Of a DNA stretch of 64,000 nucleotides, positions 1 to 64,000 are shown one piece after another. Below the pieces are notes generated by a model, which searched no databases, was not told the DNA's origin, and saw nothing but the letters and a program-made list of their open reading frames with translations. Where the stretch lies: NCBI RefSeq assembly GCF_026210795.1, contig NC_089432.1:434001-498000 (forward strand), in the 5' to 3' direction. Both the position numbers and the translations under genes were made by a program. Origin of the DNA: Rhizophagus irregularis (taxonomy: Eukaryota). The first letter of the stretch is position 1. Every line of letters starts with the position of its first letter.

Positions 1-77
1 TGTACGATTCAAATTTCAAAGTTGTACAAGACTTAAAGTTGTACGAAAATATTTTAGATTTTGGCTATCAAAATACA

Positions 78-757
78 GGTATTAAGTAAAGTAGTACTGT
101 ACGTAATACAAATTCAGACGGACTTTAATCCTTTTTGTTCGTACGTACGTTTCTAATAGATAGATTTTTTTATACTAGTACGTACGAATGCTTTAAAAAT
201 TTTCGTACGACTTTGAATTTTCGTACAATTTTGAATTTTCGTACATGTTTTGTTTTTTTAATAAAATACTTTATGTTAAAATATAAATATATCAATTATA
301 CTCTTTGAAATAAGCTTATATATTTCTATTTCTTTAATAATATTCAGCTCTATAATAATAAAATTGACTCATAAAGTCATAATAATTATATAAACCTGTT
401 CAAATTCAGAATTTATCAATTCAATTGGAAAGTCTTCAACATCAGAATATTTACAATTATTTTTCTTCTTCAAAGCAGTAAAGATTAAAAAGAAATATTT
501 ATGACAAATATAATAAACAAAACGTTAAAATCATTACATTACAAATATATAAAAATTATGTTACTCAAACATTATGTAATTGTAACATTTTCATTATCGA
601 AAGTTCTATCACATGATGCTACGATGTAAAATTATTAGTACGGAAAATAAAAATTTATTTTTAATAGTCCGTCTGAGTACGGAAAAATTAAAAAAAAAAT
701 TTCGAACGTCTGTCCAAATTTGTAGTACCGTACAGTACTATTTTAATATATATTCTC
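78..757. mobile_element. Non-autonomous MULE-like TIR element (MITE)
   Basis: Imperfect TIRs (AAAGTAGTACTGTACG..TACAAATT at ~88-113; reverse complement at ~718-745). Direct repeat (TC)AAAATACA at 68-77 and 756-765. An uninterrupted copy of both flanks is at ~14591-14765. Confidence 0.8.
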
Positions 758-860
758 AAAATACAAGGGCGTACATCTGAACTTGCATCAACGTACAGTT
801 GTACAGTTTATTTATTATCTCATTACCTTGATCTGCATCAGGGTAACAGCTGTGTTAGCT

Positions 861-3464
861 GTGTAAAGTAAAGTAGTACAGTATGTTAGTCTAAATTCGT
901 ACGTACGCGCTTAAAATCAATCAGTACATACGGTTACAAATGCTAAAAAATTTCGTACTAGTACAAATATTCTGAAACTTTTCGTACATTATTTTTTTTC
1001 ATACATTATTTTTTTCTGTACATTATTTTTAATATCATTTTTCATGGGTTATTTTTCATATTTACTTTACAATTATAAATTACAAAGAATATAAAAATTA
1101 TAAAACTGCTAAAAATTATAAGGCTAAAGCTGCTGTTTCATTTCTAAGCTTTACTACATTCTAATAATGCCTAAGAATATAATAATTATAAAGCTAAACC
1201 CATGTTTATTTTAGCTACCGATTTTGTAATTCAATAGCTTCTGCTTCCGCCACTTCTTTTCAAGCTTTGCTTGACGTGACGACGTGACGTTCTAATAATG
1301 TCAATTTTCTTTCTTTAAGTTCAAATTTAACATAACTTCATTTTCTTTATTAATTGAGCTTGTAGATGACCTTCCCAAATTTTCAACCCTAATTCCATTA
1401 TTTATATTTTCTAAATTAGTAGTATTAGATACTGTTTCTGCTAAAATGTTGTTTGTTATTTGGGAATTTGTATCATACCGTAATCTTTTTCATTAGAATT
1501 TATAGAAGTTGTTTTTTTTTTACATGAATTTTTGGTCTCATCTTTTTTGTTATATTTTGCAGCTAAATTAATAAATGTATCAGTATATTTAAACATACAT
1601 ATTAATTTTGTAATATTAATAATTAATATTTACCTTTACGATTTGATGCAATTTGCTGCCTTTTGACTTCGCTTTTATCACATCTGGTATATGGTATGCC
1701 TGAATTGTCTTGGGTACTTTTAATTTTTAATAACTTTTCATCATGCCTTTTACCACTAAAAAAAAAATTAACAATCATAAAAATAATATAAACAAATAAT
1801 TAATAACAATACATAGAAGTAAATAGCTGATAACAATTTTAACTGTTTTCCTTCTCTATTAATTAAAGCATGGGCTGCTTCCGCCGCATTAGTATTATTT
1901 CCATATTTTCTCCAAATTTGACGCTCCATTTTTGACATATTTATATTTAAAGATGAAATTATTCATGGATTCTTATAATATTTTGCCTAATCTAAATAAT
2001 AAAAAATGTTTTAATAATTATTTTTGATATTATTTCAAATTTAATAGTGATTTACCTCTTGCACCAGATTCATCCAAAGATTCAATTGCATTTAAAAAAG
2101 ATTCAATAGATTCTTGTGAAGGAGCATTAAGAATGGATTTTGCTAAATTATATGTTTCTTGTGAAAAATGTTTGTTGAATAGGTTTCTATATTATAAAAT
2201 AAATAAATATTTAAATTGTTTTTAATAAAATGTTATAAAAATAAATTACTAACCGCTGAAAATGAACAACACAAGATTTGAAAATATGCATTAAATGTGT
2301 CCCCCAATCTTTTGAAGAATCTAGTTCATATAAAGCAAGACCTAAACCTTTCGATTGTCCATCACCTAAGATGAATTCCCAACCTTTACCATGAATATGA
2401 TAAATATATAGAGACTTATGGTAAGTTCTTGAATAATGAGCTGAATAACTTTTTGTGATCATCAGCTGATGACACATTTGTATATATTCTACAAAAACTT
2501 AAAACTAAATAAAAAAAAAGATATTAATATAATATAAATTAATTCATTATAATTATAACAATAATATTTACCCAATTTGTATTTTTCATCATATGTATTA
2601 ATTTCAAATTCATTTATATCACCCTTTACACGCTTAAAAGACAGTTCAATTTGCAAATTTTTAGATTTATTAATAATTCTGCCTGTTCTTTCAGGATACA
2701 GACAATCAAAATAAGTCCAGTATTATTAATCCATTCTAAATTAACAAAATATTAATTAATTATTTCAATTTAAATAAAATTTATAATAAGATCATACTTG
2801 CCTATTCGACGGACATAATTTTTTATTTCTGGGTTATTACTTTTAGCAGCATGAATATTTTATTACGTTTTTTCATGCATGATTTGAATCTGTCCAATCT
2901 GCAATATGAAATATAGTGGCTACACCTTCTGGTAAAGTTGATGGATACTCTACAGGTACATGTTGTAAAACTAGCAATTTCAGTGACTTAATCATCTTTG
3001 TTATCTACTGATTCTTCGCGTGGTGGACCATTTTCAGATAATTCCTAATAATTCAAATCAAACTTAAAAAACACAAGCAATAATAATGAAAAAAAATTTT
3101 TTGATATAAACCCGTTCAAGTTCAGGATTTACTACTTCCAATTGAAATCCTTCAACATTGGACATATCAATATCCATATTTATTATTATAATTTTCGTTG
3201 AATGATTAAAGTATTTAAGAAAAGAGAAAGATTATCTGATATGATGATCATATAGAATATTATTAATATTATTATATATATATGTATTCAAATAATTATA
3301 AATCATTATGTAATTGTGTAATTGTTAGACGGACAATCATGTGTACAAAATTGTACGTAACTATGCTATCATGTGTATGTCTGAGTACGAAAAAATTGAA
3401 AGTTTTCTTTTAAAGCGTCTGACCGAGTTTGCGTTACCGTACCGTACTAGTTTACTATATACTC
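861..3464 (-). mobile_element. Decayed MULE-type DNA transposon with fragmented, intron-containing transposase
   Basis: Ends resemble the TIR of the 78-757 element (GTAAAGTAGTACAGTATG at left; GTACCGTACTAGTTTACTATATACTC at right). Minus-strand fragments include ILGD..KGLGLAL and a CxxH motif (CVVHFQR, ORF 2211-2477), plus NTNAAEAAHA (~1869-1898), resembling the MULE TNxxExxH catalytic-Glu motif. No clear TSD. Confidence 0.65.
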
Positions 3465-3663
3465 AGTGACATTTAGATCATTTGTGTTATTTCATATCAT
3501 GCCATACGTTGTAACGGAACACCGATTGACAAAAGATCTAACCTTATACTCCATGGGGTGTCATGGGATGCGGAATTAATAAAAAAAAGGAATGATTTTT
3601 TATGACAACTATGAAAATTGATAAATTTCATTTCATTGTTGAAACAAAAGAAACCTCCCTTAC

Positions 3664-4150
3664 ATGGCATGCTCAAAAATATTTTCAGGTGACTTACCTG
3701 AATCAGATGAAACTATATTCATGAGTTAATAGATTATGATGTCGTCTAACAAATTCCATGATTATGGGAAGATCCTTTTTCAATTTCTAACCAACATTAT
3801 CGTTGTATTGCTTTTTAAATGAAGATAGCAAAGCAAAATTTAATGAATATGGAATTAATAATAATTTATCACTTTCAAATACATTATTCAATTATCCCAG
3901 TTTTATTAAATACTTAGATACATATAAAGTTTGTTGTTCTACTAGAAAATGGGTCGTTACTTTAGTGGATAAATACAATGAGAAGCCAGAAAACTTAGCT
4001 TATAGGTATTTATTTGAAGTTTTCATTGAAAATAAAATTTACATTCTTTCAAAGTTGTACTACCTACGGGTATTGATAATATAGACTTGATTTTACAAAA
4101 TCCAAATTTTACATGCAAAAATTTAAAATTAGATAGTGGTAATGATTTTT
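3664..4150 (+). pseudogene. F-box-like/LRR family gene relic
   Basis: ATG at 3664 reads MACSKIFSGDLPE, followed by disrupted LWEDPFS and TLFNYPSFIKYL segments typical of an expanded Glomeromycotina F-box-like family. Contains stops and deletions. Confidence 0.65.
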
Positions 4151-5508
4151 CATTTGGAACTAGTGGCGGGAACCGTTAGAGGGTTGTAAGACTTGAGCCT
4201 ATGTCCTTTATTTATAATAACAAAATATTAATATATACCGAGTTACACCTGCAATATAATATAATAAACTGACTCTAATAAACTATAAAGGGTAATTTCT
4301 TAAATCCTAAACTAAAAATGTAATTCTCAAATTCTAAACTAATTAAATTCTAGATTAAAAATGCGATAGTTTCCCCTCATTATATCTAATCTATAAATCA
4401 TTAATTAAAATAATTAATGAGGCACTTTTTCATCATAAAAAAAAGGCAAAAAGAATCGAATAAGAAAATTATGTATGTATGGAATTACGTGGGGTCATGT
4501 TCAAAACTAATAATTTTCTAAGAAGAATTCGCTTCATATTTATAATATTTTCCCTATGCCTTTATAACCAACTTAAAATAACACATAAATTAAAATACAC
4601 AACACATTTACACAAGAATAGTTTAACGTCAATTACGGGTGTTACCCTTTATGGAACCCAATTGTTGATAGTTGAACGTTTCCGGACCGCAGTTAATAAA
4701 AATACTTTAAATTTTATATACTTAAACTAAATATAATACTGCGCCTTATATTTTCGTAAAACGGGTACAACCGGTTTGACCTGATTCAACCCGATTCAAC
4801 CCAATTCAACCCGATTTTTACAAAGCAACTCATAATTTCAGCCAAATTCATAATTCTGGGTTTTTTTATACGTAATTTAACAAATTCCGAATTAGGAATT
4901 TTCATGTCGATCACAATGATTACGTGATAATGGTTCAAAAAAAAATATGAATCCGGTTCAAACCAAATCATTGTTGGAAACCGAATTACAGCCGGTTTGT
5001 GCAACAGGTTCATACTCCAGTTCCTTCGCCGGAATGGTTTTGGCGAAATGACCTTCGGTAAAATGTCTATTCGGGAAAATGGCATTTCGGTGAAACATCC
5101 CATCGGCGAAATTTGCTTCAGCAAAATAGGCTTCTGTGAATTGGACTTCAGCGAAAAGTTTGGATACTCCTAACAGCCTAACCTTAATTCGTTTCATATT
5201 TATGATTATGTGTACAAAACGTCTAAAAAAGCACCATTTTGTACATTTCGTTTTTACTGTTATCACTTTTTTAAACCGTTTTTGGTAAGATTTCTGGTCA
5301 TTAACCGGAACATATTTTATTAATGTTTTAAATTTGGAAACACTTTTAAAGGTTAATATTAATAGACATGGTTATATTCTAGATAAGGAAAAAATTCGCT
5401 AAACACAATATTTGTTTTCGGAATGTACAAAAATAAATTGGTTTTAATAAATGCGTTCGTGATAATATGATGACTCTGGATTATTTTTTTGGAAAGGGAC
5501 GGAGTCAT

Positions 5509-5640
5509 AGCTCTTGGCAGAAAATCATCAAAAAAAGTGAATCAAGCCAATTCAAAGCTCTTGGCAGAAAATCATTGAAAAAGCGAATCAATACAAGTCG
5601 TAGCTCTTGGCAGAAATTCTAGATTTTAAATTATATATAA
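5509..5640 (+). promoter_or_regulatory. Putative promoter: three 46-47-bp tandem units with AGCTCTTGGCAGAAA, followed by a TATA-like TTATATATAA
   Basis: Units start at 5509, 5556 and 5602. The TATA-like box is at 5631-5640, ~160 bp upstream of ATG 5798. Confidence 0.5.
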
Positions 5641-5797
5641 CCACTGCCACCAAAATTTTTGTTTTACAGAATCGACTTACGCTTAGAAAAGAAAGCAGAA
5701 ATTAAAACTTTAAACTCCCAAATTATCAACTACCCAAACTACCCGAACTACTACTCCCCCAGGTCTATTGAACAACCGAAAAGAGTCATTAACAAAT

Positions 5798-6215
5798 ATG
5801 AAACTTCAAAGCTTTTACCTTCTTACTGTCCTTTTCATGTGTTTCTATATAATGGACATTAAAGGTAAAGTCCTTACATTCAATATGTTCTCCATTCTCT
5901 TTTCTAATGATTCAACTTTTTGGTTTAATTAGTGCCAATACGGATTTGGGTTTGACTCTCAGCAGTTGTAGAATTTGGATAGAGGATTCAAATGGTTATC
6001 GCATAGCCGGTGACGCAGACTACCGTGATTGTAGTTACACTTCCACTGGCGATGACCATGAAGTTATTAGTTTTTCAGACCAAACGTACACGGTTCATGC
6101 TAAAGTTGAAGGTAGTTTCAGGAAACAGAAAGTACGAGGACCTTTTAATGAAAATACCTGTTTTAAAATATATGGCAGTGTTGATGATTGGGAATTTGAT
6201 CAAACATCTTGTTAG
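5798..6215 (+). pseudogene. Small secreted Cys-containing protein, copy 1 (splice acceptor deleted; pseudogene or re-started variant)
   Basis: Exon 1 (5798-5864) encodes the signal-peptide-like MKLQSFYLLTVLFMCFYIMDIK, with GT donor at 5865. Exon-2 frame is open to TAG at 6213-6215. A 10-bp deletion relative to copies 2 and 3 removes the TATAG acceptor. Confidence 0.7.
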
Positions 6216-7574
6216 TATGTTGAAGATGTGAACCAATTAAATCTGTTTCTCTAGTTGCATAATTAATTATTTTCTAGAAATATGACATCATTAGTTAATA
6301 CAAAAATTTTTAATTTTTCAGAAAATTATTTACCAAAAAATTTTACCGAAATTTCTCTGTGGCAAATTTAATGTAATGTAATTCAAAATTATAATCAAAT
6401 TACTCATGTTTTTCGCAAATAATAATAAAAATTATGAAAGTTATTTATAATAACTATATTTATCAATTGGGTAATACTTTTTATAATAAAATTATTATTT
6501 TAAAACTATTAAACATTTTTCATAATATATTTGAACTAACCCGTTACTGGTTTTTACTCATTTCAATTATGTTATTGAATAATATATTTACGATTCCATG
6601 ATCCACATTCTTATAAATTTCTAAACTAGTAATGATTCCCTTATAGGTGATTGGAGATACTCTTCCGCCGACAAAACCTAATTTTTTAAGGCCCCGTAAA
6701 AAAAGTCGATCCATTTTTAATATTCCATCTTTTTTTCCATAAAAGACTCATATTTCCGGATCAGTTTCCGTAAATAAATCCACGAAAGGCCCATTTTTAC
6801 GGAGTTTTTACAGAAATAACGGATAAAATATTTTATAGGGAGAACGTCGTTAACAGAGGAGGCAAGAAAGTAATTACAAGATAAACATCAGACGCAGTAT
6901 AAGAACCTAGTTGAGGATAGACAACAGGTTCCGAAAAATGATAACATACCTTCTATTGCCGGGTTGTTGATATGGTCAAGAAGGACTTGCTGAATGATGA
7001 ATGAAGAAGAACCGATCACTGTGCCAACGACAATGCGCTGGTTGATGATGCGGTAGGAGTTATAGAAATAAAGTAGAAGAAACAAAGAACCAATGAACCC
7101 TTTTAAGAAATGGCTAAAAAAAATTTCAAAAAACAAGTAGCGACGTTTCAAGGTCACGTGTTAATAATACCGAACGAATAAATATGAAGGAAGAGGATTT
7201 AGATAATGAATCAGGAAAAAAAACTCTTTCCTCAATTTTTTTCCATCCGTTAGAATGGCGCAGTAGAAAATTTTCACATTAATAGATTTTTAGTATTCTT
7301 TAATACATTATAGTAAGAACACCCAAACAAAAACAACTCGTAAATATTCCATTCCATACCTTACAGTATATACGTATAGTGAAAACTTCGGTTTTTATTT
7401 GGTAGAAGTTTAATAGTGCACCTTGTTAGATATTGAACGAACACCCATCTCAAATATTTTAGCTATCCCCTTTGGTTAGAGTTATAGTTTTTTTTTCTTT
7501 TCTAACTGCCCATATACCCTACTTTTATATATATATAAAAATTTTTTTTAGACATTTTTTCTCTTTTTTATAAA

Positions 7575-9817
7575 ATGTTTTCTTCAAAAACCACTTTCGA
7601 TATTTCGATAAAAAAATTTCACGTGACAAAACCGAACCGATCAGGGTTATAACAGGATATACGAAATCAAGAAGTTAACTTTTTTGATCAACACGTTAAC
7701 ACCAATCATCTTCACTTAAAAATACGATTACCACATGAAAACCAACCTAATACGATATTCATCCACGAGCATGAAATTGAAATGCATGCCAAATTTGAAA
7801 TATCCAAGTTACTCACGTACTTTTTTCTAGCACAAAGAGGTAAAAAAATTTTTTTATTTCATTAGGGACAAATTATTGGCCCGTATGGAAATGATAAGAT
7901 CACGTGCCTTGAGTAAGGACAAAAGAAATTCAATCACAAAAACTTTCTTTCATTTTAGTTACAAACGTTATAGATTTTATTTTGGTATATATATACCTTG
8001 TTCACAATTTTGTTCTTCTGATCAATTTATACCTCGTGTGCATTATTGTGATATACCCTTCCCTTTCATTATGTCGAATAATAGAAGAACGTGCGTTTCT
8101 CATCAACCCTATTTCTTTAAAAACAAAATTTATAATTTTGTTAAAAATCCTGATCGTATTAATATATTAGCTGAACACAATTCTCAGAATAACAAGATAG
8201 ACCATGCTAACTCTATATTTAGACAATGGAAAACGCATACTAGCAAACGAGTAGTTTCACGCTGATTGGATATTGAATATCAGGTCAGATATCACGCCAA
8301 CGTAAATCATCAATCTTTAAAGGAGGCAAAAGATATATGCACAAAAAACGATTCTCAAATTTGAAGTTCACCCCGAGCGAGAGATCTCGTAACAACAAAA
8401 GCGCTTTTCTAGAGCTTGTAAGAGAATATTTTGACCTGGAAAATTTAGCGCTACAATTACTGTGGACGATAAGTTAATTGCCGTTAGAAGACATTGCTTT
8501 CTTTTTGTCAAATCACTATATATAGACAAACCGTTGAACATTTACAATACCGCGACAAGGATCGTATTCCTGATCTGAACGATTATAAATTTTTGGTTCC
8601 GTTATTCTCTTTTAAAACACGGACCTTAACAAAACTCGAAAACTCTATTAAAGAAAAATCGGTCATCACTGCACATGCTGCATCATCATCTTCACATACT
8701 ACTCCACTTGTTGACACAGATTCTGATGAACTTCGTCTTAAATATGTCAAGAAGCAATAGATAATTATAATCCACTATCACCACCAAGCGTTTATGCTCG
8801 CCCAGAATTTATTATATATATACCAAAACGTCTGCTATTTATAGGTTCAAAATGACACCAAAATCGCTTATAAATATCACAAACCTGGATCAAAAGCGTG
8901 GCTAGGATACCTCAAATCAGAATTTTACAACGATAACCCTTGAAATTTGTAAAGCTGAAAAGGCTCGCGAAAGGGAGCAAAAATTCATGGAACACCTGAA
9001 TAAAGAAAGGAGTAAAGATAAACAATTGACTGATTATCACGACACAAGTGTAAAGAACGCCAGCTCGAGGAAGATCACTTAACGAGTTATACCATGAGTT
9101 TTAATAAATGTACGAAGGAATTTACTAATCCCCAGAAACGTAGAAATGCAGGTAAAACTGCAGCACAAGCGCGTCGCGAAATTTTAGAATTCACGTTAGA
9201 TTACCAACAAACCATCCGAAAAAATTTTAGATATACGGATGATAATGAACTAATGAACCTACTTTCAAACACAACCGTCAAAAAGACTTCATCCCTCCTT
9301 GAGTAACGTAAATGACTCCTCATCGGCGGGACCTTCGAATACATCACCACCTAAATAGTCATTTTTTTAAAAGTCATTGTATTATTTTTACCCAGTAGTT
9401 AATTTACTACATCATCGAACCCAAATTTTTTTTTACAATGATTACAAAACAATTTTGAATTCCACCTGTTACAGTATTTACAGGTGGCAGCCCGTTAATT
9501 GGCTGAAAGAAGAATACGGATCATTTTATTTTAGATTTGATTGACACCTTGTAAAAATTTTACAACTACAATAGCAGCTACTTTTTTTATTTTTTTTAGG
9601 TCCCCAGAGTTTTTTTTATTATTGTTGCTATTCCTTATTGGTCGTGGTAGAGAGTAGGAGGTTCTTCTTTTACAAATGAGGGTCTGGTTTTTACTAGATT
9701 ATAGCCGTACTGATGTAACACTATACTCTGATTATTCATTGTAAAATAGTAATACTTAGAAACTTAGAAAGCTGCCTGCTTGACATAAATAAATAGATAA
9801 ATAGATAAATAGATAAT
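7575..9817 (+). mobile_element. Degenerate repeat, possibly a non-LTR retrotransposon ORF1-like relic
   Basis: Chain of broken basic ORF pieces on + (7876-8265, 8494-8760, 9094-9306) ending in an (ATAAATAG)n tail at ~9785-9817. No reverse transcriptase motif seen; boundaries approximate. Confidence 0.3.
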
Positions 9818-10030
9818 GGATCAGTGATGCGAAAAAACCTCTTTCCCACAAACTCTGGAACAATTTTTTCACCGAACATTGACGTTTATTTCATATAAAT
9901 ATAACATTTCCAGTCACATACAAAGGGTTTTCAACATCAAACAAACACTTTTATTAATAAAACACTACTTTTACGACGGGGTTTCATATTTTTCTTTCTA
10001 TTGTGCTTCGTACTAAAAGTTAGGAACAAA

Positions 10031-10807
10031 TAGTGCTCCTACCGGGTCAAGTCGGGTCGGGTTTTGAGGAAATATTCGACCCGATCTGAATAAAAAAATA
10101 TAAGACTCGTATTTATTCGGGTCTCATATTTTTGTAACCCGACCCTTGACTCGACCGAGTATAATTTAACTCGTGTAACCCGGGTTAGACCCGAACATTT
10201 AAGTAAAATGGGTACTAACTTATATTATGTGAGATTTTCTTCTAATAATAACAAAATTAATTTCCTTTTATTTGAAAAAAAGGCAACTTAGTGATTAACC
10301 ACTAGTAGCCACCTGAAATTTGTATCATGAATGGTTATACAAAACATGTAACACTAGCTCTTATTTTTCTCCTAGACTAAATTATCTAAAATAAAATTAA
10401 AAATACGAATTTTGAACCTGGTTTAATATAATAAAAGTCAAAGAGTTAGGCAAAATAATTAGCAGATATTCAAATCAAAGATAAATTGGAATTCTAAAGC
10501 TATCAGAAAAATATTATTCTCAAAAGCCAAATGTTAATTTTTTTATTTATCTGATTAAGCTATGTTAATATTTGTTAAAACTAATTCTTGGCTTAATTTT
10601 GGCCAAAATTATAATTTTGCCAGAATTAAAAACATCCGGGTCGATCCGGGTCAAACCCGGGTCAAGGAAATTTATAACCCGACCCGGCGGGTCGGGTCAT
10701 GCGGGTCATGCGGGTCACGGGTCATTAAAAATCGTTAGTACCGACCCGATTTAAAAGTCGAGTCGGGTCAAATTAACCCGGGTCGACTCGTATCATTCGG
10801 AGCACTA
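10031..10807. mobile_element. Non-autonomous hAT element
   Basis: TIR TAGTGCTCC/GGAGCACTA, perfect 8-bp TSD GGAACAAA (10023-10030, 10808-10815), and many subterminal GACCCG/CGGGTC motifs. Confidence 0.9.
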
Positions 10808-11770
10808 GGAACAAATCTTGACGACCTGGTGCTCTGCACCTCAAACAACGGTCCTTTTTATAATGTTTAAAATCTGGTGCAAATCTGTCTATTCGAACAA
10901 AATTGCACCTGGCTCCCGGCCAATTGTGGCGATCTGAGCATATTTGTCTATTAAGCCACTTCTCATTCAGCCACTTTCCATCGCTAAGCTTCCGTTGTTT
11001 ATCTAATCACTACATAACCAAAAATAACTAAAATAACTCTATATAATATAACTAAAAATAAATAAGTAAAAATAAAAGATAAAAATAGATGAAAAAAAAT
11101 GAAAAAATATCCCGTGACAGTTGGATGAACCGCCAAATTGCGTTGATAGATAATGAGTCAGATATAGACACACATATTCAGAACCAAATACCACTAAGAA
11201 CATTAATTTTTTCTCTTATTTAAGCCATTTTAAACTACAGAAACGTTCTCAAAAGCAGTTCATCTGCTTCCAGTGCTATTAGATAAGGTCCCTCCAAGCG
11301 TCACGACATGAAGAAGGATCTATGGAATTTTAGTTGTTATTTCATTTTTTTCATTTTTTTTCTATTTATTATAGTCATCATACTCCTTAACATGTAGTCC
11401 TCGTCTACAGGGCTATCCATAGAGTGAATGCTTAAATTTTGTGATATCGTCAAAAAAAGGATTTGCAAATAAAATCTTTTTTAAAAAGATATACATATGA
11501 TTTTTTATTGTATGCATAATATAAATTACATATTATTAAAAATAAAAATTAGTAGTTAATTAATATAAAATTTTCACGATGAACGGTTTATTCAAATGAA
11601 CGATTAGTCGATTAGTTATTAGTAAATTATGACGTAAATAATTTTTATTTTGGAAGGGATTTACATATATTTCTAATTTAACCATACATGAAAACATGAA
11701 ACAATTACAGTGTTACACTAAAACTTTATTATATAATTTCACAAAATATTTTTAAAACATTTTTTAAAAA

Positions 11771-13249
11771 ATGATGACGCAATTTTTTTCGAAATTAAGT
11801 CAAAATTATGTTGAATTATTGAATGATAATGAATATTATGATGTTACGATCGAAGTTGATAATGTAAAAATCCCCTCACATAAGAATATATTGTGTTGCC
11901 GCTCACCATACTTACGACGAGTTTTTTCTTCTAATAAAAACCAGAGTAATATTAAATTACCAAATATATCATTCGAAATCTTTAAAATTGTTTTAAGGTA
12001 AGATACTACAGTACAGTAAAATTTAAAATATTATATAATTCGTATAATGGTATAATATAAAATTTTGTAATATAGGTATATTTATGGTGGTATTCTTCTA
12101 TTAAATGAGCGAGATACTTTAGATATTTTTAAAATTTTATTGGCAGCAGATGAACTACTTCTTCATGAAATAGTAGATTATTTACAGAAATATTTAATTG
12201 AAAATAAAACTGAATGGTTAGAACAAAATTTTGGACTTATTTATCAAACAAGATTTCAAACCGATTCTTTAGTAGAGATTCAAAAATTTTGTACAAATTT
12301 TATGATAAAATCTCCAGAGAAAATATTCAAATCACTTGATTTTACTTCACTCCCAGAAAATTTTTTAGTTCAACTTGTTAAAAGAGATGATATACAAATG
12401 AAAGAAATTGAAATTTGGGAACATTTATTAGAATGGGGTTTAGCGCAAAATCTAACTCTCAAACCAGATCCTAATACCTGGTTAGATGATGATTTTAAAT
12501 CAATGGAAAATACTCTACAACTTTGTTTACCTTCAATTAGATTTTTTAGTTTATCATCCAAAGAATTTTTGAACAAAGTTAAACCATACAAAAAGCTCTT
12601 AAAGTATCAGTTTTATGAAGATTTAATAAATTCTTATATGAACCCTGATAGTAAACCTAATGAAAGTATTTTACCTCCTAGAAATATTAAATTTAATGGA
12701 ATTATTGATTCAAAAATTATTAATTTAAATATTGTTTCAGTTCTTTCAAGGTGGATTGATAAAACTGATGTCAATTATAACTTTTCTCATTTAAGAGAAT
12801 TATATTTTCCATACAAATTTGAATTATTATTAAGAGGAAGTCGAGATGGATTTACTCCTAAAAAATTTCATGAATTATGTGATGATAAACCAAACACTAT
12901 TACTATAATTAAAATAAAAGGAACAGAAGAAATTCTCGGTGGATATAACCCTTTAAAATGGGAATCTCATGGTGGTTGGATTAAAACTATGGATAGTTTT
13001 ATTTTTTCTTTTGACAGTAAGAATATTAAGAACGCAATTATTAGTAATATACAAAAGACGCATGAAGCACTTTTTTGTGGTTGTAAAAATGGTCCAGATC
13101 TTGCCGATATAATTATAACTTCTTCTGATGAATTTATGGATTACGATAGAAAGTACTATGAAATGCGTCATTATGAAAAAAGAATAAGGGATATGAACGG
13201 TGACTTTCCTATGGAAGATTATGAGGTATTTCAAATCATAAGGATATAG
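11771..13249 (+). CDS. BTB/POZ-BACK-TLDc domain protein (exons 11771-11997, 12076-13249; ~466 aa)
   Basis: BTB motifs YYDVTIEV..HKNILCCRSPY..LR|YIYGG join across GT-AG intron 11998-12075. BACK-like EIEIWEHLLEWG. TLDc motifs LLLRGSRDGF..FHELCD..ILGGYNP..DSFIFSF..EDYEVFQI. Confidence 0.92.
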
Positions 13250-14226
13250 TTTCTTGATATTACAAATAAAAAGTAAAGGCAAACTGAAATCATTATAGAA
13301 TATATAAATCTTATAATAGATTAACTATATTTGTCTACTTCTAATAAAATTTAATACGTTAAACCTAATTTTGGCGCTTAATTTGATGTACAGTATATAT
13401 TGAGTGTTCGTCAAGAAAAAGTATTTCGATGTTTGACGATAAAATTTAATAAATTTAATGAATATCTTTGCAAGCTTATTATATTATTATTATTGTTAAA
13501 AAAACATCTAGTACTCATGATAGATATACGTTATCCTAGTATAAAAGTGCCCTCCCTTACTACATCATTTCACATTTAAACAATTATGAAAAGAGCGAAC
13601 AATTTCTTACCTGAAAGAATTTACGCAAGACATTCCCTTCTGGGTCTGAAAGAATAATTCGGATCAATAGATTGAAAATTTTTTATTCAGGTGCAGACGG
13701 GATGGTTATTATTAAATTCTCTTGTCGATTTCCCCCTTTTTTTCACCATTATCCCCGGGTGGCTTAGTTTACAGTTTTATATTTGTATTACTTTCGATTC
13801 TATTAAAAAACATTTTTTCATTTTTTTATTCCTACAATTTTTTTCATTTGTCATGAATTTTGCTCTCATTTCTCATGATTTTTTTCATTTTTACATTTCT
13901 TTCTCATTTCCCATGAATTTTCTTTTCATTTTTTTTTCATTCCTTACAACTTTCTTTTCATTATTTACAAATTTTCATGAACTCTTCTCGTGAATTCTCT
14001 TTAATCAAATACATACCATGGATAATAATGACATATTGGTGAAGAATTAGGAATGCAGGATTAGGGTTCAAAATCGAATTAATCGAAACTCCAATTAGAA
14101 TCGATTTAAATCGATTATCGAATAAAAAATCGCCGCCCGAATTACTACATCGTAAATCACATGACTCATATAATCAGCATTTTTTTAACTATTATTTTTT
14201 CCATTTTCTGTCTTTTTTTAAAGTTA

Positions 14227-14451
14227 GGCGACACAAAGTGGTAAAAATGGTTTTCATAGTCCGGCCGGGTCAGTTTTGTTAAGTCTTAAAAAAAAATTTT
14301 TATATTATTACTATGCCGGGTGAGAATTTTTTAAAAATTGAAAAAAAATTTCGCATATAAAATTTTTGAAAAAAAAAATTAAAAGCCGGGTTGCCGGGTT
14401 ATTGATGAAATTTTTATATTGTGAAAACCATAAAATCAAGTTTGTATGGCC
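14227..14451. mobile_element. PIF/Harbinger-like MITE
   Basis: Imperfect TIR GGCGACACAAA / TTTGTATGGCC with TTA on both flanks. Related to 42547-42844. Confidence 0.65.
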
Positions 14452-15490
14452 TTATTTCCATTGAGCAGTGATTAATTTTCCGTTATCACACTCAACTCGT
14501 AAAACATTGTTCTTTAACTGCTGCTTTTATTGTACCCCGGGTTTTGAAAATCCTTAATCTTGGTAGGTTCTGCTGTAAATCGGCCTATGTGTACAAAAAT
14601 TCAAAGTTGTACAAGACTTGAAGTTGTACGAAAATATTTTAAATTTTCGTGCGTACTAGTATAATTTTTTTTTCTAGATTTTGTATTTACTATCAAAATA
14701 CAAGGGCGTATATCTGAACTTGCATCAACGTACAGTCGTACAGTTTATTTATTACCTTATTACCTCAAGGGATCAATTTCATACTAGTACCTATTAGCTG
14801 AGATAAAGTCTCCACACATCAACTTAATTTAGAAATCAATACTATATCATTCAGACAAATAAGGCCATTACAACTTGATTGTTTAATGTACCCACCCTTT
14901 TATTTTTTTTTTTAAGAATTTATAAACATATAACAACATATATATTTAAATATCCCTCACTTTAAATGATTTTCTGAAATTTTCTAAAATGATTGTACTT
15001 TTTAAGCGCTCACACAACTTGTAAAATGAATGTGATAACAGATAACTACTATAATTATCAAATAACTCGTCCTCTTATTGATACTTATATATTAATCAAT
15101 ATATGCTGCAACTTTCTATAGAATATAAAGCAGTTTATTAAGTAAGTTAATGTTATTTTTCTTTTATGCAGGAATTATAATAAACATATAAATATAATTT
15201 TATTTTTTTTAAACATATTTTTATTAATCTTAAAACAGATATAAATATAAGGTTAAGTTTGATAAAAACAAAATTTTGCTTTTACATCATTTTAATGTTC
15301 ATTTAATTACGTTTCATAATATTGACTATGTAAATAAAGAATTTAAGCGCAATCTTCAGAATTGATATTGAGTATGGTAAAATAAACTCTTATAGATTCT
15401 ATATATATGTATAAAAAGGAATAAATATTGTATCAAAAATATGATCTAATAAAACAAATTAAATTTATATAATTACCTAGATTAGATATT

Positions 15491-16903
15491 CTATTCATCA
15501 TTATTATCAGCATTTTTTGGTTCTGGAAGATTTTTAAAATCTAAAAGTCTACTTGTATAAACTGCTTGAGGATGTGTCGTATATGATATAGTACTAGTAG
15601 GTGATGAAAAAGATAACTTTTTATTAATATCATCTGTTTCTTTAACTTGTCCGTAAATTACAGAATCCACCTTATTGTAATGAATATCACTATATGAATT
15701 ATAAAATAACACACTTAATTCATGTGCATTAGGTCGTTTTAAAGGGTCTGCATCCCAACATTGATTAATAATATCAAAAATCAATTGAGGAATTTTATAA
15801 TTAGATTTTGGCCTCAACCCTTTACAAATTTTCATTGCTAAGAATTCATCATGAGCTATATCATAGTAAGGAGGAAAACCTGTACAAATTTCATATGCAA
15901 TGATTCCAAGCCCATAAATATCACTTTTTTGAGTATATTCATTTCCTCTTAAAACTTCTGGAGCTACATAAGGTAATACTCCATATATATTTTTATTTTG
16001 AGAGGATTTGACATTTGCCGGCTGACTTAATCCCAAATCAGTAATATAAGCCTTGTCACCAAAATCGCTTAATATATTTCCACAATGAAAATCATGATGA
16101 ATTAATCCTTTATTGTGAATATCACTAAGACCATATGCAATAACAGTTAAAATATACGACTTTTGTTCCCAATTCAGTGAAATGAAGTTGTTATTCAAAT
16201 GTTGTCTTAAACCACCATTTTTTAATTCCATTACCATCATAAAATTATTTGTTTTTGGATCTTTGGTAATACCAAAACAACGAACTATCCAAACAGAACT
16301 ATATACTAAAATGTTTGATTCAACCTTAAAAGAAAATTATAGTTAGTTTAGCATTTATAAAGGTTAATGAAGATTCATGAGAAAATACCTCACCTCTTTT
16401 AAAAATTCGGTCGTAATATCTTTTGAGTCGTTCAAACATTTTAAAGCAACTTTTGTTGCACCTTTTCTTTTCAATGGACCTGCACAATTTAAATTTATAT
16501 TCTGAGGACCATCTTTCCAAATTGCTTTAAAAGTAGTTCCAAATCCCCCTTTCGCTAAATATTCAATATCTTCAAATTTATCATATTCAATCCATTCTAT
16601 GATATGATCTACATCTTTAGCTTTTAATTGTGCTTTTTTAATAAACTCATCAACGTCATGATTTCCACTTGTCCAATTTTTGAAATTTTGTTGAGAATGT
16701 TGTGAATTACATGACCGACAATAATGATGACTAGTTTTAGGCTGTTTGCATGTTTCACATAAACCATATGATTTATAACATTCTTTTAATTCTTTGTCTG
16801 TTATTAGTTCATCAATTAACGATTCTTGTCCTTCAGTCAAATCATAATATTTGAACTCTTTTATTTGTTCAATTACATAATCACTTAATTTAATTTCATC
16901 CAT
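15491..16903 (-). CDS. Tyrosine-kinase-like protein kinase with N-terminal CxxC..CxxC/WTSGN module (exons 16903-16394, 16324-15491)
   Basis: Motifs CETC..CRSC, NWTSGN, GGFG, VALK, HHDFHCGN, DLG, PYVAPE, SDIYGLG and tail HPQAVYTSRLL. GT-AG intron 16393-16325 joins the exons in frame. Confidence 0.9.
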
Positions 16904-17185
16904 TTTAATAAATAATTTTTTAAACAAAAAATGTTATTAATTCGTAAGTAAAAATCACAAAAAAAAAAGAAGAAAAAAATAATAAGAAAAATAGTGAGAA
17001 AGCTTTCAAGATCGGCAAAAAAATTATGAAAAAAAAGACTAGTTAAAATAACAGAGGAAACACACTAGTCCTGATCGGCAATTAATTTATTCAATTTTGG
17101 AAAATTATTAAAAATTTCCATAATAAGTAATATTAAATGATAGAATAAATAACTAAATATAGTTTAAAAGAATTATGTATGTAAT

Positions 17186-17380
17186 TCCTGTCGCACTAAA
17201 TGATTTACCTTCATACTAATTTTTGGAAAATTACGAGTGATTTAGCTGAGTTTATAAAATGATCGAGAATCTTCGTTTACTTATTTTCCGGTCTCATATA
17301 GATAACCGGGAAATCCCTAATTTTAGTTTAAAATAGTTAAATATAGTTAATCACATGTTAAATTTCCATGAAATAAATAA
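17186..17380 (-). mobile_element. Miniature internally deleted derivative of the Crypton-like element at 34548-36449
   Basis: Reverse complement joins TTATTTCATGG..AAATTTAACATGTGATTAACTAT (cf. 34548-34640) to TTAGGGATTTCCCGGTTATCTATATGA..GAAGATTCTCG..GCGACAGGA (cf. 36328-36449). Confidence 0.7.
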
Positions 17381-19213
17381 TCTGAAATTTAATGAAATTT
17401 TTTACAAATTTAGCAAAAAGAAAATTGCATTTATTATTTCAAATTAAATTAAACAACTTCCAAATTTCCAAAATTCTCTTCTTATGTCTAAAATTTGACT
17501 TCTAGAATGGATTGAATATATATGATAGCTAGATTTGAAAAAATTACTAGTTGTAGATGTTCAATATTATATGACTGTCACCAATGCTACTGTATATAAA
17601 ATCATAAATGTGTTAATCTGATTACATACTCATATAAACCATAATGTTCAGTTTATAATAAAATTTTAATTCTTTCATTTATTACTAACAATTTTTGTTT
17701 TTTGAGGTTTTGATGGTCAAGATCATATTTGAATAAATTATAGCTAGGTTTGAGAAAATATTATATCACGTAAAAGTTTAGACTAGTTTTAATTTCGCTG
17801 AATTGAAATATTTAATAATGTCGTCATATGTATTAATTTATCTTATTCGTAATAATTATTTTTTTTTACTAAATTCATAAATAATTATTGCTTAACTTGA
17901 ATAATTTTTTAATTTAAATTTAATATTTAATATGTATCATATAAAATCATATTTTTTTTACGTAGCTCAATAGTTTAGAAACAGAAACAATCCAAAGATA
18001 AAATTCATTGGGTGCCAATCCCCCCCTACCTGTTTGTAGAGGAGGGCTTTTCATAAGGCTAAGTATATATACATATAGTATGCTATAAATACCTTAAATA
18101 TAATAATAATAAATTTTAAAGATTATAAATAAAATATCAGGCGAAAAGCCCTGTTTATATTAAATTAAATATCACGTGCATCACGTGACATACCAATAAC
18201 GCACTGCTGAGTTGGTTGGTTGGATTGCATTAATATCCTCTTTTTTTCACCTGGATAATCGAGATGATGACATTTTCCACTTTTATAGCTTAATCAATAG
18301 GTCTTTTTCCATAGCTTTTAGAAATTTCATATTGAAAATCTCACCACCAAAGATTGATACGATATCATAAATAATGTGGGAAAATAAATTCACAACGAGT
18401 GGCCTCTTTTTTAATAGAAATTTTGTTTAATTATCATAAAATATATACAGCCATTCCCTGACGACATTCATTACTTAAGGGTCAAATTCTATCTAAAAAT
18501 ATTAAGAACGTAGATGATAAATGTATGTTAGCGATTAATCATTTATTAGATTATTAATCATATATTCATTCATTTATAATTGAAAAACTATAACATGATG
18601 GTTAGTGTATTTTAGTGGCCGACCATTTGTCCAGATTTTAACTAAAACGGGAAATAAATGATAATTAAAAAGGATTTTATTCCCAAGTTTCTTGATTGAT
18701 TTGTTTTTTAAAAAAAAAAAAAATTAAATTGACGAAAAAAAGAATATACTTTTTTTTTACTGTTTTTGTGCACCGACAAGAAATATTTTGATTGCGATAT
18801 ATGGTTAACGTAAGGTCGTAAGGCGTAAAAATTATTTAACAATCATGTTGTACAGGATGTATGTACTAATTAATAAATAAATATGTTTAGGTCAAAAACT
18901 TAAAATATATTGGTAATTCAAAATTATAAATTCGGTTTTCGTTATCATTTAAGGTAAATAAGCTTATTTTTACATTATTGTAATAGTGTAATATTTAATA
19001 AATAAATATAATTATAAAAAAAAAATACAAAATTTAGTATAGAATTATCAAAAAAGAAATCCGAAGAACAACCAAGGAATTTATGGATACGTGTTGATAA
19101 AAGAAAATATCATGTAAAAAATTTATTTATAATTATTTAATTTATAATATTTTTTTTTTAATTAAATTGAAAGCTTCATGTTACCATTGGTTCAACTACT
19201 GAATTACTAGAAG

Positions 19214-20720
19214 ATACAGATGAAAAAATAATTTATATGGAAGATTTAGAAAAAAGAACGCGAATATATGGAATATGTGGAGAACGTTATGAACCTGGTA
19301 CAGGAAGTTCATGGTGTCGACCTTGTAATGCTAAAAGATTTAAAGAAAATTTTAAAAATTAGACTAGTGGAAATAAAGATATTGATGAATTAATTCAACG
19401 GTCACAACTTAATGCTTTACATTTTACAAAATGTCTTGAATGGATACATACATTATAATAATTTTGAAGATATTACTTATATTACAAGTGGTGGATTTGG
19501 TAAAATTTATTCTGTTAAATAGTTTGAAGGATATGTTAGGTGTTGGGATATTGAGAATCAGAAATGGATAAGAGATTCGTATTTCACAGTTGCGTTAAAA
19601 AGTTTGGATAATTCTTCTGATATAGGCGTAGCTTTTCTAAATGAGGTAATTCGAAATCTCCTTCATGTCATATATGTGTAATTATTTTTTAATAATATGA
19701 TCTTTTGCCTAAAAAATAAAAAAATTATTTTCTTTCTTCTTATCTTTAATATTCATATTAGGTTAAATCCCATCTTCTTATTTATTTTAAAGAGGTTGTT
19801 AGATGTTTCGACGTGACTCAAGACTCAATTACTAAAAATTATATGATGGTATTAAGATATTGTAAGCATGGAAATTTAAGAAATTATTTAAGCCAGTTTG
19901 AATATATTAATTTAAATTTTAAAACTGGTAAATTATCGGAAATTGCAAGAGGACTTTTAAATATTCATAATTCAGGAAATATATTACTAAATTCTGAGTT
20001 TTCATATATAAGTGATTTAGGAATGTGTCAACCGGTAAATGGTAAAATGATTGAAGAAGGAATCTATGGAGTATTACCTTATATGGCACCAAAAGTTTTA
20101 CGCGGACATCAATACACAAAAGAAGCAGATATTTACTCGTTTGGAATAATAATGAATGAATTTATAACAAAAGAAATTCCTCATAATAATATTCCTCATG
20201 ATCATTCTTTAGTTGTTAAAATATGTAAAATATGTAAAGGACTTCGACTAAAAATTTCTAATGATACATCAAAATTAATTTCAGATTTAATTATTAAATG
20301 TTGGGAACTTGGGATGCTAAAGTAAAAAATAGGCCAATAACTAAAGAATTATATCACAAATAGTAAAATGTGAAAAAATTAGAAAAATCCAATTAAAAAG
20401 GAGTGGATCAAATGAGACTTATGAGAGTAAGCAATTTATACTAGTAGACTTTTAAATTTTAATAATCTCCCGGAACCAACAAATTCTTCAGTTTTATTAT
20501 TTAGAAACCCAGGCAAAATTTAATATTTATTATGAAACTTTTATTTTTCATTAATTATTAATTATTAATTATTCTTTTAAATAGATGTTGTCCAACCACA
20601 AACAGAAAATTTAAGTAAGTATTTTTACGTAATCATATGGTAATATTTATACAATAATATTTATTGTTTATTTAATTTTATAGTTTTGGAATGTTTTGAT
20701 TATCAATTGAGTGAATCAGG
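19214..20720 (+). pseudogene. TKL kinase pseudogene
   Basis: YGICGE..WCRPC, N*TSGN (TGG>TAG), frameshift near 19450, GGFG, VALK, catalytic loop deleted (IHNSGNILL), PYMAPK, ADIYSFG and AIYTSRLL remnant. The 5' boundary is approximate. Confidence 0.85.
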
Positions 20721-21486
20721 TAAAACATTTTAAATTTTCGTGACGCCTAAAGAATTTGTTAAATAAGTTCAATTTAGGCTTTTAAAAGTATAATAATTAT
20801 TATTTATAAAAGTTTTGTATTAATTATTTATATTATCTTATATATGTTAACATTTTTTTTTATTTTTAATTATTTAAACTATTTTTTTCTATAACTAGGT
20901 AACAGGATCCGTTATATTAACTTATTTTTTTTATTAATTTTATTTGATATTAAATTTAAGATAATGAAATCATCATACTCCCAATTTTCTGGAATAAGCA
21001 AAAAAAGAGAACTTGTTCTTTGAAAATTTATTATTTTCTTTGTATTAAATTGTTTTTAATTAAAGAAATATGTCAAATGTCTCTTATGCAGAACTTCCAA
21101 AACTTTACTGTAGCAAAATGACTTTGAAAAATGGATTTCTGCGAAACAGACTTAGATGAAATGTACCATAATCATTATAATTTATAAGAAATAATGAAAT
21201 AAAAATAGTATAAACAAATATTATTCAATAATTATTATATTTGTATTTAATATATTTATTTTATTGCAAAAATTATAAATTACATAATATACTGATAAAT
21301 AATTCAATAAATAACAAGATCATTGATTTTCAATTATACATTCAAAACACTCAGAATTTTCTTGAACTAAGATTTCAGACTTTTCCTGAACTATGATTTC
21401 AGATTTTTCTCGAGCAGTAAATTTGCGACTTGTATAATATGCTTGTGGATGAGATTGCATAATAGAAGTATTTGCTTGTTCTTGTA

Positions 21487-24400
21487 CTAAAGTTTTGTCT
21501 GCTTTGCAAATTCCAACATATCATCTTTTAATTGATTATCAACATTAGGTACCATAAATTTATAATCTCCATCCCTGTTTATACTATAATATTCACTAAT
21601 ACATCTGATCCATTCAGATACAATATTTTCAAGCATTATTATGGTTGGTCTATTGGATGGATTTGAATCCCAACATTTTTTCATTAAATCTATATAACAT
21701 TTTGGAGTATTTTTTATAATTTCAGGGCGTTTCTCTTCACAGATACTCAAAATAAGGTGATGATCATGTGCTTCATGATTAAATGGAGGAATACCGGATG
21801 TAAATTCCCACATTATCATTGAAAAACTATAAATATCACTTGCTGGCGTATAGGGTTTGTTTCTTAATATTTCAGGAGCCATATAAGGTAAAACTCCATA
21901 AATTTCATTAACCTTATTACCAGAATCACTTATAGGTTTACATAGTCCTAAATCAATAATAAATAACTCATTGTGATTATCTGACATTAAAATATTACCA
22001 TCATGAAAATCACCATGAGTTAAATTTGATTCATGAATTACTTTAAGTCCTAATATAATTGTTTTCAATAATTGTAACTTGTCTTGCCACTTAAATTTAA
22101 TTATATCAGATAAACATTTTCTCAAACTTCCTTTTTTTGCATAACTCATTACTATTATATAATTTAAATTATTTGGATCTTGTGTAATTCCAAAGAATTG
22201 AATAAATTTTGAAAATGATTTTTTTTGACAATTATAATGATATTTCCACTATATAGATGATAAAAAAATTATTAAATTTTTTGCAAAAGAAAAATAAAAT
22301 TTGCTATTAAAATAAATACTATACCTCATCCAGAAATTCACTATTTAAATTTGATGAATTATTAAGTGTTTTGAGAATAACTTCATACTCTGTTTGTCTA
22401 TACCATTGTTGTTTGTCAAAGTCCCAACCATAAATAGGTCCATCTAACCAGATAGCTTTATGAATTTCACCAAATCCTCCTTTATCATAATAATCAATAC
22501 TTGACAATTTATTATAAGGTATCCATTCTAAAATTTCATAACTATTTTTAGCATTTAGTTGTGCTTCTTTAATAAATTCATCAATAAATTCATCTTTACT
22601 AGTCCACTTTGAAAAATCTTGTTGAAATCGTCTAGTATTACATTGTTGGCACCACTGATAATCAGTATATGGTCGCTTGCATTCATTACATAAATTCTTC
22701 TTTGTCCCTTCTTCATTATTATAACATTTTACTAAATTAAACATTGCTACTTCATCACCATTTTCTGCTGCTTTTTGATACCAATAAAAAGCTTTTTCTA
22801 AATTCCTCTCTGTTCCTTCTCCATTAATATAATATTTTACTAAATTAAACATTGCTGTTTCATCACCATTTTCTGCTGCTTTTTGATACCAATAAAAGGC
22901 TTTTTCTAAATTCTTTTCCGTCCCTTCTCCATTTTCATAACATTTGGCTAAATTAAACATTGCTACTTCATTATCATTTTTTGCTGCTTTTTGATACCAA
23001 TTAAAGGCCTTTTCTAAATTCTTTTCTGTTCCTTCTCTATTTTCATAACATATGGCTAAACTATTCATTGCCTTTTTATTACCATTTTCTGCTACTTTTT
23101 GATACCAATAAAAAGCTTTTTCTAAATTCTTCTCTGTTCCTTCTCCATTATTATAATATTTTACTAAATTAAACATTGCTGTTTCATCACCACTTTCTGC
23201 TGCTTTTTGATACCAATAAAAGGCTTTTTCTAAATTCTTTACTGTTCCTTCTCCATTTTTATAACACATGGCTAAACTATTCATTGCCTTTTTATCTCCA
23301 TTTTCTACTGCTTTTTGATACCAATGAAAGGCTTTTTCTAAATTCTTTTCTGTTCCTTCTCCATTTTCATAACATATGGCTAAACTATTCATTGCATTGA
23401 TATGACTATTTTCTGCTGCTTTTTGATACCAATGAAAGGCTTTTTCTAAATCCTTTTTTGGTCCTTCTCCATTTTCATAACATTTGGCTAAATTAAACAT
23501 TGCTATTTCATTACCACTTTCTACTGCCTTTCGATACCAATAAAAGGCTTTTTCTAAATTCTTTTCTGTTCCTTCTCCATTTTCATAACATATGGCTAAG
23601 TTAAACATTGCCACTTCATTACCATTTTTTACTGCTACATGATACCAATAAAAGGCTTTTATTAAATTCTTTTCTGTTCCTTCTCCATTTTCATAACATA
23701 TGGCTAAATTATTCATTGCTTTTTTATTACCATTTTCTGCTGCTTTTTGATACCAATGAAAGGCTTTTTCTAAATTTTTTTCTGTTCCCTCTCCATTATC
23801 ATACCTATCAGCTAAATTAAACATTGCTTTATTATCACCATTTTCTGCTGCTTTTTGATACCAATGAAAGGCTTTTTCTAAATTTTTTTCTGTTCCCTCT
23901 CCATTATCATAACTATTAGCTAAATTAAACATTGCTTTATTATCACCATTTTCTGCTGCTTTTTGATACCAACAAAAGGCTTTTTCTAAGTTCTTTTTTG
24001 TTCCTTCTCCATTTTCATAACATATGGCTAAACTATTCATTGCATTTTCATTACCATTTTCCACTGCTTTTTGATACCAATAAAAGGCTTTTTCTAAATT
24101 CTTTTCTGTTCCTTCTCCATTTTTATAACATATGGCTAAACTATTCATTGCATTAAGATGACCATTCTCTGCTGCTTTTTGATACCAACAAAAGGCTTTT
24201 TTTAAATTCTTTACTGTTCCTTCTCTATTTTCATAACATATGGCTAAACTATTCATTGCCTTTTTATCTCCATTTTCTGCTGCTTTTTGATACCAATGAA
24301 AGGCTTTTTCTAAATTCTTTTCTGTTCCTTCTCCATTTTTATAACATACGGCTAAACTATTCATTGCATTAATATGACCATTCACTGCTGCTATATGATA

Positions 24401-27400
24401 CCAATGAAAGGCTTTTTCTAAATTCTTTTTTGTTTCTTTTCCATTATAATAACACATGGCTAAATTAAACATTGCTACTTCATTACCATTTTCTACTACT
24501 TTTCTTTCTGTTCCTTCTCCATTTTCATAACATATGGCTAAATTATTCATTGCTTTTTTATCACCATTTTCTGCTGCTTTTTGATACCAATGAAAGGCTT
24601 TTTCTAAGTTCCTCTTTGTTCCTTCTCCATTTTCATAACATATGGCTAAACTACTCATTGCACTTTCATTACCATTTTCTGCTGCTTTTTGATACCAACG
24701 AAAGGCTTTTTCTAAATTCTTTTCCGTTCCTTCTCCATTTTTATAACAAATGGCTAAATTATTCATTGCATTAATATGACCATATTCTGCTGCTATTTGA
24801 TACCAACAAAAAGCTTTTTCTGAATTCTTTTCTATTCCTACTCCATCTTTATAACATATGGCTAAATTAAACATTGCTGTTTTATTACCATTTTCCGCTG
24901 CTTTTTTATACCAATGAAAGGCTATTTCAAAATTCTTTTCTGTTCCTTCTCCATTCTCGTAACATATGGCTAAATTATTCATTGCTTTTTTATTACCATT
25001 TTTTGCTGCTTTTTGATACCAATGAAAAGCTTTTTCTAAGTTCTTTTTTGTTCCTCTTCCATTTTCATAACATATGGCTAAATTATTCATTGCACCAATA
25101 TAACCATTTTCTGCTGCTTTTTGATACCAATGTAAGGCTTTTTCTAAATTCTTTTCTGTTCCTTTTCCATTTTCATAACATATGGCTAAATTAAACATTG
25201 CTTTTTTATTACCATTTTCTGCTGCTTTTTGATACCAATGAAAAGCTTTTTCTAAATTCTTTTCTGTTCCATCTCCATTTTCATAACATATGGCTAAACT
25301 ATTCATTGCATTTTCATTACCATTTTCTGCTGTTTTTTGATACCAACAAAAGGCTTTTTCTAAATTCTTTTCTGTTCCTCTTCCATTTTCATAACATATG
25401 GCTAAATTATTCATTGCTATTTCACTACCATTTTCTACTGCTTTTTGATACCAATGAAAGGCTTTTTCTAAATTCTTTTCTGCTCCTTTTCCATTTTCGT
25501 AACATATGGCTAAATTAAACATTGCATCAATATAACCATTTTCTGTTGCTTTTTGATACCAGTGAAAGGCTTTTTCTAGATTCTTTTTTGTTCCTTCTCC
25601 ATTTTTATAACATATGGCTAAATTAAACATTGCTACTTCATTACCATTTTCTGCTGCTTTTTGATACCAATGAAATGCTTTTTCTAAATTCTTTTCTATT
25701 CCTTTTCCATTTTTATAACATATTGCTAAGCTATTTATTGCATTAATATGACCATTTTCTGCCGCTTTTTGATACCAACAAAAGGATTTTTCTAAATTCT
25801 TTTCTGTTCCTTCTCCATTTTCATAACATATGGCTAAACTATTCATTGCATTAATATGACCATTTTCTGTTGCTTTTTGATAACAATGAAAGGCTTTTTC
25901 TAAATTCTTTTCTGTTCCTTCTCCATTTTTATAACATATGGCTAAGCTATTTATTGCATTAATATGACCATTTTCAGCCGCATTTTGATACCAACAAAAG
26001 GCTTTTTCTAAATTCTTTTCTGTTCCTTCTCCATTTTTATAACATATGGCTAAATTATTCATTGCTTTTTTATTACCATTTTCTATTGCCTTTTGATACC
26101 AATGAAAGGCTTTTTCTAAATTCTTTTCTGTTCCTTCTCCATTTTCATAACTATTGGCTAAATTATTCATTGCACTTTTATCACCATTTTTTGCTGCTTT
26201 TTGATACCAATGAAAGGCTTTTTCTAAATTCTTTTCTGTTCCTTCTCCGTTCTCATAACATATGGCTAAATTATTCATTGCTATTTCATTACCATTTTCT
26301 ACTGCTTTTTGATACCAATGAAAGGCTTTTTCTAGATTCTTTTTTGTTCCTTCTCCATTTTTATAACATATGGCTAAATTAAACATTGCTACTTCATTAA
26401 CATTTTCTGCTGCATTTTGATACCAATGAAAGGCCCTTTCTAAATTCTTTTCTGTTCCTCTTCCATTTTCATAACATATGGCTAAATTAAACATTGCTAC
26501 TTCATTAACATTTTCTGCTGCTTTTTGATACCAATGAAATGCCTTTTCTAAATTCTTTTCTGTTCCTCTTCCATTTTCATAACATATGGCTAAATTATTC
26601 ATTGCTTTTTTATCTCCATTTTCTGCTGCTTTTTGATACCAACAAAAGGCTTTTTCTAAATTCTTTTCTGTTCCTTTTCCATTTTCATAAAATATGGCTA
26701 AACTATTCATTGCATTAATATGACCACTTTCTGTTGCTTTTTGATACCAACAAAAGGCTTTTTCTAAATTCTTTTCTGTTCCTTCTCCATTTTTATAACA
26801 TATGGCTAAACTATTCATTGCATAAGTATAACCATTTTCTGCTGCTTTTTGATGCCAATGAAAGGCTTTTTCTAAATTCTTTTCTGTTCCTTTTCCATTT
26901 TTATAACATATGGCTAAATTATTCATTGCTTTTTTATCTCCATTTTCTGCTGTTTTTTGATACCAACAAAAGGCTTTTTCTAAATTCTTTTCTGTTCCAT
27001 TTCCATTTTCATAAAATATGGCTAAACTATTCATTGCATTAATATGCCCATTTTCTGTTGCTTTTTGATACCAGCAAAAGGCTTTTTCTAGATTCTTTAC
27101 TGTTCCTTTTCCATTTTCATAACATATGGCTAAACTATTCATTGCATTAATATGACCATTTTCTGCTGCTTTCTGATACCAACAAAAGGCTTTTTCTAAA
27201 TTCTTTTCTGTTCCTTTTCCATTTTCATAACATATGGCTAAATTAAACATTGCTACTTCATTACCATTTTCTACTGCATTTTGATACCAATGAAAGGCTT
27301 TTTCTAGATTCTTTGCTGTTCCTTTTCCATTTTCATAACATATGGCTAAATTAAACATTGCATTAATATAACCATATCCTGCTGCATTTTGATACCAATG

Positions 27401-29641
27401 AAAGGCTTTTTCTAAATTAGTTTCTGTTCCTTTTCCATTTTCGTAACATATGGCTAAATTAAACATTGCTTTTTTATTTCCATTTTCTGTTGCTTTTTGA
27501 TACCAATGAAAGGCTTTTTCTAAATTCTTTTCTGTTTCTTTTCCATTATAATAAAATGTGGCTAAGTTATTCATTGCATTAATATGACCATTTTCTGCTG
27601 CTTTTTGATACCAATGAAAGGCTTTTTCTAAATTCTTTTCTGTTCCTTTTCCATTTTCGTAACATATGGCTAAATTAAACATTGCATTAATATGACCATT
27701 TTCTATTGCTTTTTGATACCAACAAAAGGCTTTTTCTAAATTCTTTTCTGTTCCTTTTCCATTTTCATAACATATGGCTAAACTATTAATTGCACTAATA
27801 TGACCATTTTCTTTTGCTTTTTGATACCAGCAAAAAGCTTTTTCTAGATTCTTTACTGTTCCTTCTCCATTTTCATAACATATGGCTAAACTATTCATTG
27901 CATTAATATGACCATTTTCTGCTGCTTTCTGATACCAATGAAAGGCTTTTTCTAAATTCTTTTCTGTTCCTTTTCCATTTTCATAATATATGGCTAAATT
28001 AAACATTGCAACTTCATTACCATTTTCTACTGCATTTTGATACCAATGAAAAGCTTTTTCTAGATTCTTTTCTGTTCCTTTTCCATTTTCATAACATATG
28101 GCTAAATTAAACATTGCATTAATATAACCATATCCTGCTGCTCTTTGATACCAATGAACGGCTTTTTCTAAATTAGTTTCTGTTCCTTTTCCATTTTCGT
28201 AACATATGGCTAAATTAAACATTGATACTTTATTACCGTTTTCTACTGCTTTTTGATACCAATGAAAGGCTTTTTCTAAATTCTTTTCTGTTCCTTTTCC
28301 ATTTTCGTAACATATGGCTAAATTAAACATTGCATTAATATGACCATTTTCTGTTGCTTTTTGATACCAACAAAAAGCTTTTTCTAAATTCTTTTCTGTT
28401 CCTTTTCCATTTTCATAACATATGGCTAAACTATTAATTGCACTAATATGACCATTTTCTGTTGCTTTTTGATACCAGCAAAAAACTTTTTCTAGATTCT
28501 TTTCTGTTCCTTCTCCATTTTCATAACATATGGCTAAATTATTCATTGCTTTTTTATCTCCATTTTCTGTTGCTTTTTGATACCAACAAAAGGCTTTTTC
28601 TAAATTCTTTTCTGTTCCTTCTCCATTTTTATAACATATGGCTAAATTATTCATTGCTTTTTTATCTCCATTTTCTGCTGCTTTTTGATACCAATGAAAG
28701 GCTTTTTCTAAATTTTTTTCTGTTCCTCTTCCATTTTCATAACATATGGCTAAATTATTTATTGCTATTTCATTACCATTTTCTACTGCTTTTTGATACC
28801 AATGAAATGTTTTTTCTAAATTCTTTTCTGTTCCTTCTCCATTTTTATAACATATGGCTAAATTATTCATTGCTTTTTTATCTCCATTTTCTGCTGCTTT
28901 TTGATACCAACAAAAGGCTTTTTCTAAATTCTTTTCTGTTCCTCTTCCATTTTCATAACATATGGCTAAATTATTCATTGCTATGTCACTACCATTTTCT
29001 ACTGCTTTTTGATACCAATGAAATGTTTTTTCTAAATTCTTTTCTGTTCCTTCTCCATTATAATAACATATGGCTAAATTATTCATTGCTTTTTTACTAC
29101 CATTTTCTGCTGCTTTTTGATACCAATGAAAGGCTTTTTCTAAATTCTTTTCTGTTCCTTCTCCATTTTTATAACATATGGCTAAATTAAACATTGCATC
29201 AATATAACTATTTTTTGCTGCTTTTTGATACCAATGAAAGGCTTTTTCTAAATTCTTTTCTGTTTCTTTTCCATTATAATAAAATGTGGCTAAGTTATTC
29301 ATTGCATTAATATGACCATTTTCTGCTGCTTTTTGATACCAATGAAAGGCTTTTTCTAAATTCTTTTCTGTTCCTTCTCCATTTTTATAACATATTGCTA
29401 AATTATTCATTGCATTAATATGACCATTTTCTGCTGCTTTTTGATACCAATGAAAGGCTTTGTCTAAATTCTTTTCTGTTCCTTTTCCATTTTCATAGCA
29501 TATGGCTAAACTATTCATTGCATTAATATGACCATTTTCTGCTGCTTTTTGATACCAATGAAAGGCTTTTCCTAAATTCTTTTCTGTTCCTTTTTCATCA
29601 TAATAACTATTAGCTACTAAATTACTAAGATTAGTTCCCAT
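21487..29641 (-). CDS. Giant Sel1-like repeat (~64 x 36 aa) + C4 zinc ribbon + TKL protein kinase (exons 29641-22325, 22248-21487; ~2690 aa)
   Basis: A 7.3-kb open exon of AMxNLAICYxNGxGTEKNLEKAFxWYQKAAENG units, then CNEC..CQQC, WTS, GGFG and VILK. GT-AG intron 22324-22249, then HGDFHDGN, DLG, PYMAPE and SDIYSF. A probable 1-bp frameshift near 21505 truncates the tail, which would otherwise end at 21320. Confidence 0.92.
22695..29630 (-). repeat. 108-bp coding tandem repeat array (Sel1 units)
   Basis: TTTTTGATACCAA..AAAGGCTTTTTCTAAATTCTTTTCTGTTCC recurs every 108 bp. One unit near 24500 is shortened in frame by 30 bp. Confidence 0.97.
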
Positions 29642-30758
29642 TTGGTTATTTTAGAAATTTATTTTATTGAAAAAAATTTTTTTGAAAAAAAATTTTATTT
29701 TTTTTCTTTATTTAATATACCATGAATTAGTTACTAAAAAGGGGTATATTTTACCAATAGTAGAAGTTACAATAAAAATGAATTTTTTTCGGGTCATTTT
29801 TTTTCCGATGCACTAATCTGCATCATACCAAATTCTAAAAAAAGTTTTGGTCCGATGTGTCAAATTTCACTGTGTTTCATACTTTCAATATAGTAGACAT
29901 ACGCAAAATTTCAAACAATTTATGTATTTTAATATCCTATTATTTAAATAAACTTAATAATTAAAAGCTCTATTTAAGTAGAATCTAAATAAAAAAGCTA
30001 ATTTAAGAACAAACAAGCTTAGTTTTTGAAAAATTTTAAGATTATTAGAAACATTTTTATCAGCATGTTCTTCAATGAAATTGGTAGGCAAATAAGTAGG
30101 TATGAATTGAATATTTTCACAAATAAAACTAATAAAACTTATTATATAGGTGTACAAAATCGTTATACTAATATAATTATAATAATTACATTCAATAGTA
30201 ATTTTCTTCTCAGAAATTTGACGATACATAGTATAATAAAATGATTATTATAAATTTAGAATCCTATTATACTCACGAATATACTTACAAATACACAAAT
30301 AGTATTAAAAAAATTTCTGGGTATCATAACTATCATATGCTTAAATTTAAATATATAAATTAAATCTATTTTTGATAAAAATTGATGTCAAAAGTTACAA
30401 TAAATGAATCCTAAATTTAGATTGGCCCATGTGCTATTACGTAATTCTAATTTTGTATATTAAAATTAAATTTGAAAAAAAAAATTTGAAAAATTTTAAT
30501 GGCAAATAAGATTGTAGGCATGTTTTATTATCCATAGACGTAAACAAACATAATGCAGATCAATGAAACATAGCCTGAAAAATAAAAATCAACGAAAATT
30601 TTTAATTTTAGTTAAAAACGGCGATAAAAATCCGCCATAACAAATACTGTAAATGTAAACAATAAAATGTAAAATATATGGTATTTTGAACTTGTCCATT
30701 TCTAATAAAATCATGACATTAGAATTATAATATATATTTTTTAACCATAATTGAGTCA
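29632..30758. repeat. Upstream region and start of the Sel1-kinase gene, duplicated at ~55923-57089
   Basis: Collinear direct similarity from TTAGTTCCCATTTGGTTATTTTAGAAATTT to TTTTAACCATAATTGAGT. Confidence 0.9.
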
Positions 30759-30759
30759 A

Positions 30760-31330
30760 CAAGCAGTAAATTCCAAACTGTGGGTAAGAGGAGTTGTTGA
30801 AATGGTTGTTGAACCAGTATTATTAGGATAAATAAGCGCATATCCTCCGTCCATCGCTGCAACCGTTTCAAGCGGGTGGCCTGTAGCCTGTAGGATATAT
30901 GTTCACAGTTTCTATAATCTTTTGTATTACTCCATTTTCATCGCTTAAAAAAGGAAATATTCGAATGTTAAAATTAATTTTTATCTTAGTTTTTATAATT
31001 AAAATTTAGAAATTTATTAGGATAAATTCATTTTAAATTTCTGTAAGGAATAACCAGTAGAATTTGTTGTAAGGAGTGGTTCGGATAAATCCATTATCAC
31101 GATGAACATTTAGCATGATGGAATCTTGACCTGGCTTCCATTATTTAGAAGTGATATTAACGTACGATGATCCCAGCATAATTTTACTATAAAGGAGCTA
31201 AGTATGTATTATTATTTATATATATTTAAAGAAATTTTATTTATTACCCGTGAATTACTCCATCTAAGTCGATAACCATTCCCCAATCATTATAAGTGAA
31301 AGGATTGTTTGTATCATCAGCTTCCACATA
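30760..31330 (-). pseudogene. Degraded multi-exon gene fragment, unknown family
   Basis: Minus-strand peptide TVAAMDGGYALIYPNNTGSTT (~30800-30866) and neighbouring coding-like patches separated by AT-rich intron-like stretches. Many stops. Confidence 0.3.
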
Positions 31331-34243
31331 AGTTATTAACAAACAATTTTTTTTACGAGACAAAATCTGAGAGGATTTGCTTTTAGATATTTTGGAAGAA
31401 TATAAAAATTAAAAGATTGTATATTTAATGTATCTGAAGGAAAATCAAATCATTTAACAGTCGGTTCCATTGGGATAAATTGTACGAATAGATAAATATT
31501 CCTCAAATCACTGTAATTTGGAGGGATCTTTACGAACTATTCGAACGACTATAGTGTAGCTAACGTCACAATGCCACATGTGATGTCGTATCATTATAAC
31601 AATCTAAACTGAACATTCTAGGTATTTGTGCGGTTAAAGGTTGGGTTTCTTCAAAAATGATTGATGGTTTTACTCAATAAAATTATCGATAGAGATATAA
31701 AATTTGATATATGATTTAATTTCATTTTGAAATTTTTTTTAGAGTTGTAATAAATTGGGCAAGAAATAATTAAACTTTTTTTTTTTAAAAAAAAAGGTAA
31801 AAAGAAATTTGTTTTTTTAGGGTATCTTATGATTTTTTTTAGACTTTTAATGAAATTATTATTCTCATTTGTTATAATTTTTTTAAATTAAAAATAATAT
31901 GCACGTTGCTATTAAGCAGTAATAAATAATGGTTACATTTTATTATGCATAGGACTTACTTTTTTTTTACAATCAAAAACTTCAGATAATCTTTGAAGTC
32001 TCCAGTTACGTCACGACAATTTTGGAATCTTTGAATGAGTGAATTCAATTATTAAATTCTTTGACGATCAAGTTTGACTTTTTCGGAATCTTTGAATAAA
32101 CTTCCTATTGCGTGTTCCAAATATTTCTATAAAGGGTAAAAATTAAAACAAACGTATGAATAAAGGTTTTTTGCAATAATATTAATTAGTTTTTCTAATC
32201 CGTACTCCGACTATCTTTGAAATTTTTCATGAAAACAAATTTAGTAAATCTTAATTTACATAAATAAAAAGATTTTATATTCGTTTACACGTTCTTATGA
32301 TAAAATATTTTATTTGTTTCAAAGAAAATTTTTTTAGACATTAATGTAACTAATGTAACTTTTTGTAATATAATTTTTTTTTTATTAAAAAAAAAAATAT
32401 TTATACATCATGAATCAAATAATTTATCTCGAAATTATTTGACAATAAATATCCTTGCCGCAGTTATTGTATATTAAGGTTATTATTTGTTTTTTAACTG
32501 TAATGTTTTATTTATTACTATAAATAAATAAATATATAAATAAACATATATATATAGATACGACCGATACATTCGATAGCTTAATATAAATGTTTAATAA
32601 TAAACTTAATCAAACTTAATAAGTTTTATGTTACACAGCTTACGTTAAATTTGTTTCACTATTTTACAGTTCTTGACTCTGATAATCTGGAATAATTGAT
32701 ACGGGAAGAAGAGCCATAAAAAAAGTATTAACCAATTTACAATCATTAGAAGTTAATTACAAAAAAAAAAATTTCTTTACCATGTTTATTCATTAATCAA
32801 TTTCCTATTTCCTATATATTTTCTAAAGATTTCACCCATATCATCCCTGAATGGTGTAGAACACATTTTATTCATTACTCTTTTAAAAAAATTAATGCGC
32901 TCAAAAAATTCCGAGCTTATAAATTTGCTTACAGAGAAAAGTATACATTCTTTAGCCTCGTTACATTTATTTTTTTTTATTTATTTTTTTTTTTTGGCTT
33001 TTTTTTTTGCTTTTTGATATACTAAGTCCGTACTCCGATTTTCTCTAACCTTATTTTGAATTATTTTCTTTCAAAGATGTTGTGTCTACTACACAATGTA
33101 TCACAGTATGTACAGTATGTCGATCGTAGTTACATTATCATCTTGAATCTAACCACTTTTGAATTTTTAAACGATGTTGTGTCTACTACACAATGCATGT
33201 CGATCGTAACATCTTGTATCTAACCACTTGTGTTTACTGCATCAAATGATTGCTTTTCCGCTTGCATATCTATCAAATCCTTTTTTTTTTTTGTGATTAT
33301 TATTAAATTGATTTTTTTATTTTTAAATATTATTGGTTTTTTAATATTTGGTTATTTACTTAATTATTTATGGAATTTTCAATGAAATTCTTTTTATTGT
33401 TCGCTAGACTTTAATTATTTAGTTATGGAATTTTTCAATGAAATTCTTTTATTGTTGTAATTATTTTAGTCTAAATGAATACAATTATATTAATATACAA
33501 TAATATGATAAAAAAAAAACTTGTATCAAAACAAATAATTGACAAATTTTTAATGGGTGAAATGTTTGATGACTGAATTTAGAATCGGGATAGTGACGTA
33601 GGATCTAGTATACATTTTTTTTTTTGGTATTCCGATTTTGATGGAAAAAAACTAGATTATTTTTTATTGTTAAATAACATAAAGAATATTTTGTACAGTA
33701 CGCGTGTGTGTACCTTTAATCAAAGAAAAATCGAATGTGCGTGCCGTTATAAAAATACGATAGTTAATAATTATTTTTAATTTCTTTTAAATCTCTTTTA
33801 AATCATTTATTATTAATTAAAAGCTAAGAATATGATGAATGATGCGACTATAAAATCGACCGTAGAGTCTACTATAAATACTGGCCGAACTTATCATAGT
33901 GCGGGCTGAAATTAATAATCAAATCACGTGATATTGGGTGTAGGTTTAAAAGTACTTTTAAGTTTTTTACAAATCGTATGAAGAATTATTCTCTTTGTGA
34001 AATAACAATAACAATTTGTATGAAGAATAAAGTAAATAATTAATAAATACAGTTTTTATGTAAGAAATGTTATTTTTTATATGTATTTATTAGTAGTTAT
34101 TCAAATAATAATTAAATTGATCGAGTAATAAAAATTTAATCAAAATATAAAAGACAATACATAAGAGACTTAGTACCAACTTATTTATTTACATAAATTT
34201 GATTTTCTGGTAAGTTTGTATTTTATGTTGTGCCCAGTGTTGT

Positions 34244-34440
34244 CAGTGTTGTCACTTCATATATCCAAGTCCACTGGACCGTTTGTTCCACTTTAAGTCC
34301 GGTTATCAAAATTAATTCAGTCAAAGCAAATACAGTCATTTCATTCAATCCAGTATTATTCAGTCCAGTTCGGTACAGTAAATATAATGTAAAAATATTT
34401 TGCTGCATAAAAACATATTTTCAGTCCAGTGACAACACTG
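34244..34440. mobile_element. hAT-like MITE
   Basis: 13-bp TIR CAGTGTTGTCACT / AGTGACAACACTG and internal CAGTCCAGT repeats. TSD not convincing. Confidence 0.5.
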
Positions 34441-34547
34441 GTTGGGATTTGCGTCAGATGATAACTGACGAGCATCAGACGATCAGATGTAAATTGATAC
34501 CTGACGCGTCACATGTTAAGGTATAATTATTAATCATTAAATAAGTA

Positions 34548-36449
34548 TTATTTCATGGGAAGTTTCCCTTCCCAGGAAATAAATAATATTAATCCCTTGG
34601 AGCGTGTTCACTTATTAAATTTGACACGTGATTAACTATTTTAAATCTCTTTTTGATTATTTTTTTCTCACGCTTCTCTTTCCTCTCACACTTTCTCTTC
34701 TCATGTTTTCTCTTTCTTCTAATGTTCTTAAATTTTTCACATTATTTCTTATTAAATTTCACTTTTCATATTACTAAACTTGTTCTCCCTTTCTTATTAC
34801 TATTTTATTTTTAAATAAAAACAATGACCACATGATTTGTTTCATCAATCAAAGAGAAAATTTTAGAATTTCAGAATGCATCAAGAAATGTAAATACATA
34901 TAAATCTAACAAACAGTGGATAAGCTTATTTACGAAATTTCGTGAAGTTCATAGTTATTCAAATGATATTGTTGAACTGGATAACAAACCATTGTTTGAC
35001 CAGTTAGAACAATTTCTAGTTGAAATAAGAAAATCTAATGGTTAAGAATATAAAGCTTTTCACTTTGTGTCGGATTTTGTGCTATAGCACGAGAGATATC
35101 TGAAATATTTGAAAAAATTAGGGTTATAAACTTATTTGACACTTCTCAATTTAAGAGTTTACATAGACCTTCAGATGGTCATATTGAAATTTAATCGGAA
35201 TAATAACCAAAAACAATCAGATCAATTAGAATTGGTGAAATCACTACTGAAAATTTCTTGGATTTAATATTGAAATGGATGATGGTGGAATAAAGCTTGA
35301 GTTACCTAAGGAGCAGAGTGGATTAGTGATCCATATGCAGTATCTGGTATTAGTTTTATACCGCCTAATACTTTAGGAAATGTTATACTCCCGTTGCAGT
35401 TATTAAAAATACTTAACTAAACGTTCTAATAATGTTGAGAATGATTATTTCTTTGTATCAATCAATACTCCCAAAAAAATAGGTTATGGTGAATGGTACT
35501 TAACAAAAAAGCTAGGAAAAAGGCACATGACGCAATGATGCGTAATACACAGTGAAATTCGATATAATAGAACCCTCCGTTCTATTAGTAAAATTTGTCA
35601 AGAATCCGTTATATCAAGAAATCCGTTTAATATATCGGGTAAATTAATTATACTAGATTATGATAATCCGTTCCAGACCCCAATTCAGATATATCAAGAC
35701 TTTACTTATATTAAGGTTCCGGTATAACAAATTTCACTGTGTATATGTATTGATTCTGGGTTGGATTTTAAAGATCGTAGCATTACTAATCATTCAATGT
35801 ATTCATAATCTTGTTGAATCTGGTGTTATTCTTGATGAGTAGATGGCCTTTTCACGATATAAAAATCTGCTTATCAACATCAATCTATCAAACGTAAACG
35901 AGACAATGTTTCTCTTCTAATTCCTACTTAAAAACAGCACTAAAGGATTCAACCAACTATACAAATAAATTGGTATTTAAATAAACATTTGTTTTTAATT
36001 TTATTGTTCAGAACTAATCATTTGTTTGCTTTTTTTTTTAAGATTTTCCAAAGAATCTGATTTAATTGGACAACATGACGAAAGTAGCATGATTGAAAAA
36101 GAGGAATCAGAAGATGACGATTTAAAATATCAAAAATTGAAAATTCTAAAGATTTCTGTAGAAAATTGTAGTAATATTATATATATTTGGGCAATATATA
36201 GAACGAAATTATTAGGCAATTAGTAATCAAATAAAATTTTTAAATAAAGTATGTCATTTAGTACTGAAATAAAAATAAAAGCGCAAATTGTTAAATTATT
36301 ATGATATTTTAAATAATACTTATAAAATTAGGGATTTCCCGGTTATCTATATGAAGACCGGGAAATAAATATGCGAAGATTCTCGGTCATAGTTATCACA
36401 TGAAAAATCAGAATGAAAGTAACTATGAGTGACACTTAGCGCGACAGGA
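34548..36449 (+). mobile_element. Crypton-like (DUF3504-type tyrosine recombinase) element, decayed
   Basis: From ~34824: NASRNVNT..KQW..F..LFDQLEQFLVEIRKSNG*EYK, then KKYL, YFFVSIN, EWYLTKKLG, MMRNICIDSGLD..ITNHS and ESGV..MAFSR, the layout of DUF3504/Crypton recombinases. Stops and frameshifts present. Ends defined by the mini-copy at 17186-17380. Confidence 0.72.
35548..35741. mobile_element. Tc1/mariner-pogo-like MITE inserted in the recombinase relic
   Basis: TIR CACAGTGAAATT/AATTTCACTGTG with TA TSD. Removing it restores the frame MMRNICIDSG. Confidence 0.85.
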
Positions 36450-36890
36450 GGGATTGGAATCAATTCCCATAATTAGAATCGATTTTAGAATCGACTAATC
36501 ACGATTAAATCATTTCTCAAATTTCGATTCTAAAATTTGATTTTCAATTTCGATTAATCATTTCTAATCGATTGTGCATCATTAAATTTGTGGCAGGAAA
36601 ATTTCCAATGATCAAAAGTTTAGTATATAAATCATTTGGTCATTAAGTTTTATGATTTTGCATTCAAAATAAAACGTTTATTGCACGAATAATCAGTGAT
36701 CGGCGGTAACTCTGGCCAAGCTTATAATTCCGGCCAGAATTAAAACTTTAGTATAACGCAAAGATCCTATGTCCCGTGACTTATAATCTTATAATTCTGG
36801 CCGGCACTATAGTTTCGATTTTTTATTAGATAATCGAGTTTAATCGATTCTGATCAAATTTTATTTTGGCGGAATCGATTCCAATCCCTA
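36449..36890. mobile_element. hAT-like MITE with AATCGA subterminal repeats
   Basis: TIR AGGGATTGGAATC(A/G)ATTCC and its reverse complement at 36870-36889. No TSD found. A related single end lies at ~14061-14150. Confidence 0.6.
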
Positions 36891-37539
36891 AGGGTTTAAT
36901 TTATTATCACATTAAAAATACGTAATCCTAAAATATCAAATTGATTAGACTTAAACTCATAGAAAACACTTCATTCAAAATTCTTTATAAATTACAAGTT
37001 ATGATTTCACCATAAATCAAATAAGTATAAAATTTTCATAATAATATGTGTAGTTTATTTATTTACTTATAGAATAAAAAATAATTTCATCAATAAAAAG
37101 TAATTATTATGTAATACTTGGTTGTGCTTTATCAATTTACATCTCACAACATATATATGAAATAAATTATTCAAGTACAAACTCTATTAATCAAAATAAA
37201 GGAATAAACAATATTTAAAATAAAAATTTTAATTATTGTAAAATATCAGATAAAGATCCATGTCTGCTCTTGTCAGGACTTAGGATTATCCGGGGTTATT
37301 AACTATCCGCCTAAATAAAATAATAAATCATTAAAATTTTCCAGTTAAGAATAAATAAACATATTAAATATTAATAATTCGTTATCTGTCATAGCAAAAA
37401 CACTTTTAAATTAAAAATTTTAATCGTGAGAATAAAGTGATTGTAAAACTTATTTCAATTTAATACAATCATATGATGACAAAACTTTATCGAATTATCC
37501 TATCACTCAATATAATATTATAATAAAGACAAAGAGAAG

Positions 37540-39069
37540 CCCTATAAAAAATATGTATACGGAAAGGATACGTTTTGTATACATTTTATGTACGTTTCTA
37601 TAGATTCCGTATACAAATTCCGTATATTTAATAAGTAATTCATTTTTGAACATTTTTTTAAAAAACTAATGTATAAGAAATGTATACGGAAAAAATTAAT
37701 CATGCGGAATGTATACGGAATTTTTAAACTTAATATTTTTAGAAGATAATTTTACAAAAATTCCGTATCATAACACGAGATCACATGATTGTTTATTGTT
37801 TTGTTATGATACGTTTTTTGTTTTTTATATAAACCCTTACTTTGATGAGTTTGATCTTCCGATCTTCCTTTCTGTCTTTCCTTTCCTTTCTCTTTCTCTT
37901 GTCTTATTTTTGTTATTTTTTCTAAATTTTTCTTCTTTCTTCGTCACCCCTTTTAAAAATAATTTTTTTTTTCGTACCTCACTTTAAAAAATTTTTTTTT
38001 CGTCACTCTCCTTTGAAAAAAAATTTTTTTTCATCACTCCCTTAAAAAAAAATTTTTCTTTTATTTCCCACTCTTCTTTTTTTTTAAAAAAAAATTTCTT
38101 CTTTCTATTTCTATTTCCTCTTTATAAAAAAATTTTTATTTTTCTAACTTTGACGTCCTCCCTTTAAAAAAAAATTTTTTTTTAACTTTCCTAACTTCGT
38201 TATCCCTCTTTTTAAAAAAATATTTTTTTTGGTTTATTCTTTATTCCCCTTTCTTTTTTATTTGTATTTAATTTCATAGGCCAGTAGATTTTCTTTGTGA
38301 GAATATTCAGTTTCTTTTTTCTTTTTTGTAGATCAGTTTGGGAGTCCTTTTCTTTTTGTAGGATGATTCAGGATTTTTTTCTTTTTTTAGGTCAGTTCAA
38401 ATTTTTTTGTTTTTTTGTATGTTGGGTTCAGATTCTTTTCTTTTTGTAGGTTGTTTCAGTTTTGTTGCTTCAGAGTCTTCTTTTTTTGTAGGTCAGTTTT
38501 GGATTTATTTTGTTGTTTTGGTTTCTTTTTCATTAGACGCCTCATAATTCTTTTCTTTTATGTAGGTTAGACATTCTGGAGTTCTCTTTCTTTTTTTGTA
38601 GGAATGCTGACCTTTGGTGACTTGGACGATTGCAGATGGGGGTTTTGTTTCCAATCTTTTTTTTTGTTCTTTTAGGTTGTTTGACTACAAATGAACCTGA
38701 ACTTATAGATAATTTAGGTTGCAATAGGTGGTTTTAATAAAGAGGGAATTTTCATAATGTATTTGTACTTTGTTTATTTTTTTATTTTTTATTTAATTTA
38801 ATAAAGTGAATTAGATTTATGTAAATACAATTATAGTAAACTGTAATACAAATAGTAAATTCAGTGACCAAATCGTATAAATTTCGTGATAAAATCAGTG
38901 ATCAAATCATGTAAATTCCATATAAATCCCGTGCAAATTCCGTATCCAAACCATATTTTTGGTGATACGGAATTGTGCATTTTTCCGTATCCTATTATGA
39001 TACGTTATTTCTAAGGAAAAAAAATCGTATAAAAACTTTATAAAAAACGTATCCAATTTTTTTATAGGG
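37540..39069 (+). mobile_element. Non-autonomous CMC/CACTA-like element (CCCTATA termini), copy A
   Basis: CCCTATAA..TTATAGGG ends, 3-bp TSD AAG and subterminal (G)TATACGGA/TCCGTATA repeats. Confidence 0.88.
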
Positions 39070-40288
39070 AAGAGATAATATAAATGATGAGAAAAATTTT
39101 AACGTAATTTAAATAAATAAAACCAAAAGATGGAAACTAACTAATTTAATAAGCTAAATAATAATCTTTGATTTTCCTGTAATATAAGAGATAAAAGAGT
39201 TTGTTGAAAACGTTTTACATTACATGCTTTACAGTATCCATCACCAGTATATTCTTGTTTGCAATATTTACATAGCATAGTTCAATTGATAAATTTAGAA
39301 AACTTTATTAAATGGTTAATAAACTCAACAGCAACAGAAAAAGCTGAATGTTACCTTGAAAATTTTTTTTTCCGATTTACGTTTCCCTATTTACACATGC
39401 ACGACATAAGTGTAACATGAAATCGACAAAATAATTACTGCGTCAAATGTTAGTATACAGTATTGAATTTTTAAAAAATTTGTTTTTTCTTTACTGTAAT
39501 TACTTGTATGTTCAAAAGTTTAAGAAAGTTTATTTGATAATTTTATATTTCTGGCCTTAGAGATCCTAAATAAGTTAATTCTACAAAAATTTATTATGCA
39601 TTTGAATAATGTATGATAAAATATATAATTTCTCATAATAATTTATTAAAAAATTTTTATTGCAACAATTCAGGAATTCGAGTGTATAACAAAGCACGTC
39701 AACCTCTACAAAGCCATGTTCGGGAAGGTAATAAGGCCGTATGGATCTTCGTATATATTGTTATATTTTCACAATGAATGTAAGATGATGGAAGAGATTT
39801 ATAAATCAACGATGGAAGAAGATGTGGTTTGCAAATGAAAAGTCAACAATAACTATTCGGAAAGAAGGAGAAATTTATCTTAAAGCAACCGAAAGAAAAG
39901 AAAAAGGTTCATTTCAAGTCGACAAATATCTCACCTTTGCAAAGGTCGAATGGCGTTTCAGATGGCGGTATTTCGACGCGATAGACCAGAACGTGAATAT
40001 GGATGAAATACTAGCGTCAGCAGTTAGCCAGTTACACGGATGCAATCAACATCTTCATCACATATAGGAAATAGCCGAGAAAAATTTGAAGAAATTAGTA
40101 CTTTTAATGATGATTTTAGCAAAAGACTACCGTCACGACCTTTAGCGTCAACGAAATCGTAAAAAGAGAGTACTGATTTGGATGACTCGAATGAGGCGGA
40201 CGAAGATAATAGGAAGAAACGCAAGAAAAAGAAAATGATTACGCGTGCGGATATAGAGTTAGATTTAGATTTAGATTAGAGACTACGT

Positions 40289-64000: not shown

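What the first reader, a model, noticed from the sequence alone, without database searches (positions are those of the whole stretch)
22695..29630. ~64-unit Sel1 array with a few small-alphabet hypervariable positions fused to a kinase: candidate variable non-self sensor
Seen: the units are near-identical except at recurrent positions (AF[H/C/Y/R/N]WY, NG[H/D/N/Y/S][I/K/E][N/K/V/I/T], AM[N/F][N/S]L, Y[E/K/Y], G[E/K/R]G), and 7 kb stays open. Established: highly conserved tandem repeats with variable residues form the recognition domains of fungal NLR-like proteins (e.g. HET-E WD40), and Sel1 and TKL kinase families are expanded in AM fungi. Inference: a cytoplasmic receptor kinase whose specificity is recoded by repeat shuffling. 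No TM helix or signal peptide is visible.
Basis: partly seen in the sequence, partly recalled or inferred. Interest (0 to 1): 0.75.

Follow-up and report, generated by a model that had tools for sequence, protein, structure and literature searches.

The report
Giant variable Sel1-repeat fungal kinase
A gene of a root-symbiotic (arbuscular mycorrhizal) fungus joins 64 similar Sel1 repeats, which differ mostly at their predicted binding groove, to a protein kinase; it is an extreme member of a large gene family that likely works as a variable intracellular sensor, though no ligand, expression or difference between strains is shown for this copy.

Summary
One frame on the minus strand (ATG 29641) carries 64 Sel1 units (87% alike in DNA, 62 of 63 aligned units distinct), then, across a 76-base intron, a kinase with all catalytic motifs. 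The kinase exon is identical to a protein named Rhizophagus irregularis. The architecture is a known, expanded Glomeraceae family (0-14 units in database relatives), so only the length is exceptional. New here: half of the variable sites fall on the concave helix that binds ligands in Sel1/TPR structures; amino-acid diversity there exceeds synonymous diversity, weakly in this array alone (simulated P 0.01-0.08) but in 33 of 34 related arrays from metagenome contigs (neutral null about 17); linkage decays within 10-20 bases, so units are mosaics; and the kinase is non-RD. Against: several relatives' arrays are fixed across strains, two variable sites are on the convex face, this copy has a frameshifted tail and near-neutral change off the groove, and neither expression nor strain variation of this array was shown. 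Verdict: a NOD-less counterpart of fungal NLR repeat sensors is the best reading (0.5); 'non-self' is inferred.

The parts
22325..29641 (-). Exon 1: ATG, half unit, Sel1 array, CxxC..CxxC linker and kinase N-lobe (2439 codons)
22697..29578 (-). Array of 64 Sel1 units of 108 bases (63 full, one shortened)
   Evidence: Pfam PF08238
24425..24502 (-). Shortened unit (26 aa; in-frame loss of 10 residues)
22325..22696 (-). Two CxxC motifs, then kinase N-lobe with KGGFG loop and VILK lysine; about 24 residues (last helix and linker) present in close relatives are missing at the array-kinase junction
22249..22324 (-). 76-base GT..AG intron (predicted; joins EFLDE to WKYHY as in relatives)
21487..22248 (-). 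Exon 2: kinase C-lobe, HGDFHDGN (non-RD), DLG, APE; ends at TAG after a frameshift
   Evidence: 100% identical over 220 aa to P0129
21503..21508 (-). One-base frameshift behind the kinase fold; the shifted residues also stand in P0129
21320..21486 (-). Family C-terminal tail (QEQANTSIMQSHPQAYYTS...ECIIENQ), now in another frame

Best explanation
This is a 64-unit member of the expanded Glomeraceae family of Sel1-repeat, non-RD kinases, and it likely works as an intracellular receptor kinase whose predicted binding groove is varied unit by unit. Shown: the array, the intact catalytic motifs, mosaic units and excess amino-acid diversity at groove positions across related arrays. Inferred mechanism: unequal exchange and short-tract conversion keep the helical scaffold uniform, add or remove units and recombine a small set of groove residues; the units stack into a superhelix (about 8-9 turns, 50-60 nm by the geometry of c5321), windows of about three units form many different peptide-binding sites, and binding of a foreign or altered protein brings kinases together or relieves them and starts a phosphorylation signal, as the repeat sensors of fungal NLRs do but without a NOD domain.
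For: Six of 12 variable positions (17, 19, 22, 23, 26, 29) are the concave-face positions of TPR/Sel1 solenoids and two more (18, 27) are on the same helix. Groove piN 0.257 against piS 0.150, core ratio 0.20; synonymous diversity inside codons 17-32 is not raised (0.056 against 0.088 outside), so the residues are not just riding on an old cassette. 33 of 34 metagenome arrays have groove piN above piS (28 of 29 after merging related arrays), median ratio 1.89; a neutral-groove simulation gives 16-17 of 34, at most 25, in 192 sets. r2 falls from 0.23 to 0.03 within 20 bases, permutation P 0.0002; block duplications of 515, 293 and 286 bases with 17, 5 and 8 mismatches. 61 of 63 units have their nearest neighbour in this array; identity to consensus 0.83, above the 0.7 used for HIC. 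57 of 63 readable family kinases are non-RD. The closest relatives P0125 and P0130, 95% alike outside the repeats, share no unit.
Against: In this array alone the excess is marginal: P 0.09 against four-fold sites, simulated P 0.009-0.07 when conditioned on piS and about 0.08 unconditioned; the count of variable codons is not significant with 60-base tracts (P 0.17). Positions 7 and 13 are as variable but lie on the convex helix; groove position 30 is nearly fixed. Off-groove, non-core positions change almost neutrally here (ratio 0.93). P0009/P0259/P0261 (11 of 11 units) and P0016/P0317 (10 of 10) are identical between records, and the co-linear pair P0009/P0260 from two species shows no groove excess (7 of 70 against 10 of 120, P 0.79). 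Tail frameshift, junction deletion and CpG depletion (o/e 0.13) fit a decaying or silenced copy. Expression of this copy is not shown. Non-RD is a clade trait, not 57 independent events.
Confidence: 0.5

Rival explanations
1. Runaway copy: the family may be receptor-like, but this gene is a recent, unselected over-expansion under relaxed constraint, and its small alphabets are old family variants plus AT-biased transitions spread by conversion.
For: Ratio 0.93 at non-core, non-groove sites; tail frameshift and junction deletion; CpG o/e 0.13 in the array and 0.23 in exon 2 against 0.96 for the window; kinase and Sel1 genes are highly methylated in this species (PMC8647823); a pseudogene kinase lies 1.2 kb away; E/K, A/V/T and H/Y/C are transition neighbours.
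Against: No stop or frameshift in 7.3 kb, one in-frame deletion, core ratio 0.20, all catalytic motifs kept; N/F at 22 needs two transversions and no intermediate occurs in 63 units.
Confidence: 0.25
2. Endogenous scaffold kinase: each unit is tuned to a fixed position on the fungus's own partner proteins; diversity among units is division of labour, not an arms race.
For: Groove variability is generic to TPR families (PMC1261162); several arrays are fixed between strains and co-linear between species.
Against: Mosaic units and block duplications would break position-specific tuning; close relatives with wholly different arrays; a large accessory family with non-RD kinases.
Confidence: 0.2
3. 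The length or order of the array is an assembly artefact.
For: Records that are 100% identical outside the repeats differ in unit number in six relative pairs, so assemblies or gene calls do mishandle these arrays; no database protein holds this array.
Against: Longest exact repeat 158 bases, only one identical unit pair, duplicated blocks carry mismatches, frame intact; the errors seen in relatives look like losses, not gains.
Confidence: 0.05

Closest known systems
Glomeraceae Sel1-repeat/tyrosine-kinase-like proteins ('Skt5p', 'HCP-like', 'kinase-like domain-containing'; e.g. P0125 CAB5347611.1, P0130 EXX52799.1, P0005)
   Same: Same order (Sel1 units, CxxC linker, kinase, same exon break), 82-89% kinase identity, same variable positions (Spearman 0.59 with 24 relatives' arrays). 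Family expansion is in print (PMC8647823, PMC6123716, PMC9453076).
   Different: 64 units against 0-14 in relatives of this layout and 22-24 in the longest related arrays; smaller alphabets; extra variability at 7 and 13; tail frameshift.
HIC repeat sensors of fungal NLRs (Podospora HET-E/HET-D WD40; HIC TPR and ANK NLRs)
   Same: High internal conservation, a few hypervariable positions with excess amino-acid change, repeat gain and shuffling (PMC12222747 abstract; PMC13449251 passages).
   Different: No NACHT/NB-ARC domain; Sel1 repeats; sensor is N-terminal and wired straight to a kinase; 64 units against about 11; no ligand or incompatibility phenotype known.
Sel1-like repeat solenoids c5321 (4BWR), HcpC (1OUV), Oxalobacter 6OK3; Helicobacter slr genes
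   Same: 13/7/13/3 helix-loop geometry; Foldseek E 5e-15, 2.9 A over 208 columns for 6OK3; positive selection on surface residues reported for H. pylori slr genes (PMC1941758).
   Different: Those are secreted bacterial proteins of 4-13 divergent units without a kinase.
Non-RD receptor kinases of plant and animal innate immunity (FLS2, EFR, XA21, IRAK; names partly recalled)
   Same: Catalytic-loop arginine replaced (HGD, HCD); a repeat solenoid as likely sensor.
   Different: No transmembrane helix or ectodomain; kinship of the kinase to RLK/Pelle was not tested.

Membership tests
Glomeraceae Sel1-kinase family | Tandem PF08238 units N-terminal to PF07714/PF00069 kinase | tested here: met
Glomeraceae Sel1-kinase family | Kinase close to named Rhizophagus members | tested here: met
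   100% to P0129 over 220 aa, 88.8% to P0125/P0130 over 374 aa
Active protein kinase | Gly loop, VAIK lysine, HxD..N, DxG, APE | tested here: met
   KGGFG 2387, VILK 2421, HGDFHDGN 2517, DLG 2538, APE 2563; activity itself untested
Fungal NLR | Central NACHT or NB-ARC domain | tested here: not met
   the 2692-aa model is fully accounted for by Sel1 units and kinase
HIC repeat sensor (HET-E-like behaviour) | High internal conservation (Psim 0.7 or more) | tested here: met
   mean identity to consensus 0.83, my own approximation of Psim; threshold from PMC13449251
HIC repeat sensor (HET-E-like behaviour) | Hypervariable positions under diversifying selection | tested here: inconclusive
   marginal for this array, strong across 34 related arrays; no excess in one orthologue pair
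HIC repeat sensor (HET-E-like behaviour) | Variable sites on the binding surface | tested here: met
   6 of 12 on concave positions, 2 more on the same helix, by register with 4BWR and TPR_1; solvent exposure not computed
HIC repeat sensor (HET-E-like behaviour) | Repeat shuffling within the array | tested here: met
   LD decay, four-gamete pairs 74-82% beyond 10 bases, block duplications
HIC repeat sensor (HET-E-like behaviour) | Length and order polymorphism among strains | not testable with these tools
   no allele of this array in the databases; relatives give mixed, assembly-confounded results
HIC repeat sensor (HET-E-like behaviour) | Recognition of a non-self ligand and cell-death or defence output | not testable with these tools
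   needs experiments
Non-RD receptor kinases | Residue before catalytic Asp is not Arg | tested here: met
   HGD here; 43 G, 10 C, 3 S, 1 N, 6 R, 10 unread of 73
Non-RD receptor kinases | Transmembrane helix and ectodomain | tested here: not met
   maximum KD19 0.9

The most novel reading that the evidence does not exclude
Arbuscular mycorrhizal fungi run a NOD-less innate recognition system: hundreds of cytoplasmic Sel1 solenoids with recombining groove codes, wired to non-RD kinases and swapped onto other output domains (MACPF-like, protease-like), that screen incoming nuclei, endobacteria or viruses; this 64-unit gene is a single-molecule library of at least 36 groove words whose content changes by somatic recombination among nuclei.
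Probability: 0.3. Interest if true: 0.85.

Novelty: new variant of a known kind. Interest (0 to 1): 0.58.

Why it matters
The Sel1 and kinase expansions are among the largest gene families of these fungi and have no assigned function, and how these multinucleate fungi tell self from non-self or police endobacteria is open. A position-level signature (groove codons diversify, scaffold homogenised, kinase non-RD) turns a vague 'signalling expansion' into testable predictions: which codons should be polymorphic, which genes should track fusion compatibility, and which surface to probe for ligands. It also warns that short-read gene models undercount these arrays.

Tried and rejected
No whole genome is held for the window. 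First AlphaFold run on self-aligned units gave pLDDT 51 and was not used for mapping. A first frequency-spectrum test misclassified third positions inside multi-base codon changes and was not significant (P 0.23-0.35); dropped in favour of codon-level counts. The null had piS 0.075 against 0.26 observed and was replaced. The orthologue count slipped register after insertions and was replaced. Laying four runs on the kinase and 3' flank at 90% mostly caught paralogues: exact pieces of the 3' flank stand in X1, X2 and X6, 29 of 1322 RNA reads of X24 were 99% alike or more, and none can be assigned to this copy, so it is not used as evidence of expression. No identical 36-aa unit is shared with any of 249 database proteins, so recent exchange between genes is not shown. 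CpG decay as the source of the alphabets: possible for position 7 only; most variable codons have no CpG context. ESM Atlas returned only a generic Mucoromycota Sel1 cluster. Unit-number differences between relatives were rejected as proof of polymorphism.
Full report
1. What is there. The minus strand holds a 2443-aa stop-to-stop frame at 22319..29650 with ATG at 29641. It parses into a 21-aa half unit, 62 units of 36 aa and one 62-aa stretch made of a full unit and a unit lacking 10 residues: 64 units (Tandem Repeats Finder period 108). Pfam calls them Sel1. Behind the array come two CxxC motifs and a kinase N-lobe, a 76-base GT..AG intron (22324-22249) and the C-lobe exon (22248-21487); the spliced model is 2692 aa with KGGFG, VILK, HGDFHDGN, DLG and APE in place and no hydrophobic segment. 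The intron is predicted from its ends and from relatives that read EFLDEWKYHY. A one-base shift near 21507 ends the protein shortly after the kinase fold and leaves the family tail in another frame; P0129 (POG73992.1, named R. irregularis by its source) is 100% identical over 220 aa and carries the same shifted residues, so the shift is not peculiar to this window, and the organism is R. irregularis or very near it. About 24 residues that close relatives have between the last unit and the CxxC motif are missing.

2. Variation among units. Mean identity is 86.7% in DNA and 75.7% in protein; 62 of 63 aligned units are distinct (the shortened unit was left out). Twelve of 36 positions exceed 0.9 bits (7, 13, 17, 18, 19, 22, 23, 26, 27, 29, 32, 35, counting from the N of NLEK). 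Identity to consensus is 0.83 and 61 of 63 units are closest to a unit of this array rather than to any of 347 metagenome units: concerted evolution. Among 28 informative sites r2 falls from 0.23 (1-3 bases) to 0.03 (over 20 bases), permutation P 0.0002, and 74-82% of pairs more than 10 bases apart show four gametes; recurrent mutation can add to this, but the decay with distance points to exchange within units. Block duplications are visible (515 bases, lag 7, 17 mismatches; 293, lag 6, 5; 286, lag 2, 8), and the longest exact repeat is 158 bases, which argues against a mis-assembled expansion. The array itself was not checked against reads.

3. Where the variable sites lie. An AlphaFold2 model of the last six units plus N-lobe, on an alignment of 60 sequences, has pLDDT 88-98 over the first 190 residues with helices at unit positions 18-30 and 2-14; Foldseek's best matches are Sel1 solenoids (6OK3, 2.9 A over 208 columns). 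c5321 has the same 13/7/13/3 layout, its first helices form the concave face, 7-8 units make a turn of 60-65 A, and a peptide in a crystal contact touches helix-1 positions 2, 5, 6, 9, 13 and the loop residue before it (PMC3851747, passages; residue-to-position conversion mine). By the alignment these are my 19, 22, 23, 26, 30 and 17. TPR binding positions are 2, 5, 6, 9, 12, 13 (PMC1261162, passages). I took 17, 19, 22, 23, 26, 29, 30 as the groove set. It was chosen after I had seen, so it is not blind for this array, though it omits variable 18 and includes fixed 30. Six of the 12 variable sites are in it, 18 and 27 are on the same helix, 32 and 35 in the loop, 7 and 13 on the convex helix. 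No coordinates were available, so exposure was not computed.

4. Selection. In this array piS is 0.150; piN is 0.033 at core, 0.140 at other and 0.257 at groove positions (corrected ratios 0.20, 0.93, 1.88). Against 8 four-fold sites the groove excess has P 0.09. Simulated conversion with AT-biased mutation and neutral groove codons gives P 0.009-0.045 for groove piN and 0.03-0.07 for the ratio when conditioned on piS, about 0.08 unconditioned; eight or more highly variable codons has P 0.006-0.17 by setting. So this array alone is suggestive only. Of 80 related metagenome loci, 41 had six or more units; 7 were dropped as duplicates, leaving 34. Groove piN exceeds piS in 33 of 34 and exceeds other positions in 34 of 34; groove diversity exceeds four-fold diversity in 29 of 31 testable arrays; 28 of 29 after merging related arrays; median ratio 1.89. 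The matched null gives 16-17 of 34 (maximum 25) and a median of at most 1.28 in 192 sets. These contigs are AT-rich (22-30% GC) and unnamed, appear to come from few data sets, share family ancestry, and were not each checked for an attached kinase or an intact gene. The same positions vary in 24 protein arrays of named Glomeraceae (Spearman 0.59).

5. The family. The junction search found 320 shorter and 4 long proteins, the named ones from Rhizophagus and Glomus. Of the 124 retrieved, 73 covered both kinase exons and carry 0-12 units, up to 14 among cluster members; related arrays reach 22-24 (L001, P0297), and the highest count by my scan of 249 proteins was 45 in an unrelated-looking protein of 54% internal identity (the scan undercounts divergent units). 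The kinase is non-RD in 57 of 63 readable cases (43 G, 10 C, 3 S, 1 N; 10 of 73 unread). Non-RD kinases are described as mainly immune receptors in plants (PMC4654520, passages); that G and C are the typical replacements is recalled from Dardick and Ronald 2006, which I could not see. The same kind of array is fused to a weak MACPF-like match (P0004, P0040, P0064, P0156; below Pfam cut-off) and to a NAL1-like, apparently protease domain (P0031; weak). Comparisons within 15 clusters are mixed: identical arrays in P0009/P0259/P0261, P0016/P0317 and three P0023 records; wholly different arrays in P0125/P0130 (95.3% outside the repeats) and P0023/P0283 (91.5%); longer, partly new arrays in P0031/P0321 and P0040/P0318; and six pairs that are 100% identical outside the repeats yet differ in unit number, which shows assembly or annotation loss. 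The co-linear pair P0009/P0260 has 7 of 70 groove changes against 10 of 120 elsewhere (P 0.79) and 20 of 419 in the kinase part (P 0.09). Hence 64 may be less exceptional than databases suggest, and fast recoding is not a property of every member.

6. Is this copy alive? For: 7.3 kb open, purifying selection on the core, intact kinase. Against: tail frameshift, junction deletion, near-neutral off-groove change, CpG o/e 0.13, a pseudogene kinase next door, and high methylation of Sel1 and kinase genes in this species (PMC8647823, passages). RNA reads laid on the kinase are mostly from paralogues; expression is open.

7. What is in print. The Sel1 and kinase expansions are reported without function (passages of PMC8647823, PMC6123716, PMC9453076, PMC8778642 and bioRxiv 2023.01.15.524138). 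HIC sensors with hypervariable sites are established for fungal NLRs (PMC12222747 abstract and outline; passages of PMC13449251 and PMC10197012; 'sel1' does not occur in PMC13449251). Positive selection on Sel1-like proteins is known from H. pylori (PMC1941758, passages). Searches listed no paper describing diversifying groove codons, shuffling or non-RD status for Sel1 kinases of these fungi; subscription papers and supplements were not seen and may bear on this.

8. Verdict. Observation confirmed; interpretation partly supported. Member of a known expanded family, not an NLR; works, most likely, like the HIC repeat sensor of an NLR wired directly to a kinase (0.5). Rivals: relaxed runaway copy (0.25), endogenous scaffold (0.2), artefact (0.05). 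The lasting result is the family-wide groove signature, for which this gene is the most striking example. Interest 0.58.

Noticed in passing
window 19171-20325 (+): Kinase pseudogene of the same broad family: in-frame stops in exon 1 and loss of the catalytic loop; converges on the Sel1-kinase gene.
   Followed up: partly
window 15491-16933 (-): Another two-exon CxxC-kinase without Sel1 units, catalytic loop HHDFHCGN, also non-RD.
   Followed up: no
window 12071-13249 (+): BTB/BACK-TLDc gene, another expanded family of these fungi.
   Followed up: no
window 51692-53482 (+): Cytochrome P450 in at least two exons.
   Followed up: no
window 58174-60245 (-): MULE transposase remnant in several frames; MULEs are reported next to high-copy signalling genes (PMC8647823).
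   Followed up: no
window 4786-5371 and 45954-46448; 44325-44382 and 60969-61026: Copies of unclassified dispersed repeats (similar spurious ORFs, same 30-base tandem unit).
   Followed up: no
P0004, P0040, P0064, P0156, P0031: Closely similar Sel1 arrays fused to a weak fungal MACPF-like match or to a NAL1-like protease-type domain instead of, or besides, a kinase: possible swapping of one sensor among outputs.
   Followed up: partly
P0007/P0257, P0017/P0267, P0018/P0299, P0002/P0297, P0058/P0316, P0026/P0302: Public records identical outside the repeats differ by 1-7 Sel1 units, so database models of this family are unreliable for unit number.
   Followed up: partly
P0133, P0135: Unrelated long Sel1 arrays (a bacterial-type kinase of 3934 aa; a RING/B-box protein of 2023 aa) vary at the same unit positions.
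   Followed up: no
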